From NCBI GenBank assembly GCA_947259285.1, contig CAMYMR010000003.1, positions 318 through 64,317 on the forward strand: a DNA stretch of 64,000 nt, given 5' to 3'. The DNA is from an uncultured Woeseiaceae bacterium. GTDB taxonomy: Bacteria > Pseudomonadota > Gammaproteobacteria > Steroidobacterales > Woeseiaceae. The notes under the pieces were generated by a model. It saw only the letters and a list, made by a program, of their open reading frames with translations. It was not told the origin of the DNA and made no database searches. The position numbers were made by a program, and so were the translations under genes. Shown here piece by piece: positions 1-64,000 of the stretch; position 1 is the first letter of the stretch, and every line of letters begins with the position of its first letter.

Positions 1-2
1 AA

Positions 3-659
3 AACCTGGCGTTTTCGACCACGGATTTCAATTGCCTTGTGACCGACGCCGTCAAGGAAATAAGCTTTGGTGCCGGTGAGGTCCTGTTCACACAGGGCCA
101 GTCGAGTTCGAGCCTGTTTTCGATCAGTGAGGGCACGGTGAAGATCACCTGTCACTCGACGGATGGCAGGGAGCAGATCGTTGGTCTCAGCAGCCCCGGC
201 AAACTGCTTGTTGGCCTGCAGTCGCTCGACGATGACCATTACCGGTACTCGGCATTCGCCGCCACAGACGTTCGTGCCTGCAAGATACAGCACCGCCCGT
301 TGCTGGCTGCCGTCCGCCACAAGCCAGACGTTGCGATTCGGCTCATATCGGCCATCAATGCTCAGTTGGCGTACAGCCGATCGCTGATGCTGGTGATGGG
401 GCAGAAATGTGCCGCCGCGAAAATAGCCTCTTTCATCATGCTAATGGCACCAGGCAAGGATCACAGCAACGATCGATTTACGCTGCCGTTTTCGCGCAAT
501 GACCTTGCCGAAATGCTGGGGCTGAGCGAAGAGACCGTCTGCCGGCAGATGGCGAGCATGAAACGCCATGGCGTCATTTACGCACCGCGCGGCAAGATGC
601 AGGTCAAGGACTGGGGTCAGCTACGCGGTATTGCCGAGGGAACACTGCATATCCATTGA
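3..659 (+). CDS. Crp/Fnr-family transcriptional regulator, probably 5'-truncated by the window edge
   Basis: The ORF track gives 39..659 (GTG), but the frame has no stop back to nt 3. The N-part looks like an effector domain (GEVLFTQGQSSSSLFSISEGTVKI, GREQIVGL). The C-terminus has an HTH (RNDLAEMLGLSEETVCRQMASMKRHGVI). Confidence 0.8.
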   Translation, partial: NLAFSTTDFNCLVTDAVKEISFGAGEVLFTQGQSSSSLFSISEGTVKITCHSTDGREQIVGLSSPGKLLVGLQSLDDDHYRYSAFAATDVRACKIQHRPLLAAVRHKPDVAIRLISAINAQLAYSRSLMLVMGQKCAAAKIASFIMLMAPGKDHSNDRFTLPFSRNDLAEMLGLSEETVCRQMASMKRHGVIYAPRGKMQVKDWGQLRGIAEGTLHIH

Positions 660-867
660 GGGACCGGGAAAAGGGCGCCCTTCGCCAGAAGCCTAACCTG
701 CGCTGTCTCGATTCTCGTCGAGCCACCGGGCACAGGCTTTTGCTCGGAAACGCTTGATCTTCTCTATCTGATCTGGGCCAGGATGTTGCTGCGCAACATA
801 CACAGAATCTAAGAATCCCTGCTGGTCGCGCTGTAGGAATTTCTTCGTTGCCGGCGCCTATATAAAC

Positions 868-892
868 AAGGGGGCGGCTACGCCGCCCCCTT
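868..892 (-). terminator. Rho-independent terminator candidate downstream of the cytochrome gene
   Basis: 11-bp GC-rich stem AAGGGGGCGGC/GCCGCCCCCTT with a 3-nt loop. On the minus strand it is followed by GTTTATATA. It lies about 26 nt past the stop at 918. Confidence 0.6.
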
Positions 893-917
893 GGATAGCT
901 CCTTTCAAGTTGAGGTA

Positions 918-3275
918 CTAATCTCCGCCAGGTTCCTCGAATTTCGTCCGGAAAGACGGGTGGCAGCTGCCACAGGTGTTCGGCTGATCCGTATTAGGCT
1001 GGATCGTGACCACCTCGAAGCTGTGATCCGAGTTATCACCCGCGATAAACAGGCCATCATCGTCAACGAACCAGGAGCCGCTCTTCGCCGTCTTGGTCAT
1101 ATGGCAAGAGGTGCAGCGTCCTACCGGCCCTTCGCCCAGCCGGAAGTTCGCGGGGATATGCGAATCTTCTGGCTGATAAGGTGCCAGCGGCATACCCGCG
1201 GCCTCGCCGCTGTGGGTCTTGACGGCCTGCTCTACCAGGTCTTCCGCCGAGGTCTGTTCGGCGGCGTCCGGTGCCAGCGCGACGTCGTTCTTGTCGACGC
1301 TGCCGCCCCTGGAGACGTGGTAGACCGCGATGTCGTCTTTCGTCAACGTGGAGAACGGTCCGAAGCCGGCATGGCAGCTCAGGCAGCGCACATTGGACAT
1401 CAGGGCGTTCGAGTTGTCAGCGAACAGGAACTCGTTGCCGCCGAAATCATCAACCGTGAAGCGGAACGGGCCGCCACGGCCGCTATGCGGCGAGTGGCAG
1501 TCGTTGCAAGCCAGCTTGTCGAAAGGATTGTCGAGATGCATTGAGTTCAGGTAACTATTGTACTGCTGGCGATGACTCTTCGGGAAGCCGGTCGGCCAGT
1601 TGCCGGGTTTCTGGAAGAAGTAGCCTTCCGGCGCGTCCACGGCCTCGTAGTCCAGCGTATGAAGGCCGGCAATGAAGTTGCCGTCGAAGTCGGCCACGTC
1701 ACTGCGCCACGGGAATCCGAATGCACCGCCGCTGGGGGCCGGATCCGAGCCACGGCTGTGGCATTGGCCGCAGACGTTCACGGAATCCACTACCGACATG
1801 TGGTCCGGGTTCATGATCGCGTTCGGATCACCGCCACCGGAAACGTGACTGCTGCCCGGTCCATGGCATTTTTCGCAACCGATCCGATAGTCGACCGCTG
1901 AGTACTCGGTGACCAGGCCGGCCGCGTCAGCTGTAAGTCTGATCCCGGCTTCGTGGCAGCCCGAGCACTTCTTCGAGTAGGCTCGTTTCTGCTCGTACCA
2001 CTCCCATTGATGGTAGGACACCCACTCGAGCGTCCGCTGGTTGAACTGGATCGGAAGCATCAGCATGTCTTCGCAGGTCTGGGTCGTATCCCAGCTTACC
2101 CACGCCGGTTTCGGATTCTTGGCGAATGTACCTTCCGGGTTCAGCGTCGCGCAGGCGCCGAGGTCGGCGATGCTGACCATGTAGCGCTGCTTCCAGGCAC
2201 CGTTGATTTCCGTCGCAAGCGGGGGCATGCGACCCTGAAGTTCCGAAATCTCGCCCGCATGCGTGCCCGGTCCACCGTACGTCGCATAGACGGGGACCAC
2301 AAGGTCCACGGCTTCGTCCGCTACGCCGTCTGTGTTGCTATCGAACAATACCTCGTAGCGCGGATCGGGATCGTCGTTGCAAGTCCGGATGTAGGTACCG
2401 TGAGTCTCTGACCCCTTGTCAGGCGGTTCGGGTGGGATGTTGGAAACGACACCGGTATCGAACCAGGCACTGCAGAGTCCTGCGCCCGGATCGGCCGGCC
2501 AGCCGTTCAGGTCCATCTCCTCCAGCGAGCGCTCGACCACGCGATAGTGGCCGGAGCTCATCCATGCGTCGGTCAGGCCGCCGGCGTGGCAAAGCATGCA
2601 AACGTCGCTACCAATGAAATTCGCATCGCTCGCCGGGCCGCCCGACAGTTCGATATCGACGACGTCGCCGGCAGTCACTGAGACGCGTGTTCCGCCCTTC
2701 AGCAAGGTGGAGCCTGCCGGTGGCGTCACGCTCAGGAATTCGCGAACGACAGCGTCGATTGCGAAAGCGCCCGCCGCGTCGGTAACTGCATCCGCGCTAC
2801 CAGGCGCGGATACCGTCGCTCCTTCGACGGGTGTCCCATCCGGCGCGAGCACTGTGCCGCTAACCGTACCGGGAACACCGCTCACCGACACCGCAACATC
2901 CGTCGTCAGGCCGGCCGCGACATTCACAGAAGCCTCGGTCACCGTAACGCTTGTCCCCGCGATGCTGACGTTAACGTCATAGACACCAATGGGAACGTCT
3001 GCCAGGGCCGCTACACCCGTAGCGTCCGTGTCGACACTGGATGTCGCCGGATTAGTCGTGACGGTTGCGCCCTCAACGGGCGTACCGCCGGTGGTTACGG
3101 TTACACTGATCGTGCCCGTATCGACGGCGTCCTGGCCGTCAGCGCCCGGCGCCCCGGCAGCACCGGCAGCACCAGCAGCGCCATCGTCGCCTTCACAACC
3201 ACTCATTCCAAATGCGAGCGCGCACACGACGAGGGCTGACCAGGCGATTCGTTTGAATACTTCGAACCGGTTCAT
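918..3275 (-). CDS. Octaheme c-type cytochrome lipoprotein with N-terminal Ig-like (CarboxypepD_reg-like) repeats
   Basis: 785-aa ORF. The signal peptide ends in the lipobox-like FGMSGC, followed by a Gly/Ala linker (GAAGAAGAAGAPGADG). Two V/T-rich repeats contain GTPVEGATV. There are eight CXXCH motifs (CMLCH, CSGCH, CEKCH, CGQCH, CNDCH, CLSCH, CTSCH, CGSCH). Confidence 0.85.
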   Translation of the reverse strand: MNRFEVFKRIAWSALVVCALAFGMSGCEGDDGAAGAAGAAGAPGADGQDAVDTGTISVTVTTGGTPVEGATVTTNPATSSVDTDATGVAALADVPIGVYDVNVSIAGTSVTVTEASVNVAAGLTTDVAVSVSGVPGTVSGTVLAPDGTPVEGATVSAPGSADAVTDAAGAFAIDAVVREFLSVTPPAGSTLLKGGTRVSVTAGDVVDIELSGGPASDANFIGSDVCMLCHAGGLTDAWMSSGHYRVVERSLEEMDLNGWPADPGAGLCSAWFDTGVVSNIPPEPPDKGSETHGTYIRTCNDDPDPRYEVLFDSNTDGVADEAVDLVVPVYATYGGPGTHAGEISELQGRMPPLATEINGAWKQRYMVSIADLGACATLNPEGTFAKNPKPAWVSWDTTQTCEDMLMLPIQFNQRTLEWVSYHQWEWYEQKRAYSKKCSGCHEAGIRLTADAAGLVTEYSAVDYRIGCEKCHGPGSSHVSGGGDPNAIMNPDHMSVVDSVNVCGQCHSRGSDPAPSGGAFGFPWRSDVADFDGNFIAGLHTLDYEAVDAPEGYFFQKPGNWPTGFPKSHRQQYNSYLNSMHLDNPFDKLACNDCHSPHSGRGGPFRFTVDDFGGNEFLFADNSNALMSNVRCLSCHAGFGPFSTLTKDDIAVYHVSRGGSVDKNDVALAPDAAEQTSAEDLVEQAVKTHSGEAAGMPLAPYQPEDSHIPANFRLGEGPVGRCTSCHMTKTAKSGSWFVDDDGLFIAGDNSDHSFEVVTIQPNTDQPNTCGSCHPSFRTKFEEPGGD

Positions 3276-3388
3276 GATCCCACTCCTGAAATATTGAATT
3301 TAACCCGTGCTCAGAGTCACGCAATTGGGGTTGTTATCGGCGTACCTCTGGCACTTTTCGCAGCATAGGATCGATGGGCACTCGCAAC

Positions 3389-3404
3389 ACTGACAATTGT
3401 CAGT
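3389..3404. promoter_or_regulatory. Perfect 16-bp palindrome ACTGACAATTGTCAGT, candidate Crp/Fnr-type operator
   Basis: It contains the TGA-N6-TCA core of FNR/CRP-family boxes. It is centred about 121 nt upstream of the cytochrome start codon (3275, minus strand). Confidence 0.4.
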
Positions 3405-3664
3405 TTCGGCGCAGAAAATGCGTGTGGATTATGCGTACCGACGTCGCGGATTCTCGCGGTCTTTGCTTATTAACAGCGGGACAATTGCATTTATTGGAGT
3501 CGAAGGAGCCGGTATCGAATACTCTGCAACGACTCCGGTGGGTCACTAGCCGCGTTATGCGAACATTCAAGGTGCCCGCCGAACCGAAGCAAGGCCTCGT
3601 AGCGGACGTATCGGAATCAGATATCGGCGACCCGGCAGGGAGTCAGATCGCTTCGGCGAGAAAG

Positions 3665-3740
3665 TGGTGGGCCCCCGGGGACTCGAACCCCGGACCAAGA
3701 GATTAAGAGTCTCCTGCTCTACCAACTGAGCTAGAGGCCC
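3665..3740 (-). tRNA. tRNA-Lys (anticodon CUU)
   Basis: 76-nt cloverleaf on the minus strand: GGGCCUC-UA-GCUC-AGUUGGUA-GAGC-A-GGAGA-CUCUUAA-UCUCU-UGGUC-CGGGG-UUCGAGU-CCCCG-GGGGCCC-A-CCA. Confidence 0.9.
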
Positions 3741-3751
3741 CACCGTAAAAA

Positions 3752-3896
3752 TGGGGTGGACGATGGGACTCGAACCCCACTCCGGAGGTTCTCCAGGACC
3801 CTCCGCCGTCTACCCGGCTTCTTCCTTGTGACCGACCGGGATCATAAACAATCGATCCCGGTTGTCTGGATAAGTCGTGACGAATCACGCCTTACC
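3752..3896 (-). pseudogene. Degenerate tRNA-His-like element (tRNA-His pseudogene or att-type scar)
   Basis: Its 3' 26 nt are identical to the 3' end of tRNA-His. It has an anticodon-arm-like CCGGG-AUCGAUUGUUUAUGAU-CCCGG-UCG, where the real gene has CCGGG-UUGUGAU-CCCGG-UCG. About 57 nt are inserted before a weakened T-stem, and the 5' half has diverged (GGUAAGGCG versus GGUGGGCG). Confidence 0.4.
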
Positions 3897-3904
3897 ATCA
3901 AAAA

Positions 3905-3981
3905 TGGGGTGGACGATGGGACTCGAACCCACGACGACCGGGATCACAACCCGGGGCTCTACCAACTGAGCTACGCCCACC
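3905..3981 (-). tRNA. tRNA-His (anticodon GUG)
   Basis: 77 nt including G-1: G-GUGGGCG-UA-GCUC-AGUUGGUA-GAGC-C-CCGGG-UUGUGAU-CCCGG-UCGUC-GUGGG-UUCGAGU-CCCAU-CGUCCAC-C-CCA. Confidence 0.92.
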
Positions 3982-4035
3982 ACTGAACCTTCGATTTTAC
4001 TAGCAATTCCCCAACAATTCGCAACTCTGTCTGGA

Positions 4036-4508
4036 TGGCGCGCCCGGCAGGACTCGAACCTGCAACCCTCGGCTTAGCTTACCAACTACCGTTTTCACGG
4101 CCTCAATCATCCTGAGTTTGTGGTCTGGACTATCTCTTCGCCATCTCAGGCGCCGCACGTATAGTCTCTACGGAACCCTGCGAGGTCAGAGGCAAGACTT
4201 GCTTCTTTGCTCTGGCCGTTCTTGGACGTCTCTACCCTCGGTGATACGGTCAAGCCACTTACACGCTCGAACAAATCTACCTGAGCCTTCAAGACACCCA
4301 GGTCTCCCTTACTTTTGGCGTGATTCGACTGGTCCATTTCTCTCAGTCCGCTCCAATTCAGGGGTAAACCACAGGTTTCCACGGGATTGCCATCAGCATT
4401 ACCTGTTAAGGTTTCCCCGTTACAGTGCAGTCCACTGTGCCGGTTCAGTTTCCCGACACAGGCTCCTCACTCAAAGGCCGATGCTCTATCCAGTTGAGCT
4501 ACGGGCGC
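4036..4508 (-). tRNA. tRNA-Arg (anticodon UCU), interrupted by a 396-nt intron between U34 and C35
   Basis: The 5' exon is 4508..4474 and the 3' exon is 4077..4036. Joined, they give a 77-nt cloverleaf with perfect acceptor (GCGCCCG/CGGGCGC), D (GCUC/GAGC), anticodon (UCGGC/GCCGA) and T (GCAGG/CCUGC) stems and the loop CUUCUAA. From memory it is collinear with enterobacterial argU. Confidence 0.85.
4078..4473 (-). ncRNA. Group I (self-splicing type) intron in the tRNA-Arg(UCU) anticodon loop
   Basis: The insert follows a U and ends in G. Exon CCUU can pair with intron GAGG (nt 6-9) to form P1 with a U-G wobble. R-like GUUCCGUAGAGACUAUACG (4176..4158) and S-like AAGAGAUAGUCC (4138..4127) elements are present. 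GACUAU/AUAGUC can form P7 flanking a CGCC/GGCG hairpin. There are GNRA hairpins such as CCGU-GAAA-ACGG. Confidence 0.75.
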
Positions 4509-4553
4509 TCGATTATTGCAATACGCAAAACTCCTCAAAATGCAGAAAAATGT

Positions 4554-4630
4554 TGGTCGGGGCAGACGGATTCGAACCGCCGACCCTCTGCTCCCAAAGC
4601 AGATGCGCTACCAGACTGCGCCATGCCCCG
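4554..4630 (-). tRNA. tRNA-Pro (anticodon UGG)
   Basis: 77-nt cloverleaf: CGGGGCA-UG-GCGC-AGUCUGGUA-GCGC-A-UCUGC-UUUGGGA-GCAGA-GGGUC-GGCGG-UUCGAAU-CCGUC-UGCCCCG-A-CCA. Confidence 0.92.
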
Positions 4631-4686
4631 ATACCAGTGTTTCCGCCACGCGTCACCGGGCCGGAGCCGGGTTTTGCGGGGGCACG

Positions 4687-4715
4687 ATAATACGGGCGCG
4701 GGCGGAGCCAAGCAA
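4687..4715 (-). promoter_or_regulatory. Candidate sigma70 promoter of the tRNA operon
   Basis: On the minus strand: TTGCTT (4715..4710), a 17-nt spacer, then TATTAT (4692..4687), followed by the GC-rich discriminator CGTGCCCCCGC. It lies about 55 nt upstream of tRNA-Pro. Confidence 0.3.
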
Positions 4716-4806
4716 GCGCCTGGCGAAAGCCACGGTGCGGCTTGGCCGGACATCCTGCGCTCTGGTATCTTGCCGCTTCATGTCTCCTGGAAGAAGCGGA
4801 AGGACG

Positions 4807-5394
4807 ATGAGAAAAGCCCTGGTTACGGTGTTGCTCGCGCTATGCTCGGCGATGACGCTCGCGGCGGACAAGGTGCCCGCCCACCCACATATCGAAATGG
4901 TGACCTCGCTCGGCACCATCAGACTTGAACTGGACGGCAAACAGGCGCCGCTAACGGTCGCGCATTTCCTGAAACTCGTCGACAGTGGCTTTTATGACGG
5001 CACCGTCTTTCACCGCGTGATTCCCGGCTTCATGGTGCAGGGCGGCGGCTATACGCCCGGCCTCAAGCTCAAGGAAAAGGGAGCGTCCATTCCGAACGAA
5101 TCGGGCAACGGGATGACCAATGCGCGCGGCACGATTGCCATGGCGCGAACCGGCGACCCGCATTCAGCGAACTCGCAGTTCTTCATCAACGTTGCGGACA
5201 ACGAGAATCTCGACCCCAGTAAGAACACCTACAACGGCCGCTGGGGCTACGCGGTGTTCGGCTTTGTGATCGAAGGTATCGAGGTCGTCGACGCGATCGC
5301 CGGCACCAAAACCGGGCCCGGTGGCAAATTTCGCAAAGACGTACCCGTGGTTCCGGTGATCATCAAGAAGATCTCCCGCGTGACGTACGACTGA
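4807..5394 (+). CDS. ppiA: Peptidyl-prolyl cis-trans isomerase, cyclophilin type, with signal peptide
   Basis: The start was moved to ATG 4807 (MRKALVTVLLALCSAMTLAADK) behind GGAAGG, because the upstream part of the track ORF runs through tRNA-Pro. Cyclophilin motifs are present: FHRVIPGFMVQGGG and SANSQFFIN. Confidence 0.9.
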   Translation: MRKALVTVLLALCSAMTLAADKVPAHPHIEMVTSLGTIRLELDGKQAPLTVAHFLKLVDSGFYDGTVFHRVIPGFMVQGGGYTPGLKLKEKGASIPNESGNGMTNARGTIAMARTGDPHSANSQFFINVADNENLDPSKNTYNGRWGYAVFGFVIEGIEVVDAIAGTKTGPGGKFRKDVPVVPVIIKKISRVTYD

Positions 5395-5405
5395 AACGAC
5401 GCGCC

Positions 5406-6131
5406 GTGACCACCCTTTTCATCTCAGATTTGCACCTGGACGCAAACCGACCGGAAATCGGCGAACAGTTCTTACAGTTTCTCCAAGGCGAGGCGGCCGG
5501 AGCCGACGCGCTCTATATTCTGGGCGACCTTTTTGAATCCTGGGTCGGCGACGATGACCCGAACCCGCACTACGCGATCATGAAAGCTGCCATCCGGAAA
5601 CTCGTCGACGCCGGCGTTCCAGTCTTCTTCATGCACGGCAATCGTGACTTCATGATCGGCGAGCGGTTCGCCGAGGAAACCGGCGTGACGCTTCTGGACG
5701 ATCCGGTCTGCATCGAAATCCACGGCCAAAAGGTGCTGCTAAGCCACGGCGATGCGCTGTGCATTGACGACCAGCAGTATCAGCAGGTGCGACTCATGAC
5801 CCGGAATCCGAAGTGGCAGGCAATGATGCGCGCCAAACCGCTGGAAGAGCGTATTGCATTCGCCGAGCAGGCCAGAAAGCAGAGTAAGGAATACATGGAT
5901 TCCGTCGGCGAAGACATCATGGACGTCAACCAGGACGCCGTTGTGGGCACGTTTCGAAAACGCGGTGTCGACATACTCTTGCACGGACACACACACCGTC
6001 CGGCAATTCACGATGTGGACCTCAAAGACCGTATCGCGAAACGAATTGTTCTTGGCGACTGGTACGACCACGGCAGCGTGGTGCGCTGGGACGGCAACGG
6101 ACCACGACTGGAAGCGATGCCGAGATCGTAG
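5406..6131 (+). CDS. lpxH: UDP-2,3-diacylglucosamine diphosphatase
   Basis: MTTLFISDLHLD...LYILGDLFESWVGDDD...GNRDF...HGHTHRP is the calcineurin-like LpxH pattern. The position after ppi matches E. coli. Confidence 0.9.
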   Translation: MTTLFISDLHLDANRPEIGEQFLQFLQGEAAGADALYILGDLFESWVGDDDPNPHYAIMKAAIRKLVDAGVPVFFMHGNRDFMIGERFAEETGVTLLDDPVCIEIHGQKVLLSHGDALCIDDQQYQQVRLMTRNPKWQAMMRAKPLEERIAFAEQARKQSKEYMDSVGEDIMDVNQDAVVGTFRKRGVDILLHGHTHRPAIHDVDLKDRIAKRIVLGDWYDHGSVVRWDGNGPRLEAMPRS

Positions 6132-6140
6132 TTCCGCGAC

Positions 6141-6184
6141 GGGGACATTCTGCTTTATTCCAAGCGATAAAGCAGAATGTCCCC
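6141..6184. repeat. REP-like palindromic hairpin, copy 1 of 3 (probable bidirectional terminator)
   Basis: GGGGACATTCTGCTTT, a 12-nt loop, then AAAGCAGAATGTCCCC. It lies between the convergent stops of lpxH (6131) and miaE (6187). The same arms occur at 36039 and 49632. Confidence 0.8.
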
Positions 6185-6186
6185 GT

Positions 6187-6810
6187 TTATTGCGGGGGGC
6201 CCGAGTGGAAGCGGAAGTCCGGATCCGGGTCCGACACCAGCCGTGCTTCGATGCGCTTCAACTCTGTGAGCCGCGCGTCGATCTCCGCGCTTTCAACGCC
6301 GCACTCCGATCGAGCAAACTCAATATAGTGTTCGAAGTGGCGAGCCTCGGACGCCAGCAAGCCGGCGTAGAAGCGACCAAGCGGCTCGGGCAGGTGCGGC
6401 GCGAGTCGCGCGAAGCGTTCGCAGGAGCGCGCTTCGATCAGTGCGCCGATCAGCAGCATATCGAGCAACTTCTGCGGCTCCGTCTGGCGCGCCACCTGCC
6501 GCAGTCGCCCCGCGTATCGTGAAGCACTGAGGCGCTCAAACGGAACGCCCATGTCGTCCATGATCGACCGAACCTGCTCGAAGTGGCGCAGCTCCTCACG
6601 CGCCAGCTTCGACATTCTCTGCGCCAAAGCCCCCCGGTCCGGGTAGCGATACAGAAATCCGAGCGCCGTCGACGCCGCTTTCAGCTCGCAGTTGGCGTGG
6701 TCGAGCAGCAGTTCCGGAACTCGGCCGCATGCCTCCTCGATCCACTGTTCAGGCGTCGTCAAATCCAGGAAATCATCGATAGACGGCGGCACGGCGCAGG
6801 CTACAGCCAT
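6187..6810 (-). CDS. miaE: tRNA 2-methylthio-N6-isopentenyl-adenosine(37) hydroxylase
   Basis: DHANCELKAASTAL, REELRHFEQV, IEARSCERFA, SEARHFEHY and DFRFHSG match the di-iron MiaE pattern as I remember it from Salmonella. Confidence 0.8.
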   Translation of the reverse strand: MAVACAVPPSIDDFLDLTTPEQWIEEACGRVPELLLDHANCELKAASTALGFLYRYPDRGALAQRMSKLAREELRHFEQVRSIMDDMGVPFERLSASRYAGRLRQVARQTEPQKLLDMLLIGALIEARSCERFARLAPHLPEPLGRFYAGLLASEARHFEHYIEFARSECGVESAEIDARLTELKRIEARLVSDPDPDFRFHSGPPQ

Positions 6811-7739
6811 TCGTCAATCTCCGCGGCGCTTTGCAGCCGGTCTTCCGGCGCTTTGGCAAGCAACAGATTAAGCAGCATCTGGTATTTCGCCAGCCGCTTG
6901 GGCAGCAATGGTATCGCCGCCATGGCGTGTCTGAAAATGATGCCCATGGCCGAGCCCGCCGTAAACGGTTTCTCGCCAGTGAGCATTTCGTAAAAGATCA
7001 CGCCAAGGCTGTATATATCGCTACGCTCGTCGGCACCCGTGCCGTGTCCCTGCTCGGGGCTCATGTAGTAAGGCGTTCCGAATATCTCGCCTTTGTCGGT
7101 GATCTCGCTCTCCAGGCGTGCGCGCTTTGCGAGGCCGAAATCGATGAGGCCTATCGTTCCGTCTTTGCGCAGCATGATATTGCCGGGCTTGAGATCTCGA
7201 TGCAGCACGCCCTGCCCGTGCACTGCCGCCAGCGCGCTGGCGATCTGGCGCAGGTAGCTTACGGCGTCGTCCGTCTCAATACCCGCGTCGATCTTGCTTC
7301 GCAAGTCACCACCGTCGAGGTACTCCATCGCGATGTGCGCGTGATCGTCGGCTACGCCCAGGTCATATATCTTTACGATGTGGGGATGATTCATTTCCGC
7401 GATCGTTTCGTACTCCTGCAGAAAACGATCAAATGCGCCGATAGTGGCATCGTTCAGCGTCGGCTGGCGCAGGACCTTCAAGGCGACCGGCAACTCGTCG
7501 ACTTCACGTTCGGCCAGGTACACACCGGAATACTCGGTGGAAGCAAGCTTTTTTACGAAACGATAGCCTTTTATCAGCGGATGTACGCCGGTCCTCAAGT
7601 CACCGACGAAAAGCATTTCCGTGGACACGCCATGGCGTCGTTCGACCAGCAGGTCGGTCAGCCGAACCATCAGCGCCGAATGGTTGAATGCGTCTCGCGT
7701 AAAGTACGCGTCCGGCGACAGCTTCTGTACCGCGACCAA
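6801..7739 (-). CDS. Eukaryotic-like Ser/Thr protein kinase (kinase-domain ORF; see the upstream receiver-like ORF)
   Basis: VALKVL, HRDLKPGNIML, DFGLAK and GTPYYMSPEQ are present. The track start is a TTG, and the frame is open upstream to 7781. Confidence 0.85.
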   Translation of the reverse strand: MVAVQKLSPDAYFTRDAFNHSALMVRLTDLLVERRHGVSTEMLFVGDLRTGVHPLIKGYRFVKKLASTEYSGVYLAEREVDELPVALKVLRQPTLNDATIGAFDRFLQEYETIAEMNHPHIVKIYDLGVADDHAHIAMEYLDGGDLRSKIDAGIETDDAVSYLRQIASALAAVHGQGVLHRDLKPGNIMLRKDGTIGLIDFGLAKRARLESEITDKGEIFGTPYYMSPEQGHGTGADERSDIYSLGVIFYEMLTGEKPFTAGSAMGIIFRHAMAAIPLLPKRLAKYQMLLNLLLAKAPEDRLQSAAEIDEWL

Positions 7740-7941
7740 TTCCTCGTCCGCGCTCCTCGCCGTGACGGTTACCGAGCAGAATCAGGTCGTTGCCGGCGCC
7801 CGAGAATTCGTCCGGAAGGTGTCCGGACTCACTGGGATCGTAGGCCGTCACGATCGCTTCCGGCCAGTGCGACATGACGTGATAGGTCAGCAGCCGGCGG
7901 AACTCCGCCTGCGCGTCGATGATCATCACCCGAATGCTCAT
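7600..7941 (-). CDS. Receiver-like N-terminal ORF, probably the frameshifted 5' part of the kinase gene
   Basis: MSIRVMIIDAQAEFRRLLTYHVM...AIVTAYDP...NDLILLG follows the CheY-like strand/helix pattern, with G in place of the acceptor Asp. It then decays into R/G-rich sequence and overlaps the kinase frame out of frame. Confidence 0.4.
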   Translation of the reverse strand: MSIRVMIIDAQAEFRRLLTYHVMSHWPEAIVTAYDPSESGHLPDEFSGAGNDLILLGNRHGEERGRGIGRGTEAVAGRVLYARRIQPFGADGSADRPAGRTTPWRVHGNAFRR

Positions 7942-7987
7942 ACGCGACTAGCTGCGCGCGCGGATTATGCCGCGATCGCGAATGCCG

Positions 7988-9499
7988 CTAAAGCGCGACA
8001 ACGTTCGACGCCCGCGATTCCTTCTGATGTCGAGACTGCTTGGCGGCGTCATTACGGCGCAGCTCGAGTTCATGCAAATATTCCTGTGTGACATCGCCCG
8101 TCACGTATTCACCCGAGAAACAGGAGGTATCGAACTCACGGATGGCGGAGTTACCATGCCGCACCGAGCGAATCAGGCCGTGCAGGTCCTGGTAAATCAG
8201 CCGGTCGGCTCCGATGAGTTCCTGAATCTCCTCGACCGTTCTGCCGTTTGCGATCAGCTCCGACGCGGCCGGCATGTCGATGCCGTAGACATTCGGGTGC
8301 CGCACCGGCGGCGCGGCAGACGCAAAATACACCTTTCTTGCACCCGCCTCGCGCGCGAGCTTGATGATCTGCTGCGACGTCGTGCCGCGAACGATCGAGT
8401 CGTCCACCAGCAGCACATTCTTCTTGCGGAATTCTAGGCTGATCGCATTCAACTTTCGCCGCACCGACTGCGCGCGCTCCGCCTGTCCCGGCATAATGAA
8501 TGTCCGCCCGATGTATCGGTTCTTGATAAAGCCTTCGCGATACTTGACGCCGAGGTGATAGGCTACCTGCAGGGCGGCCGTGCGACTCGTGTCCGGGATA
8601 GGAATGACCACATCGATGTCGTGGTCCGGGAAATCGCGCACGATCTTTCCGGCCAGCTGCTCGCCCATTCGCAGCCGTGCCTTGTAAACCGACAGATCGT
8701 CGAGGATGCTGTCCGGCCGCGCGAAATAGACGTATTCAAATATGCAGGGCGTATGGCGCGTCTCGCCGCCGAACGCGCGGCTGTGTATTGCGCCACTGTT
8801 CTCAATGTAGACACATTCGCCGGGACTTACATCGCGCACGCGCTTGAACTGCAGCGCGTCAAGCGCGACGCTCTCAGAGGCGACCATGTATTCCTTACGC
8901 GACTTCGACTTGCGCTGTCCGAGCACGAGTGGCCGGATCCCGTTCGGGTCGCGGAAGGCGACGATACCGAAACCTATGATCATGGCGACGACGGCGTAGC
9001 CACCCGTGCAGCGCCTGTGCACGGCCGCGACGGCATCGAAAATATTGTCGGCGGTTGGGTAGCCGTCGACTACCCTCTGCAGCTCGTGGGCGAACACGTT
9101 AAGCAAGACTTCCGAGTCCGAATTGGTACTCAGGTGACGGCGGTCTTTGTCGATCAGAAGCTCGGCAAGCTCATCGAAATTGGTGAGATTTCCGTTATGC
9201 GCGAGACAGATGCCGTAGGGTGAATTGACATAGAAAGGCTGCGCCTCCGAGGATTTCGAACCGCCGGCTGTCGGGTAGCGAACATGGCCAATGCCCACGT
9301 GTCCGGCCAGCCGCATCATGTGCCGACTGCGAAATACGTCCCGCACCAGGCCGTTACTCTTGCGCTGCGCCAGCCCGTCCTGCTCGCTCCACGTCACGAT
9401 ACCGGCAGCATCCTGACCGCGGTGCTGCATCACCGTCAATGCGTTATAAAGATCCTGGTTAACGGCTTGTGCACCGACAATTCCGACAACGCCACACAT
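7988..9499 (-). CDS. purF: Amidophosphoribosyltransferase
   Basis: [10 protein letters not shown]-terminal nucleophile and a PRTase motif ([13 protein letters not shown]), in cvpA-purF context. Confidence 0.95.
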
Positions 9500-9520
9500 A
9501 GCATCTAGTCTCCGCGACCG

Positions 9521-10093
9521 TCAGGTCGACTCAGGGTTAATAAGTTCTTCCGGGATGCCGACGGGCAGCGAGCTTGCCTCCTCGTCCGGCATCAGCAATT
9601 CCAGCCCTTGGGGCGCCATTACCTTGATCCATTCGGCCACAACTTCGACGTGCGGAATCAGGCGTGAGTTTAGCCACCAATCGTCATTGTCGAAACCGGC
9701 AAACTGGCCACCGATGATTAACACGGCTAGCAGCAAGACCCCCCGTACGGCGCCAAACAGTGAACCGAGCAAGCGATCCATGCCGCTCAGCACCGACATG
9801 CGCACCAGCTTCGACACTCCCCATCCCAGCAGTCCGCCGACGGACAGGATAATGGCAAATACGAGAACCCGGCCGAACCACATTTGCAGCGCCTCCGAGC
9901 TCAGCCAGCTCGAGGACACGTTGCCCATGGCGGGACCGAAATACAGGGCAGCCCAAATGGCGACCAAAAGGGCCGCAGTTGAGATCGATTCTTTGACGAA
10001 ACCGCGCACGATTCCAACGATGATTGAGACCACAAGTGCAGCCGCGATGATAATGTCGATTGTCGGCATCAGGGACGTCGTGTCAGCTGGCAA
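9521..10093 (-). CDS. cvpA: CvpA-family membrane protein (colicin V production protein)
   Basis: 190-aa multi-TM protein directly upstream of purF, as in enterics and Pseudomonas. Confidence 0.85.
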   Translation of the reverse strand: MPADTTSLMPTIDIIIAAALVVSIIVGIVRGFVKESISTAALLVAIWAALYFGPAMGNVSSSWLSSEALQMWFGRVLVFAIILSVGGLLGWGVSKLVRMSVLSGMDRLLGSLFGAVRGVLLLAVLIIGGQFAGFDNDDWWLNSRLIPHVEVVAEWIKVMAPQGLELLMPDEEASSLPVGIPEELINPEST

Positions 10094-10123
10094 CAGAGTG
10101 GGAAATCGAGGGACCGGATTCTA

Positions 10124-10729
10124 TCACGGGTGCGGAACAACCTGCCCTTTGTGCCCGACCTTCAGAAGTCGACCGGCCATGGCTTCAGCGCTCTCGCGGT
10201 CTTTTTGCGGCCCAATCCGCACGCGGTGCAATTGGCCTGAATCGGTCGCGAGCTGGCTCAGGAACGCCGCGTAACCCTGTTTGCGCAGGTCGGCCGCCAG
10301 CTTCTCCGCATTTTCCTTGTTCGAGAAACTACCGAGCTGCACCGCCCACATGCCGGTCGGTGAAGCCGCTGGCGCTGCCTCTTGCTCTGGCTTCGTGATT
10401 ACGGCAGCGGGCGGCGGCGCCTTCTCAGGCTGTTCTTCCGATGCCGACGGCGCTGGCGTCTCTTTAGTCTGCGGCTGAGCGGGCTTGGACTCCGATGCCT
10501 GTGGTACGGCCCCCCCCGAATCGCTGGCCGGCGGCACAGGCTCGGTTCGGTTTCGCTCCAGCACAACGGTCTGCGTACTTTGCGCGTCCTGACCCGGCAG
10601 CAAGACACGCTCCGAGACCACGTCATTGTCGTTCGGCGGACCGTCGAGAAAGATGGGAACGACCAGGACCACAAACAACACAAGTATGGCGGCGCCGATG
10701 ATGCGTTCTTTCAAAGCTCGTTCCATCAT
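10124..10729 (-). CDS. SPOR domain-containing protein (DedD-like position)
   Basis: N-terminal TM segment, a Pro/Ala/Glu-rich linker, and a C-terminal SPOR-like WAVQLGSFSNKENAEKLAADLRKQGYAAF...HRVRIGP. Confidence 0.8.
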   Translation of the reverse strand: MMERALKERIIGAAILVLFVVLVVPIFLDGPPNDNDVVSERVLLPGQDAQSTQTVVLERNRTEPVPPASDSGGAVPQASESKPAQPQTKETPAPSASEEQPEKAPPPAAVITKPEQEAAPAASPTGMWAVQLGSFSNKENAEKLAADLRKQGYAAFLSQLATDSGQLHRVRIGPQKDRESAEAMAGRLLKVGHKGQVVPHP

Positions 10730-12015
10730 GATTGGGGTCGCGAGTATAGCTCAAGCGTCTGCAGCGCGGGACCCACTACGAAGAATGAGCCCGTCACCAG
10801 TATTGTGTCATTATCCGATACATTGCGCCGCGCAAATTCCATCGCATCAGCTATCGATTCACTGATTCGGCACGGTCGGCCGCATGCATTTGCGATCTGG
10901 CGCGCGAGTTCATCCGCGGGGACGGCGCGCGGACTGCGGGCGGTTACGGCGATCCAGTGGTCGACCACATCGTTCAGCGCAGAGGCGATCCCGGACGCAT
11001 CCTTGTCGTCCAGTGCGCCGGCTATCGCCCATAGCTTCCCTGTCGCCCGCTGCGACGCGAGCGTCTCCGCGAGTGCCGCCGCGCCCGCGGGATTGTGCGC
11101 GACATCAAGCAGCCAGTTAACGCCGGCGGATTGGACGGCCTGCTGCCGCCCGGTGAGCGCTACGGTCGGCAAAATACGGTTCAGCCGGCCGTGCTCCAGT
11201 GCGTCGTGCAATCCCGTGGCCTCGATTAGCGCAAGTACCGCGGCCGCGTTTCCGACCTGAAAGGCTCCCCGCAAACCGGGCGGCGGCAATGATCGCCTTT
11301 CGATTGACTGGCCCTTCCAGCTCCACGTGCTATCGGAGTCGACCCGGTAGTCGAAGTCGCGGCCAACGAGTAGTAACTTCGCTTCGGCAATGTCCGCCTG
11401 TTGCAACAATGAACTGGGTACATCGCGGGAACCAAACACAGTGGGTACGTTGGGCCTCATGATGCCGGCTTTCTCGGACGCGATCGTCTCGATGTCGTCA
11501 CCCAGCCACTCGCAGTGGTCGAGCGAAACGTTGGTGATCAGTGATGCGGTCGGTTCGATTGCGTTGCAGGCGTCGAGCCGCCCGCCGAGGCCAACCTCCA
11601 GTACCCACACATCCAGATTGGATGCCGCAAAAACCACCATCGCCGCCAGGGTGCCGTACTCAAAATATGTCAACGGCAGGCCGTCTCGCGCGCGTTCGAC
11701 GCTTTCGAAGGCGGCGACAATCGCATCGTCGGTCGCCGCCGTGCCGGCAACGGCGATGCGCTCGTTGTAACGAAGAATATGCGGTGACGTATACGTGCCG
11801 ACGCGATTGCCTGCATCCGACAGCAGCGCATCGATCATGGCAACGCTGGAACCCTTGCCGTTGGTGCCCCCGATCAGGAGCACGTGGGCGGGTCGATCCA
11901 GCGACAGACGATCGAGGACCGCCTGCACGCGCTCGAGACCGAGATCAATCTCTTTGGCCGACAGCGTCTCGAGCAAGGTCAGCCAATCGGACAGAGACGA
12001 ACCGGCGGGCAGCAT
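10726..12015 (-). CDS. folC: Bifunctional folylpolyglutamate synthase / dihydrofolate synthase
   Basis: Mur-ligase P-loop GGTNGKGS, 429 aa, located between accD and the SPOR gene. Confidence 0.9.
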   Translation of the reverse strand: MLPAGSSLSDWLTLLETLSAKEIDLGLERVQAVLDRLSLDRPAHVLLIGGTNGKGSSVAMIDALLSDAGNRVGTYTSPHILRYNERIAVAGTAATDDAIVAAFESVERARDGLPLTYFEYGTLAAMVVFAASNLDVWVLEVGLGGRLDACNAIEPTASLITNVSLDHCEWLGDDIETIASEKAGIMRPNVPTVFGSRDVPSSLLQQADIAEAKLLLVGRDFDYRVDSDSTWSWKGQSIERRSLPPPGLRGAFQVGNAAAVLALIEATGLHDALEHGRLNRILPTVALTGRQQAVQSAGVNWLLDVAHNPAGAAALAETLASQRATGKLWAIAGALDDKDASGIASALNDVVDHWIAVTARSPRAVPADELARQIANACGRPCRISESIADAMEFARRNVSDNDTILVTGSFFVVGPALQTLELYSRPQS

Positions 12016-12054
12016 CGTTTTGTCGTACCCCGTTGACGCGATCGCGATTGAAAA

Positions 12055-12924
12055 CTACGCAGCAGGTACGGGGCTTGGACGACCTTCGAATTTCGCCAAT
12101 AGGTCGGCGATCGCTTCGCGCATTTTTCGACGATCAACGATCATATCGATCGCCCCATGATCCTTCAGGAATTCGCTGCGCTGAAATCCCTCCGGCAGAC
12201 TCTGACCCACGGTCTGTTCGATCACGCGCGGTCCTGCGAATCCAATCAGCGCTTGTGGCTCGGCAATATTGACATCGCCGAGCATTGCAAGGCTTGCGGA
12301 AACACCGCCTGTCGTCGGATCCGTCAGTACCGATACATACGGGATACCCTTGGTGCCGAGATCAGCGAGCGCCGCCGACGTCTTCGCCATCTGCAGCAAC
12401 GAGAATAACGCCTCCTGCATGCGCGCCCCGCCGCTGGCGGAAAAGCAGATCAGCGGCATGTTGTTTTCGGCCGCGTGCCTTGCCGCGCGGGCAAAACGCT
12501 CGCCGACGACAGAGCCCATGGAGCCCCCCATGAAGCTGAACTCGAACGCGCAGGCGACTATGGGGCGTCCGAACAGCGTACCGGTTGCGCTGACCAGCGC
12601 ATCCTTTTCACCGGTCTTTTTCTGCGATGCCGACAGGCGATCCCGATAGCGCTTGCTGTCACGAAACTTGAGCGGATCTTCCGGTTCCAGGTTGGCCGAT
12701 AACTCCTGCTGCGAATCCGGATCCAGGAAATAATCGAGGCGTTTTCTTGCACCAATACGTATGTGGTAATCGCATTTGGGACAGACCTGAACATTGCGTT
12801 CCAGCTCGTTTCGGTAGAGCTGCGCGTCGCAGGCCGGGCACTTGATCCAGACGCCTTCCGGCACCGACTTCGTGCGCTTCTCGGTGCTGATACGCGACGG
12901 CATCAATTTTTCAAACCAGCTCAT
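12055..12924 (-). CDS. accD: Acetyl-CoA carboxylase carboxyltransferase subunit beta
   Basis: Start chosen at ATG 12924 ([12 protein letters not shown]). Zinc ribbon CPACDAQLY...CPKCDYH is followed by the carboxyltransferase domain. Confidence 0.92.
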
Positions 12925-12949
12925 TTCAACATGATATCCATATAGCGAT

Positions 12950-13738
12950 TCAACGGCCAGCTGCACGCCAACCGTAGTCGACAGGCTTGGGAATGTTGTA
13001 CGAGGCAGGATAGTCGACCGACACCAAAGTCAACCCATGCGGCGGCGCAGCTATGCCGCCGGCGGTGCGGTCCCGCCGACGCAGGACCTCGACCGCCCAT
13101 GCGAGTTCTTGTTCGCCGAGACCGATTGCCACCAGCGTGCCGGCTATGTTGCGAACCATATGCTGCAGGAACGCGTTCGCCGTGACCTCGAGCGTGATCC
13201 AGTCCCCGTCGCGATCCACAGTGACATGAGTAATCTCACGAACGGCCGAGGACGCCTGGCAGCCCGCCGCCCGAAACGCCGAGAAATCATGTCGACCGAG
13301 CAGGTGCTGGGACGCCTCGCGCATTGCATCGGCATCGAGCGGCTGATACACCCACCAGGCACGGTCTCGATACAAGGCCGATCGCTGCAGGCGATTGAGT
13401 ATTCGGTATCGGTAGCTGCGGGCAGTCGCGCTGAAACGCGCATGAAAGGAGTCGTCGACAGGCTGCACCCAGGTCACACTGATATCGTCCGGCAGGCTGC
13501 TGTTCGCGCCCAACAGCCACCCTCGTCGACTGCGCTCGCTTGACGTATCAAAGTGGACAACCTGCCCGGTTGCATGCACGCCGGTATCGGTGCGGCCCGC
13601 ACAAACGACCTCCACGACTTCGTTGGCTACGGTTGCGAGTGCTTCTTCGAGACGTTGTTGCACACCGAGACCGGTCTTCTGACGCTGCCAGCCGTTGTAC
13701 CCCGTCCCGTCGTATTCGATGCCGAGCGCGATGCGAAT
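12950..13738 (-). CDS. truA: tRNA pseudouridine(38-40) synthase, with a probable non-canonical ATT start
   Basis: The track ORF starts at GTG 13663. The in-frame upstream codons encode the conserved N-terminus (I)[19 protein letters not shown]. The only start-like codon after the in-frame TGA (13757..13759) is ATT at 13738. The catalytic GRTDTGVHA motif is present. Confidence 0.8.
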
Positions 13739-13756
13739 AGTAGCGCCTGCTACTGG

Positions 13757-16700
13757 TCAGCTGGGCAGTGAATCGAGCAGCTGCTGCGCCTGTTGACGCT
13801 GACCCTCGTCGCCTTCGTCGAGAACTTCTTCGAGAATGCTGCGCGCCCCGGCCGGATCACCCATGTCGACGTAGGCGCGCGCCAGGTCGAGCTTTGTCCC
13901 GACCTCGGTCATGGTTCGCGCCTCATGCAAATCGTCGCTGATATCCTCGGGACCAAGCGACATCGTTTCGGCAGATTCTCCGGCCATCGAAGGCCGGGGC
14001 TGCTCGACGGTCGCATCGTCGCGAACCTGGTCGATGGTATCGCCGGCTTCGCTGAGCTTTAACGCAGCCGTCAGATCGTCAAGTTCCGAATCATCGGCGT
14101 CGAGATCCATCGCGGGCATGGCGCCTGTTTCGTCGATCTCGATATCCATGCTCGGCATGTCACCTGTTTCATCGATCTCGATGTCCATGCTCGGCATGTC
14201 GCCCGTCTCATCGATTTCGGCCTCCATCGTGGGCATCTCGCCCGTCGCATCGGCCTCCAGACTCTCAAATGCCTCGGACGGCAGCGCCTCGGTTTTGGCG
14301 AAGTCGAAGTCTTCGCTGTCGTCGCCCGACGACGCGAGCATCGTTGCCTCATCATCGCCCAGCTCTGCTCCAATATCCGCACCGGTTTCGACGGCCATCT
14401 CGTCACTGAGCACCTGGGTGAGGCCGGTGGCATCGAGCAGGCTTTCGTCAAGACTGACCTCTGTATCCGCCGTCGTATCGACCAATGGGTCAAGCGACGG
14501 ACTACGCCCGGTCTCATCAGCCGCCAGATTCATTTCGCCGGTCGACTCCAGGTCAAACAGTTCGCCGAGATCCGGGCCTTCTCGCACGCCGGTGGCATTC
14601 GGGTCTATTTCCGGGTTTTTACCCGTAATGGATCCGGTATCGGTAAACGCATCCTCCGCGAGCGCTTCGTTGGCTCCGGTCTCATCGATATCATCGAGCG
14701 ACGCCAGTTCGGTTTCGGCGAGTTCCTCGATACCGAGGTCGAGATCATCGAGATTAATCTCTGCGGTCTCGCCAACATCTTGGCCCGAATCGGCGGCCTC
14801 TTGCCCATGCGCGTCGTCCAGCGAAGGCAGTTCGGACGTGCCTTCGATGTCGCCGATCGGCTCTTCGACCGGCTGTTCGATCGTCGGGGTCTCGACAGTC
14901 GACTCTTGCGCCGGCATCTCGACGGTCTCCGGCGTTCCCTCCGCCTCAATGGTCGGCGTCTCGACGGTCGCCTCCTGCCCGGGCATCTCGACGGTCTCGA
15001 GCGTCCCCGACGCCTCAATGGTCGGACTCTCTGCGGTGGACTCGATATCAAGATCGAATTCATCATCGGCCGCGGCCTCGTCGAACAGGAAGTCCACGTC
15101 GCCGTCATCGCCGCCCTCTTCGGCACCAAGGTCGATGGCACCGGAATCGCCGCCGCTAACGCCAAAATCCATGTCGAGTGCGCCGGCGTCTCCACCGTCG
15201 GCCTCGAAAGCGAGGTCAACCGCTTTCGTCGCGCCGGCAACGCCGGCACCGGCGAATAGTTCATGATCCGCAGCAATCTGCTGGCCCATGATGACGATCT
15301 TGTCCCACTCACCGCCTTCGCCACCATCCGCCGTGGACTTCAGCTTGCTTGCCGCGTCGACAAACGCGTCGCGATTACCCCAGACGAAATAGATCTCGCA
15401 CAATTTCGACATCAGATCGGTATTTTCCGGATCCGTCTCGAGCGCGCCGTTAACCAGGTCCGCTGCCTGATCATAGAGGCCGTAGGCCATGTGAAAATCG
15501 GCTTCCGCGATCGGGTCCGTCTGATCCAAATTGACTGCGGTATCGCTGCTGAACGTATCCTCCAGCGATCCGAATTGTCCTGTGCCTTCAGCCGCCTCAT
15601 CCGTGGCGACCGGCATCTCAACCGTTTCATCGGTCTGTGGACGTATTGCCGAGTCCTGCTCGACGACCACGATCGCCTCTTCGGGCGTCGGCGCCTGCAT
15701 CGCTTCGGTCGCCGTTAGCGGATCCTCCGCCACCTCGTCGGAATCGAGGGCCTCCCATGGGCCCGCCTCGGCTTCCTCGCCGCCACTGCGGCGCATGAAC
15801 CAGAACAGCAAGCCAAGAACAACGATCAGCGCCGCTGCAATAATGGCCCAGATACTCGTCAGGGCGCCGACGATCCTATCGACAATGCCCGGCTCGGCCC
15901 GGGGGGTCGTCCTTACAACCGTCGAGGGCGCTTCCGTTTCGGCAGCGGCTTCGGCGTCAACCGCCGCGTCATCGACTACCTCGGTATCGACGACTGGCTC
16001 GTCCGGCTCGGCCATCACGTCGTCTATTGCTATCTCGTCGTCCGCTGCTTCGACATCCACATCCTCGGCAATCGTTTCGTCGGGGACTTCGGCCGGTGGC
16101 TCATAGACCTCGCCACGAATGTTGGCGAGTTCCTGGCGCAGTGTCGCGAGCTCGTTATCTCGAATCTCGAGCAGCGAGGGCTGATCCGGCACGTCGGCGG
16201 ATTCAAGCTCGTCAATGCGGTTCAGTATTTCCTCTTCTCGCGTCAACGGTTCCGAGGTGACAAGCTCATCGTCGTAGACGAGACCCTCGGGCTCTTCGTC
16301 AGGCGGCACCAGCGTGAGGCTTGGGCGGGTTTCCGGCGGCGGCGCCGTGTAACCGGTGCCACCAGACCATGCCTCGTTCTGCCGCTTCACCTCGCTGAAA
16401 GCGGTTCCGCTGCTGATCCGATACATTTCCTCGGCGCTCGGGAGCCGCAGTGCAGCACCCGCACGCAGCAGGTTGATATTGCCGCCAAACGCGCCCGGAT
16501 TGGCCTCGTAGATGGCCAGCATTGTCTGGTTCATCGTGAGACGGCTATCCGGACGTATGCGGCTTGCGATTCCCCACAGCGTATCGTTGCGCTGCACGAC
16601 GTAGTCGCCGCCTGCGCTGGTGTCATACGGCCGGTCATCAACGGGCGCACTGCTCGGCGCTTGCGACGGCCGTGGAGGCTGGCTCGCCGGACGAGCGGGT

Positions 16701-17215
16701 GTGGTGGGACTTGGCGTCGGGGGCTGTGCCGGCGGCGGCTGCCGCTCGATGCGGCCGGCATCCGCAGGGGCGGCGCGGCTTGGCGCGGTGACGGCCGGCG
16801 CCTGTTGCGCGGCGGGCGGCGAGTACGTTGGCGGATCGAGCAAGACCGTGTATTCGCGCAGGAGTCGACCGCTCGGCCACGTCGCTTCCACAAGGAAGGT
16901 GAGGAATGGCTCGGTCATCGGCGTCCGCGAACGCACCTGCACGACGCTGCCGTTAGCACCGCTGACGACGTTGAATTCGATGTCCAACAGGTAAAACGGT
17001 CGGTCGAGCCCGTAGCGCGCAAATGTCTCCGACGAGGCCAGAGTTACGTCGAGATTTGTCAGCTCCTCGGGCGTTGCCGAGAGCAATGTGATCTCGGCGC
17101 GCAGCGGCTCATTAAGCGCCGAATCAAGCTGTATGTCGCCCAAACCGATGGCCCAAACCTCGCTTGATAACAGAAAAACCAGCGCAAGCGAGATGCGAGA
17201 AAGACGTCGCGACAT
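13757..17215 (-). CDS. fimV: FimV/HubP-family peptidoglycan-binding (LysM) pilus assembly / polar hub protein
   Basis: Start chosen at ATG 17215 (MSRRLSRISLALVFLL) behind GGAG. Features: the N-terminal LGDIQLDSALNEPLRAEI motif, a LysM domain (YVVQRNDTLWGIASRI), one TM segment, a long acidic repeat region, and a C-terminal TKLDLARAYVDMGDPAGARSILEEV motif. Synteny with truA. Confidence 0.88.
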   Translation of the reverse strand: MSRRLSRISLALVFLLSSEVWAIGLGDIQLDSALNEPLRAEITLLSATPEELTNLDVTLASSETFARYGLDRPFYLLDIEFNVVSGANGSVVQVRSRTPMTEPFLTFLVEATWPSGRLLREYTVLLDPPTYSPPAAQQAPAVTAPSRAAPADAGRIERQPPPAQPPTPSPTTPARPASQPPRPSQAPSSAPVDDRPYDTSAGGDYVVQRNDTLWGIASRIRPDSRLTMNQTMLAIYEANPGAFGGNINLLRAGAALRLPSAEEMYRISSGTAFSEVKRQNEAWSGGTGYTAPPPETRPSLTLVPPDEEPEGLVYDDELVTSEPLTREEEILNRIDELESADVPDQPSLLEIRDNELATLRQELANIRGEVYEPPAEVPDETIAEDVDVEAADDEIAIDDVMAEPDEPVVDTEVVDDAAVDAEAAAETEAPSTVVRTTPRAEPGIVDRIVGALTSIWAIIAAALIVVLGLLFWFMRRSGGEEAEAGPWEALDSDEVAEDPLTATEAMQAPTPEEAIVVVEQDSAIRPQTDETVEMPVATDEAAEGTGQFGSLEDTFSSDTAVNLDQTDPIAEADFHMAYGLYDQAADLVNGALETDPENTDLMSKLCEIYFVWGNRDAFVDAASKLKSTADGGEGGEWDKIVIMGQQIAADHELFAGAGVAGATKAVDLAFEADGGDAGALDMDFGVSGGDSGAIDLGAEEGGDDGDVDFLFDEAAADDEFDLDIESTAESPTIEASGTLETVEMPGQEATVETPTIEAEGTPETVEMPAQESTVETPTIEQPVEEPIGDIEGTSELPSLDDAHGQEAADSGQDVGETAEINLDDLDLGIEELAETELASLDDIDETGANEALAEDAFTDTGSITGKNPEIDPNATGVREGPDLGELFDLESTGEMNLAADETGRSPSLDPLVDTTADTEVSLDESLLDATGLTQVLSDEMAVETGADIGAELGDDEATMLASSGDDSEDFDFAKTEALPSEAFESLEADATGEMPTMEAEIDETGDMPSMDIEIDETGDMPSMDIEIDETGAMPAMDLDADDSELDDLTAALKLSEAGDTIDQVRDDATVEQPRPSMAGESAETMSLGPEDISDDLHEARTMTEVGTKLDLARAYVDMGDPAGARSILEEVLDEGDEGQRQQAQQLLDSLPS
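14105..14260 (-). repeat. Four tandem 39-nt in-frame repeats inside fimV
   Basis: Units are at 14105, 14144, 14183 and 14222. They encode EIDETGDMPSMDI-type 13-aa repeats. Confidence 0.9.
14877..15040 (-). repeat. About 2.4 tandem 69-nt in-frame repeats inside fimV
   Basis: Units start at 14877, 14946 and 15015. They encode TIEAEGTPETVEMPAQESTVETP-type 23-aa repeats. Confidence 0.85.
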
Positions 17216-17312
17216 AATTTGAATCTCCAAACCCCAACAGCCCCTCGTGTCATCCTGACGGGGCAAAATTTCGGCGGCCAAATAGCCTTGCCAGTAGCTT
17301 GCGAACTATAGC

Positions 17313-18335
17313 CTATAGATAGTTTTTTGCCAATATTTCAGCAATTTGGACGCTATTTAGAGCCGCGCCCTTACGAACGTTATCCGACACCACCCAAAGA
17401 TCGATTCCGCGCGGATGCGAAATGTCCTCTCTAATTCGACCGACAAATACCGCGTCCTCTCCGGATGCCTCTGTAACGGCGGTTGGATACTGCCCCAACT
17501 GGACGCCATCGACGACCACAATTCCGGGCGAATTCGACAGTAATTCGGTCACCGACTGCGCCGATATCTTGTCGCGCGTCTCGATGTGTACAGCCTCCGA
17601 GTGCCCATAAAACACGGGGATGCGAACGGCGGTGGGATTTACCTGAATCGTGTCGTCGCTGAGAATCTTGCGGGTCTCCCAGACCATTTTCATTTCTTCG
17701 CGGGTGTAGCGATTTTCCATAAAGCTGTCGATATGCGGGATCGCGTTGAAGCCGATCTGTTTCGCGTCCCCGCTGAGCTCGAGCGGGCGACCATTCATCA
17801 ATGCGGCCGTCTGGCGGGCAAGCTCCTCCAAAGCGCCTCTTCCGGCGCCCGAAACGGCCTGATAGGTACAGACATTGATCCGCTCGATTCCAACCGCATC
17901 GTAAATTGGCTTTAGCGCCACCAGCATCTGGATTGTTGAACAATTCGGGTTGGCGATGATGCCGCGCGCAACGTAGTCGGCGATCGCGTGCGCGTTGACT
18001 TCGGGCACGACGAGCGGGATATCGTCGTCGCGTCTGAAATGCGATGTGTTGTCGACGACGACACAACCCGCCTCGGCCGCCTTGGGTGCAAACTCGGCCG
18101 AGACAGAACCGCCCGCCGAAAACAGGCCAATAGCGGCCTTCGAAAAGTCGAACTCGGCCAGATTCTCGACCTGCAATGTCCGGTTGCCGAACGCAACGGT
18201 TTTGCCCAGTGAGCGTTCGCTCGCGAGCGCGTAGACGTTACCGACGGGAAAATTCCGCTGCTGCAAAATTTCCAGCATGGTTTCGCCGACGATGCCTGTG
18301 GCGCCGACGACGGCGATATCAAGACGATCCGACAT
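17313..18335 (-). CDS. Aspartate-semialdehyde dehydrogenase family protein (short form; USG-1/Asd-paralogue position next to fimV-truA)
   Basis: VGATGIVG Rossmann motif, active-site NPNCSTIQM, and QAVSGAG. 340 aa. Confidence 0.8.
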   Translation of the reverse strand: MSDRLDIAVVGATGIVGETMLEILQQRNFPVGNVYALASERSLGKTVAFGNRTLQVENLAEFDFSKAAIGLFSAGGSVSAEFAPKAAEAGCVVVDNTSHFRRDDDIPLVVPEVNAHAIADYVARGIIANPNCSTIQMLVALKPIYDAVGIERINVCTYQAVSGAGRGALEELARQTAALMNGRPLELSGDAKQIGFNAIPHIDSFMENRYTREEMKMVWETRKILSDDTIQVNPTAVRIPVFYGHSEAVHIETRDKISAQSVTELLSNSPGIVVVDGVQLGQYPTAVTEASGEDAVFVGRIREDISHPRGIDLWVVSDNVRKGAALNSVQIAEILAKNYL

Positions 18336-18371
18336 GAAATGTTTCCTGAATTCCTGACTAACGAAGGGCGC

Positions 18372-19466
18372 CTAGGACTGCGAAATGTCCGGCGTCACCG
18401 ATTCAACATCGGCATTCTGCGCACGGTGACGCAGGTAATGATCCATTAAAACGAGCGCCACCATCGCCTCGGCTATCGGCGTCGCGCGAAGTCCAACACA
18501 GGGATCGTGCCTGCCTTTGGTCACAATCTCGGTTTCCTTGCCCGACTTGTCGATGGTCTTTCCCGGAACCGAAATGCTCGATGTCGGCTTCATAGCGATG
18601 CTCGCGAGAATATCCTGGCCGGACGAGATGCCGCCCAAGGTGCCGCCTGCATCATTCTTTCTAAATCCGTCTGCGCCCAATTCGTCCCGATGCTGGCTGC
18701 CACGCTGCGTCACCGCGGCGAAACCGGCGCCCAGCTCGACGCCTTTGACTGCGTTGATACTCATCAGTCCGTGTGCGAGATCCGCCTCGAGCTTGTCGAA
18801 TACCGGTTCGCCGAGGCCGGGCGGCACGTTGCTCGCGAGCACGCTGATTTTGGCACCGATGGAATCGCCCTGCTCGCGCAGCTGATCCATGAAGGTCTCG
18901 AGCTCTCCGATTTTTTCCGGGTCTGCACAGAAGAACGGGTTGTCGTTGACGATGGACAGATCACGGGCGGACAACTCGATGGGGCCGAGCTGCGACACGT
19001 AGCCGTGAACACCGATACCAAGCCTTTCGCGGAGATACTTGCGGGCGATGGCGCCAGCTGCGACGCGCATCGTCGTCTCGCGCGCGGAGGAACGGCCCCC
19101 GCCTCGATAATCGCGAATGCCGTATTTCTGTTGATAGGTGTAATCGGCATGGCCCGGCCGGAACTTGTCCTTGATATCACCGTAGTCGCGGGAGCGCTGG
19201 TCGGTGTTTTCGACCATCAGCCCAATCGGCGTACCCGTCGTCTTGCCCTCGAACACGCCGGAGAGGATCCGGACCTGGTCGGGCTCGTTGCGCTGCGTCG
19301 TGTGCCGACTGCGCCCGGGGCGGCGCCGGTCAAGATCCAACTGGATATCGGCCTCGGCCAGCTCCATGCCGGGCGGGCAGCCGTCGACGATGCAGCCGAG
19401 CGCCAGGCCATGACTCTCGCCAAACGTCGTCACCGTAAAGACTCTGCCAAAACTATTGCCGGACAC
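18372..19466 (-). CDS. aroC: Chorismate synthase
   Basis: [20 protein letters not shown]...RPGHADYTY...GRHDPCV. Confidence 0.95.
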
Positions 19467-19485
19467 GCTTATAAACCTTCCGTTC

Positions 19486-20388
19486 TCATTGGGACTCGAA
19501 TACCGCCAGTTCCTGTTTCGTTAGCACGAACACGCCTGCACCGCCCTGCTCGAATTCGAGCCATATGAAGCCGACATCGGGATACGCCCGCTCCAGCGCG
19601 GCCTGGCTATTACCGACCTCACAGACGAGTATTCCATTGTCTGTCAGAAATCGCGAGGCTTCGCGGAGAATCTCGCGGACCGAATCCAGACCGTCCGTGC
19701 CCGCTGCGAGTCCGAGTACGGGCTCATGCCGGTACTCGTCAGGCATCTCGCGCAAATCCCGCTGATCAACGTACGGAGGATTGCTGACGATAATGTCGTA
19801 TTGCTTGTCACCGAGCTCGCGGAAAAAGTCGGAGCGGACGGGATGAACGCGGTCGCGGAGTCGGTGGCGCTCAATATTGATTGCGGTTACGGCCAGAGCT
19901 TCTTCCGATATGTCCACGGCGTCGACCCGTGCGGACGGGAATGCCTTTGCTATCGCGATGGCAATGCAGCCGCAGCCGGTACCGAGATCGACCACGTTTC
20001 CGACCGCGGAAGCCGTGATCCATGGAGCGAATTGCTGCTGAATCAGCTCGGCAATCGGCGAACGCGGCACCAGAACCCGTTCGTCGACGTAGAACGCCAA
20101 CCCGCCAAACCACGCCTGCCTGAGCAGGTAGGCAAGCGGCAAGCGCTCCTCGATGCGACGCCGGGCAAGCGCATTAACGAGATCGACCTCGTCGGTCGCC
20201 ACGCGTCTCGCATAAACGCCCGGCGCATCGTCATGTGAAAGGCGGAGCGTCGCGAACACCAGCCAGGCTGCCTCGTCCACGGGATTGTCGGTGCCGTGAC
20301 CATAGCAGAGGTCGGCGTCCTCGAATCGTGCGGTCAGGTCATGAATCAGCTGTTCGACGGTTGGCAGCGGCTCTTTCGTATCAGTCAT
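19486..20388 (-). CDS. prmB: 50S ribosomal protein L3 N5-glutamine methyltransferase
   Basis: [30 protein letters not shown] and the NPPY motif (IVSNPPYVD). Adjacent to aroC as in E. coli. Confidence 0.85.
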
Positions 20389-20498
20389 GTAGAATGCGAG
20401 GTCGGAATGTGCGCGTGCGACGGCGAATCTAGCACGCCAGCTGCCCCACTGCCTGTAGAATTACGAACTGTCGATACTCATACCCTGTCTTAGCACCC

Positions 20499-21110
20499 AT
20501 GGGACCAAAAAATTTCATCGTCGCGATCGTCATGGCGGTCGCTCTTTCCGCGGGCATTTTCATAGCGTCGCGCCTGCAGGCACCCGCGGAAACGCGCACG
20601 GCGTTCGTCCTGCCCACGCCGACGCCGTTGCCGGACTTCACACTGCAGGATTCGGCCGGCAGTGCCGTAACGCGTGACACCTTTCGCGACCACTGGAACC
20701 TGCTATTTTTCGGCTTTACCCACTGCCCGGACGTTTGCCCTACAACACTCCAGATCCTGTCGGCCGCACGCAGGGAACTGGTTGCAAGCGGTCAACGCCC
20801 GCTGCCACGAATCGTGTTGGTTAGCGTCGATCCGGAACGCGACACGCCGGAACTCATTGGCAAATACATGGATTACTTCGGCGAGGACAACCTGGGCGTC
20901 ACGGGCAGTCTTGAAGAAACGCGCAAACTGACTGCCGCGCTGGGCATCTATTTCGAGAAGCAGCCTGTGGATGAGGGCAATTATACGGTTGACCATTCGG
21001 CCGCTGTCCTCGTGGTCAACCCGGACGCCGAATTTCAAGCGTTGTTCGGTGGCTCCCACCAGGTCGAGAGTTTCGTGCATGATCTGCCGCTCATAATGGC
21101 AGCCGATTGA
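20499..21110 (+). CDS. SCO1/SenC-family copper chaperone / thiol-disulfide protein
   Basis: TM anchor and the FGFTHCPDVCP motif, with a downstream His (TVDHSA). Confidence 0.85.
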   Translation: MGPKNFIVAIVMAVALSAGIFIASRLQAPAETRTAFVLPTPTPLPDFTLQDSAGSAVTRDTFRDHWNLLFFGFTHCPDVCPTTLQILSAARRELVASGQRPLPRIVLVSVDPERDTPELIGKYMDYFGEDNLGVTGSLEETRKLTAALGIYFEKQPVDEGNYTVDHSAAVLVVNPDAEFQALFGGSHQVESFVHDLPLIMAAD

Positions 21111-21529
21111 TGCGTCTCTATCTCGCCCTCGCCGTTGTTCTTGTTGGTGCATGCAGCACGGAGCGCGAGGCGCCTCTGGTGGCGACCGAGGTTTTTGTCA
21201 CGCGGCCGATGCCCGGCATGAAGATGAGCGCGGCCTACCTCACGCTGACCAACAATACGGATGACGCCATCCGCATAACGCGTGTCGCAAGCCCCCAGTA
21301 CGAGTCCGTGCAGATGCATGAGTCGATCGTGGAGGACGGGGTTGCCCGCATGCGTGCGATCCCGGCACTCGAGATTCCCGCGCGTCAGACGGTAGCGCTG
21401 CAGCGCGGCGGGAAACACCTGATGTTAATGCGCCCGACGGCTCCCGCGGAGGCCGTATCGCTTCAGTTTCTTGACGGCGACACGCTGCTTCTCAGCGTCG
21501 ACGCGGCCTTCGAATCCGCTCCCCGGTAA
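21107..21529 (+). CDS. Copper chaperone PCu(A)C (DUF461) lipoprotein
   Basis: Lipobox LVGAC and Met/His-rich copper-site pattern (MSAAYLTL...VQMHES...HLMLM). It has a 4-nt ATGA overlap with the SCO gene. Confidence 0.75.
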   Translation: MMRLYLALAVVLVGACSTEREAPLVATEVFVTRPMPGMKMSAAYLTLTNNTDDAIRITRVASPQYESVQMHESIVEDGVARMRAIPALEIPARQTVALQRGGKHLMLMRPTAPAEAVSLQFLDGDTLLLSVDAAFESAPR

Positions 21530-21537
21530 CTTTTCAC

Positions 21538-22401
21538 ATGCTTGCCAACCTGTTCGTCATTCTGCAGTACCTGCTGCCAAAGCACTGGCTAACGGCGGCC
21601 ATCTATCGTGTCGCACGAATCAGAAACAGAGGAATCAAGAATTTTCTGATCGCTCGCTTTGTGCGCCTTTACGACGTAAATGTTGAAGAGGTCAAGCTTG
21701 CGGTGCCAGAGGACTTCGCCACGTTCAATGACTTCTTTGTGCGTGAACTCGCCGACGGCGCTCGCACCGTCGACGGTCATGCTGACACGATCGTCTCGCC
21801 GGTTGACGGCACCGTCAGCCTGGCGGGCAAGCTTCGAGCCGACACGCTGCTGCAGGCGAAGGGCCTCGATTACTCGCTCGACGAGCTGTTGACAACGGAC
21901 CTCGAACAAGCAACTTTCTACGTGAATGGCCGGTTCGCGACAATCTACCTCGCGCCCTACAATTATCATCGGGTGCACGCGCCGTTCGACGGCGAACTCG
22001 TAGCGGCACGTTACGTACCCGGCGCACTGTTCAGCGTCAACGAAACCACCGCGGCCAGGGTCGCGGGGCTGTTTCGCCGCAACGAGCGGCTTATCCTGCG
22101 TTTCAGGACCGCCAACGGGCCCGCCGTGCTGATATTCGTCGGCGCACTCAACGTCGGCAGCATTTCCACGCCGTGGTCCGGCGAGATTCGGCCGCGGAAG
22201 TCGGGGATCGTCGATGTAATCGACCTTTCAGGCCACGACACCCACGTGCAGAAGGGGGACCTGCTTGGCTGGTTCAATATGGGCTCGACCGTCATCGTTC
22301 TGCTGCCCGACGGCATCGGCGAGTGGCGTGATGATCTCGAGCCGGGTACCACACTACGCATGGGGGAATCGATCGGCAGGTATTCGGTTGCCGAAAGATG
22401 A
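21538..22401 (+). CDS. psd: Phosphatidylserine decarboxylase proenzyme
   Basis: 287 aa with NYHRVHAP and the self-cleavage LGWFNMGSTV (GST) motif. Confidence 0.9.
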   Translation: MLANLFVILQYLLPKHWLTAAIYRVARIRNRGIKNFLIARFVRLYDVNVEEVKLAVPEDFATFNDFFVRELADGARTVDGHADTIVSPVDGTVSLAGKLRADTLLQAKGLDYSLDELLTTDLEQATFYVNGRFATIYLAPYNYHRVHAPFDGELVAARYVPGALFSVNETTAARVAGLFRRNERLILRFRTANGPAVLIFVGALNVGSISTPWSGEIRPRKSGIVDVIDLSGHDTHVQKGDLLGWFNMGSTVIVLLPDGIGEWRDDLEPGTTLRMGESIGRYSVAER

Positions 22402-23369
22402 CGAGTTGGCGCCCAGCTGCCGGTGTTCAGGCCGCCCGCGACCGCGCAGCGATGATGCGGCGTATTCGCGACTACTTCGACCTCGAGGACGTTCTCGAGG
22501 TCGACACACCATCCTTGAGCAATTCTGCCGTTAGCGACACGCAGATCGAGAGCTTCGAGATTCCGACGAGCCTCGTTAGCCAGCGTCCGATGTACCTGCA
22601 TACGTCCCCCGAGTTCTGCATGAAGCGCCTGCTTTGTGCCGGCTTTCCCGACATCTTCTCGATCTGTCGCGTTTTCCGGGACGGCGAGTCGGGTCTGCGG
22701 CACCAGCCGGAATTCACGATGATCGAGTGGTATCGCCTCGGGCTCGGGCTCGATTCGATAATCGACGACACGCTCCGGATGATTCAGGCCGCACTGACAA
22801 CGGCGGTCCTCTCGGACGAACCGATTCAGTTCGAGTATCGCGACTGCTTCGTGGACAATGCCAATGTCGACCCACTCACGGCGACGACGGAGGAACTGGC
22901 GGACGCGGCAGGTGCCGACGCAGGGCTTCGCCAATCCATCGGCGAGGAGCGAGACGATTGGCTGGATCTCATCCTGACGACGCGCGTCGCACCCTGTTTC
23001 GAGCCGCATCGCTTGACGGTGCTGCGGCATTACCCGGCGAGCCAGGCGGCGCTGGCACGATTGTGCCCGAACGATTCGCGCGTCGCTGATCGCTTCGAGG
23101 TTTTCATTGGCGCGATCGAATTGGCGAACGGCTATGTCGAACTGGTGGACGCCGAGGAACAGGCGGCACGAATTGAGCGTGACAACGAAGAGCGCCGCCG
23201 CCGCCGCCGCACGGTTCGTCCGCATGACAGCAAATTGCTCGCGGCACTCGAGGCCGGCCTACCCGCATGCGCGGGTGTCGCGGTCGGTTTCGAGCGCCTG
23301 CAAATGATCGTTGCCGACACCGAGGACATGCGCGACGTGATTACATTCTCGTTCGAGACAGCACCATGA
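22398..23369 (+). CDS. epmA: EF-P lysine-34 lysyltransferase (GenX/PoxA)
   Basis: Truncated class II LysRS-like protein: IRDYFDLEDVLEVDTPSLS, FRDGESGLRHQPEFTMIEWY, ELANGY. It lies convergent with efp. Confidence 0.88.
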   Translation: MTSWRPAAGVQAARDRAAMMRRIRDYFDLEDVLEVDTPSLSNSAVSDTQIESFEIPTSLVSQRPMYLHTSPEFCMKRLLCAGFPDIFSICRVFRDGESGLRHQPEFTMIEWYRLGLGLDSIIDDTLRMIQAALTTAVLSDEPIQFEYRDCFVDNANVDPLTATTEELADAAGADAGLRQSIGEERDDWLDLILTTRVAPCFEPHRLTVLRHYPASQAALARLCPNDSRVADRFEVFIGAIELANGYVELVDAEEQAARIERDNEERRRRRRTVRPHDSKLLAALEAGLPACAGVAVGFERLQMIVADTEDMRDVITFSFETAP

Positions 23370-23557
23370 CCAAGACCGACTACCGCCCGCTTACCTCACA
23401 GCTGCTCGCGCTCCTTGGTCAGGAGACCGACGCACTGGCGGCGACGAGCAATTTTGTCGCACTCCTCTTGCGGACTACAGGAGTCTCGCGACTCGTTTAT
23501 TTGACCCGGGAAACGTACTCCCTCGAGCGGGTATCGACTCGTATGATCTCTCCCTGA
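23366..23557 (+). pseudogene. Remnant of a GAF-domain free-methionine-(R)-sulfoxide reductase-like gene (only about 35 N-terminal codons recognisable)
   Basis: The ATG overlaps the epmA stop (ATGA). MTKTDYRPLTSQLLALLGQETDALAATSNFVALLL resembles the YebR/MsrC N-terminus (...GETSFLATLANTSALL...) from memory. The frame then loses similarity and runs into the 3' end of efp. Confidence 0.4.
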
Positions 23558-24063
23558 TCGACAAACAGGGGTACCCTCACGACCGCGCCCGTCGACAAAG
23601 TAGCCGGTTTACCACCACCACCCGCCGTATCGCCTTTTACCCCCGGGTCGGTCTCGGTAATTTCGAGCTCGACAAAATTCGGGGCGTCGACCAACAGGAT
23701 CGAATCATTCCATAGCGTGATGCCGCAGACGTCACCGTCTGTGATCCAGTCACCGGCGTCTCCGACAGCCTTTTTGTCCGCCGCATACTGCTCATAGGTG
23801 TCGGCGACCATGAAATGCCAGAACTCGCCGTCGGCATAGAGATATTGCATCTCTGTCTCGCGCACGTCGGCCGCTTCCACCGACTCGCCCGACTTGAAGG
23901 TCTTGTCGACGGTCTTGCCCGTTTTCAGGTTGCGTATGCGCACGCGATTAAACGCCTGGCCCTTTCCGGGCTTTACGAATTCGTTTTCTACAATCACGCA
24001 CGGATCGCCATCGATGATGATCCGCAGACCGGATTTGAACTCGTTCGTGCTGTAACTTGCCAT
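23497..24063 (-). CDS. efp: Elongation factor P
   Basis: Start chosen at ATG 24063 ([19 protein letters not shown]...KPGKGQAF with the modifiable Lys). 188 aa. The upstream part of the 277-aa track ORF is not EF-P-like. Confidence 0.93.
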
Positions 24064-24309
24064 TGTTGTCGCCCTGCTCAGGTCCGGCCGCCACCGGCGA
24101 GGCGCTATCATACCGGAGTCCTGCGGACTGTTAATACCTAATTCCGACGCGTCGCCGACTGCGTTTTGGGACGGAATTCGGGCGAAGGCCCTCCGAAACT
24201 TGACCAACGTCACGGTTTTGAGAACCGCGTCGCGACTCGCGGCGACATTCTTACTAGACTCCCTTAACAGAATACGGATATCACGGGATTCCCCGACGTT
24301 GCCAGGGAT

Positions 24310-26430
24310 TTGGATTTGAACGGGCGCCAAAGCATCTCAGTAGCCGTCCTGACCACCAATCAGGACGACGTTCAGTTAATAAACAGTACGTTGCGCGATG
24401 CAGGCCATGCGGCGCACTGTCACTGGATCTCCAGCCCCAATACCCTCGCCGACACGCTCGCCGCCGAAAATGTGGAATTGCTGATCCTGAACTGCGATCG
24501 CTACCCGGACGGGATTCGGCAGGTCGTCAAGCAAAAAGACCGTTACAACCCCGAACTACCCGTCATCGCCATGCAGCAGCAGGCGGAAGAGCTGGACATC
24601 GAGAACTCAATGCGAGCCGGCGCCTGCGATCTGGTGTCTATCAGCCTGAAAGGACGGCTGCAATCCGTGGTGTCTCGAGAGCTGCGCGCACTTCGCGTCG
24701 AACGTGCATTGAATTCGACGCTGCAGTCGGCAACGGAATACAAGCGTCAGCTCAGGGACAATATGGACGCATCGACGAGTTCGATTGCGCTGGTACAGGA
24801 AGGAATCTTCACCGACGTAAATGACGCCTGGCTGGCGACGTTCAAGGCAAAAGACAAGCAGGAATTGATCGGCATGCCGGTCATGGACTATTTCGAGCCG
24901 GAAAGCCAGGCCGCTCTTAAAGGGGCGCTGGTGGCGACCCTTCAGCGTAAGTGGCAAAAGGGTGAGAAACTCGTCGCCAGATCTCGCATAGATTCCGACG
25001 ACGCCGATGAGCTCCATCTCCAGTTCTCCAGGATCGATGTTGACGATGGGCCCTGCGTGCAGATTCGCATCGCGCCGCAGTTAAAGGCGGCCGAAGAGCC
25101 TACAAAGCTGGTTCACGACGCGCTCAAGCGCGATCCGACAATGCTGTTTTTTCATCGCACCCAGTTCCTCGAACGCATCACGAAGCGTCTGAAGCGAAAG
25201 CCTGCCTCCGGGACTCACTGCCTGGTATACATCCGGCCCGACAAGTTTGGCACGCTCCAGGAAAAAATCGGCGTGCTGGACTCCGAGGAAATCCTTGCGC
25301 AGCTCGCGGAAGAAGTTCGCAAGCGCCTGCATCCGCGTGATGTCGCGGGCCGATTCGAGGGAACATCGATCATGGCGTTGCTCGAGCGCGGCAGCGAGCG
25401 AGACGCGCAGGTCTGGGGCCAACAGCTGGTCGATCACATCAGCAAGATGACCTTCGAGGTCGACGACAAATCGACGAACATGACATGCACCGTCGGCGCC
25501 TGCGCCGTCAGCGAGGTGTTCAGCAGCCTCGAGGACTTCGTCGTGGCAACCATCAGTGCCTACGAGCTCGGCAAGCAAGCGGGCGGCAATACATCTTGCC
25601 TTAGCGAGAGCGCCAAAGAAGATACGAAGCAGCGGGAATTCGATGCGATCTGGGTCAAGCATCTGAAGTCGGCACTGATGGAAAATCGCTTCCGGCTTGC
25701 ACAGCTGCCGATCGCCGGCCTGCGCAGCGACTCGATACAGATGTTTGATCTGCTGGTTCGCATGATTGACGAGCAGGGCAACTCCGTGCTGCCCTCGGAA
25801 TTCCTGCCCGCCGCCGAACGCAATAACATGATGAAGAACATTGACCGCTGGATGCTGACCGCGGCGATGCGCTTCTGTGGTCAGAATGACGCCGATCGTG
25901 TCTTCGTTCGCTTATCGCAGCAATCAATCACCGACCGGTCCACTGCCGCGTGGCTTCAGCAGAAACTCGACGAAGATGGCTTCGACTGCTCGAGACTCGT
26001 GATACAGGTGCCGGAACGAGAAGCAGCGAAATACATAAAGCAGACCCGGGCAATCGTCGGGCATGCACGCAAGATCGGCATCGGTTTTGCAATTGAACAC
26101 TATGGTATCGACCAGGACCGGTTTCAGATACTCGATCTGCTGGAGCCCGACTACATCAAGATCGACGGCGAACTCATGCACACCCTGATTACCGACAAGG
26201 GTATGCAGGATGCGGTAACGCGGATCGTCAGCGCTGCCAAGAAGCGGGATATCAAGACCATCGCCGAGCGTGTCGAAAACGCCAACGCCATGGCGGTATT
26301 GTTCCAGCTCGGACTGGATTACATGCAAGGGCACTATGTTCATGAGCCTGAAGTTGTGCTTCAGGACACGGACAGCGTCCCGCCCACATCCCTCGAGGGG
26401 CTCGCCAAGACGAGAACCGCAACCGCGTGA
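24310..26430 (+). CDS. FimX-like c-di-GMP signalling protein: receiver-like, PAS, degenerate GGDEF and degenerate EAL domains
   Basis: The N-terminus is receiver-like (VELLILNCD). PAS-like [19 protein letters not shown]. The GGDEF position reads RFEGTS. The EAL position reads DLLVR, with EHYG in place of DDFG, while IKID, AERVE and QGH are retained. The gene lies a few genes from parC-parE, which from memory matches P. aeruginosa fimX. Confidence 0.7.
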
Positions 26431-26453
26431 AAAGGGTGAACGCAAACACGGAG

Positions 26454-26469
26454 TGTGACTCGCGTCACA
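26454..26469. promoter_or_regulatory. Perfect CRP/Vfr-type box TGTGA-N6-TCACA
   Basis: TGTGACTCGCGTCACA lies 24 nt after the FimX-like stop and about 106 nt before the FimV-paralogue start. An AT-rich stretch with an AAAAACAT/ATGTTTTT inverted repeat follows at 26509..26535. Confidence 0.45.
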
Positions 26470-26567
26470 GTCTGGTTGCGGAACCACCCGCTAACGCTCA
26501 CATAAAGTAAAAACATAGAATGACATCATGTTTTTCATAAGCTTGTGGCATTAACCTGCCCTTCATA

Positions 26568-28610
26568 ATGCGAACGGGGTTACCGATTGTGAATGACGCA
26601 CATGGAAAGAAACGCACGGATCGAATTGCGACGCGCACGCAGAAGACGCTGCTGCCGCTGGTCGCTGTCGGCGGTAGCCTCGCGGCGATGCCTGCCAGCG
26701 CGCTTGAACTGGGTGATATCGCGGTGCAGTCGCGACTCGGTCAGCCGCTGCGCGCAAGCGTCGCCTATGCGCTGGCACCGAACGAACAACTGAATTCGTC
26801 CTGTGTAACGCTTGGATTCGGTGCTCCAAGTAGTGGCGTACCGGGTATTGGACCCGCGAAAATCAGCATGGCCGACGGCAGGATTCTTCTGACCGGCAGC
26901 CAGCCGATACGAGAACCTATGGTTGCCGCACGGATCAATGTCAGCTGTCCGCACACAGCGAATCTCAGTCGCGAGTACATGTTGCTCATCGATCCGTCGA
27001 GCCCCGCCTTTGACCGGCCGACAGTGGCGGAAACGCCGGCCACCGCGCCGGTTCCCGCTGCGCGTGAGTCTCAATCCAGGGGCGAGCGAGTTCCCACGGC
27101 GACACGCAAGGTCAGCCAGGCGCCGATCGGCAAAGCGACGCGCTACCGTGTGCAACCCGGTGACTCGCTGTCTCAGATCGTCGAACGCATAGAGAATCGC
27201 CCGGCCGGACTCTGGGCGGCCGTTAACACGGTTTTTGAAACAAACCCCGACGCGTTCATCGATAACAATCCGAACCAGCTGAAGGCAGGAAGCTGGTTGA
27301 CCATTCCAAGCTTCGACGGCAGTGAGCCTGTTGTTGCGCCCGATGCTGTTAGCCAGAGCATCAGCACGAGCAACGACGCTCAAAGTGCTGGCGCAGTTAA
27401 AGACGCGGCTCCGACAACGACCGCGCCGCCTGGAACAATCGAGACGACAACGCCAGCCGCGGCGGCAGAAGCGACCAATGTCCTCAGGGAAGCTGTTACC
27501 GCCACCAGCAGCGACCTCCGCCCTGAAACGGCAGTCGTGGAGAACGATAACCCGTTCGTCGATGGCGCCGAAACGGTGACTGAGGCCGTTGTGATTCCGG
27601 ATACCGAGATTGAAGGTCCTGTGACCAGCTCGACGTCGCCAAACGTTGCGACGGCGGTTATTAACAACGACACGCCAGAAACGACGTCTCCATCGTGGCT
27701 AATGTGGCTTGCCGGCAGCGGCCTCGCGCTAATCATCGGCCTGCTGTTGTTTGGCCGGCTGTTCCGAAGCCGCCCCGTCGATCCTGTCTTTGATGCCGTC
27801 GCGGATCGGCCCCCAAGACCTGCGAGCGACCGGGAGTCGGACGGCATCGAGGTTAGCGAGCACACCGGCTACATCCTCGAGGATGACGCGCCCACCGCGG
27901 AGAATGTTTCGCTGGATGCCGATCTCGCCATGGGGACGGGACTCGAGGACGGCACGGACATGGTAGTTGCGCAGGATTTCGGCTTCGCGGCTCCGCAAGA
28001 GCTCGATCTCGAGCTGCCCTTCGAGCCTGAGCCGGAGGTCGACCAGGCCGATACCGGCATCTTTGGGGCGGCCCCTGACGACGCTGTTGCGATCCTCGAA
28101 GAGAGCACCGCGACAATCGCAGACGATACCTTGTCTGGCGACGAATACGACATGTCCGTCATGCTGGACGCGACAAAGATGCCGCAGCCTGAGGACATTA
28201 CGCAGCGCGACCTGCAGGCGGTGGAAGTCGACCCCGTAGACGAGCACGCCGCGACCGGCGGCTTCACCGGCACCGAGACGATCGCCAGCGAAGCAGAACT
28301 CGAAATCCTCGAGCAGGATTACGAGGATGAGCTCACGGCAACGCAGACAGCGAACAAGGAAATCGAACGCATCGCGGCGGAAATCGCAGCCAATCGCGCC
28401 GAGGCCGAGGCGATGAACAACGATCACGACAGCGATCTGGATGACGAGACCGCGCTGCTGCCCGCAGGAGACGATGAGTACCTTGTCGAAACCGGCATCC
28501 ACGAAGCGGCAACGATCGAGGCGGCAACCGTCGAAATGCCTGCCGCGGAAAATGACGAGACCGCCGAGATGGAAATCGACGGCGGCAAGGTTGATACCAA
28601 GGCGGTCTAG
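26568..28610 (+). CDS. FimV-family paralogue (FimV N-terminal motif + LysM + TM + acidic tail, no C-terminal TPR-like motif)
   Basis: LELGDIAVQSRLGQPLRASV parallels LGDIQLDSALNEPLRAEI of fimV. LysM-like YRVQPGDSLSQIVERI. TM segment WLMWLAGSGLALIIGLLLFG. The C-terminal half is rich in D/E. The exact start is uncertain. Confidence 0.7.
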   Translation: MRTGLPIVNDAHGKKRTDRIATRTQKTLLPLVAVGGSLAAMPASALELGDIAVQSRLGQPLRASVAYALAPNEQLNSSCVTLGFGAPSSGVPGIGPAKISMADGRILLTGSQPIREPMVAARINVSCPHTANLSREYMLLIDPSSPAFDRPTVAETPATAPVPAARESQSRGERVPTATRKVSQAPIGKATRYRVQPGDSLSQIVERIENRPAGLWAAVNTVFETNPDAFIDNNPNQLKAGSWLTIPSFDGSEPVVAPDAVSQSISTSNDAQSAGAVKDAAPTTTAPPGTIETTTPAAAAEATNVLREAVTATSSDLRPETAVVENDNPFVDGAETVTEAVVIPDTEIEGPVTSSTSPNVATAVINNDTPETTSPSWLMWLAGSGLALIIGLLLFGRLFRSRPVDPVFDAVADRPPRPASDRESDGIEVSEHTGYILEDDAPTAENVSLDADLAMGTGLEDGTDMVVAQDFGFAAPQELDLELPFEPEPEVDQADTGIFGAAPDDAVAILEESTATIADDTLSGDEYDMSVMLDATKMPQPEDITQRDLQAVEVDPVDEHAATGGFTGTETIASEAELEILEQDYEDELTATQTANKEIERIAAEIAANRAEAEAMNNDHDSDLDDETALLPAGDDEYLVETGIHEAATIEAATVEMPAAENDETAEMEIDGGKVDTKAV

Positions 28611-28675
28611 GATCGCGGCTGGAATACCCCAAGGGCACGTAGGCCGCCTCTACGGTTCTTAGTAAACCAACACGT

Positions 28676-30919
28676 CTAGGCGACGCCAATCAGACGCTCG
28701 ACTTTACGCCATCCTTGCGGTAGCAGGCTGCCGCGCAGCGCGCGCTCTCCGTAGTAATGATCCACATCGTTCCATTTTATCGTCATCACACGCGTGCCGG
28801 TGTGCACCTGCAGGCTGCCTTCTTCCGGCACCACGGCAGCAGCAACCATCCTCTCCTCGCCACTCTGGAACTTCTTCGCCGGAATGTTGATCAGCTTGTT
28901 GCCCTTGCCTTTGGCGAGCTCTGGCAACTCCTCCATTTCGAAAAGTAGCAGGCGGCCGATCGAACTGACGGCGGCGATCAGGCACTCTTTGTCAGCAGGT
29001 ACCGGAGCCGGCACGACCGCCTTGCCTCCAGCCGGCACACGCAGAATCGCCTTTCCCGCCTTGTTACGAGAGACGAGGTCGCCGAGCTTGGCAACGAAAC
29101 CGTAACCGGCATCGCTGGCGAGCAGGCACTTTTGTTCTGCGTCGCCGATCATGGCGCCACAGAAAGCGGCGCCGTCCGGCGGCTTGAAGCGACTCGAAAG
29201 CGGTTCACCCTGGCCTCGCGCCGACGGCAACGTACCCGCAATAACGCTGTATACGCGTCCGGTGCTGTCGATAAACATGGCCAGCTGATTGCTGCGGCCC
29301 TGCGCCGCGGCGAGAAAACCGTCGCCGGAGCGATAGTTCAGGGCGGCGGGGTCGATCTCATGTCCTTTGGCGGCGCGCGCGTAACCGGCTTGGGACAACA
29401 CGACGGTAACAGGCTCGCTCGCGACCAATTCTGTTTCGTCCAGCGCCTGGGCCGCTTCCCGCTCTACGATCCGGGTTCGTCGATCATCGCCATAGGCCTC
29501 GGCATCCTCGAGAATCTCTTTTTTCAAAAGGGTTTTGAGACGCGCGGCACTTTTCAGCGTCTTCTCGAGCAAATCACGTTCTTCCTGAAGCTCGTCCTGC
29601 TCACCGCGGATCTTCATTTCCTCGAGCTTGGCGAGATTTCGCAAGCGCAGATTCAGGATCGCTTCAGCCTGAATATCGCTGAGCTTGAAGCGCTTCATCA
29701 GCACCGGCTTCGGCTCGTCCTCTTCGCGAATGATCGCGATGACTTCGTCGATATTGAGATAAGCAACCAGCAGACCGTCAAGCACATGCAGACGAGCATC
29801 GACAATCGCGAGACGATGAGCGAGGCGTCTCTTCACCGTCGCCTTGCGGAACGTCAGCCATTCTTTCAATAACTCGAGCAGATTGAACAATCGCGGTTTG
29901 CCGTCCAGACCGATGATGTTCATGTTGACCCGCGCCGTTCGCTCGAGCGAGGTTGTCGAAAACAGATGTGACATCAGCTGCTCGACGTCCACGCCGCGCT
30001 TCTTGCTGATAACAAGACGCGTTGGTTCCTCGTGATCGGACTCGTCTCGAAGGTCATCGACCTGCGGCAACTTCTTGTTGCGCATTTGTGCGGCTATTTG
30101 CTCGAGAATCTTGCTGCCGGAAATCTGGTGCGGTAGCGAGTCGATAATAATGTCGCCACTCTCGACCTTGTAGGACGCCCGCAGTCGCAGCGTACCGCTG
30201 CCGGTCTCGTACATTTCGACGATCTCGTCCCGGGACGAAACGAGTTCCCCCCCGGTTGGAAAATCAGGACCCTTGATATGCTTCATCAGCTGCCTGACGG
30301 TGGCCTTCGGATTGTCGAGCAGGTGCACAAGAGCACTGGCGACTTCGTTCAGGTTATGCGGCGGCACGTCAGTCGACATTCCGACGGCAATACCGGTCGT
30401 GCCGTTCAACATCAGATTGGGCAGCCGCGCCGGAAGTACTATGGGCTCGTTCATTGTGCCGTCGAAGTTCGGTACCCAGTCGACCGTGCCGTCGCCGAGT
30501 TCCGAGAGCAGGCTCTTTGCATAAGGCGTCAGCCGGGACTCGGTATAGCGCATCGCCGCAAACGATTTTGGATCGTCGGTGGAACCCCAGTTGCCCTGCC
30601 CGTCGATGATGGTGTAGCGATAGGAGAAGTCCTGGGCCATGAGCACCATCGCCTCGTAACAGGCCGAATCACCGTGCGGATGAAACTTGCCGATAACGTC
30701 GCCGACCGTACGCGCCGACTTTTTGGGCTTCGAACTGGCCGAGAGACCCAGTTCGCTCATGGCGTAGATAATACGTCGCTGGACCGGCTTCAGGCCGTCA
30801 CCGATTTGCGGCAGCGCGCGATCGAGGATGACGTACATCGAGTAATCGAGGTAGGCCTTCTCGGTATAGTCTTTCAGCGACTGCTGCTCTACGCCCTCGA
30901 GATTGAGACTGTTTTGCAT
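28676..30919 (-). CDS. parC: DNA topoisomerase IV subunit A
   Basis: 747 aa with [28 protein letters not shown] and the active-site AAMRYTE motif. It lies downstream of parE. Confidence 0.93.
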
Positions 30920-30936
30920 CTTAGGTCCTTTACGTC

Positions 30937-32826
30937 CTATACCTCCGCGAGATCACCCTTGGTCTCAAGCCATTTGCGGCGGTCTTTCGAACGCTTCTTG
31001 GCGAGCAGCATGTCCATCACCTGCTCGGCCTTGTCTTTGGCGTTCACCGTGAGTTGAACCAGTCGTCGGGTATCGCGGTTCATCGTCGTTTCCCTCAGTT
31101 GCGACGGGTTCATTTCACCGAGGCCCTTGAACCGCGTGACGGTGATTTTGCCCCGCCTCTTCTCGGCTTCGATGCGATCGAGGATCCCCTTTCGTTCGCC
31201 TTCGTCCAGCGCGTAGAAGACTTCCTTACCTACATCGATGCGATACAGGGGCGGCATCGCGACGTACACATGACCGGCCATGACCAGTTCACGAAAGTGC
31301 CGCAGAAAAAGCGCGCAGAGCAGCGTGGCAATGTGCAGACCGTCCGAGTCCGCGTCGGCAAGTATGCAAATCTTGTGGTAGCGAAGCCCGTCGATGTTGT
31401 TGGCACCTGGATCAACGCCCAGGGCCACGGAGATGTCGTGCACTTCCTGGGACGCCAGGATCTCGCCGGAGTCAACTTCCCAGGTATTCAGAATCTTGCC
31501 ACGCAGCGGCATGATTGCCTGCGTTGTGCGGTCACGCGCCTGCTTGGCCGAACCGCCGGCAGAATCGCCTTCTACCAGGAAGATCTCGCAAAGCTCCGGC
31601 TCCTGCGACGTGCAGTCTGCAAGTTTCCCCGGCAATGCCGGACCGGAGACGATCTTTTTGCGAACCACCTGCTTTGCAGACTTCAGGCGTCGCTGCGCTT
31701 TGCCAATCGCAAGCTGCGCGATCTGATCGCCGGTTTCGGGATGCTGATTCAGCCACAGGGCGAAATTATCCTTGATGATTCCGGCAACAAAGGCCGCGGA
31801 TTCGCGTGACGACAGGCGCTCTTTGGTTTGTCCTGAAAACTGCGGGTCCTCAAGCTTGGTACTCAACACATAACTCAGACCGTCCCAGACATCTTCTGGC
31901 GCAATACTGACGCCGCGCGGCAGCAGGTTTCTGAAATCACAAAACTCGCGCAACGCATTCGTCAGGCCGGTGCGAAGTCCGTTGACATGTGTCCCACCTT
32001 GCGGCGTCGGGATCAGGTTGACATAGCTCTCCGTCACGCTGGCGACCCCATCGGATGTCCACACCAGCGCCCAGTCGAGCGCCTCGTTGTTGCCCGTGAC
32101 ACTGCCACCGAATGGCTCTGCCGGGAGGGTCTCCGCCGCGTCGATCTCCTCGAGCAGATACTCCTCCAGGCCACCGGCGTAACACCATTCGAACTTCTCT
32201 TTGGTCTTTTCGACCTTGAGGCGGACAGTGATGCCGGGACACAGCACTGCCTTTGCGCGCAGCGCGTGTTTCAGGCGGGCAACCGAAAATTTCGCCGAAT
32301 CAAAATACTTCGCATCCGGCCAAAAACGAATTGTAGTGCCAGTATTTGCCTTGCCGACCTTGCCGACTACTTCGAGCTTGCCGCGCTTCTTACCGCCGGC
32401 GAAGCTCATGTTGTATTCCTTGGCACCGCGACGAATCCATACTTCGAGATTCTTCGACAAGGCGTTTACCACGGACACGCCGACACCGTGCAGTCCGCCA
32501 GAGTACTGGTAGTTTTCACTGGAAAACTTCCCACCCGCATGCAGCCGCGTGAGTATCAGTTCGACCCCCGGGATCTTTTCCTTGGGATGCTTGTCGACGG
32601 GCATACCTCGGCCGTCGTCGGTAACCTCGAGCGAGCCATCTTTATAGATAGTGACGTCGAGTTTCTTGCAGTAACCCGCGAGCGCCTCGTCGATGCTGTT
32701 GTCGATAACCTCGTGAGCGAGGTGGTTCGGCCGCGTCGTGTCGGTGTACATACCCGGCCGGCGTCGAACAGGTTCGAGTCCGCTAAGGACCTCGATGTCC
32801 GCAGCGTCGTATCGTTTACTCATCAA
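30937..32826 (-). CDS. parE: DNA topoisomerase IV subunit B
   Basis: 629 aa with GHKL ATPase and TOPRIM motifs ([23 protein letters not shown]). It is shorter than GyrB. Confidence 0.93.
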
Positions 32827-33081
32827 TCAGATAGCCAGTTATCAGATTGCCAGAAGGTGCCCGGCGCGATTCTAGCCTGAATGAAAAGCAGACGCACCCC
32901 AAGCGCACTTCCTTCAGGGCACTCCCGACAGAACATGCGCAGCAACGTCTTGAAAAGTGCTGTTGCGCGCAGAAAACAAGAAAGGAACGAGCGAGAAAGC
33001 GGAGTTTACACGGAGTAAATGAGCATTTTGAGATCGCTCCTGACGCCGTTAGTTGCCGCTACGGCGCTTTTCATGGCGCTG

Positions 33082-33675
33082 CTAGTCGAAATCGGCGACC
33101 AAAGACTCCCGAATATTCTCGGCAACCGGGCCTATTTCGACTCGGTAATTCTCGTGATCGATGCCGGCAGCCAGGGAGGCGCCGGCCTTCAATGCGGCCA
33201 CCTGCTCGGCAGGGAATTCGAACCGCATGAAGTGCACGGCCGATGTCTTCTCTTCATCGGAGCGCTCGAGATCTTCATCGGCAATCGCAAATACGCGGTC
33301 AAAATCTGCAACCTGCACGTAGACGCGATTCTCGATGCCGTTTAGTTGCGTCAGCATGGCGCGACGCTCCTCGACCTCCGGAAACTCGATCATGAACGTC
33401 GCTTTCCAGTTCGACCCGTCTGGTATCAGCGGATTGTATGCCTCCAACTCCTCGTTGATACCGTCGGCCTCGAAGATTCGCTCGATACGGAGCATTTCCT
33501 GCACCTGGTACTGCATGGTCAGAAAATCTTCGAAATACAGCGCAGCATTCGTACCCAGCGCCAGGCGTCGATTGCGTTTATGAGCCAGGACCTTTTGCCG
33601 AAAAGCCGGTCGTGCTTCGGCGTACTGTTCCAGGCTAAAAAGTTTGTCACGCGTCAATTTTTGCATGGTGTTCAT
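33082..33675 (-). CDS. DUF3501-family protein
   Basis: 197 aa with no recognisable catalytic motif. The family assignment is from memory of the rubrerythrin/Fe-S/DUF3501 gene trio. It has a 4-nt ATGA overlap with the upstream Fe-S gene. Confidence 0.55.
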   Translation of the reverse strand: MNTMQKLTRDKLFSLEQYAEARPAFRQKVLAHKRNRRLALGTNAALYFEDFLTMQYQVQEMLRIERIFEADGINEELEAYNPLIPDGSNWKATFMIEFPEVEERRAMLTQLNGIENRVYVQVADFDRVFAIADEDLERSDEEKTSAVHFMRFEFPAEQVAALKAGASLAAGIDHENYRVEIGPVAENIRESLVADFD

Positions 33676-35018
33676 ATTCCGTAGGCCATTCTCAGGAGAC
33701 TCATCGGGCTGTTCGCTTTGTGATCGTCGAGATCCTGAACGATTTGTTCCGCCGCCATCGGACAGTCGCTGGCAAAATGATCGGCTTCCGCCTTTTTCAA
33801 TTTGTTCGCGACGGGACGCGCGATCTTCTTCGATACACCGTGGAACTCTTTCTTGACCGCGTAGGTACCGTCATGCCCGGAGCAACGTTCAATCGCTTCG
33901 ACCGTCGTATCGGGCACGAGTTGCAACGCGTCGCGCGTCTTCAGCCCGATATTCTGCACGCGCAGATGGCAAGGAACCTGGTAAGAAACCTTCCCAAGGG
34001 ACGTCTTGAAATTCGTCTTCAGCTTGCCCGCCTTGTGTCGCAGCATCAGGTATTCGAAGGGGTCGAACATTGCCGCTCGGACCTTGGCAACATCCGGGTC
34101 GTCAGGAAACATCAGCGGCAGTTCCTGCTTGAACATGAGCGTGCACGAAGGGATCGGAGTGACGATATCCCATCCGGCATCCACCATCGCCGCAAGCACG
34201 GGAATATTGATTTCTTTCGCTTTTTGAACCGCGTCGAGGTCTCCCAGCTCCAACTTTGGCATGCCGCAGCAGACTTCTTTCTCCGCGAGCGCCATCGGGA
34301 TATCGTTGTGCTCGAAAACCGCAACGAGATCTTCGTCGATCTCCGGATGATTTCGGTTGCCGTAGCAGGTCGTGTAGAGCACGACCTTGCCACGCGTAGC
34401 TTCCGTCGCATCGCCGGCCACCTCACCGACATCGTCGAGGCGCTTGAGTCGCTTCCTCGCTGTCTTCGCGTGGTACGGAGGCACTGGCGCATCGCGATGC
34501 ACGCCCAGGGTACTCTCCAGCAGTTTGCGGCCAGTCTTGCTGCGGTTGATCGCATTAACGGCGTTCACGACGACCGGAATCCCGGCGAGCGCTCCAACCC
34601 TGTCAGTGGAGCTCAATACCTTATCCCGGAACGACGCGCCTTGTTTCTTGAAGCGCGCCGCTTTGGCGCGCAGCATCAGATGCGGAAAATCGACATTCCA
34701 CTCGTGCGGCGGCACGTAGGGACACTTCGACATGTAACACATGTCGCAGAGGTAGCAGTGATCAACGACATCCCAGTAGACTTCCTTGGGCACGCCATCG
34801 AGTTCCATCGTGTCGGACTCATCGACGGCGTCGAACAGCGTCGGAAACGAGTTGCAGAGGTTGAAGCAGCGGCGACAGCCATGACAGATGTCGAATACAC
34901 GTTCGAGTTCCTCGAACAGCGGCACCTCGTCGTAAAAAGCATCCGACTTCCAGTCGAGCGGGTGTCGCGTCGGCGCCTCAAGGCTGCCCTCGCGCCTGCC
35001 TTCGGAGTTGCTCATCAA
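33672..35018 (-). CDS. (Fe-S)-binding protein with two 4Fe-4S ferredoxin motifs and CCG (HdrD/GlpC-like) domains
   Basis: CHGCRRCFNLCNSFP and CYLCDMCYMSKCPY clusters, with downstream Cys-rich CCG-type motifs (TTCYGNRN...CCGMP, PSCTLMF...CSGHDG). Confidence 0.8.
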   Translation of the reverse strand: MMSNSEGRREGSLEAPTRHPLDWKSDAFYDEVPLFEELERVFDICHGCRRCFNLCNSFPTLFDAVDESDTMELDGVPKEVYWDVVDHCYLCDMCYMSKCPYVPPHEWNVDFPHLMLRAKAARFKKQGASFRDKVLSSTDRVGALAGIPVVVNAVNAINRSKTGRKLLESTLGVHRDAPVPPYHAKTARKRLKRLDDVGEVAGDATEATRGKVVLYTTCYGNRNHPEIDEDLVAVFEHNDIPMALAEKEVCCGMPKLELGDLDAVQKAKEINIPVLAAMVDAGWDIVTPIPSCTLMFKQELPLMFPDDPDVAKVRAAMFDPFEYLMLRHKAGKLKTNFKTSLGKVSYQVPCHLRVQNIGLKTRDALQLVPDTTVEAIERCSGHDGTYAVKKEFHGVSKKIARPVANKLKKAEADHFASDCPMAAEQIVQDLDDHKANSPMSLLRMAYGI

Positions 35019-35071
35019 AATAGTGGCGATGAATCATGCCGGGTCGGACGACCCGGCAATGATGTCACTGC

Positions 35072-35491
35072 CTAGTCGTCGAGCGAGTCGAGCGCTTTCT
35101 GGAAACGATTCGCGTGAGAACGCTCGGCTTTCGCCAGCGTCTCGAACCAATCGGCGATTTCGTCAAAGTCTTCGTCGCGCGCCGTCTTGGCCATACCCGG
35201 GTACATATCGGTGTACTCGTGCGTTTCGCCGGCGATTGCGGCCGCCAGGTTCTGCGCGGTGCCGCCGATGGGCAGGCCCGTCGCAGGATCGCCCACTTCT
35301 TCGAGATACTCCAGGTGCCCGTGCGCGTGCCCGGTTTCGCCTTCTGCCGTTGAGCGAAAGACAGCGGCGACATCGTTGTAGCCTTCGACATCCGCTTTCG
35401 CTGCAAAATAGAGGTAACGACGGTTCGCCTGAGACTCCCCGGCAAATGCGTCTTTGAGGTTGTTTTCTGTCTTGCTGCCTTTTAGTGACAC
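35072..35491 (-). CDS. Rubrerythrin-family di-iron protein (no rubredoxin domain)
   Basis: Start moved to GTG 35491 ([26 protein letters not shown]) behind GAGAGG. EX..H di-iron motifs are present ([27 protein letters not shown]). Confidence 0.85.
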
Positions 35492-35677
35492 TGTAGGTTT
35501 CCTCTCAGATGATTGATGGGTAATTAGACCGAGTCTAATGGACATTGACTCTATGCCTCTGCCGTTTTGCTGTCAACCGTGGATACTGCGGCTGGACATC
35601 CTGTAGCGATCGAGACACATTGACGGGATCTGAGGCTCCCTGTAGCGTACGCACGCAATCTGTTTGGAACCTTAGCG

Positions 35678-35917
35678 ATGAGCTCGGCGAAAAAATTCAA
35701 CCTCGAAAAAGCGTTGTCAGACCTGGAAACGCTGGTCGAAGAACTCGAGTCCGGCGACCTGCCGCTCGAGAAGGCGATGAAAAAGTTCGAGGACGGCATC
35801 AAGCTGACACGCGGCTGCCAAAGTGCGCTCAAAGATGCCGAACAAAAGGTAGAGATCCTGATGAAGAGCGCGGGCAGCGAAGAACTCGATGACTTCCTGA
35901 TTGACGACGAGGATTAA
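35678..35917 (+). CDS. xseB: Exodeoxyribonuclease VII small subunit
   Basis: 79 aa with FNLEKALSDLETLVEELESGDLPLEKAMKKFEDGIKLTRGCQSAL. Confidence 0.9.
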   Translation: MSSAKKFNLEKALSDLETLVEELESGDLPLEKAMKKFEDGIKLTRGCQSALKDAEQKVEILMKSAGSEELDDFLIDDED

Positions 35918-36038
35918 CGCTGGCGCTTTGCTTCGCCGATCGTCAAGCACCCTGTAGGAGGCCGCCCCGGCGGCCGACATCCTGACGCGGCCTGACGGCC
36001 GCCGCTTCGCTTCGCACCCCGAGGGCACGTCGGGCGCG

Positions 36039-36080
36039 GGGGACATTCTGCTTTTCTCCCGAGAAAAGCAGAATGTCCCC
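36039..36080. repeat. REP-like palindromic hairpin, copy 2 of 3
   Basis: GGGGACATTCTGCTTTTCTC-CC-GAGAAAAGCAGAATGTCCCC followed by TTTTATT. It ends 3 nt before the stop of the minus-strand M20 gene and lies downstream of xseB. Confidence 0.8.
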
Positions 36081-36082
36081 TT

Positions 36083-37396
36083 TTATTCCTGTAGCAAGGT
36101 CAATAAGGCCACCACGGTTGACTCGACGCCCGCCGTCACCGAAGGCTCCGGCGATATCTTGAACAACGGCGAATGGTGGCTGGGCACCGCAGGCCCACCG
36201 GCCCGCTCGGCCTCGAAGGCCTCGGCGGGTGTGCCACCGATCGCCCAGTAGACGCTCGGAATATCGGGATCTTCTGCGAAAAACGGGAAATCCTCCGCAC
36301 CCATCCCCTTCGTGGGAATGTCCACCACCGCCTCATCACCCATCGCGTCCACCCAGGCCACTTTCAGGCGCCGAGCCAGCTCCGCGTCGTTCTTCGTTGG
36401 TGGAACGCTCTCGTCAGAAACGATGACCTCGGGCAATTTGTCCTCCGGCAAGCCGGCAACCCGTCCCATGTTCTCGGCGATACGCCGGATACCGGCGAGC
36501 AGAATGTTTCGTGTCTCCTCATTGGTATTCCTGACGGTCAGCTGCAGGTGCGCACGATCCGAAATGATGTTGTGCTTGGTACCCGAGTGAAAGGAACCGA
36601 CTGTCACCACGCCCGGGTCACGCGGTGACAATTCCCGCGAAACCAGGGTCTGCAGCGCGAGCACTATCTGGCTCCCTAAAACGATCGGGTCTTTGCCTCG
36701 ATGCGGACTTGCTCCATGAGCCCCCACGCCGTGAATGATGATATCGACCGTATCGGCTCCAGCGTAAGGGCTGCCCTCCGAGACGTTGATCACGCCGGCA
36801 ACGTCACTCGACGAGACATGAAATGCCAGTGCGTAGTCGGGCTTTCCAAACCTGCCCCAGAGATTGTCGTCCTTCATCGCCCGCGCGCCGAGAACGCGCT
36901 CTTCGGCCGGTTGCACCAGGAGCATCAGCGTGCCATTCCAGTCGTCTTTTCGTGCAGCCATCTGGCGTGCCGTGCCGACGAGGCTCGTGATATGCACATC
37001 GTGCCCGCAAGCGTGCATCGTGAAGACCTCGGTGCCGGTGATAGGGTCCGTCTGTTTTGCTCGCGACGCATTCTCCAGACCGGATTTCTCTTCGACCGGA
37101 AGCCCGTCCATGTCGGCCCGCATCATGACCAATGGACCCGGACCGTTCTTCAGCATTGCCACGACGCCGGTGCCACCAACATTTTCGGTAACCTCAAACC
37201 CTGCGGCTCTCAGCTCTGCTGCCATGCGCTTCGCCGTCTCGTATTCGACGGTGGATAGCTCCGGGTTGCGATGGAAATGATCGAATAGATCGGCGAGATA
37301 GCTTTCGTAGTCTTTTTGCACCGCAATGTTCAGATCGCTCGCAAGCGCAGGCACGGCGACAAGGACTGCCATGAAACAGAAAATGCGTTTGATCAT
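36083..37396 (-). CDS. M20D-family amidohydrolase (aminoacylase/hippurate hydrolase-like) with signal peptide
   Basis: Start chosen at ATG 37396 (MIKRIFCFMAVLVAVPALA) behind AGGAA. HACGHDVH and GAEDF motifs are present. Confidence 0.8.
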   Translation of the reverse strand: MIKRIFCFMAVLVAVPALASDLNIAVQKDYESYLADLFDHFHRNPELSTVEYETAKRMAAELRAAGFEVTENVGGTGVVAMLKNGPGPLVMMRADMDGLPVEEKSGLENASRAKQTDPITGTEVFTMHACGHDVHITSLVGTARQMAARKDDWNGTLMLLVQPAEERVLGARAMKDDNLWGRFGKPDYALAFHVSSSDVAGVINVSEGSPYAGADTVDIIIHGVGAHGASPHRGKDPIVLGSQIVLALQTLVSRELSPRDPGVVTVGSFHSGTKHNIISDRAHLQLTVRNTNEETRNILLAGIRRIAENMGRVAGLPEDKLPEVIVSDESVPPTKNDAELARRLKVAWVDAMGDEAVVDIPTKGMGAEDFPFFAEDPDIPSVYWAIGGTPAEAFEAERAGGPAVPSHHSPLFKISPEPSVTAGVESTVVALLTLLQE

Positions 37397-37575
37397 CAGG
37401 ATTCCTGTCTTTTCGTTTTCGGACAACTGCTGCCCGCGAAGTCTAGCCACAAAAGGCCGCTGCTGCAGACGACACGAAATCTAGCAGACAATCAGTCGGC
37501 GCGAAACGTCCACGAACGAGCAGAGCGCGGGACCTGTAATGACCCGCTCAGGACCAAGCAAGCTCGGGATATGAC

Positions 37576-38880
37576 TCAGGTGTTAGTGCCGCCGCTGCCC
37601 TGCAGGCGCTCGATCAGGGCGCGAAGGAAGACTTTATTGAAGCGCAGCTGACAGGCTGATGATACCTGCTCCATCAGCGACGAGCTGACGCGAAGAATCG
37701 TGACCTGGCCATTGGCCTTGATCGATGCCTGGCGACGGGCGCCCCGGACGTAGCTGGTTTCGCCGAAGCAGTCGCCGTTCGTCAACGCACCAAGGCTCTT
37801 TCCATTCGCCTGCACCGTCACGCTGCCGGCGACGATAATATAGAAGCGATCGTCTACCTCGCCCTCACGGACGATGTCCTCACCGTCCTTATACTCATGC
37901 CAGTCGGATGCGCGCAGCACCTCCCAGATTTCGGCGTGCGAAAACTCGTGGAAGAAGGTCAGCGTCCGCAGCAGATCGAAATGTTCCTGATTATCAAGAT
38001 TGTCATACTTCTGGCGGAGGTCTTTATAGACCCGCGTCAGTTCCGCCGACATCGCGTTGCCGGTAGCCAGCCGCTTTCCCGGATCCTTCTGCATCGTCGT
38101 CATCACGACATGCTCCAGCTCCTCGGGCAGGTCCTGCCGGTAGGTGTGAATCGGCGGCGGTGTCGCGTAGACAATCTGGTGCAAGAGCTTGGATAGGTTG
38201 TCGGCGCGGAACGGCCGAAAACCTGTCAGCAGCTCGTACATGACCGCACCCAGCGAATACAGGTCCGAGCGCGGCGTCAGCTCTTCCGACTGCACCTGCT
38301 CGGGTGACATGTAGCTAGGCGAACCAGCGATGCCTTCGATCCGCGAGACGTCGGAATCGCTGACGATCGCAATCCCGAAATCGATAATGCGTACGTCGTT
38401 GTCGATCGTGAGCATCACATTGCTCGGCTTGATATCGCGGTGGATCACGCCACGACCGTGCGCATAGTGAAGTGCTTTGGCACATTTATAAATAATCTCT
38501 ACAACATCATCGACGCGCAGCAGATTATCGGGACGACAGTACGCGGCGAGCGTGCGGGCACCCTGGATGTGCTCGGTGACCACGTAATAGCTGCCGTCTT
38601 CTTCACCGGCGTCGTAAATCGGCATGATGTTGGGGTGCTGCAGCATGCCGACCATGTGCGCTTCGTTGAAGAACATCTTGCGAGATACTTTCGCCCGTTC
38701 GGCGTCCTGATCTTCTTCGATGTTGTAGACTTTGATCGCGACGTCGCGACGGTAATAGGGATCATGAGACAGGTAGACGCTGCCGGTGCTACCTCGACCT
38801 ATTTTGTTAATGATGACGTACTTGCCGATCTTCTCGGGAACGCCGTCCGTGCGTTCTAGTTCGCTTACCGTGGTCGCCAT
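37576..38880 (-). CDS. Ser/Thr protein kinase with a C-terminal cyclic-nucleotide-binding domain
   Basis: Kinase motifs GRGSTGSVY, VAIKVY, HRDIKPSNVML, DFGIA and SPSYMSPEQ. The C-terminal part is cNMP-like: GEDIVREGEVDDRFYIIVAGSV...GDCFGETSY...RRQASIKA. Confidence 0.85.
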   Translation of the reverse strand: MATTVSELERTDGVPEKIGKYVIINKIGRGSTGSVYLSHDPYYRRDVAIKVYNIEEDQDAERAKVSRKMFFNEAHMVGMLQHPNIMPIYDAGEEDGSYYVVTEHIQGARTLAAYCRPDNLLRVDDVVEIIYKCAKALHYAHGRGVIHRDIKPSNVMLTIDNDVRIIDFGIAIVSDSDVSRIEGIAGSPSYMSPEQVQSEELTPRSDLYSLGAVMYELLTGFRPFRADNLSKLLHQIVYATPPPIHTYRQDLPEELEHVVMTTMQKDPGKRLATGNAMSAELTRVYKDLRQKYDNLDNQEHFDLLRTLTFFHEFSHAEIWEVLRASDWHEYKDGEDIVREGEVDDRFYIIVAGSVTVQANGKSLGALTNGDCFGETSYVRGARRQASIKANGQVTILRVSSSLMEQVSSACQLRFNKVFLRALIERLQGSGGTNT

Positions 38881-38894
38881 GTTGTCTCAACTGG

Positions 38895-39395
38895 TTAGGT
38901 CATGAGCCACCTGTATAAACCCAGTATTACTGCGGCATACAAGGCGGCTACGAGGTCGTCCAGCATAATTCCCAGCCCGCCGCCGAGTCTGTGATCCAAG
39001 TCCCGAATCGGCCAGGGTTTGACAATATCCATCAGGCGAAAAAGCGCAAAGGCGATCAGCCACCCCGAGAGGGTAAAGGGAGCCGCCAGCAGCGTCAGAT
39101 ACATGCCCGAAATCTCGTCCCAGACGATCCCCCCATGATCGTGCACGCCGATGCGCCGTGCGCTTTCACCGCAGATCCACACACCGAGTAGCGCCAGCGC
39201 GAACGCAATGCCCAATTGAACATAAAGTCCGAGATCGAGCGTTAGCCAGAACAGCAGTACGCCCGGAAGCGAGCCGACGGTGCCCGGTGCAAACGGTGCG
39301 AGCCCGGTACCAAATCCGAATGCGAGGAAATTGACCGGATCGGTCAGAACGGTGCGGGCGAGGTTCCCGTCAATGTCGTTGGATGGCTCGTTCAC
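38895..39395 (-). CDS. pgpA: Phosphatidylglycerophosphatase A
   Basis: 166-aa membrane protein with FGFGTGLAPFAPGTVGSL. It follows thiL with a 4-nt overlap. Confidence 0.88.
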   Translation of the reverse strand: MNEPSNDIDGNLARTVLTDPVNFLAFGFGTGLAPFAPGTVGSLPGVLLFWLTLDLGLYVQLGIAFALALLGVWICGESARRIGVHDHGGIVWDEISGMYLTLLAAPFTLSGWLIAFALFRLMDIVKPWPIRDLDHRLGGGLGIMLDDLVAALYAAVILGLYRWLMT

Positions 39396-40312
39396 AGGAA
39401 GTGTCGATAGCCGCTGCTGGCGTAATCTACGATGCGGCCGTCTTTACGGCAATGAAGCCCGTCACCGTCGGTCACCCTGCCGATCGCTGTCACGTTGGCA
39501 ATGCCTTCAACCGCATCCGGGCGCGCAGTGAAACAAAGCTCGTAGTCATCACCGCCGGTCAGCGCCAGGCGCATTTGCTCCGTCTCGTCGAAACGCGCTT
39601 TGAGGGCATCTGACACCGGCAGCCGGTCGATCTCAAGCTCGCCTCCGACACCGCTCGCCGCCAGTAATTTTCCGAGATCTCCGACCAGCCCGTCCGATAC
39701 GTCAATAACGGCATTCGCCCGACCAACGAGCTGTCGGCCGGTCTCGACGCGCGCGCTCGGGCGAAGGAACCGCCCGACCAGAAACGTATCGGATTCGTTG
39801 CTGCCGAGTAGCAGCAGGCCGGCCGCAGCGTCGCCCAGGGTTCCCGTTACAAATACGGTGTCCCCCACCTCGGCGCCGCTCCGCAACAGCGCGCCGCCGG
39901 TCTCGACCTCGGCCGATACCTGTACTGTAGCAACCACCTGCTCGCCCCTGGTTACATCTCCGCCGACAAGGTCTACATCGAATTCATTGGCCGCTTCAAA
40001 CAGTCCGGCCGAAAAATCAGCCAGCCAGTCAGGATCGGCCCGCGACAGCGTGAGCGCCAGCGTCATCCAACACGGTGTCGCACCCATCGCGGCAACGTCA
40101 GAGAGATTAACGGCGACGACGCGGTAGCCGATATCGGCGGCGGCTGTCTCGATGGGGAAATGGACGCCCTCGACCAGGGTATCGATAACCTGAACCTGGT
40201 CGCGCCCGGGCGGCGGTCTGAGTACAGCGCCGTCGTCGCCGATGCCGGTGACTATACCAGGCGTACGAGTGGTGCGATCGAAGTATCGGCGTATCAGTTC
40301 GAACTCATCCAC
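39392..40312 (-). CDS. thiL: Thiamine-monophosphate kinase
   Basis: Start chosen at GTG 40312 (VDEFELIRRYF), which overlaps the nusB stop by 8 nt. The track start 40414 would lie deep inside nusB. AIR-synthase-like motifs are present (GDDGAVL, DLVGGD). Confidence 0.85.
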   Translation of the reverse strand: MDEFELIRRYFDRTTRTPGIVTGIGDDGAVLRPPPGRDQVQVIDTLVEGVHFPIETAAADIGYRVVAVNLSDVAAMGATPCWMTLALTLSRADPDWLADFSAGLFEAANEFDVDLVGGDVTRGEQVVATVQVSAEVETGGALLRSGAEVGDTVFVTGTLGDAAAGLLLLGSNESDTFLVGRFLRPSARVETGRQLVGRANAVIDVSDGLVGDLGKLLAASGVGGELEIDRLPVSDALKARFDETEQMRLALTGGDDYELCFTARPDAVEGIANVTAIGRVTDGDGLHCRKDGRIVDYASSGYRHFL

Positions 40313-40760
40313 CGTCGTCTGCCTGCACCTCGCTTGTACGAATCGACCTGGCAGCCGCGTCGAGGCAGGCATTGACGTATTTGTGCCCCTCGACCGAGCC
40401 AAAACGTCGGGCAAGATTGATGCTTTCGTTGATGATGACTTTGTAAGGAATATCGGTGCGCGACTCGAGTTCGTGCGTGCCGATCAGGAGAATACCGAGT
40501 TCGACCGGGTCCAGCCGACTGACCGGGCGGTCGATAAAGTCGCCAATCGTCTTTTCGAGTTGATCCCGTGCTTCGCAGACTGCCGCTAGCGATTCGTCGA
40601 AGTAATCTTTGTCAACACGCTCATATGCGGCCTGCTGGTGAAACTGCGCCAGCAATTCGGACGCCGTATGCCCGGCTATCTGCGTCTGATACAAAGCCTG
40701 CAATAAGAGTTCACGTGCACGGGTCCGAGCGCCCGTTCCCTTTGAACTGGCTTTGCTCAT
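40305..40760 (-). CDS. nusB: Transcription antitermination factor NusB
   Basis: ARELLLQALYQ...RLDPVELGILLIGTHEL, 151 aa, located after ribH. Confidence 0.9.
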   Translation of the reverse strand: MSKASSKGTGARTRARELLLQALYQTQIAGHTASELLAQFHQQAAYERVDKDYFDESLAAVCEARDQLEKTIGDFIDRPVSRLDPVELGILLIGTHELESRTDIPYKVIINESINLARRFGSVEGHKYVNACLDAAARSIRTSEVQADDGG

Positions 40761-40768
40761 TACGTGCT

Positions 40769-41242
40769 CTAGTCAACGATTCGAAGCAAGTTGATCATCT
40801 CGATGACGGCGAGCGTGGCCTCTTCACCCTTGTTGCCCGCCTTGGTTCCGGCTCGCTCTATCGCATGCTCTATCGTGTCGACCGTGAGTACGCCGTTACC
40901 GACGGGTATGCCGTGCCGCCGCCCGGCCGCCATAATGCCTTTGACGCATTCGCTGGCGACGTACTCGAAGTGCGGCGTGGCACCACGAATGACGGCGCCG
41001 AGTGCGATGATGCCATCAACGCGGCGTGACGCCGCAACCTTGTCTACTATGATCGGCATTTCGTAGGCGCCGGGCACCCGAATGATCTCGACGTCGGCGT
41101 CGGCGGCACCGTGCTGGCGAAGACAGCGCAGCGATCCCTTGATGAGCGATTCGACGACGAAGTCGTTGAAGCGCGCCGCCACAATCGCGAAGCGGCCGTC
41201 TCGTACGATCAGATCGCCCTCGATAGTCTTTATTTTTTCCAT
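40769..41242 (-). CDS. ribH: 6,7-dimethyl-8-ribityllumazine synthase
   Basis: 157 aa with RFAIVAARFNDFV...VPGAYEMP...ALGAVIRGATPHFEYV. Confidence 0.93.
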   Translation of the reverse strand: MEKIKTIEGDLIVRDGRFAIVAARFNDFVVESLIKGSLRCLRQHGAADADVEIIRVPGAYEMPIIVDKVAASRRVDGIIALGAVIRGATPHFEYVASECVKGIMAAGRRHGIPVGNGVLTVDTIEHAIERAGTKAGNKGEEATLAVIEMINLLRIVD

Positions 41243-41256
41243 GGCCCGCGGCTTAC

Positions 41257-42402
41257 TCAGACGTACTCGGTGATTTCCAGGTCAAATCCGGAAATCGCGT
41301 ACATGTGCTTAGGCGCCGATAATACACGGATTTTGCTAAGGCCGAGGTCGCGGAGAATCTGCGCCCCGACACCGTAGGTTCTGAGCACCATCTCGCCTCC
41401 GCGGCGCTGGTCGAGTTCATCTCTGTGCTGGTCGAGTGTCTCGACGGAGTCCATGAATTCGCGCGATGATTCCTGATCGCGCAGCAGCACAATGACGCCT
41501 GCCTGCTCCTTCGAGATGCGTTCGATCGCGCTGTGCAAGGGCCAGCCCAGCGACTGACTCTTTACGCCAATCACATCGCCGAGCGTGTCCTGCAGATGCA
41601 CACGAACCAGCGGCGCTTCGACGGCGCTCAGGTCTCCCTTGACCAGCGCAACGTGCACGGATCGATTGATATGGTCGTCGAAGCAATACATCGTGAACTC
41701 GCCAAACTCGGTCGCTACCGGCTTCTCGGCGATACGTTCGACGTTGCGTTCTTTATCGAGACGATAGCGAATGAGATCGGCAATCGTACCGATGCGTATG
41801 CCGTGCTTCTTCGCGAATCGCTCGAGGTCGGGACGACGCGCCATGGTTCCGTCTTCGTTCAGTATTTCTACGATTGCGGCCGCAGGTTCGAGGCCGGCCA
41901 GGCGTGCGAGATCGCAGCCGGCTTCCGTATGTCCGGCGCGAGTGAGCACGCCCCCGGGCTGCGCCATGACGGGAAAAATATGGCCAGGCTGCCGCAGGTG
42001 CTCGGGCTTGGCACCCGGCGCAACGGCCGCTTGAATCGTTTTTGCACGATCGTGCGCGGAGATGCCGGTTGTGATGCCCTCCGCCGCTTCGATCGATATC
42101 GTGAAATTGGTCGCGTGATGCTCATCGGTGTCGCTGACCATTAGCGGCAGCCGCAGCTGTTTGCAGCGCTCCCGTCCAAGGGTCAGGCAGATGAGCCCGC
42201 GCCCATGGGTCGCCATGTAGTTGACGTCTTCGGCGCGCACTTTCTCGGCCGCCATGATCAGATCGCCTTCGTTCTCGCGGTCTTCATCATCAACCATGAT
42301 GACCATCTTGCCGGCCGCGATGTCGGAAATGATCTCTTCGATGTGGCTGAATCGGGATCCATGCACGCTGGGGTGCACTGTCGTCTTATCGGGCATAGCC
42401 AT
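41257..42402 (-). CDS. ribBA: Bifunctional 3,4-dihydroxy-2-butanone-4-phosphate synthase / GTP cyclohydrolase II-like protein
   Basis: DHBP synthase motifs (VDDEDRENEGDLI, HGRGLICL) plus a C-terminal GCHII-like half. 381 aa. Confidence 0.88.
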   Translation of the reverse strand: MAMPDKTTVHPSVHGSRFSHIEEIISDIAAGKMVIMVDDEDRENEGDLIMAAEKVRAEDVNYMATHGRGLICLTLGRERCKQLRLPLMVSDTDEHHATNFTISIEAAEGITTGISAHDRAKTIQAAVAPGAKPEHLRQPGHIFPVMAQPGGVLTRAGHTEAGCDLARLAGLEPAAAIVEILNEDGTMARRPDLERFAKKHGIRIGTIADLIRYRLDKERNVERIAEKPVATEFGEFTMYCFDDHINRSVHVALVKGDLSAVEAPLVRVHLQDTLGDVIGVKSQSLGWPLHSAIERISKEQAGVIVLLRDQESSREFMDSVETLDQHRDELDQRRGGEMVLRTYGVGAQILRDLGLSKIRVLSAPKHMYAISGFDLEITEYV

Positions 42403-43027
42403 GTGCCTTTAGGAAGTCCTTAGATATGCCGGTCCCGTCAGGGTTGAGCAGGCGTTCGATGTAGCGCGCCAGCATATCAACCTCGACGTTGACGACGGTA
42501 CCCACCTTGTAGTTATCGATGATCGTAACTTCGGCCGTATGCGGGATGATATTGATTTCGAAGCTGTTCCCGGATACTTCGTTAATGGTAAGGCTGACGC
42601 CGTCGACGCAGACAGAGCCCTTCTTCGCCACGTAGCGCGAGTATTCTGCCGGGACCTCGATGGTAAATCGTATTGATCGTGCGTCAGCGGCGCGCGCGCG
42701 AACGGTACCGGTACAGTCCACATGTCCGCTGACCAGATGGCCTCCCAGGCGCTCACCGAGGCTCAAGGCCGGTTCCAGATTCACCGGTGAACCCACGTCC
42801 AACTTGCCGAGCGCGGTTACGTCAAGGGTTTCAACGGATACATCGGTATCGAAACCGTCGTCACGCAGCGCGACTGCCGTCAGGCACACGCCGTTCACGG
42901 CGATGCTTTCGCCCGGCTCGTAGTCTGCCCACGACAGGCCTCGCGAACGGACGGTCAACCGCACGTCGCCACCCTTGCGTTGCATCGCCGCAATCTCGCC
43001 GCTGGCTTTGATGATTCCGGTAAACAT
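42386..43027 (-). CDS. ribE: Riboflavin synthase (alpha chain)
   Basis: MFTGIIKASGEI with an internal duplication (GESIAVNGVCLT / GSVCVDGVSLT). 213 aa. Confidence 0.9.
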   Translation of the reverse strand: MFTGIIKASGEIAAMQRKGGDVRLTVRSRGLSWADYEPGESIAVNGVCLTAVALRDDGFDTDVSVETLDVTALGKLDVGSPVNLEPALSLGERLGGHLVSGHVDCTGTVRARAADARSIRFTIEVPAEYSRYVAKKGSVCVDGVSLTINEVSGNSFEINIIPHTAEVTIIDNYKVGTVVNVEVDMLARYIERLLNPDGTGISKDFLKAHGYAR

Positions 43028-44128
43028 CTATTGCTGAACTCTTGCTGTTATTCGCGTGTCTCCGCCAACACGGCGGACGTCGCTGATTTCGAGGACCCTG
43101 CGATCTGCCAGGGTTTGCCAGTTTGGCGTGTTGAACATTCGCCGGGTTTCACTCCCCATTATGTGGGGCGCCTGGTAAATCACAAGCTCGTCGACCAGCC
43201 CCTGTGCCAGTAAATGGCCCGTGAGGCCAGGGCCCGCCTCAACCAGCACGTCGTTGACGTCGCGTCCGGCGAGGTCAACAAGGACCTCAGAAACGTCCAC
43301 TTTCGCGCTGCCGGCTGCGAATGCGCACACTTCGGCGCCCGCAGCCTCGAGATGCGCCGGGTCCGCACCGCCCGCACAACAAACCAGCGTTGCGCCCGGC
43401 AGGGCGAGCATTCGGGCGGTCGGCGGCGTGCGCAGTTTGCTGTCGATAACGACCCTGAGCGGCTGCAATTCCGGCGCCGACAGGTCCTCCAGACGTACAT
43501 TCAAGGAGGGATCGTCGGCGAGTACCGTGCCTATCCCGGTCATGATCGCACCCGATCGCGCCCGCAGGCGTTGTACATCATGCCGTGCCTCGGCGCCCGT
43601 AATCCACTGGCTCTCGCCGCTCTTCATCGCGATGGCGCCATCGATGCTGGCCGCAACCTTGGCGCGAACGAACGGACGATTACGGGTTACTCGTGACAGG
43701 TAGCCGGCGTTCAGACGCTCGGCGGCGGCGGCCATCAGGCCGACCTCGGTCGCTACGCCTGCCGCGCCGAGGGCGGCCATCCCGCGGCCGGCAACCTGCG
43801 CGTAAGGATCCAGCGTTGCCGCGACAACCCTGACGACGCCCGCATCGATAAGTGCCTTGCTGCACGGCGGCGTCTTGCCATGGTGCGCGCAGGGCTCGAG
43901 GCTTACATAGGCGGTGGCACCTTTAGCAAAGCCACCCGCCGCTTTCAACGCGTTGATCTCGGCATGCGGCTCGCCCGCACGTTCGTGCCAACCCTCGCCA
44001 ACAATCTCGCCGCTTTTCACGATGACGCAGCCCACCATCGGATTCGGACGAGCGGCGTATTGGCCGCGGGCCGCAATCTTCAGCGCCCGTGCCATATGCG
44101 CGTGATCCGTTGCGGTGAATGTGGTCAT
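43028..44128 (-). CDS. ribD: Bifunctional riboflavin biosynthesis deaminase / reductase
   Basis: CMP/dCMP deaminase zinc motif (HAEINAL...PCAHHGKTPPC) and a C-terminal reductase domain. Confidence 0.92.
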   Translation of the reverse strand: MTTFTATDHAHMARALKIAARGQYAARPNPMVGCVIVKSGEIVGEGWHERAGEPHAEINALKAAGGFAKGATAYVSLEPCAHHGKTPPCSKALIDAGVVRVVAATLDPYAQVAGRGMAALGAAGVATEVGLMAAAAERLNAGYLSRVTRNRPFVRAKVAASIDGAIAMKSGESQWITGAEARHDVQRLRARSGAIMTGIGTVLADDPSLNVRLEDLSAPELQPLRVVIDSKLRTPPTARMLALPGATLVCCAGGADPAHLEAAGAEVCAFAAGSAKVDVSEVLVDLAGRDVNDVLVEAGPGLTGHLLAQGLVDELVIYQAPHIMGSETRRMFNTPNWQTLADRRVLEISDVRRVGGDTRITARVQQ

Positions 44129-44130
44129 GA

Positions 44131-44649
44131 TTAACGCTTCTTCTTACCCAGCAGTTCGGGCAATAAGGACATTTGTTCGCGGCTCGCCGCCGTCTCGGAG
44201 ATCTTTTGCAGCCGCTTGATCTCGTCCTCGAACTCCGTGATGTCCTGGAAGCGACGATAAACCGACGCAAAGCGCACGTACGCGACTTCATCGAGCGCGC
44301 GCAGCTCCTCCATGACGAGATCTCCGACCAACCGTGACGGCACCTCTCGCTCGCCCATGGTGCGCAATCGGTGAATCAGGTGGCCAATCGCCTGCTCGAG
44401 CTCATCGCTCGGCACCGGCCGCTTCTCCAGGGCCCGGACCATGCTGTTGCGAAGCTTGGCTTCATCGAAGGGCTGTCTCGTGTTGTCACTCTTGATGAGC
44501 CGGGGCATGACCAGTTCGGCGGTCTCGAAGGTAGTAAAGCGCTCGTTGCAATCGAGGCACTGTCGACGGCGACGAATCTGCCGGCCGTCACCCGCGAGGC
44601 GCGAATCGATAACCTTGGTTTCTTCGTTGGCGCAGAACGGACAGTGCAT
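44131..44649 (-). CDS. nrdR: Transcriptional repressor NrdR
   Basis: [18 protein letters not shown]...[17 protein letters not shown] zinc ribbon plus an ATP-cone domain. Confidence 0.95.
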
Positions 44650-44679
44650 AAGCGATCACAACCTGTCGCGAAGCGACGA

Positions 44680-45933
44680 TCAGACGTATACCGGGAACCG
44701 TTGGCAGAGCTCAAGCACCTGGCCCTTGACGCGCTCGATGGTTGCTTCATCTTCGATGTCATCGAGTATATCGGCTATCCAGCCGCTTAGCTGCCGGGTT
44801 TCCTCGGGCCCGAAGCCACGCGTCGTGATCGCCGGCGTACCCAGACGCAGGCCACTGGTCACGAACGGCGACTGCGGGTCGTTCGGGACCGAGTTCTTAT
44901 TCACGGTGATGTTCGCGCTGCCAAGTGCTGCATCGGCCGCCTTGCCCGTAATGCCGCGGTCGATAAGGCTGACGAGCATGAGGTGATTCTCGGTGCCACC
45001 CGACACGATCGGGTAGCCGCGCTGACTGAGCACCTCGGCCATTACCTTCGCGTTCTCACAGACCTTGCCCTGGTACGTCTTGAATTCCGGTTCCATCGCT
45101 TCTTTGAAGGCGACGGCCTTGGCGGCAATTACATGCATCAGCGGTCCGCCCTGGGTACCCGGAAAAACCAGCGAATTAAATTTCTTTGTCATCTCGTCGT
45201 TCTTGCGAGCGACGATAAGGCCACCCCGTGGGCCTCTCAGGGTCTTGTGCGTCGTGGTGGTACAGACGTCGGCGTACGGCACGGGACTCGGGTAGTGGCC
45301 TGTCGCGATGAGTCCCGCGACGTGCGCCATGTCGACCAGCAGGTAAGCGCCGACGCTATCGGCAATCTGGCGGAAGCGAGCCCAGTCTACGACCTGCGAA
45401 TAGGCGGAGAAGCCCGCGATAATCATCTTCGGCTTATGCTCGAAAGCAAGTTCCTGCACGCGGTCGTAATCGATCAGGCCGGTCTCGGCCGACAGGCCAT
45501 ACTGAATAGCATTAAACAATTTGCCCGAGAAATTGACTTTGGAGCCGTGAGTCAGGTGCCCCCCATCGTTGAGGCTCATGCCGAGTATCGTGTCTCCCGC
45601 TGTCAGTAGCGCAAGGTACGCGGCCGCGTTCGCCTGCGAGCCCGAGTGCGGCTGCACGTTGGCATAGTCTGCGCCAAACAGCGACATCGCGCGCTCAATG
45701 GCAAGCCGTTCGACATCATCGACATACTCGCAGCCGCCGTAGTAGCGCTTGCCCGGGTAGCCTTCCGCGTACTTGTTGGTCATCGAACAGCCCTGCGCGC
45801 GCATCACACGCGGGCTGGCGTAATTTTCCGAGGCAATCAACTCGACGTGCTCTTCCTGGCGTCGGTCTTCCTCTGCGATTGCTGTGGCAACTTCGGGATC
45901 GAATGACTCTAACGTCGTCGATGTGTCGAACAT
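44680..45933 (-). CDS. glyA: Serine hydroxymethyltransferase
   Basis: Start chosen at the second ATG, 45933 ([14 protein letters not shown]), which sits 10 nt after GGAG. PLP-lysine motif [14 protein letters not shown]. 417 aa. Confidence 0.93.
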
Positions 45934-46018
45934 TCGGGGCATACTCCGTGCGAGGTAAGGGGCGAAAGGTACGCGATGTTACCTGTTTGCGGGACGAGAT
46001 GGCACTGAAAGTGCGGCT

Positions 46019-46969
46019 TTAACGTGTTTCTACGAAGGACTGGACTACGCGAGTCCACGCCCGCGCCAGGTTGCGACGATTATAGCCACCGCCGCCCGTA
46101 GCGATGATCCTGCCCTCGCAATGTTTGTCGGCCAGCCGGCACAGCGCCGATGCGGCCTCCGCATGCGCCTCCTCGCTCCAACAAAGGTGCGTTATGGGAT
46201 CGCCCTCCAGGCTGTCTGCACCGCATTGCACGAAGATGAACTCTGGCCGCATCGACTCTATATGGGCTTCGACATACTGCCAGGCCGCGCGGAAATCATT
46301 ATCATCGGCGCCGGGGGCCAACGGGATATTGAGCTTTGTACCGCATGCCGCCCCGGTTCCCGTCTCACTGGCCGCGCCGGTGCCGGGGTACAGATACCGC
46401 CCGTCTTCGTGGATATCCGCGAAGATCAGGTCAGGATCGCTCTCGAAGCCATAAAAAACCCCGTCGCCATGGTGTGCGTCAATATCGATGTAGGCCACGC
46501 GCTTCAGCCCGAACTGCTGGCGCAGATACTCGACTGCAATACCGCAATCGTTGAAAACGCAGAAACCGGCGGCGCTGCCGCGGGCGGCATGATGCAGTCC
46601 GGCAATCGGGACAAAGGCGCGTTTGTAATTACCGTGCATGATCTCATCGACGGCACAAAGCACCGCGCCGACAACCGCCGACGCGGCATCATAGATTCCC
46701 CGTACGACAGGCGTGTCGCCATCATCAAGCCAGCCTTTACCAACGGCCGACAGGCGTGACACCTTTTCGATGTAGTCGGCCGTGTGAAACAGTGCCAATT
46801 CATCGACGAGCGCGGGTCGCGGATGACCGAACGTTATCGCCTCGCCGAAATCCGCTTTTTGCAGCTCCGCGTGGAAGACGTCGTGGCGGTCGGTGCCGAA
46901 AGGATGCGGATCACCAAACCCGTAGGCGGCAATTGACTCTCCCCGATAGACCAGCACGGTGTCGCTCAT
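46019..46969 (-). CDS. Histone deacetylase-family protein (AcuC/acetoin-utilization-like deacetylase)
   Basis: Start chosen at ATG 46969 (MSDTVLVY). Motifs: [18 protein letters not shown] and DIDAHHGDG. Confidence 0.8.
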
Positions 46970-47054
46970 GGATGCTTCGTTGAGTGTTTTCTTGTGGCGC
47001 AGCATACCTGATAATGCGCGCTCCCTGACATCCACGAGAATCTACGGTCTGACC

Positions 47055-48728
47055 ATGGCTCAGTACATTTACACGATGAACCGAGTTGCCAAGGTGGTCG
47101 CTCCAAAGCGCCACATTCTTCGCGACATCTCGCTGTCCTTTTTTCCCGGGGCGAAGATCGGCGTGCTCGGACTCAATGGCTCCGGAAAATCGACGCTGCT
47201 GCGCATCATGGCGGGCCTGGACACCGAAATCGACGGGGAAGCAAGGCCGCAGCCCGGCATCAACATCGGTTACCTGCCCCAGGAGCCGGAGCTGGACCCG
47301 GCTAAAGACGTGCGCGGCAACGTCGAGGAAGGCGTTGCCGAGACCAAAGCCCTCGTTGATCGCTTCAACGAAATCAGCATGAAATTCGCCGAACCGATGG
47401 ACGACGACGAGATGACCGCGCTGCTCGAGGAACAGGGCAAGCTGCAGGACGCGATCGACTCGGCAGGCGCCTGGGAACTCGATCGCAAGCTGGAAATCGC
47501 CGCCGATGCGCTGCGTCTGCCGGAATGGGAAGCCGATGTGACCAAGCTGTCGGGCGGCGAGCGCCGGCGCGTCGCGCTATGTCGGCTGCTGTTGTCGGAG
47601 CCGGACATGCTGCTGCTCGATGAACCGACTAACCACCTCGACGCCGAGTCGGTCGCCTGGCTCGAACGATTCCTCGACGAATACCCGAGTACCGTCATCG
47701 CGGTGACGCATGATCGCTACTTCCTCGACAACGTCGCCGGCTGGATTCTCGAACTCGATCGCGGACACGGCATCCCCTGGGAAGGCAACTACTCATCGTG
47801 GCTGGAGCAAAAAGAGGCACGCTTGCAGAACGAGGAGGCATCAGAGAAAGCGCGCAGGAAAGCGATGCAGCACGAGCTCGAGTGGGTGCGCAGCAACCCG
47901 AAAGGGCGTCAGGCCAAATCGAAGGCGCGCCTCCGGCAGTTCGAGGAGATTTCTTCGCCCAGCTACCAGAAGCGCAATGAAACCAACGAGATATACATCC
48001 CGCCAGGACCCCGGCTCGGCGACGTCGTACTCGAAGTCAACGATCTCAAGAAGGGCTTCGGCGACAAACTGCTCATCGATGGGCTCAGCTTACAGCTGCC
48101 GCCGGGCGGTATCGTGGGTGTCATCGGCCCGAACGGGGCCGGCAAAACAACGATGTTCCGCATGATTACCGGTGCGGAACAACCCGACGCAGGAACGATT
48201 CGCCTTGGCGATACCGTGAAAATCGCCAGCGTCGATCAGTCGCGTGACAGCCTGGACGATAGCAAGACCGTTTGGGAGGAAATCTCGGACGGCCTCGACC
48301 TGATTAACGTCGGCAATTACGAGACCTCGTCACGCGCGTACGTCGGCCGCTTCAACTTTCGCGGCCAGGATCAGCAAAAGAAGATCGGCCTGCTCTCAGG
48401 CGGCGAACGAAACCGCGTACATCTGGCAAAAATGCTGCGTTCCGGGGGCAACCTGCTGCTGCTTGATGAGCCGACCAATGATCTCGATGTGGAGACCCTG
48501 CGCGCGCTCGAAGAAGCCCTGCTGGAATTTCCGGGCTCCGCCATCGTAATCTCGCACGATCGCTGGTTTCTTGATCGTATAGCAACGCACATACTTGCCT
48601 TCGAAGGCAACAGCGAGGTTGTCTGGTTCGCCGGCAACTATGCCGACTACGAGGAAGATCGCAAGCGTCGCCTCGGTGCCGACGCCGCTAGCCCGCATCG
48701 CATCAAGTACAAGAAGCTGACGAGCTGA
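47055..48728 (+). CDS. ettA: Energy-dependent translational throttle ABC-F ATPase
   Basis: Start chosen at ATG 47055 ([15 protein letters not shown]). Two ABC cassettes are present ([18 protein letters not shown]; [18 protein letters not shown]). 557 aa. Confidence 0.92.
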
Positions 48729-48937
48729 TTCGGGCGCTTGCGGAACGCCAATCAACATCCTGATCACGAGAAGTGCCTGATGAGCGATACAGCCCATGAT
48801 ATTGTGGCAAGTGGGTGCGGCGAGTATTGCATTATTATGTTAACGATGGACGGCGGCGCCCGGTAAATCGGGCATACTGAGGTAGCCGATCGATACGATT
48901 CATGAAGCCGTCCCACATCCAACAATAAAAGGGCGAA

Positions 48938-49627
48938 ATGGCAATAGTTATTGAGCAGGATCAGGGGATTACGAGCGACGCCGACGAGCGAATCGGACTC
49001 GAGTGTCCTTACTGCGGCATGTATGCGCACATGGAGCCACAGTCGGTGCCCGACGCGGCCTCCCTGCTTCGCGATAAACCCAAACACGTTGGGCTGGTTT
49101 ACAAGTGCGACGCCTGCGACGAGCCCGTGTTTCTGCGTTTTGCCGTTCGCGAGTACACGGACAATCGCGTCGAGCTGTACCGCAACTTTGTCGAGCTCGA
49201 GCGGCCCAAGGAACGCTTCGCATTTTCGTACCTGCCCAAACACACCGAGGTGCTGTTTCGGGAAGCGCTGTCGTGCTATTCGGGGGGCAATTTCAACGCC
49301 TTTGCGTCGATGTGCCGACGTTCAACCATCAGCGCCTTCGATGCGCTCGGTGAAGGCGGCAAGCTGCGGGCTTTCGAGGAAGTGATGGTTGCCCAGGAGA
49401 TCGCCGGTATCGACGATGAGTCGTTCGCCCCGATCAAGTCCGTGCTATTCGGTTCGGGACAGCATGAAGACCTGCCGTTGCTGACGCACGCGCAGGCCGG
49501 AATCCTTCTCGAGGTCCTGAAGGACATGTTCTACCAGTGCTTCGTCCGTCGCGGAAAGCTAACCCGGGCGATCAAGGTGCGTCGCTTCTTCGTCTCTGAA
49601 AACAACGACAACCTGGTTTCTGCCTAA
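48938..49627 (+). CDS. Hypothetical protein: N-terminal CxxC...CxxC zinc ribbon plus a DUF4145-like C-terminal domain
   Basis: CPYCG...CDAC zinc ribbon, then LFREALSCYSGGNFNAFASMCRRSTISAF, which matches my memory of the DUF4145 pattern. It is preceded by a 209-nt intergenic region that looks less GC-rich. Confidence 0.5.
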   Translation: MAIVIEQDQGITSDADERIGLECPYCGMYAHMEPQSVPDAASLLRDKPKHVGLVYKCDACDEPVFLRFAVREYTDNRVELYRNFVELERPKERFAFSYLPKHTEVLFREALSCYSGGNFNAFASMCRRSTISAFDALGEGGKLRAFEEVMVAQEIAGIDDESFAPIKSVLFGSGQHEDLPLLTHAQAGILLEVLKDMFYQCFVRRGKLTRAIKVRRFFVSENNDNLVSA

Positions 49628-49631
49628 TAAA

Positions 49632-49676
49632 GGGGACATTCTGCTTTTCTCGCGAAGAGAAAAGCAGAATGTCCCC
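49632..49676. repeat. REP-like palindromic hairpin, copy 3 of 3
   Basis: GGGGACATTCTGCTTTTCTC-GCGAA-GAGAAAAGCAGAATGTCCCC. It starts 5 nt after the stop of the 48938 ORF and ends 2 nt before the purL stop. Confidence 0.8.
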
Positions 49677-49678
49677 AA

Positions 49679-52600
49679 TCAACCCACAGCCGCTCTCGCG
49701 TTGCGAAACAGTCGCAACCAGGGTCCGTCTTCGCCCCACTCGTCCGGATGCCATGAATTCTGGCGCGTCAGTGCGACCCGCTCAGGGTGAGGCATCATGA
49801 TGGTCACGCGACCGTCCTCGTTGCTCAGGCCACAGATGCCGTCCAACGAACCGTTTGGGTTTGCAGGGTACTTGTCGGCAACTTCACCGTAGTTGTCGAC
49901 GTAGCGCATCGCAACCGTATACGAAGATGCATATCGAGCGCCGTCGTCTCGAAAGGCGGCGCGACCCTCGCCGTGCGATGTCGCGATGGGCATGCGAGAA
50001 CCCGCCATGCCCTGCAGGAACAGCGACGGACTTTCAACGACCTCGACAAGACTGAGGCGCGCTTCGAACTGCTCGGACTTGTTGCGCAAGAAGTCGGGCC
50101 AGTTTTCAGCGCCGGGTATCAGCTCGCGAAGATGGGACATCATCTGGCAGCCATTACAGACGCCCAGCGCGAAGGTATCGCGACGCTGGAAGAAGGCGCT
50201 GAAATCGTCGCGCGTTCTGGAATGGTAAAGGATCGACTTGGCCCATCCGCCGCCGGCGCCCAGCACATCGCCAAAAGAGAAACCGCCGCAGGCGACCAGG
50301 CCCTGGTAGTTCTCCAGCGTATCTCGACCGCTGAGCAGGTCGCTCATATGCACGTCAATCGCGGCAAAGCCCGCCCGCATGAAGGCTGCAGCCATCTCAT
50401 TCTGGCTGTTTACTCCCTGTTCGCGCAGGATTGCTATCCGCGGCTTCTCGCTGCCGCGATAGATACGGGCGATATCGTTTTTCGGATCAAAACTCAGTAC
50501 CGCATTCAGGCCAGGATCCTTATCGTCGAGCAGCCGCTCGAACTCCTCCGCCGCAGTGGCCGGATTGTCGCGCAGCGCCTGTATGCGGTAGCTCATCTCC
50601 GACCACTCGCGCTGCATGGTGGCCCGACTGAGTTCGAGCACAACATCGTCGTCGCTGCGTACCGTCAATGCCGGCTCTTCCTCGACGCGCCCGATCGCCG
50701 TCGCGGCAATGCCGTTACGATCGATGACCATTTGCACCTGCGTCAGTTTGCTCTTGGCTACCTGAACGACAGCGCCTACTTCTTCGTTGAACAGCGTTTT
50801 CAGCAGATCGACGCGCGACCCGCTCAGCGCCAGTGAAACACCGAGACGACTCGCAAACATCATTTCAGCGACCGTCGCAAACAATCCTCCGTCGCTCCGA
50901 TCATGGTAAGCCAGCAACATTCCGCGTGCGTTAAGCTCCTGGATGGCGGCAAAGAACTGCTTCAGCGATTGCGGTTCGTCGACGTCCGGGGTGTCGCCGC
51001 CCGTGCGCTGAAACGCTTGCGCCAGACAGGACCCTCCCAGGCGATCCTTGCCCGAACCCAGGTCAAATAACAACAGGTAGCTCGGCTCGTCGCAGCGACG
51101 CAGCTCCGGCGTGAGATGCCGCGTGACATCAGAAACCGGCGCAAATGCGGAGACAATCAAAGACACGGGTGCCACCACCTGGTAGTCGCCGGTCTCGTCG
51201 CTCCAACGCGTACGCATCGACATGGAATCCTTGCCAACCGGGATCGCGACGCCTATCTCGCGGCATAATTCGTCGCCAACTGCTTTCACCGTATCGAACA
51301 GGTTCGCGTCTTCGCCCGGATGCCCCGCGGCGGCCATCCAGTTGGCTGAAAGACGCACATCGCTCAGCCTGTCGATCGGCGCCGCGGCAATATTCGTAAT
51401 AGCCTCGGCGACTGCCATACGTCCCGATGCCGGGGCGTTGCTCGTGGCCAGCGGCGTGCGCTCACCCATCGCCATGGCCTCACCCGTCGTACTTCGGAAC
51501 CCCGACGCTGTGATCGCGACGTCACTGACCGCGACCTGCCACGGCCCGACGAGCTGGTCGCGTGCGCAGAGTCCGCCCACGGTGCGGTCGCCGATATGAA
51601 TCAGGAAGGACTTGTCGGCAACGGCCGGAAAACGGAGCACCCGAAACGCTGCATCCAGCAGTTCGATACCCGAAAGGTCGAGCTCGTCGCCAAGCGAGGG
51701 CGTTCGCTTGACATCCCGGTTCATCTTCGGCGGATTGCCGAGCAGCATTTGCATTGGCATGTCGACAACGTCGTTGTCGAAGTCTCGATCGGTAACCCGC
51801 AAATTGCCGTCGCTCGTCAGCGTTCCGATCACTGAAACCGGGCAGCGTTCGCGGTCGCACAGCGCTTCGAATGCATCAATATCGTCATCAGCAACGATTA
51901 ACACGTAGCGCTCCTGCGCTTCGTTGCACCAGATGCCCATCGGTGACATGCCCGGTTCGGCATTATCGATCAGGCGCAGCTCGATCTCCGCGCCATGCTT
52001 GCTGTGATCAACCGCCTCCGGCACGGCATTCGACAGGCCGCCTGCGCCGACGTCGTGGATCAGCAATATCGGGTTGTTATCCCCCATTTCCCAGCATCGA
52101 TCGATGACTTCCTGCGCGCGCCGCTCCATCTCCGGGTTGCCACGCTGCACGGAAGCAAAGTCGAGGTCCTCGCTCGAGGTACCGCTGGCAAGTGACGACG
52201 CCGCGCCGCCGCCGAGGCCGATAAGCATGGCGGGTCCGCCCAGTACCACAACTTTGGCGCCGACGGGCACATCGATCTTCCTCGCATGCTGGGCACGGAC
52301 GTTTCCGAGGCCGCCGGCGACCATGATCGGCTTGTGGTAGCCGCGAATCTCGTTGTCGGGCAGCCCGGGCACCCGACTCTCAAACGTGCGAAAGTAACCG
52401 GCGAGATTCGGCCGCCCGAATTCATTGTTGAAGGCGGCCCCGCCGATGGGCCCATCCATCATGATTTCCAGCGGCGTAGCCATCCGATCCGGATGCGGAA
52501 AGTCATCTTCCCAGGGTTGTCGATACCCGGGGATGCGCAGATGCGACACCGTGAATCCGGTCAAGCCGGCTTTCGGCTTCGCGCCCAGGCCGGTCGCGCC

Positions 52601-53557
52601 TTCGTCACGAATCTCGCCGCCAGCACCGGTTGCCGCACCCGGAAATGGAGATATCGCCGTGGGGTGATTGTGCGTCTCCACCTTCATCAGTATATGGATG
52701 GGTTCATCAATGAACTCGTATTGGCGATTCTCCGCGCCGGGCATCAGGCGTGCCCCATCAGACCCTTCGATCACGGCTGCATTATCGCTGTACGCGGACA
52801 GCACGCCATCCGGCGTCTTGTCGGTCGTCGACTTAATCATCGGAAACAGTCGCTGTTCTTGCGGCTCTCCGTCGATGACCCAGCTCGCGTTGAAAATCTT
52901 GTGCCGGCAGTGTTCGGAATTCGCCTGCGCAAACATCATGAGTTCCGCATCGGTCGGATCGCGGTCAAGATCAGCGTAACAGCGCTCGAGGTAGTCGATT
53001 TCGTCGTCCGACAGAGCGAGTCCGAGACCCACGTTGGCAGCAACCAGCGCCTGCCTTCCGTCACGCCTTAGCGGTACACCGACAACCGGCACCGGATCAT
53101 GGGCAGCGAACAGCGCGGCCGCTTCATCGACCTGGTCGAAAACCGTCTCGGTCATGCGATCGAAAAGCAGGTGGCTTAACGCGGTGACGGCGTCATCCTC
53201 AACCTTTGCAGAAAAGGTCAGGCCGTAGCAGATACCGCGTTCGACACGATTGACCGCTCCAATCTCGCAAGCTTTGACAATGTCGGTCGCCTTGCTGGAC
53301 CATGGGGAAATAGTCCCGGGGCGCGGTACGACATAGCGCTTTCGAGCGAGCTTTCCGAAGCGGGACGGTTTGTCTCCGGACAGCAGCAATGTGTCCAGTC
53401 GCGAGCGATCCTGCTTGCTGAGCGGGGCGTTGGTGTCCACGAGGTAGACAAATCGTGCGTCAATACGCTTGACGCGCCCATCCGCCCGTTGCAGTGCACG
53501 AGTCAGTTTCGCGAGGCGAAAATTGGACAGCGCCGACTGTCCGGGCAATTCCAGCAT
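49679..53557 (-). CDS. purL: Phosphoribosylformylglycinamidine synthase (single-chain large form)
   Basis: 1292 aa, [15 protein letters not shown]..., with a C-terminal glutaminase domain (GVCNGCQM). Confidence 0.95.
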
Positions 53558-53630
53558 GTCGGTAGGTAGGACCTTATTCTCGCGTGGATGGCATAGGAAT
53601 CGTGATGATACTAGAACCTATGTCAACCAC

Positions 53631-53963
53631 CTACTTGTTGCGATCACCCGGCGTGTAGACGGGCAGCGGAAACTGCGCCACGTTGCCGCCCTCGAGCTTG
53701 CTGATCTTACTGACGCCGTGCTTGTCGACTTCGTCGATGCGGATAATCGAATGCATCGGCAGATAAGTGCGCCGCACGTTTTCAAATTCTGACTTGATGC
53801 GTTCCTCGGACGGATCGACAACCAGCGTCGTGCGCTCCCCGAAAACCAGTTCTTCGACCTGGACGAAGCCGAACAGGTCACCGTGATCGACATGCCGGGC
53901 ATAGATCTCATAGACCTGTCCCTGGCTCATGAAAACGACTTTGAAAATTGTCTTATCACTCAT
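53631..53963 (-). CDS. DUF1820-family small protein
   Basis: Start chosen at ATG 53963 (MSDKTIFKVVFMSQGQVYEIYARHV...). The family is recalled from Pseudomonas homologues (...VIFLNQGQVYE...FVFGER...). The position next to purL fits. Confidence 0.55.
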   Translation of the reverse strand: MSDKTIFKVVFMSQGQVYEIYARHVDHGDLFGFVQVEELVFGERTTLVVDPSEERIKSEFENVRRTYLPMHSIIRIDEVDKHGVSKISKLEGGNVAQFPLPVYTPGDRNK

Positions 53964-54117
53964 ATCGGCGATGCAGTGTACCCAAAACAAGCTTATATGG
54001 CTCGGTTTGCCGAAAATCAAGGCCTTAGCTATTTTCGGCGGCTTCGATTATGTGAACTGAGTATCAGCCTATCTCATTGATTCGATGCACAATTAAGCGC
54101 TGGTTGAGAGGAAAGCC

Positions 54118-55539
54118 ATGGCACTGCAACTCGAAATAGTCAGCGAGCACCGCGAACTCGTTGGTGACGACGCGGTACGCGAGTTCCACGAAGAAGGCGG
54201 CACCATCGGCCGTTCTCTGCAAAACGACTGGATACTGCCCGATCCTGATCGCTATATCTCCGGCCGTCACGCAACAATCGATCACAAAGGCGGCATCTAC
54301 TACCTGCTGGACACCAGCAGTAACGGCGTCTATTTCAATGACGAGGTCGAGCCGGTTGGCAAGGGCAATCCACGACGCCTGTTCAACGGCGACCGTATCC
54401 GCATGGGCGACTTCGAGTTCACGGTGTCGCTCGACTCCGGCGAGAGCCTGGTCGTGCCGCTGGACGCCGAACCCGCCGCCGCAGCGGATCACAGTCGGCA
54501 GGTCGTCGACGAGGTCTCGTTGCGCACCGGCGTGAAACTGCTGGACGAGGAAGAAATTACCGGCGATGACGAGTTCCAGTCGGTGCTGTTTGGAAATCCG
54601 AACGAGGCACCCAAGACGCCGCCGCCCGTCAAGGAAGAGAAACGTTCACCGATGCCGGCCGCCAATGATACGAAGCCGGAACGGAAGAAGACCCGGTCCG
54701 CATCGAGTTCGGCTGACGATCTTTTCAACTCATTCCTGGAAGGCGTAGGCATAACACCGACCGAACTCCACCCGTCGGTCAATCGTTCGGCGATGATGCT
54801 TACCGCCGGTCACGTGCTGCGTGAATTTGTTGAAGGCGCCGTGAATCTGCTGGCAGCCCGCGCCAACCTGAAGAATGCGTTCCAGCTTGATCAGACAACG
54901 GTTATGCCGCGGTACAACAACCCGATGAAGTTTTCCGAGAGCCCGGTGGACCTGATTAAGCAGCTGCTGGTCGGCGACGAGGGCGACTACCTCGGCGCCA
55001 AAGATTCCGTTCGCGAAGCCTGCCATGACCTCCTGAATCACCAGAACGCTTTTCTTGACGCCATGAACAGCGCGTTCATCGAATTCGCCGATCGATTCGC
55101 CCCTGAGGAACTTGAGGAAGGCTTCGATCGCGCGATGGGCGGCAGCAAGCTTCTGTCATTCATGAACAAGTCCAAGTATTGGGACCTGTATCGAGATCTT
55201 TACCCCATTCTGACCGAGAAAGGCGGCGGGCGATTCCCGCAGATGTTCGGCGAGGAGTTTGTCCGCGCCTACGAGCGCCAGGTCGCAGAGTACCAGCGTC
55301 GCGACCGCGAGAAACTGAACGAGACCCGCGCCGGCTCGACGGACCGCGAGCCGAACCTCGCGGCCACGCAAAAGCTCGTGCACAAGAAAATCTGGGCTGA
55401 GGAAAGCGAGGACGACGAAGACAGCACAAGTGTCAGCGACACGGCCGCGACCGATGTCGATCAGCTGGACCAGAGCTTCATCGACGAGCTCGATAACAGC
55501 ATGGCCGAAGATCTGTCCCAGGATCAGCTCAAAGCCTAG
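54118..55539 (+). CDS. tagH: TagH-like FHA-domain protein (T6SS-associated family) in an orphan context
   Basis: The N-terminal FHA domain ([28 protein letters not shown]...[12 protein letters not shown]...[11 protein letters not shown]) is typical of TagH/Fha1. A Pro/Lys linker follows, then a C-terminal TagH-like domain ([24 protein letters not shown]) and an acidic tail. Confidence 0.65.
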
Positions 55540-57485
55540 TCCCTGCGATTCTGCCTGTTGCCGATCAGGTCGTCGACGACCGCCGGATCGGCGAGCGTTG
55601 ACGTATCGCCGAGGTTGTCAAAGTCATCGGCGGCAACTTTTCTCAAGATGCGGCGCATGATCTTGCCTGAGCGCGTTTTCGGCAGTCCCGGCGCCCACTG
55701 GATGAGGTCGGGTTTGGCGATAGGTCCGATTTCCCGGCGGACCCAGGTCTGCAGCTCGGCGCGCAGCTCGTCACTGGCCTCAATACCTTCCATCAGCGTG
55801 ACATAGGCATAGATACCCTGACCCTTGATATCGTGGGGGTACCCGACCACGGCCGCCTCGGCGACGTGCTCGTTCGATACCAGCGCGCTCTCGATCTCGG
55901 CCGTTCCCATACGATGTCCGGAGACGTTGAGTACGTCATCGACCCTGCCTGTAATCCAGTAGTAGCCATCCTCGTCGCGACGAACGCCGTCGCCCGTGAA
56001 ATAGCTGCCCTCAAACGTAGCAAAGTAGGTATCGATAAAGCGCTGATGATCGCCATAGACGGAACGCATCTGGCCCGGCCAGCTGTCGGTAATAATCAGG
56101 TTGCCTTCGACCGCACCGTGGAGCGAGTTACCTTCGCCGTCGACGATCTCCGGCTTGATGCCGAACAGCGGTTTGGTCGCGGACCCGGGTTTCAGCGCGG
56201 TGGCACCCGGTAGCGGGCTGATGAGTATGCCGCCGGTCTCCGTCTGCCACCAGGTATCGACGATCGGGCACCGCGAATCACCGACAACCCGGTAGTACCA
56301 GTCCCACGCCTCGGGATTAATGGGTTCGCCCACCGAGCCGAGCAGGCGCAGACTCTTCCGGGAGGTGCTTTCAACAGGCTCATCGCCCTCGCGCATCAGT
56401 GCCCGAATCGCGGTCGGAGCCGTGTAACAGATATTGACCTGGTGCTTGTCACAAACCTCCCAGAAACGCGATGACGTCGGGTAGTTCGGTACACCTTCAA
56501 ACATCAGCGTAATCGCACCGTTTGCGAGCGGCCCGTAAACAATATAGGTGTGCCCTGTCACCCAACCCACATCGGCCGTGCACCAGTAGATGTCCCCGGG
56601 GTGATAGTCGAACACATACTCGTGGGTCATTGCGGCAAAAACGAGGTAGCCACCGCTGGTATGCAGGACGCCTTTCGGCTTTCCGGTAGAGCCAGACGTG
56701 TACAGAATAAACAGCGGATCCTCGGCCCCCATTTCCTCGCAAGGACATTCGGCGTCGACTTCTTTTTCGATCTCGTGCAACCAGACGTCACGGCCATCAA
56801 CCCAGCCGACATCAGCGCCCGTATTCCTGACGACGAGGACCTTTTCGAGGGTCGTTACGTCCGGATTGGCGGCCGCGGCATCGACGTTTGCTTTTAAAGG
56901 CACGCGCTTGCCGCCGCGAAGACCCTGGTCAGCCGTAATCACGATCGTCGAATCACAGTCGATGATCCGCCCCGCCAGCGCGTCCGGTGAGAAACCGCCA
57001 AACACAACCGAATGGACCGCGCCAATGCGCGCACAGGCCAGCATCGCGACCGCCGCATCCGGGATCATCGGCATATAGATAGTGACACGGTCACCTTTCT
57101 TGGCCCCCAGCGCTTTGAGCGAATTCGCGAATCGGCAAACGCGCGCATGGAGCTCGCTGTAAGTGATCTTGAGATCATTCGCCGGGTCATCGCCCTCCCA
57201 GATGATCGCGACGTCGTCGCCCTTGGTCTCGAGATGCCGATCGATACAGTTGTAACAGACGTTCAGCGAGCCGTCCTGGTACCAGCGGATGTGCAAATCG
57301 TCCTTCGCGAAGGAAACGTCCTTGACCTCGGTAAACGGTTTGATCCAGTCGATCCGTTTGGCCTGCTCCGCCCAAAACCCCTCGTTGTCTTCGATCGATC
57401 GCTTGTACATCGCCTCGTACTGGGCTTCATCGACCAACGCGCGTTCTCGCACCTCGGCCGGGACCGGATAAATCTGTTCTGCCAT
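55536..57485 (-). CDS. acs: Acetyl-CoA synthetase
   Basis: 649 aa with [26 protein letters not shown] and the C-terminal SGKIMRR motif. Confidence 0.95.
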
Positions 57486-57516
57486 GATGTTTTGCCTTCC
57501 TGTCTTGACTCTTGGT

Positions 57517-58368
57517 CTACTTCAACATTTTCAATAAACGCTGCGCCTGAACGAGGTGCGGCCGATCGATCATCCGACCATCCAGACCGACCGTTCCGAC
57601 ACCCGGGTTCGCGGCAAACAGCGCAACGATGCGTTCGGCTCTTTCTATCTCCGCCGCTGACGGCAAGAACGCCGCATTGATCGCTTCGACCTGCGCCGGA
57701 TGAATCGCGAGCATTCCGCTGAAACCGTCCCGACGTGCACGGGCTGCATAGCGTAGCAGCCCATCGTGATCTCGGAAGTCCGTAAAGACCGTATCCAATG
57801 CCGTAACTTCCGCTGCTGCCGCCGCCAGCAGGCAGAACGATCGTGCCATTTCGTAAAGCGGCAGCCAGTTGCCCTGCTCGTCACGATTCGCAGTCGCGCC
57901 GACGGCGGCGCTCAGATCCTCGGCGCCCCATGACAAGCCAAACAGACGCTCTGTAGCCCCCGCGTAGCTGTCCAGCGTGAACAACGCCTCCGGCCTCTCG
58001 GTACACAGCGCGATTATTTGCGTTTGGCCCGCCTGAATCCCGTGCCGTTGCTCGAGAACGTCAATATGCCCGGACAGTTTGACAACATCGGCCGCGCTAC
58101 GAGGCTTTGGCAACACGATGCCGGCAGGCTTTGAAGGCATGACGGCGTCCAGATCGAGCAGCGCGTCGTCGCTGTCGACAGGATTAATACGAACCCAGAC
58201 CTTGTCTTTACCTGGCAGATATTCCGCGGCAATAAGCCGCGCTTCGCCTCTGGCATCTGCCGCGACCGAGTCCTCGAGGTCAACGATCAGCGCATCGGCG
58301 CCGGCACTACCTGCCTTCTCGAGCTTGCGTCGGCTGTCGGCCGGAACAAACAAGAAGCTGCGATTCAC
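57517..58368 (-). CDS. HpcH/HpaI aldolase / CitE-like acyl-CoA lyase
   Basis: Start chosen at GTG 58368 ([12 protein letters not shown]), which forms a GTGA overlap with the MaoC stop. The [10 protein letters not shown] motif is present. Confidence 0.75.
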
Positions 58369-58817
58369 GCAGGTCTTCTCAGCATCAGCGCCGACCGCTT
58401 GCATTCGGCCACGAGCTCATCATGTTGATTGAACGCCCGGTGAGAAAAAATCACGATGCCATTGTCGGGGCGCGACTTGCTGTCGCGCAGCTCCAGCACC
58501 TCCGTCTGTATATGGATCGTGTCGCCGCAAAATAATGGTTGTGGGAAACGCACGTCGTCCCAGCCGAGATTCGCGACCGCAGTTCCGTGCGTTGTATCGT
58601 TAACAGAGATACCCACCATGAAGCTCAGGGTAAGGCAACTGTTGATGATTGGTCTGCCGAATTCCGTGCCGCTCATATACTCGGCGTCGAGATGCAGAGC
58701 CGCAGGGTTGTGCGTCATCGTCGTCAAGAGCACATTATCGGTTTCGGTAATCGTCCGACGTATCGGGTGCTCGATAATCTGGCCGACGCTGAATTCCTCG
58801 AAATACAGTCCTGGCAT
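58365..58817 (-). CDS. MaoC-family (R)-specific enoyl-CoA hydratase/dehydratase
   Basis: Start chosen at ATG 58817 (MPGLYFEEFSVGQIIEH...). It has hot-dog fold hydratase-like sequence (TMTHNPAALHLD). Confidence 0.75.
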   Translation of the reverse strand: MPGLYFEEFSVGQIIEHPIRRTITETDNVLLTTMTHNPAALHLDAEYMSGTEFGRPIINSCLTLSFMVGISVNDTTHGTAVANLGWDDVRFPQPLFCGDTIHIQTEVLELRDSKSRPDNGIVIFSHRAFNQHDELVAECKRSALMLRRPA

Positions 58818-58968
58818 TTGCGGCTCGCAAGCTGTTTCGGGCGAGAGGTAATTGTGCCAGCGTAGCGCACAGCAATACAGTAGCAAGAGCATGATTGCGC
58901 GTTGTATTTTCGTTGACGTAGCGCATAATCACACGGGTAGTTGCTATTTCAGCTTTACGGGAACGCTC

Positions 58969-59889
58969 ATGAAACTGACTCGACGTGAATTTACAAAGGC
59001 GAGTCTTGGCGCCGCGTCGCTCACGATGCTGTGCAGTTCGGGCGCACTCGCCGACGCCGCGCGCTTGATGACGAAGACCATACCGTCTTCGGGCGAACAG
59101 CTTCCGGTCATCGGCCTTGGCACCAATCGCTACGGCGTCGGCCAAACCGAGACAGCGCGGGCTCCCCTGCGAGCGGCACTGGAACGCTTTCATCGATTGG
59201 GCGGTAGCGTCATCGACACGGCGCCTATGTACCGCACCTCGGAATCGGTACTTGGTGACCTGATTGCGGAACTCGGAATTCGCGAGGATTTGTTCCTGGC
59301 AACGAAGGCGGATCGTACCGACAGCGGCGCTGGCACCATGGAACAGATGCAGGAGTCGATGAGCAGGCTGAAGACGGACCGCATCGACCTGATGCAGGTC
59401 CACAACCTGCGCGGATGGCGGCATGCGCTGCCTGCCATGCGGGATTGGCAGCAGGAGGGCCGCATCCGCTACATTGGAATTACGACCTCGCGATCATCGC
59501 AATACGCGGAATTCGAGCAGGTCATGCGGCGGGAAGAGCTCGACTTCGTGCAGGTGAACTATTCGCTCGAACAGCGCGAAGCGGCCGAGCGAATTCTGCC
59601 GCTTGCAGCGGAACGTGGAATGGCCGTGATGATCAACCGGGCTTTCGGCGGTGGCCGCATTTTCGACAAGGTAGGCGACCGGCCGGTACCGTACTGGGCA
59701 GAAGCGTTCGGATGCACCAGCTGGGCGCAGTTCCTGCTGAAGTACGCGATTAGTCACCCGGCCGCGACGCTCTGTATTCCGGGAATGACGAAACTTCGTC
59801 ATGTCGATGACAACTTCGGTGCCGCGCGGGGCAGGCTACCCGATGCGGAGGAACGAATGCGGCAGGAGGAATTCTTCGACGCGCTGTAA
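58969..59889 (+). CDS. Aldo/keto reductase with a twin-arginine (Tat) signal peptide
   Basis: Start chosen at ATG 58969 (MKLTRREFTKASLGAASLTMLCSSGALA). AKR-like body (GLGTNRYG, IDTAPMY, DLMQVHN). Confidence 0.75.
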   Translation: MKLTRREFTKASLGAASLTMLCSSGALADAARLMTKTIPSSGEQLPVIGLGTNRYGVGQTETARAPLRAALERFHRLGGSVIDTAPMYRTSESVLGDLIAELGIREDLFLATKADRTDSGAGTMEQMQESMSRLKTDRIDLMQVHNLRGWRHALPAMRDWQQEGRIRYIGITTSRSSQYAEFEQVMRREELDFVQVNYSLEQREAAERILPLAAERGMAVMINRAFGGGRIFDKVGDRPVPYWAEAFGCTSWAQFLLKYAISHPAATLCIPGMTKLRHVDDNFGAARGRLPDAEERMRQEEFFDAL

Positions 59890-59893
59890 GACG

Positions 59894-60421
59894 TCAGTTC
59901 TTCGCGCGCTCGATTGCCTCGACGATGAGCTGCCTGGCCTTGTCCGCGCCGTGCCAATCGCCCATTTTGACCCATTTCCCGGGCTCCAGGTCTTTGTAGT
60001 GCTCGAAGAAATGCTCCACCTGCTGAATCGTGATTTCAGGAAGATCCGAATACTCGAAAACGGCATCGTAGCGTTTGCTGACCGCGTGTGACGGAACCGC
60101 AATAATTTTCTCGTCCTGCCCGGCATTATCCTCCATGATTAGCACGCCGACGGGTCGCACGTTGATTAGACAACCGGGCACCAGTTGCCGCGTGTTGACG
60201 ACCAGTACGTCAATTGGATCACCGTCTTCGGACAAGGTGTGCGGAACGAAGCCGTAGTTCCCCGGGTAAGCCATTGGCGTATACAGGAACCGATCGACGA
60301 CCAGGGTGCCGGCGTCTTTATCCAGCTCGTACTTGATCGGCTGACCGCCCAACGGGACTTCGATAATGACGTTAATGTCGTCCGGTGGTTTGTGGCCGAT
60401 GGCGATGGCGTCGATGCGCAT
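59894..60421 (-). CDS. ppa: Inorganic diphosphatase
   Basis: 175 aa with [17 protein letters not shown]...[21 protein letters not shown]. Confidence 0.95.
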
Positions 60422-60539
60422 GATTCGATTTCCTCGTTAGTGACCGTTCAGGACGGGGAACAGCCTATCGCGAACGCCAGTAGGCCGTTACGAAATGCAG
60501 TATATTGGCTATCTTCCCGTGAGCAAGAACGATCATCAG

Positions 60540-62306
60540 ATGAACTTGTCGAGATTCGCCGGCGCAGTGCTGGCCTGTACGCTAATTATCGGATGCGCGC
60601 CGTTTGATTCGCCCAGGCGCGATGCTGACCGGCCGGCGGAGGTTGACATTCGCGACGCCGCTGCCCCCTGGCAACGGGGCGCCATCGTCACCGCAGCGAA
60701 TCCTCATGCGGTTGCGGCCGCCGTCGAGGTTTTGGAGAAAGGCGGCCACGCAGTGGAGGCGGCGATCGCGGCACATGCGGTGCTTGGTCTCGTCGAACCG
60801 CAGAGTTCCGGCCTGGGCGGTGGGGCATTCATGCTTGTTTACGAACGTGCCGGCGGCGACCTGACCTTTCTGGACGGCAGGGAATCTGCACCTGCAGGCG
60901 CCACGGTCGACATGTTCGTTCGTGACGGCGAAGCCATGAGCTTTCTGGATGCCTGGCAGAGCGGCCTGGCCGTGGGCGTCCCCGGCGCGGTCGCGCTGTA
61001 CAAGCGCGCGCATGACGACTACGGCAAGCTGCCGTGGGCCGAGCTGTTCGAGCCCGCCATTCGACTTGCCGAGCTAGGCTTCAAAGTGTCTCCGCGCATG
61101 GCCAAATCGCTGGTCTATGTGGCGCCTATCGGCCGACTCGACGAGAATCCCGACACGGCGGCGTACTTTTTTCCGAACGGACAACCGCTGCAGGTCGGAC
61201 ACTTGCTGCGGAACCCGGAGTATGCGGCAACACTTCGCCGTATCGCGGCAGAAGGCATCGAGGCGTTTTACACGGGCGAGATCGCCGAGGCGATCGCAAA
61301 GGCGGCCCAGGCAGAACCACTCGGCGGCACTCTATCGGTTGAAGACATCGCCAGCTACGAGGTCATCGAGCGCCCCGTTATCTGTGGCAGGTTCAGAGTG
61401 CAGAAGATCTGCACAACATCGCCGCCGTCGTCGGGCATTGCGCAGATCATGATTGCCGGAATTTATGATCACCTTGTGACGGCGGCGACGACGCAGCAGG
61501 ACAAAGTCGCGGCATTTGTCGACGCACAGCGACTCGCTTACGCCGACCGCGATCATTATATCGGCGACCCCAGGTCAGTCAGCATTCCAATCGATGATCT
61601 GCTGCATCCGGACTATATTCGTCACCGTGCCGGCGAGCGATTCGCGCCGGCGGAGACGCCCCGTCATGGCGATCCTGGTGAGGTGCTGCGTGACAGGCCG
61701 ATTGCACATTTACTGGGCCCTGATAAGACCCGCGAGGCGCCCGGGACGACTCATCTGTCGATTATCGACGGTCAGGGCAATGCCGTGGCAATGACCGCTA
61801 CCGTCGAGTTCTACTTCGGTTCCGGGCGCTGGGCGCACGGCTTCCTGCTGAATAACGAGATGACCGATTTTGCGCGCGAACCGTCAGCCGACGGCAAACC
61901 CGTTGCGAACGCGATTGTCCCCGGGAAGCGGCCGCGGTCTTCTATGTCGCCGACGATGGTATTCGATCAGGATGACGAAATCGTCATGGTCACGGGGTCC
62001 CCGGGCGGCAATTCGATTCCGGCCTACGTTTCGAAGACGATTGTTGCGGTGCTGGACTGGGGCATGTCCGCCCAGGAAGCCGTCGATTTCCCAAACATCG
62101 TGGCACGTGGCGACAAGGTTCGCGTCGAAGTGGCCGCCTCGCCCGGGCGGGCTCTCGCTTCGGATCTCAGAGATCGCGGCTACACCGTGGAGGAGCGTGA
62201 GGGCGAGAATTCTGGCCTGCACGTAATTGTTGTCCGGCCGGACCGGCTGGATGGCGCCGCCGACAAGCGCCGCGAAGGCATCGTCCGGACAATTAGCGTG
62301 CGCTGA
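60540..62306 (+). CDS. ggt: Gamma-glutamyltransferase (lipoprotein-type signal)
   Basis: Start chosen at ATG 60540 (MNLSRFAGAVLACTLIIGC). SGLGGGAFM is present, as is the autoprocessing Thr in PGTTHLSIID. Confidence 0.88.
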   Translation: MNLSRFAGAVLACTLIIGCAPFDSPRRDADRPAEVDIRDAAAPWQRGAIVTAANPHAVAAAVEVLEKGGHAVEAAIAAHAVLGLVEPQSSGLGGGAFMLVYERAGGDLTFLDGRESAPAGATVDMFVRDGEAMSFLDAWQSGLAVGVPGAVALYKRAHDDYGKLPWAELFEPAIRLAELGFKVSPRMAKSLVYVAPIGRLDENPDTAAYFFPNGQPLQVGHLLRNPEYAATLRRIAAEGIEAFYTGEIAEAIAKAAQAEPLGGTLSVEDIASYEVIERPVICGRFRVQKICTTSPPSSGIAQIMIAGIYDHLVTAATTQQDKVAAFVDAQRLAYADRDHYIGDPRSVSIPIDDLLHPDYIRHRAGERFAPAETPRHGDPGEVLRDRPIAHLLGPDKTREAPGTTHLSIIDGQGNAVAMTATVEFYFGSGRWAHGFLLNNEMTDFAREPSADGKPVANAIVPGKRPRSSMSPTMVFDQDDEIVMVTGSPGGNSIPAYVSKTIVAVLDWGMSAQEAVDFPNIVARGDKVRVEVAASPGRALASDLRDRGYTVEEREGENSGLHVIVVRPDRLDGAADKRREGIVRTISVR

Positions 62307-62439
62307 TTGGGACACGCGAAGCGACCACGCACGCGAAACTGACAATCAATTTTTTCGACTGGAATACGTCGCCGGATTCACGAGTGGCGACATCGCGAAC
62401 AGCGCGGGAATCTCGAGTCGGATTGTCGTGGTCGTCCCC

Positions 62440-62579
62440 TCTAGCAGCCTGTTGATAAAGTAGTAAGCTCTGCGTTGCGCCTCTCGTAAAGGTGCCCAAC
62501 CTGTACGTCGAGACGCGCCTTGATCGCAATTCTGAGCATGTAACTGAGCCTCCAAATACTTTATCAACAGGCTGCTAGA
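62440..62579. repeat. 140-bp element bounded by 23-bp perfect inverted repeats (MITE-like or long-stem RNA)
   Basis: TCTAGCAGCCTGTTGATAAAGTA at 62440..62462 is the exact reverse complement of 62557..62579. The interior contains a GCGC-C-TCTCG / CGAGA-C-GCGC hairpin. The right arm covers the stop codon of the MBL-fold gene. Confidence 0.7.
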
Positions 62580-63960
62580 TCTGAATGGTCTGGCCTCGCT
62601 CGGCGATAAAGACTGGTGCATCGAGATCGGCGCGCATTTTTCCGGCAAGGGCCTTCTGCGCGGCGGGTTCGCCGTGAACCAGGTACGCAGGCGGGCGGCC
62701 CTGAAACGTGTCGTACCAGGCAATCAGGTCCGCCTGATCACCGTGGGCTGACAGTCCACCGATTGTGTGCAGCTGGCAGCGCACGCGAAACTCCTCACCG
62801 TAGAGTTTGATCGTCTCGGCGCCGTCGACGAGCCGCCTGCCGAGCGTACCGTAGGCCTGGAAACCGACGATAAGAAGGTGACATTCGGCCCGCCATACGT
62901 TGTTTTTCAGATGATGCAAAATCCGGCCGCCGCTGCACATGCCGCTACCCGCGATTACGATCGCCCCGGATTCGATCTCGTTGATGCGCATGGACGCTTC
63001 CGGCGTCAAGGTCTGGTGAAAGTTAGGCAGGTCGGGCAGGTTTGAGTCAGGACCAAATAGCTTTGCGCCATACAGATGCCGGTACCGGGCGTAGGTGGCG
63101 GTCGCCTCGATTGCCATCGGGCTATCGAGGTAAATCTGCCATCTATCCAGCTGCCAGCGTTCGAAATTCTCGGCCATCAGGTACAGCAGATCCTGCGTTC
63201 GCCCGACGGTGAATGCCGGTATCAATACGTTACCCGAGTCGGCGCGTGCGGCGGCAAAGACGGCCGTCAGCTCCTCCATCGTCTGGTCAAATGGCCGATG
63301 CAGGCGATCGCCGTAGGTGCTCTCGAGCAGGACCGTATCGGCCTGCGGCAGTGCTGCCGGCGGGTCCATGACCGGCGCGTCGCGGTAGCCCAGGTCACCG
63401 CTGAATACCAGCGTGCGGCTGCCGCTGTCCTCGGTATAGGTCAGTTCGACGATGGCGGAACCGAGAATATGTCCGGCATCGAAGAACCGTAGCGTCAAGC
63501 CTGGCGCTACGGTTATCTCGTCACCATAGGCGACACCTTCGAAGAGCTTCAAACTGGCTTCGGCATCCTCGAGCGTGTATAGCGGCTTGATGAATGCCTG
63601 GCCTTTCCTCCGCCGTTTGCGATTTTCCCATTCTGCATCTTTTTCATTCAGATAGCCGGAGTCCGGCAGCATGATCTCGCAGAGCGCTTTGGTTGCGTTC
63701 TGCACATAAACGGGCCCCTCGTAGCCCTGTTTGGCTAGTAGTGGCACTCGACCCGAATGGTCGATATGCGCATGGCTCAGGATCACGGCGTCAATGTCGC
63801 CAACATCGACTGGAAATGGATCGGCATTGCGACGTTCGTTATCGGCGCCGCCCTGAATAAGCCCGCATTCCAACAGCACAAGGTGCGGGCCCGCACGTAC
63901 GACATACAGCGAGCCGGTGACCTCACCCGTCGCCCCAACGAACTGCAGCTCGAACGTCAT
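62575..63960 (-). CDS. MBL-fold metallo-hydrolase of the beta-CASP RNA-metabolising type
   Basis: HAHIDHSG metallo-beta-lactamase motif, followed by beta-CASP-like motifs (ESTYGDR, SAHGD). 461 aa. Confidence 0.8.
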   Translation of the reverse strand: MTFELQFVGATGEVTGSLYVVRAGPHLVLLECGLIQGGADNERRNADPFPVDVGDIDAVILSHAHIDHSGRVPLLAKQGYEGPVYVQNATKALCEIMLPDSGYLNEKDAEWENRKRRRKGQAFIKPLYTLEDAEASLKLFEGVAYGDEITVAPGLTLRFFDAGHILGSAIVELTYTEDSGSRTLVFSGDLGYRDAPVMDPPAALPQADTVLLESTYGDRLHRPFDQTMEELTAVFAAARADSGNVLIPAFTVGRTQDLLYLMAENFERWQLDRWQIYLDSPMAIEATATYARYRHLYGAKLFGPDSNLPDLPNFHQTLTPEASMRINEIESGAIVIAGSGMCSGGRILHHLKNNVWRAECHLLIVGFQAYGTLGRRLVDGAETIKLYGEEFRVRCQLHTIGGLSAHGDQADLIAWYDTFQGRPPAYLVHGEPAAQKALAGKMRADLDAPVFIAERGQTIQI

Positions 63961-64000
63961 CAGACCGCCTCCCCAACCCTGAACGTGGCGTATGCCACGT

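Follow-up and report, generated by a model that had tools for sequence, protein, structure and literature searches.

An IC3-like group I intron with a decayed homing-endonuclease gene, predicted in the anticodon loop of tRNA-Arg(UCU) in an uncultured Woeseiaceae bacterium

On the minus strand of the window (the whole 64-kb stretch of DNA analyzed here), a tRNA operon contains a split gene for tRNA-Arg(UCU) (Table 1). Joining the two exons gives a 77-nt tRNA, and the 396-nt insert lies in the anticodon loop between nucleotides 34 and 35 (U34|C35). Run in intron mode, ARAGORN reports a tRNA-Arg(tct) at c[4036,4508] whose first anticodon base is followed by a 396-nt intron (gcctt-intron-ctaag), and its drawing of the joined 77-mer is a cloverleaf with all four stems fully paired. 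A preliminary description of this locus had given exactly these exon and intron coordinates; its four perfect stems and UCU anticodon are confirmed by the ARAGORN cloverleaf, and the intron-aware tRNA search it suggested returns the gene. In default mode, ARAGORN does not call the tRNA-Arg(UCU) gene, and no second tRNA-Arg was found in the 64-kb window. The same tRNA occurs without interruption on Legionella and Pseudomonas megaplasmids (H1-H4), where both exon pieces map to 75-77 contiguous bases with 89-95% identity.

The tRNA order of the operon is also found in the relatives L136, L140, L160, L178 (Lentisalinibacter salinarum X77), L183 and L221. The operon had been described as Pseudomonas-like, but the syntenic genome closest to it among the matches listed is L136, a MAG from uncultured Gammaproteobacteria (73-85% identity over window positions 12-8943). 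Among named organisms, the intron has its nearest relatives in the Woeseiaceae and their allies. A promoter and terminator scan yielded nothing useful for the tRNA operon. The plus-strand ORFs at 4118-4690, 4425-4928 and, in part, 4516-5394 are antisense to the tRNA genes and the intron, and are regarded as spurious here.

Table 1 Features of the tRNA operon and of the intron within tRNA-Arg(UCU)
Feature	Position	Strand	Details
Host operon	3665..4630	-	tRNA order Pro-Arg-His-Lys
tRNA-Pro(UGG)	4630..4554	-	host operon member
tRNA-His(GUG)	3980..3905	-	host operon member
tRNA-Lys(CUU)	3740..3665	-	host operon member
5' exon	4474..4508	-	acceptor, D arm, 5' anticodon stem, loop C32 U33 U34
3' exon	4036..4077	-	C35 U36 A37 A38, 3' anticodon stem, variable loop, T arm
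3' exon end	within 4036..4077	-	acceptor, G73, encoded CCA
Predicted group I intron, 396 nt, IC3-like tRNA type 'Arg.3Ug'	4078..4473	-	omega G at 4078
P1	4463..4476	-	C32 U33 U34 and intron U1 (4476..4473) with guide GGAG
P2 hairpin, 9 bp	4435..4461	-	CUGUGUCGG/CCGGCACAG, GAAACUGAA loop
P3 5' strand CUGCAC	4425..4430	-	5/6 pairs compensatory; 98.6% paired
P3 3' strand GUGCGG	4153..4158	-	makes P3/P7 pseudoknot
P4-P5-P5a domain	4381..4420	-	ACGGG/CCCGU; CC..GG; CAG/CUG; inside nhmmer seed-profile match 4465..4364
P6 (GGA) and P6a (CCUGUGG) 5' strands	4369..4380	-	8/10 pairs compensatory
P6a and P6 3' strands (UCGCAGG, UCC)	4172..4183	-	covariation, same helix as 4369..4380
P7 5' strand G(A)GACUA, bulged A	4162..4168	-	preceded by conserved J6/7 GUA
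J8/7 AAGAGA and P7 3' strand UAGUCC	4127..4138	-	alignment and seed profile
P8 hairpin CGCC-UGAGAU-GGCG	4139..4152	-	3/4 pairs compensatory; 100% paired
P9 domain	4078..4124	-	P9 ACCA/UGGU, P9a CUCA/UGAG, P9b GCCGU-GAAA-ACGGU, AAG tail to omega G
P6a terminal-loop insertion	4184..4368	-	intron nt 106-290; remnant of a decayed homing-endonuclease gene
Coding remnant	about 4328..4171	-	deletion junction near 4265|4264
P6b/P6c hairpin	4224..4299	-	GGGUGUCUU/GAGACGUCC and CUC/GAG around GAAGG/GGGUA internal loop

Judged by its sequence, the insert belongs to the group I introns, and among these to the small IC3-like class of bacterial tRNA anticodon loops. The architecture comprises P1-P9 including the P3/P7 pseudoknot, with a U·G wobble at the 5' splice site and a terminal G. 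The ribozyme portion of about 215 nt is made up of intron nucleotides 1-105 and 291-396, while the remaining ~185 nt lie in the P6a loop.

The fold was assessed by covariation across 60 tRNA-Arg(UCU) introns (74 pairs in 14 helices, 3890 cells). Paired cells amount to 94.8%, compared with 33.8-41.0% for slid partners; compensatory changes occur in 54 of the 74 pairs, and none of 500 shuffles reaches any of the measures. The P1-P9 covariation that the preliminary description had asked for on homologous loci is present, and P2, P3, P4, P6, P8, P9, P9a and P9b each covary. P2 has compensatory changes in 9/9 pairs (96.5% of cells paired), and P5 carries a receptor-like internal loop, CCUUAAC...GAUGG, between CC..GG. 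The window intron has the consensus base in every one of the 102 columns with at least 90% conservation among the other 59 introns. The P7 strands G(A)GACUA/UAGUCC and J8/7 AAGAGA agree with those of the Azoarcus and cyanobacterial seeds, the P7 5' strand being identical; the invariance of P7 in our own alignments is partly an ascertainment artefact, since the retrieval pattern fixed those bases. The group I fold is absent from the single-sequence MFE fold (z = -2.3), which was not the basis of the structure model.

P1 is formed with the guide GGAG at intron nucleotides 8-11 (4466..4463), which is invariant in the homologues. Its pairs are U34·G9, U33-A10, C32-G11 and U+1·G8, and the combinations UG, UA and CG are each present in 60/60 introns. 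The exon pairing with a U·G wobble had been proposed before and stands, but not in the original register (CCUU with GAGG, nucleotides 6-9). That register is possible in the window sequence alone, and it was rejected; relatives such as L200 (UAAGUAAGGAGCC) and L140 lose the wobble there and keep it with GGAG. The other elements pointed out earlier are all present, namely the R-like (4176..4158) and S-like (4138..4127) segments, the CGCC/GGCG hairpin, which is P8, a GAAA-capped hairpin, which is P9b, and the terminal G. The original reading of a group I intron that follows U34, ends in G and has a P7/P8 core is supported by ARAGORN, covariation and the seed profile.

This profile was built with nhmmer from nine published seeds, including Azoarcus Ile2.5Ug, Arg.5Ug, Leu.3Ug, fMet.2Ug and Arg.3Ug. 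Against the 64-kb window, its only matches are 4465..4364 (E 2.9e-7) and 4182..4079 (E 1.6e-12). A curated intron database assigns the four classical seed members to subgroup IC3. The type 'Arg.3Ug' appears in the seed material of Williams 2020 (bioRxiv 10.1101/2020.01.27.920355). The preliminary description found no described family that fits; the intron aligns with this published bacterial tRNA intron seed as type Arg.3Ug, so that the tRNA-Arg(UCU) intron type is already catalogued and the window holds a good but ordinary example. Nor is it rare, as had been implied: at least 103 species-representative bacterial genomes from many phyla carry the same tRNA-Arg(UCU) intron. In 103 of the 108 related loci among the matches listed, boundaries at U-1 and omega G could be assigned, and in-silico splicing of 103 loci yields tRNA-Arg(tct) every time.

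An Rfam search had been proposed as a further check. The model concerned, Intron_gpI, helps to detect group I introns and does not define them. RF00028 returns nothing on the window locus, either at the gathering score or at E up to 10, so the negative outcome stands as such. On a homologous 226-nt intron (L126), the same model scores 34.1 bits over its full length (gathering 50; E 7.9e-6), and it gives no match on the homologues L183, L137 and L199 or on the phage intron L001. Because the model misses or under-scores clear homologues, being weakly sensitive to this intron family, we do not take the miss as a valid refutation. The missing Rfam match might suggest that another kind of mobile element has landed in the anticodon loop by chance, for instance a MITE, a piece of an IS or of a group II intron, or an intron of the archaeal, protein-spliced type. 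However, the insert has no transposase or reverse-transcriptase likeness, its only recognizable coding remnant is that of an endonuclease, and the exact U-1/omega-G boundaries recur at one site in at least 103 genomes. Covariation over the full P1-P9 and the significant hit of the profile made from published group I tRNA introns effectively refute this explanation, to which we give next to no credence.

Among known introns, the Arg.3Ug seed is the closest counterpart in host and site. Seed Rba190.Arg.3Ug has an identical site 3 (CUU/intron/CUAA, loop position 3), U-1 and omega G in the same type of tRNA, and the core (GUAGAGACUA ... AAGrGAUAGUCCAG) and GAAA-capped P9 hairpin are the same. The seed example is 219 nt long and ORF-less, whereas the window intron has 396 nt because an endonuclease remnant is kept in P6a. 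The Azoarcus tRNA-Ile(CAU) intron (IC3; 'Ile2.5Ug'), a structural and biochemical model, is of the same class and shares the core, near-identical P7 and J8/7, the P2 GAAA loop and the receptor-like P5. It differs in lying after position 36 instead of 34, in another tRNA, with about 205 nt, a simpler P9 and no ORF remnant. The cyanobacterial and plastid tRNA-Leu(UAA) intron ('Leu.3Ug') occupies the same site, U34|35, and has a homologous core, but its anticodon is UAA and its classic lineage is cyanobacteria and plastids. The Agrobacterium/alpha-proteobacterial tRNA-Arg(CCU) intron ('Arg.5Ug') likewise resides in an arginine tRNA, belongs to IC3 and is part of the seed profile; it differs in isoacceptor (CCU) and in site, after position 36. 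The Synechocystis tRNA-fMet intron, which encodes the PD-(D/E)XK homing endonuclease I-Ssp6803I, is another tRNA group I intron with an endonuclease of the PF11645 / 2OST family. Its host tRNA and site differ, and the window intron retains coding ends only.

The insertion in P6a is lacking in the 218-222-nt relatives and is about 250 nt longer in the 637-645-nt relatives. The introns of 637-672 nt in relatives encode an ORF of ~136-148 amino acids (PF11645 PDDEXK_5, E 2e-38; PDB 2OST, E 1.5e-4) with the catalytic core E...PFD...(V/I)QVK, and no intact ORF with this core exists in the window intron. A tblastn comparison of the window with the relatives' ORF recovers an N-terminal (E 1e-10) and a C-terminal (E 2e-6) segment. 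Surviving are the first ~22 and the last ~25 codons, with the catalytic middle (~250 nt) deleted; the remnant retains only SNHAKSKGDLGVLKAQVDLFE and SPRVETSKNGQSKEASLASD, is frameshifted and has no start codon. It is thus recognizable as a pseudogene of an I-Ssp6803I-like PD-(D/E)XK homing endonuclease (PF11645), a gene that would once have given the intron its mobility. The earlier statement that the intron has no homing-endonuclease ORF holds for an intact ORF, but the extra length is a remnant that both alignment and tblastn can identify. L136 carries an intact 645-nt version of the intron in the same operon. With its relatives, the window intron forms a clean natural series of the endonuclease life cycle in one conserved operon slot, with ~640 nt (intact), 396 nt (remnant, in the window) and ~220 nt (none).

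The P6b/P6c hairpin has as its two strands what were once the 5' and 3' coding ends of the endonuclease gene; 81.8% of its cells are paired compared with 40-53% in slid controls, and it is also found in the MFE fold. One possibility is that the ~185-nt P6 extension, with its GAA/GUA internal loop, serves as a functional RNA module that aids folding or binds a factor. Introns with and without the ORF alike preserve the pairing of the former coding ends, with compensatory pairs at 7/9 in helix 8 and 3/3 in helix 9, and such a role would explain the retention of the extension in ORF-less introns of Bacillaceae and others. However, the module is missing altogether from many members of the family (198-250 nt), and the fold can thus do without it; covariation is moderate, as 43 of 500 shuffles equal or exceed the count of covarying pairs; and the conservation may reflect recent descent from ORF-containing ancestors together with protein-coding constraint. 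We therefore regard a functional module as doubtful.

The decay of the endonuclease gene is clear, and it raises the question of whether the whole intron is a relic that no longer splices, leaving the tRNA gene a pseudogene and AGA/AGG decoding to an intron-less paralogue elsewhere. In metagenome scans, the exact deletion junction gave 0 matches and the exon-intron junction gave nine contigs. The contigs covering the whole intron hold full-length forms of ~620-647 nt (83-89% identity) and not the deletion variant of the window, and this includes relatives with the same first 26 intron bases, as the relic reading would allow. Against this stand the highly conserved ribozyme columns, all at consensus, the intactness of every helix, the perfect cloverleaf of the exons, the intron-containing gene in the same operon slot of many related genomes and the lack of another tRNA-Arg in the window. 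Loss of the endonuclease with retention of the ribozyme is moreover an expected stage of the homing-endonuclease life cycle, a model reportedly established by Goddard and Burt in 1999. A dead intron in a pseudogene is accordingly improbable in our assessment.

Together, our results make it very probable that an IC3-like group I intron occupies U34|C35, that it consists of a ~215-nt ribozyme and a dead endonuclease remnant, and that it would be self-splicing. The sequences show how the gene is built, its homology, its covarying secondary structure and the endonuclease remnant, whereas we infer its catalytic activity and the cell's dependence on it. The mechanism is modelled by homology on the Azoarcus tRNA-Ile and cyanobacterial tRNA-Leu introns, which have been studied experimentally. 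In the proposed pathway, folding of the operon transcript would bring exon C32-U33-U34 together with the guide GGAG to form P1 with the U34·G wobble. Free guanosine at the P7 site would attack behind U34. The terminal G (4078) would then take the same P7 site, and the freed 3'-OH of U34 would attack the 3' splice site. This would restore the CUUCUAA anticodon loop and release the intron, and ordinary end-processing would then give tRNA-Arg(UCU). In principle, the 185-nt insert could slow folding.

It is plausible that AGA decoding depends on this splicing. If the gene is the only one for tRNA-Arg(UCU), an essential decoding function would rest on RNA self-splicing, a dependence already accepted for tRNA-Leu(UAA) in cyanobacteria. 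It is tempting to go further and picture an immobile, domesticated intron within the sole source of tRNA-Arg(UCU), whose splicing efficiency adjusts how much of the AGA/AGG decoder is available and thereby how genes rich in these codons are translated; we give this extension only a slim chance. Guanosine, Mg2+ and folding would determine that efficiency, perhaps with modulation through the retained P6b/P6c module.

The biology is familiar, that of a mobile ribozyme that has settled in a tRNA gene and is halfway to losing its homing endonuclease. In practice, the finding bears on annotation, as the gene is missed by default ARAGORN and by Rfam at the gathering score. With default tools missing the gene, genomes of this lineage and of many others will seem to be without an AGA decoder. 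Even intron-aware ARAGORN gets the identity or the boundaries wrong at roughly one in three of the related loci. The authors of tRNAscan-SE 2.0 state that their program was not designed for group I intron detection.

Phages, too, carry a tRNA-Arg(UCU) intron, and phage group I introns have modules in common with the window intron. Phage and bacterial tRNA-Arg(UCU) introns share only the core (72-89% identity over short stretches), and this sequence comparison gives no evidence of recent phage-to-host transfer. The DNA-polymerase intron of Enterococcus phage EF1 is 87% identical over 47 nt in the P4-P5-P5a domain. Among phage contigs with the same core motif, the commonest host is tRNA-Leu(UAA).

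The tRNA-Arg(UCU) gene of the window is split by a 396-nt insert between U34 and C35, and its exon halves lie where the preliminary description placed them. The elements listed for the insert lie at the coordinates given for them, namely the R-like and S-like strings, the CGCC/GGCG and GAAA hairpins and the terminal G. Intron-aware ARAGORN calls a tRNA-Arg(tct) in which all four stems are fully paired and a 396-nt intron separates 'gcctt' from 'ctaag'. Both exon pieces match 75-77 contiguous bases of uninterrupted tRNA-Arg genes on large Legionella and Pseudomonas replicons (H1-H4; blastn, 89-95% identity), which independently supports reading the two halves as one gene. Default ARAGORN and Rfam at its gathering score report only the three neighboring tRNAs, and thus an essential-looking tRNA gene escapes standard tools, which gives the finding value for annotation. 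No second tRNA-Arg was found in the 64-kb window by intron-aware ARAGORN. tRNA-Arg(UCU) is usually encoded by a single copy and is, to our knowledge, the sole reader of AGA. AGA decoding may depend on the window intron.

Coordinates of the split tRNA gene, its neighborhood and the related phage locus
Feature	Sequence	Position	Strand	Basis
Candidate operon promoter	window	4687-4715	minus	by eye
tRNA-Pro(UGG)	window	4554-4630	minus	default ARAGORN, Rfam
tRNA-Arg(UCU), whole gene	window	c[4036,4508]	minus	intron-aware ARAGORN
5' exon GCGCCCGUAGCUCAACUGGAUAGAGCAUCGGCCUU	window	4508..4474	minus	
Intron	window	4473..4078	minus	
GGAG guide	window	4466..4463	minus	
P2 to P6 5' strand	window	4465..4364	minus	seed profile, E 2.9e-7
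P4-P5-P5a ACGGGGAAACCUUAACAGGUAAUGCUGAUGGCAAUCCCGUGG	window	4376-4422	minus	
Coding-end helix	window	4224-4299	minus	
P6 3' strand to P9	window	4182..4079	minus	seed profile, E 1.6e-12
3' exon CUAAGCCGAGGGUUGCAGGUUCGAGUCCUGCCGGGCGCGCCA	window	4077..4036	minus	
tRNA-His(GUG)	window	3905-3980	minus	default ARAGORN, Rfam
tRNA-Lys(CUU)	window	3665-3740	minus	default ARAGORN, Rfam
785-aa ORF	window	918-3275	minus	
tRNA-Lys(UUU)	jumbo phage L001	1366-1634		
tRNA-Arg(UCU)	jumbo phage L001	1765-2016		
HEARO RNA	jumbo phage L001	2164-2388		Rfam RF02033, 144 bits

That the insert is a group I intron is upheld by covariation and by matches to a profile of published introns. The structure was drawn by homology with the consensus of a published seed alignment and mapped onto the window sequence, and the window intron was aligned with 59 distinct ORF-less tRNA-Arg(UCU) introns (alignment A1). 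In the P1-P9 covariation check proposed earlier, covering 74 pairs in 14 helices, standard pairs fill 94.8% of 3890 cells, versus 33.8-41.0% when the 3' partners are slid by 1-3 columns. Compensatory double changes occur at 54 of the 74 pairs, and none of 500 shuffles equalled any measure. P2 (9/9 pairs), P3 (5/6) and P4 (5/5) covary, as do P6/P6a, P8, P9, P9a and P9b. P7 is invariant, which says little because its bases are fixed by the search pattern. P1 is likewise invariant (C-G, U-A, U·G, plus N+1 paired with G); the proposed U34 wobble stands, but the register moves from GAGG at intron nt 6-9 to a conserved GGAG guide at nt 8-11, with U34·G9. The GAGG guide is a sublineage-only alternative, and its wobble is lost in relatives such as L200 and L140. 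Of the alignment columns, 102 show at least 90% conservation in the other 59 introns, and at each of these the window intron has the consensus base, so the ribozyme looks intact. Some tRNA-Arg(UCU) introns carry 20-50-nt hairpins in the P1 loop between splice site and guide (for example L128, L153, L193, L224 and L232; A1 columns 8-56) or insertions in L5 (columns 127-176); the window intron has neither.

By analogy with the Azoarcus and cyanobacterial introns, exogenous guanosine would attack after U34, the terminal intron G (omega G, 4078) would then take its place in the P7 site, and exon ligation would restore the loop C32-U33-U34-C35-U36-A37-A38. This is the splicing route predicted for the window intron.

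The preliminary description could not place the intron in a described family, which no longer holds. According to a preprint (Williams, bioRxiv 2020, 10.1101/2020.01.27.920355), bacterial tRNA introns have grown from four classical types (Leu.3Ug, Arg.5Ug, fMet.2Ug and Ile2.5Ug), classified as IC3 in a curated intron database, to 21. Its seed Rba190.Arg.3Ug, which starts CUUC, lies in tRNA-Arg at loop position 3 with U as last exon base (U-1) and omega G; the window intron is of this same type, reported in the preprint only. A profile rebuilt from nine of these seeds, Azoarcus Ile2.5Ug among them, matches the window in two segments, the extra segment of the intron being the exact gap between them, and finds nothing significant elsewhere in the 64 kb (next best E 0.59). 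With Arg.3Ug in the published seed, these matches make the window intron a member of a described class.

A negative result with Rfam RF00028, named earlier as potential refutation, was indeed obtained: a 651-nt slice gave no match even at E values up to 10. The model also leaves the introns of jumbo phage L001 unreported, scores a 226-nt bacterial homologue (L126) at 34.1 bits over the full model length (E 7.9e-6; below the gathering score of 50) and gives no score to homologues L183, L137 and L199. Thus the negative reflects insensitivity of the model and does not refute the intron, in agreement with the remark that none of the 12 original RF00028 seed sequences is bacterial (Williams 2020, 10.1101/2020.01.27.920355).

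One bacterial genome per species was scanned for the P7 motif with a downstream CTAAG, yielding at least 120 loci (L124-L243). For 108 of the 120 listed, ARAGORN made an intron-containing tRNA call that included the motif. With boundaries re-derived from U-1 and omega G, 103 of the 108 are tRNA-Arg, CUU/intron...G/CUAAG, and all 103 products spliced in silico were called tRNA-Arg(tct). The claim of an unusual host is not supported, the same intron being present in at least 103 loci. The organisms behind the 120 listed loci belong to several phyla, with Gammaproteobacteria (Woeseiaceae, Ca. Thiodiazotropha, Chromatiales, Arenicellales), Acidobacteriota, Bacteroidota, Bacillaceae (among them a strain of Bacillus cereus and B. 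gaemokensis), Omnitrophota, Chloroflexota and others represented. The window intron is an example of a known, catalogued and widespread type. For about one-third of the listed genes intron-aware ARAGORN gave a wrong identity or wrong boundaries (Ser(GCU), SeC(UCA), Arg(CCG), Leu, Glu, Pyl, Trp), because shifted splice sites or a false anticodon stem were chosen.

Intron lengths among the loci listed are bimodal (~198-320 and ~600-680 nt) with a few intermediates, the window intron included. The 218-222-nt introns of close relatives L183 and L221 align over their whole length with its nt 1-102 and 291-396. In the 645-nt L136 intron, nt 1-209 and 466-645 align with its nt 1-209 and 217-396. The long introns encode, in the P6a loop, a conserved ORF of ~136-148 aa that matches Pfam PF11645 PDDEXK_5 (E 2e-38) and ends at the UAG of the conserved J6/7 'CCGUAGAG'. 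Among solved structures its best match is PDB 2OST (E 1.5e-4), which is I-Ssp6803I, a homing endonuclease encoded by the tRNA-fMet intron of Synechocystis. By tblastn the window keeps only two pieces of this ORF, in one frame and directly abutting: SNHAKSKGDLGVLKAQVDLFE (residues 5-26, E 1e-10) and SPRVETSKNGQSKEASLASD (residues 112-135, E 2e-6). The catalytic PFD...QVK middle is lost, no start codon is left, and a 1-nt deletion shifts the frame ahead of the final RRVP. The intron thus lacks a homing-endonuclease ORF, as first described, but its doubled size has an ordinary explanation in an endonuclease gene in decay, of which it is a clear intermediate.

The 5' coding end of the endonuclease (..LGVLKA..) is complementary to the 3' coding end (..RVETP..), forming 9 bp and 3 bp around a GAA(G/U)/GGUA internal loop that resembles a loop-E/sarcin-ricin motif (A1 columns 280-297/341-356; columns 305-321/655-670 of a second alignment, A2). 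This pairing is kept, with compensatory changes, whether the intron contains the ORF or is one of the ~285-320-nt forms that lack it (Bacillaceae and others); the ORF is thus looped out of a structured P6 extension that outlives it.

The label Pseudomonas-like for the operon is not supported. The operon region is syntenic with L136, an 8-kb locus of an uncultured Gammaproteobacteria MAG (window 12-8943, 73-85% identity). L136 shares the multihaem-cytochrome, Lys-His-Arg-Pro tRNA, peptidyl-prolyl isomerase and LpxH genes, and its 645-nt intron is intact. The Pro-Arg-His-Lys operon recurs in related Woeseiaceae-type genomes, where the intron is 637-645 or 218-222 nt long. Contigs from metagenomes that have the first 26 bases of the intron in common with the window and cover the intron from end to end have ~620-647-nt forms, and the window's deletion junction was absent from those scanned. 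Invasion, decay and loss form the established homing-endonuclease cycle; the sequence comparisons picture a long-resident intron whose endonuclease was lost independently in sublineages. Upstream, 57 nt from tRNA-Pro, TTGCTT and TATTAT with a 17-nt spacer, followed by a G+C-rich stretch, form a plausible operon promoter, unreported by a consensus scan because the -35 hexamer matches at 3/6 positions. The 785-aa ORF directly downstream of the operon matches decahaem c-type cytochrome families only weakly, with a best E of 3.6e-15 (56 bits versus a cutoff of 325) and a span of ~80 residues, and is kept in L136 (85% nucleotide identity over 1953-3173).

The same core is found in phages. The 3' third of the insert matches (blastn, phage genomes) L001 (LR756508.1, uncultured, 484 kb), where an insert of 193 nt with a near-identical core GAUCCGUAGAGACUAUACGUGCC...GAUAUAGUCCAGAC interrupts tRNA-Lys(UUU) at the same loop position, and the adjacent tRNA-Arg(UCU) carries a 175-nt insert at the identical position; both are small group I introns. 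A strong match to HEARO, an HNH-endonuclease-associated RNA, lies ~150 nt further downstream. The two P7 strands, searched as AGAGACTA N15-45 ATAGTCCAGAC, are very common among IMG/VR phage contigs (at least 120 loci, L004-L123). In the viral loci listed, intron-mode ARAGORN makes at least 96 intron-containing tRNA calls with the motif inside the anticodon-loop insert, mostly Leu(UAA), with four further Arg(UCU). Met, Asn, Thr, Lys, Ser, Arg and suppressor-like UCA/UUA anticodons also occur among them. The ~700-nt phage versions presumably carry ORFs. No discussion of this phage reservoir was found in the literature searched. In the same blastn search, the insert's 3' region also matched a crAss-like phage whose DnaB gene has a GIY-YIG-containing intron; the match is to the 3' end of that intron. 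P4-P5-P5a is a highly conserved module common to tRNA introns and phage protein-gene introns. The window segment is 87% identical to 1501-1547 of Enterococcus phage EF1 (L002), a Gram-positive phage, which lies in an intron interrupting a DNA polymerase gene and is followed by an ORF starting MGYIYAY.
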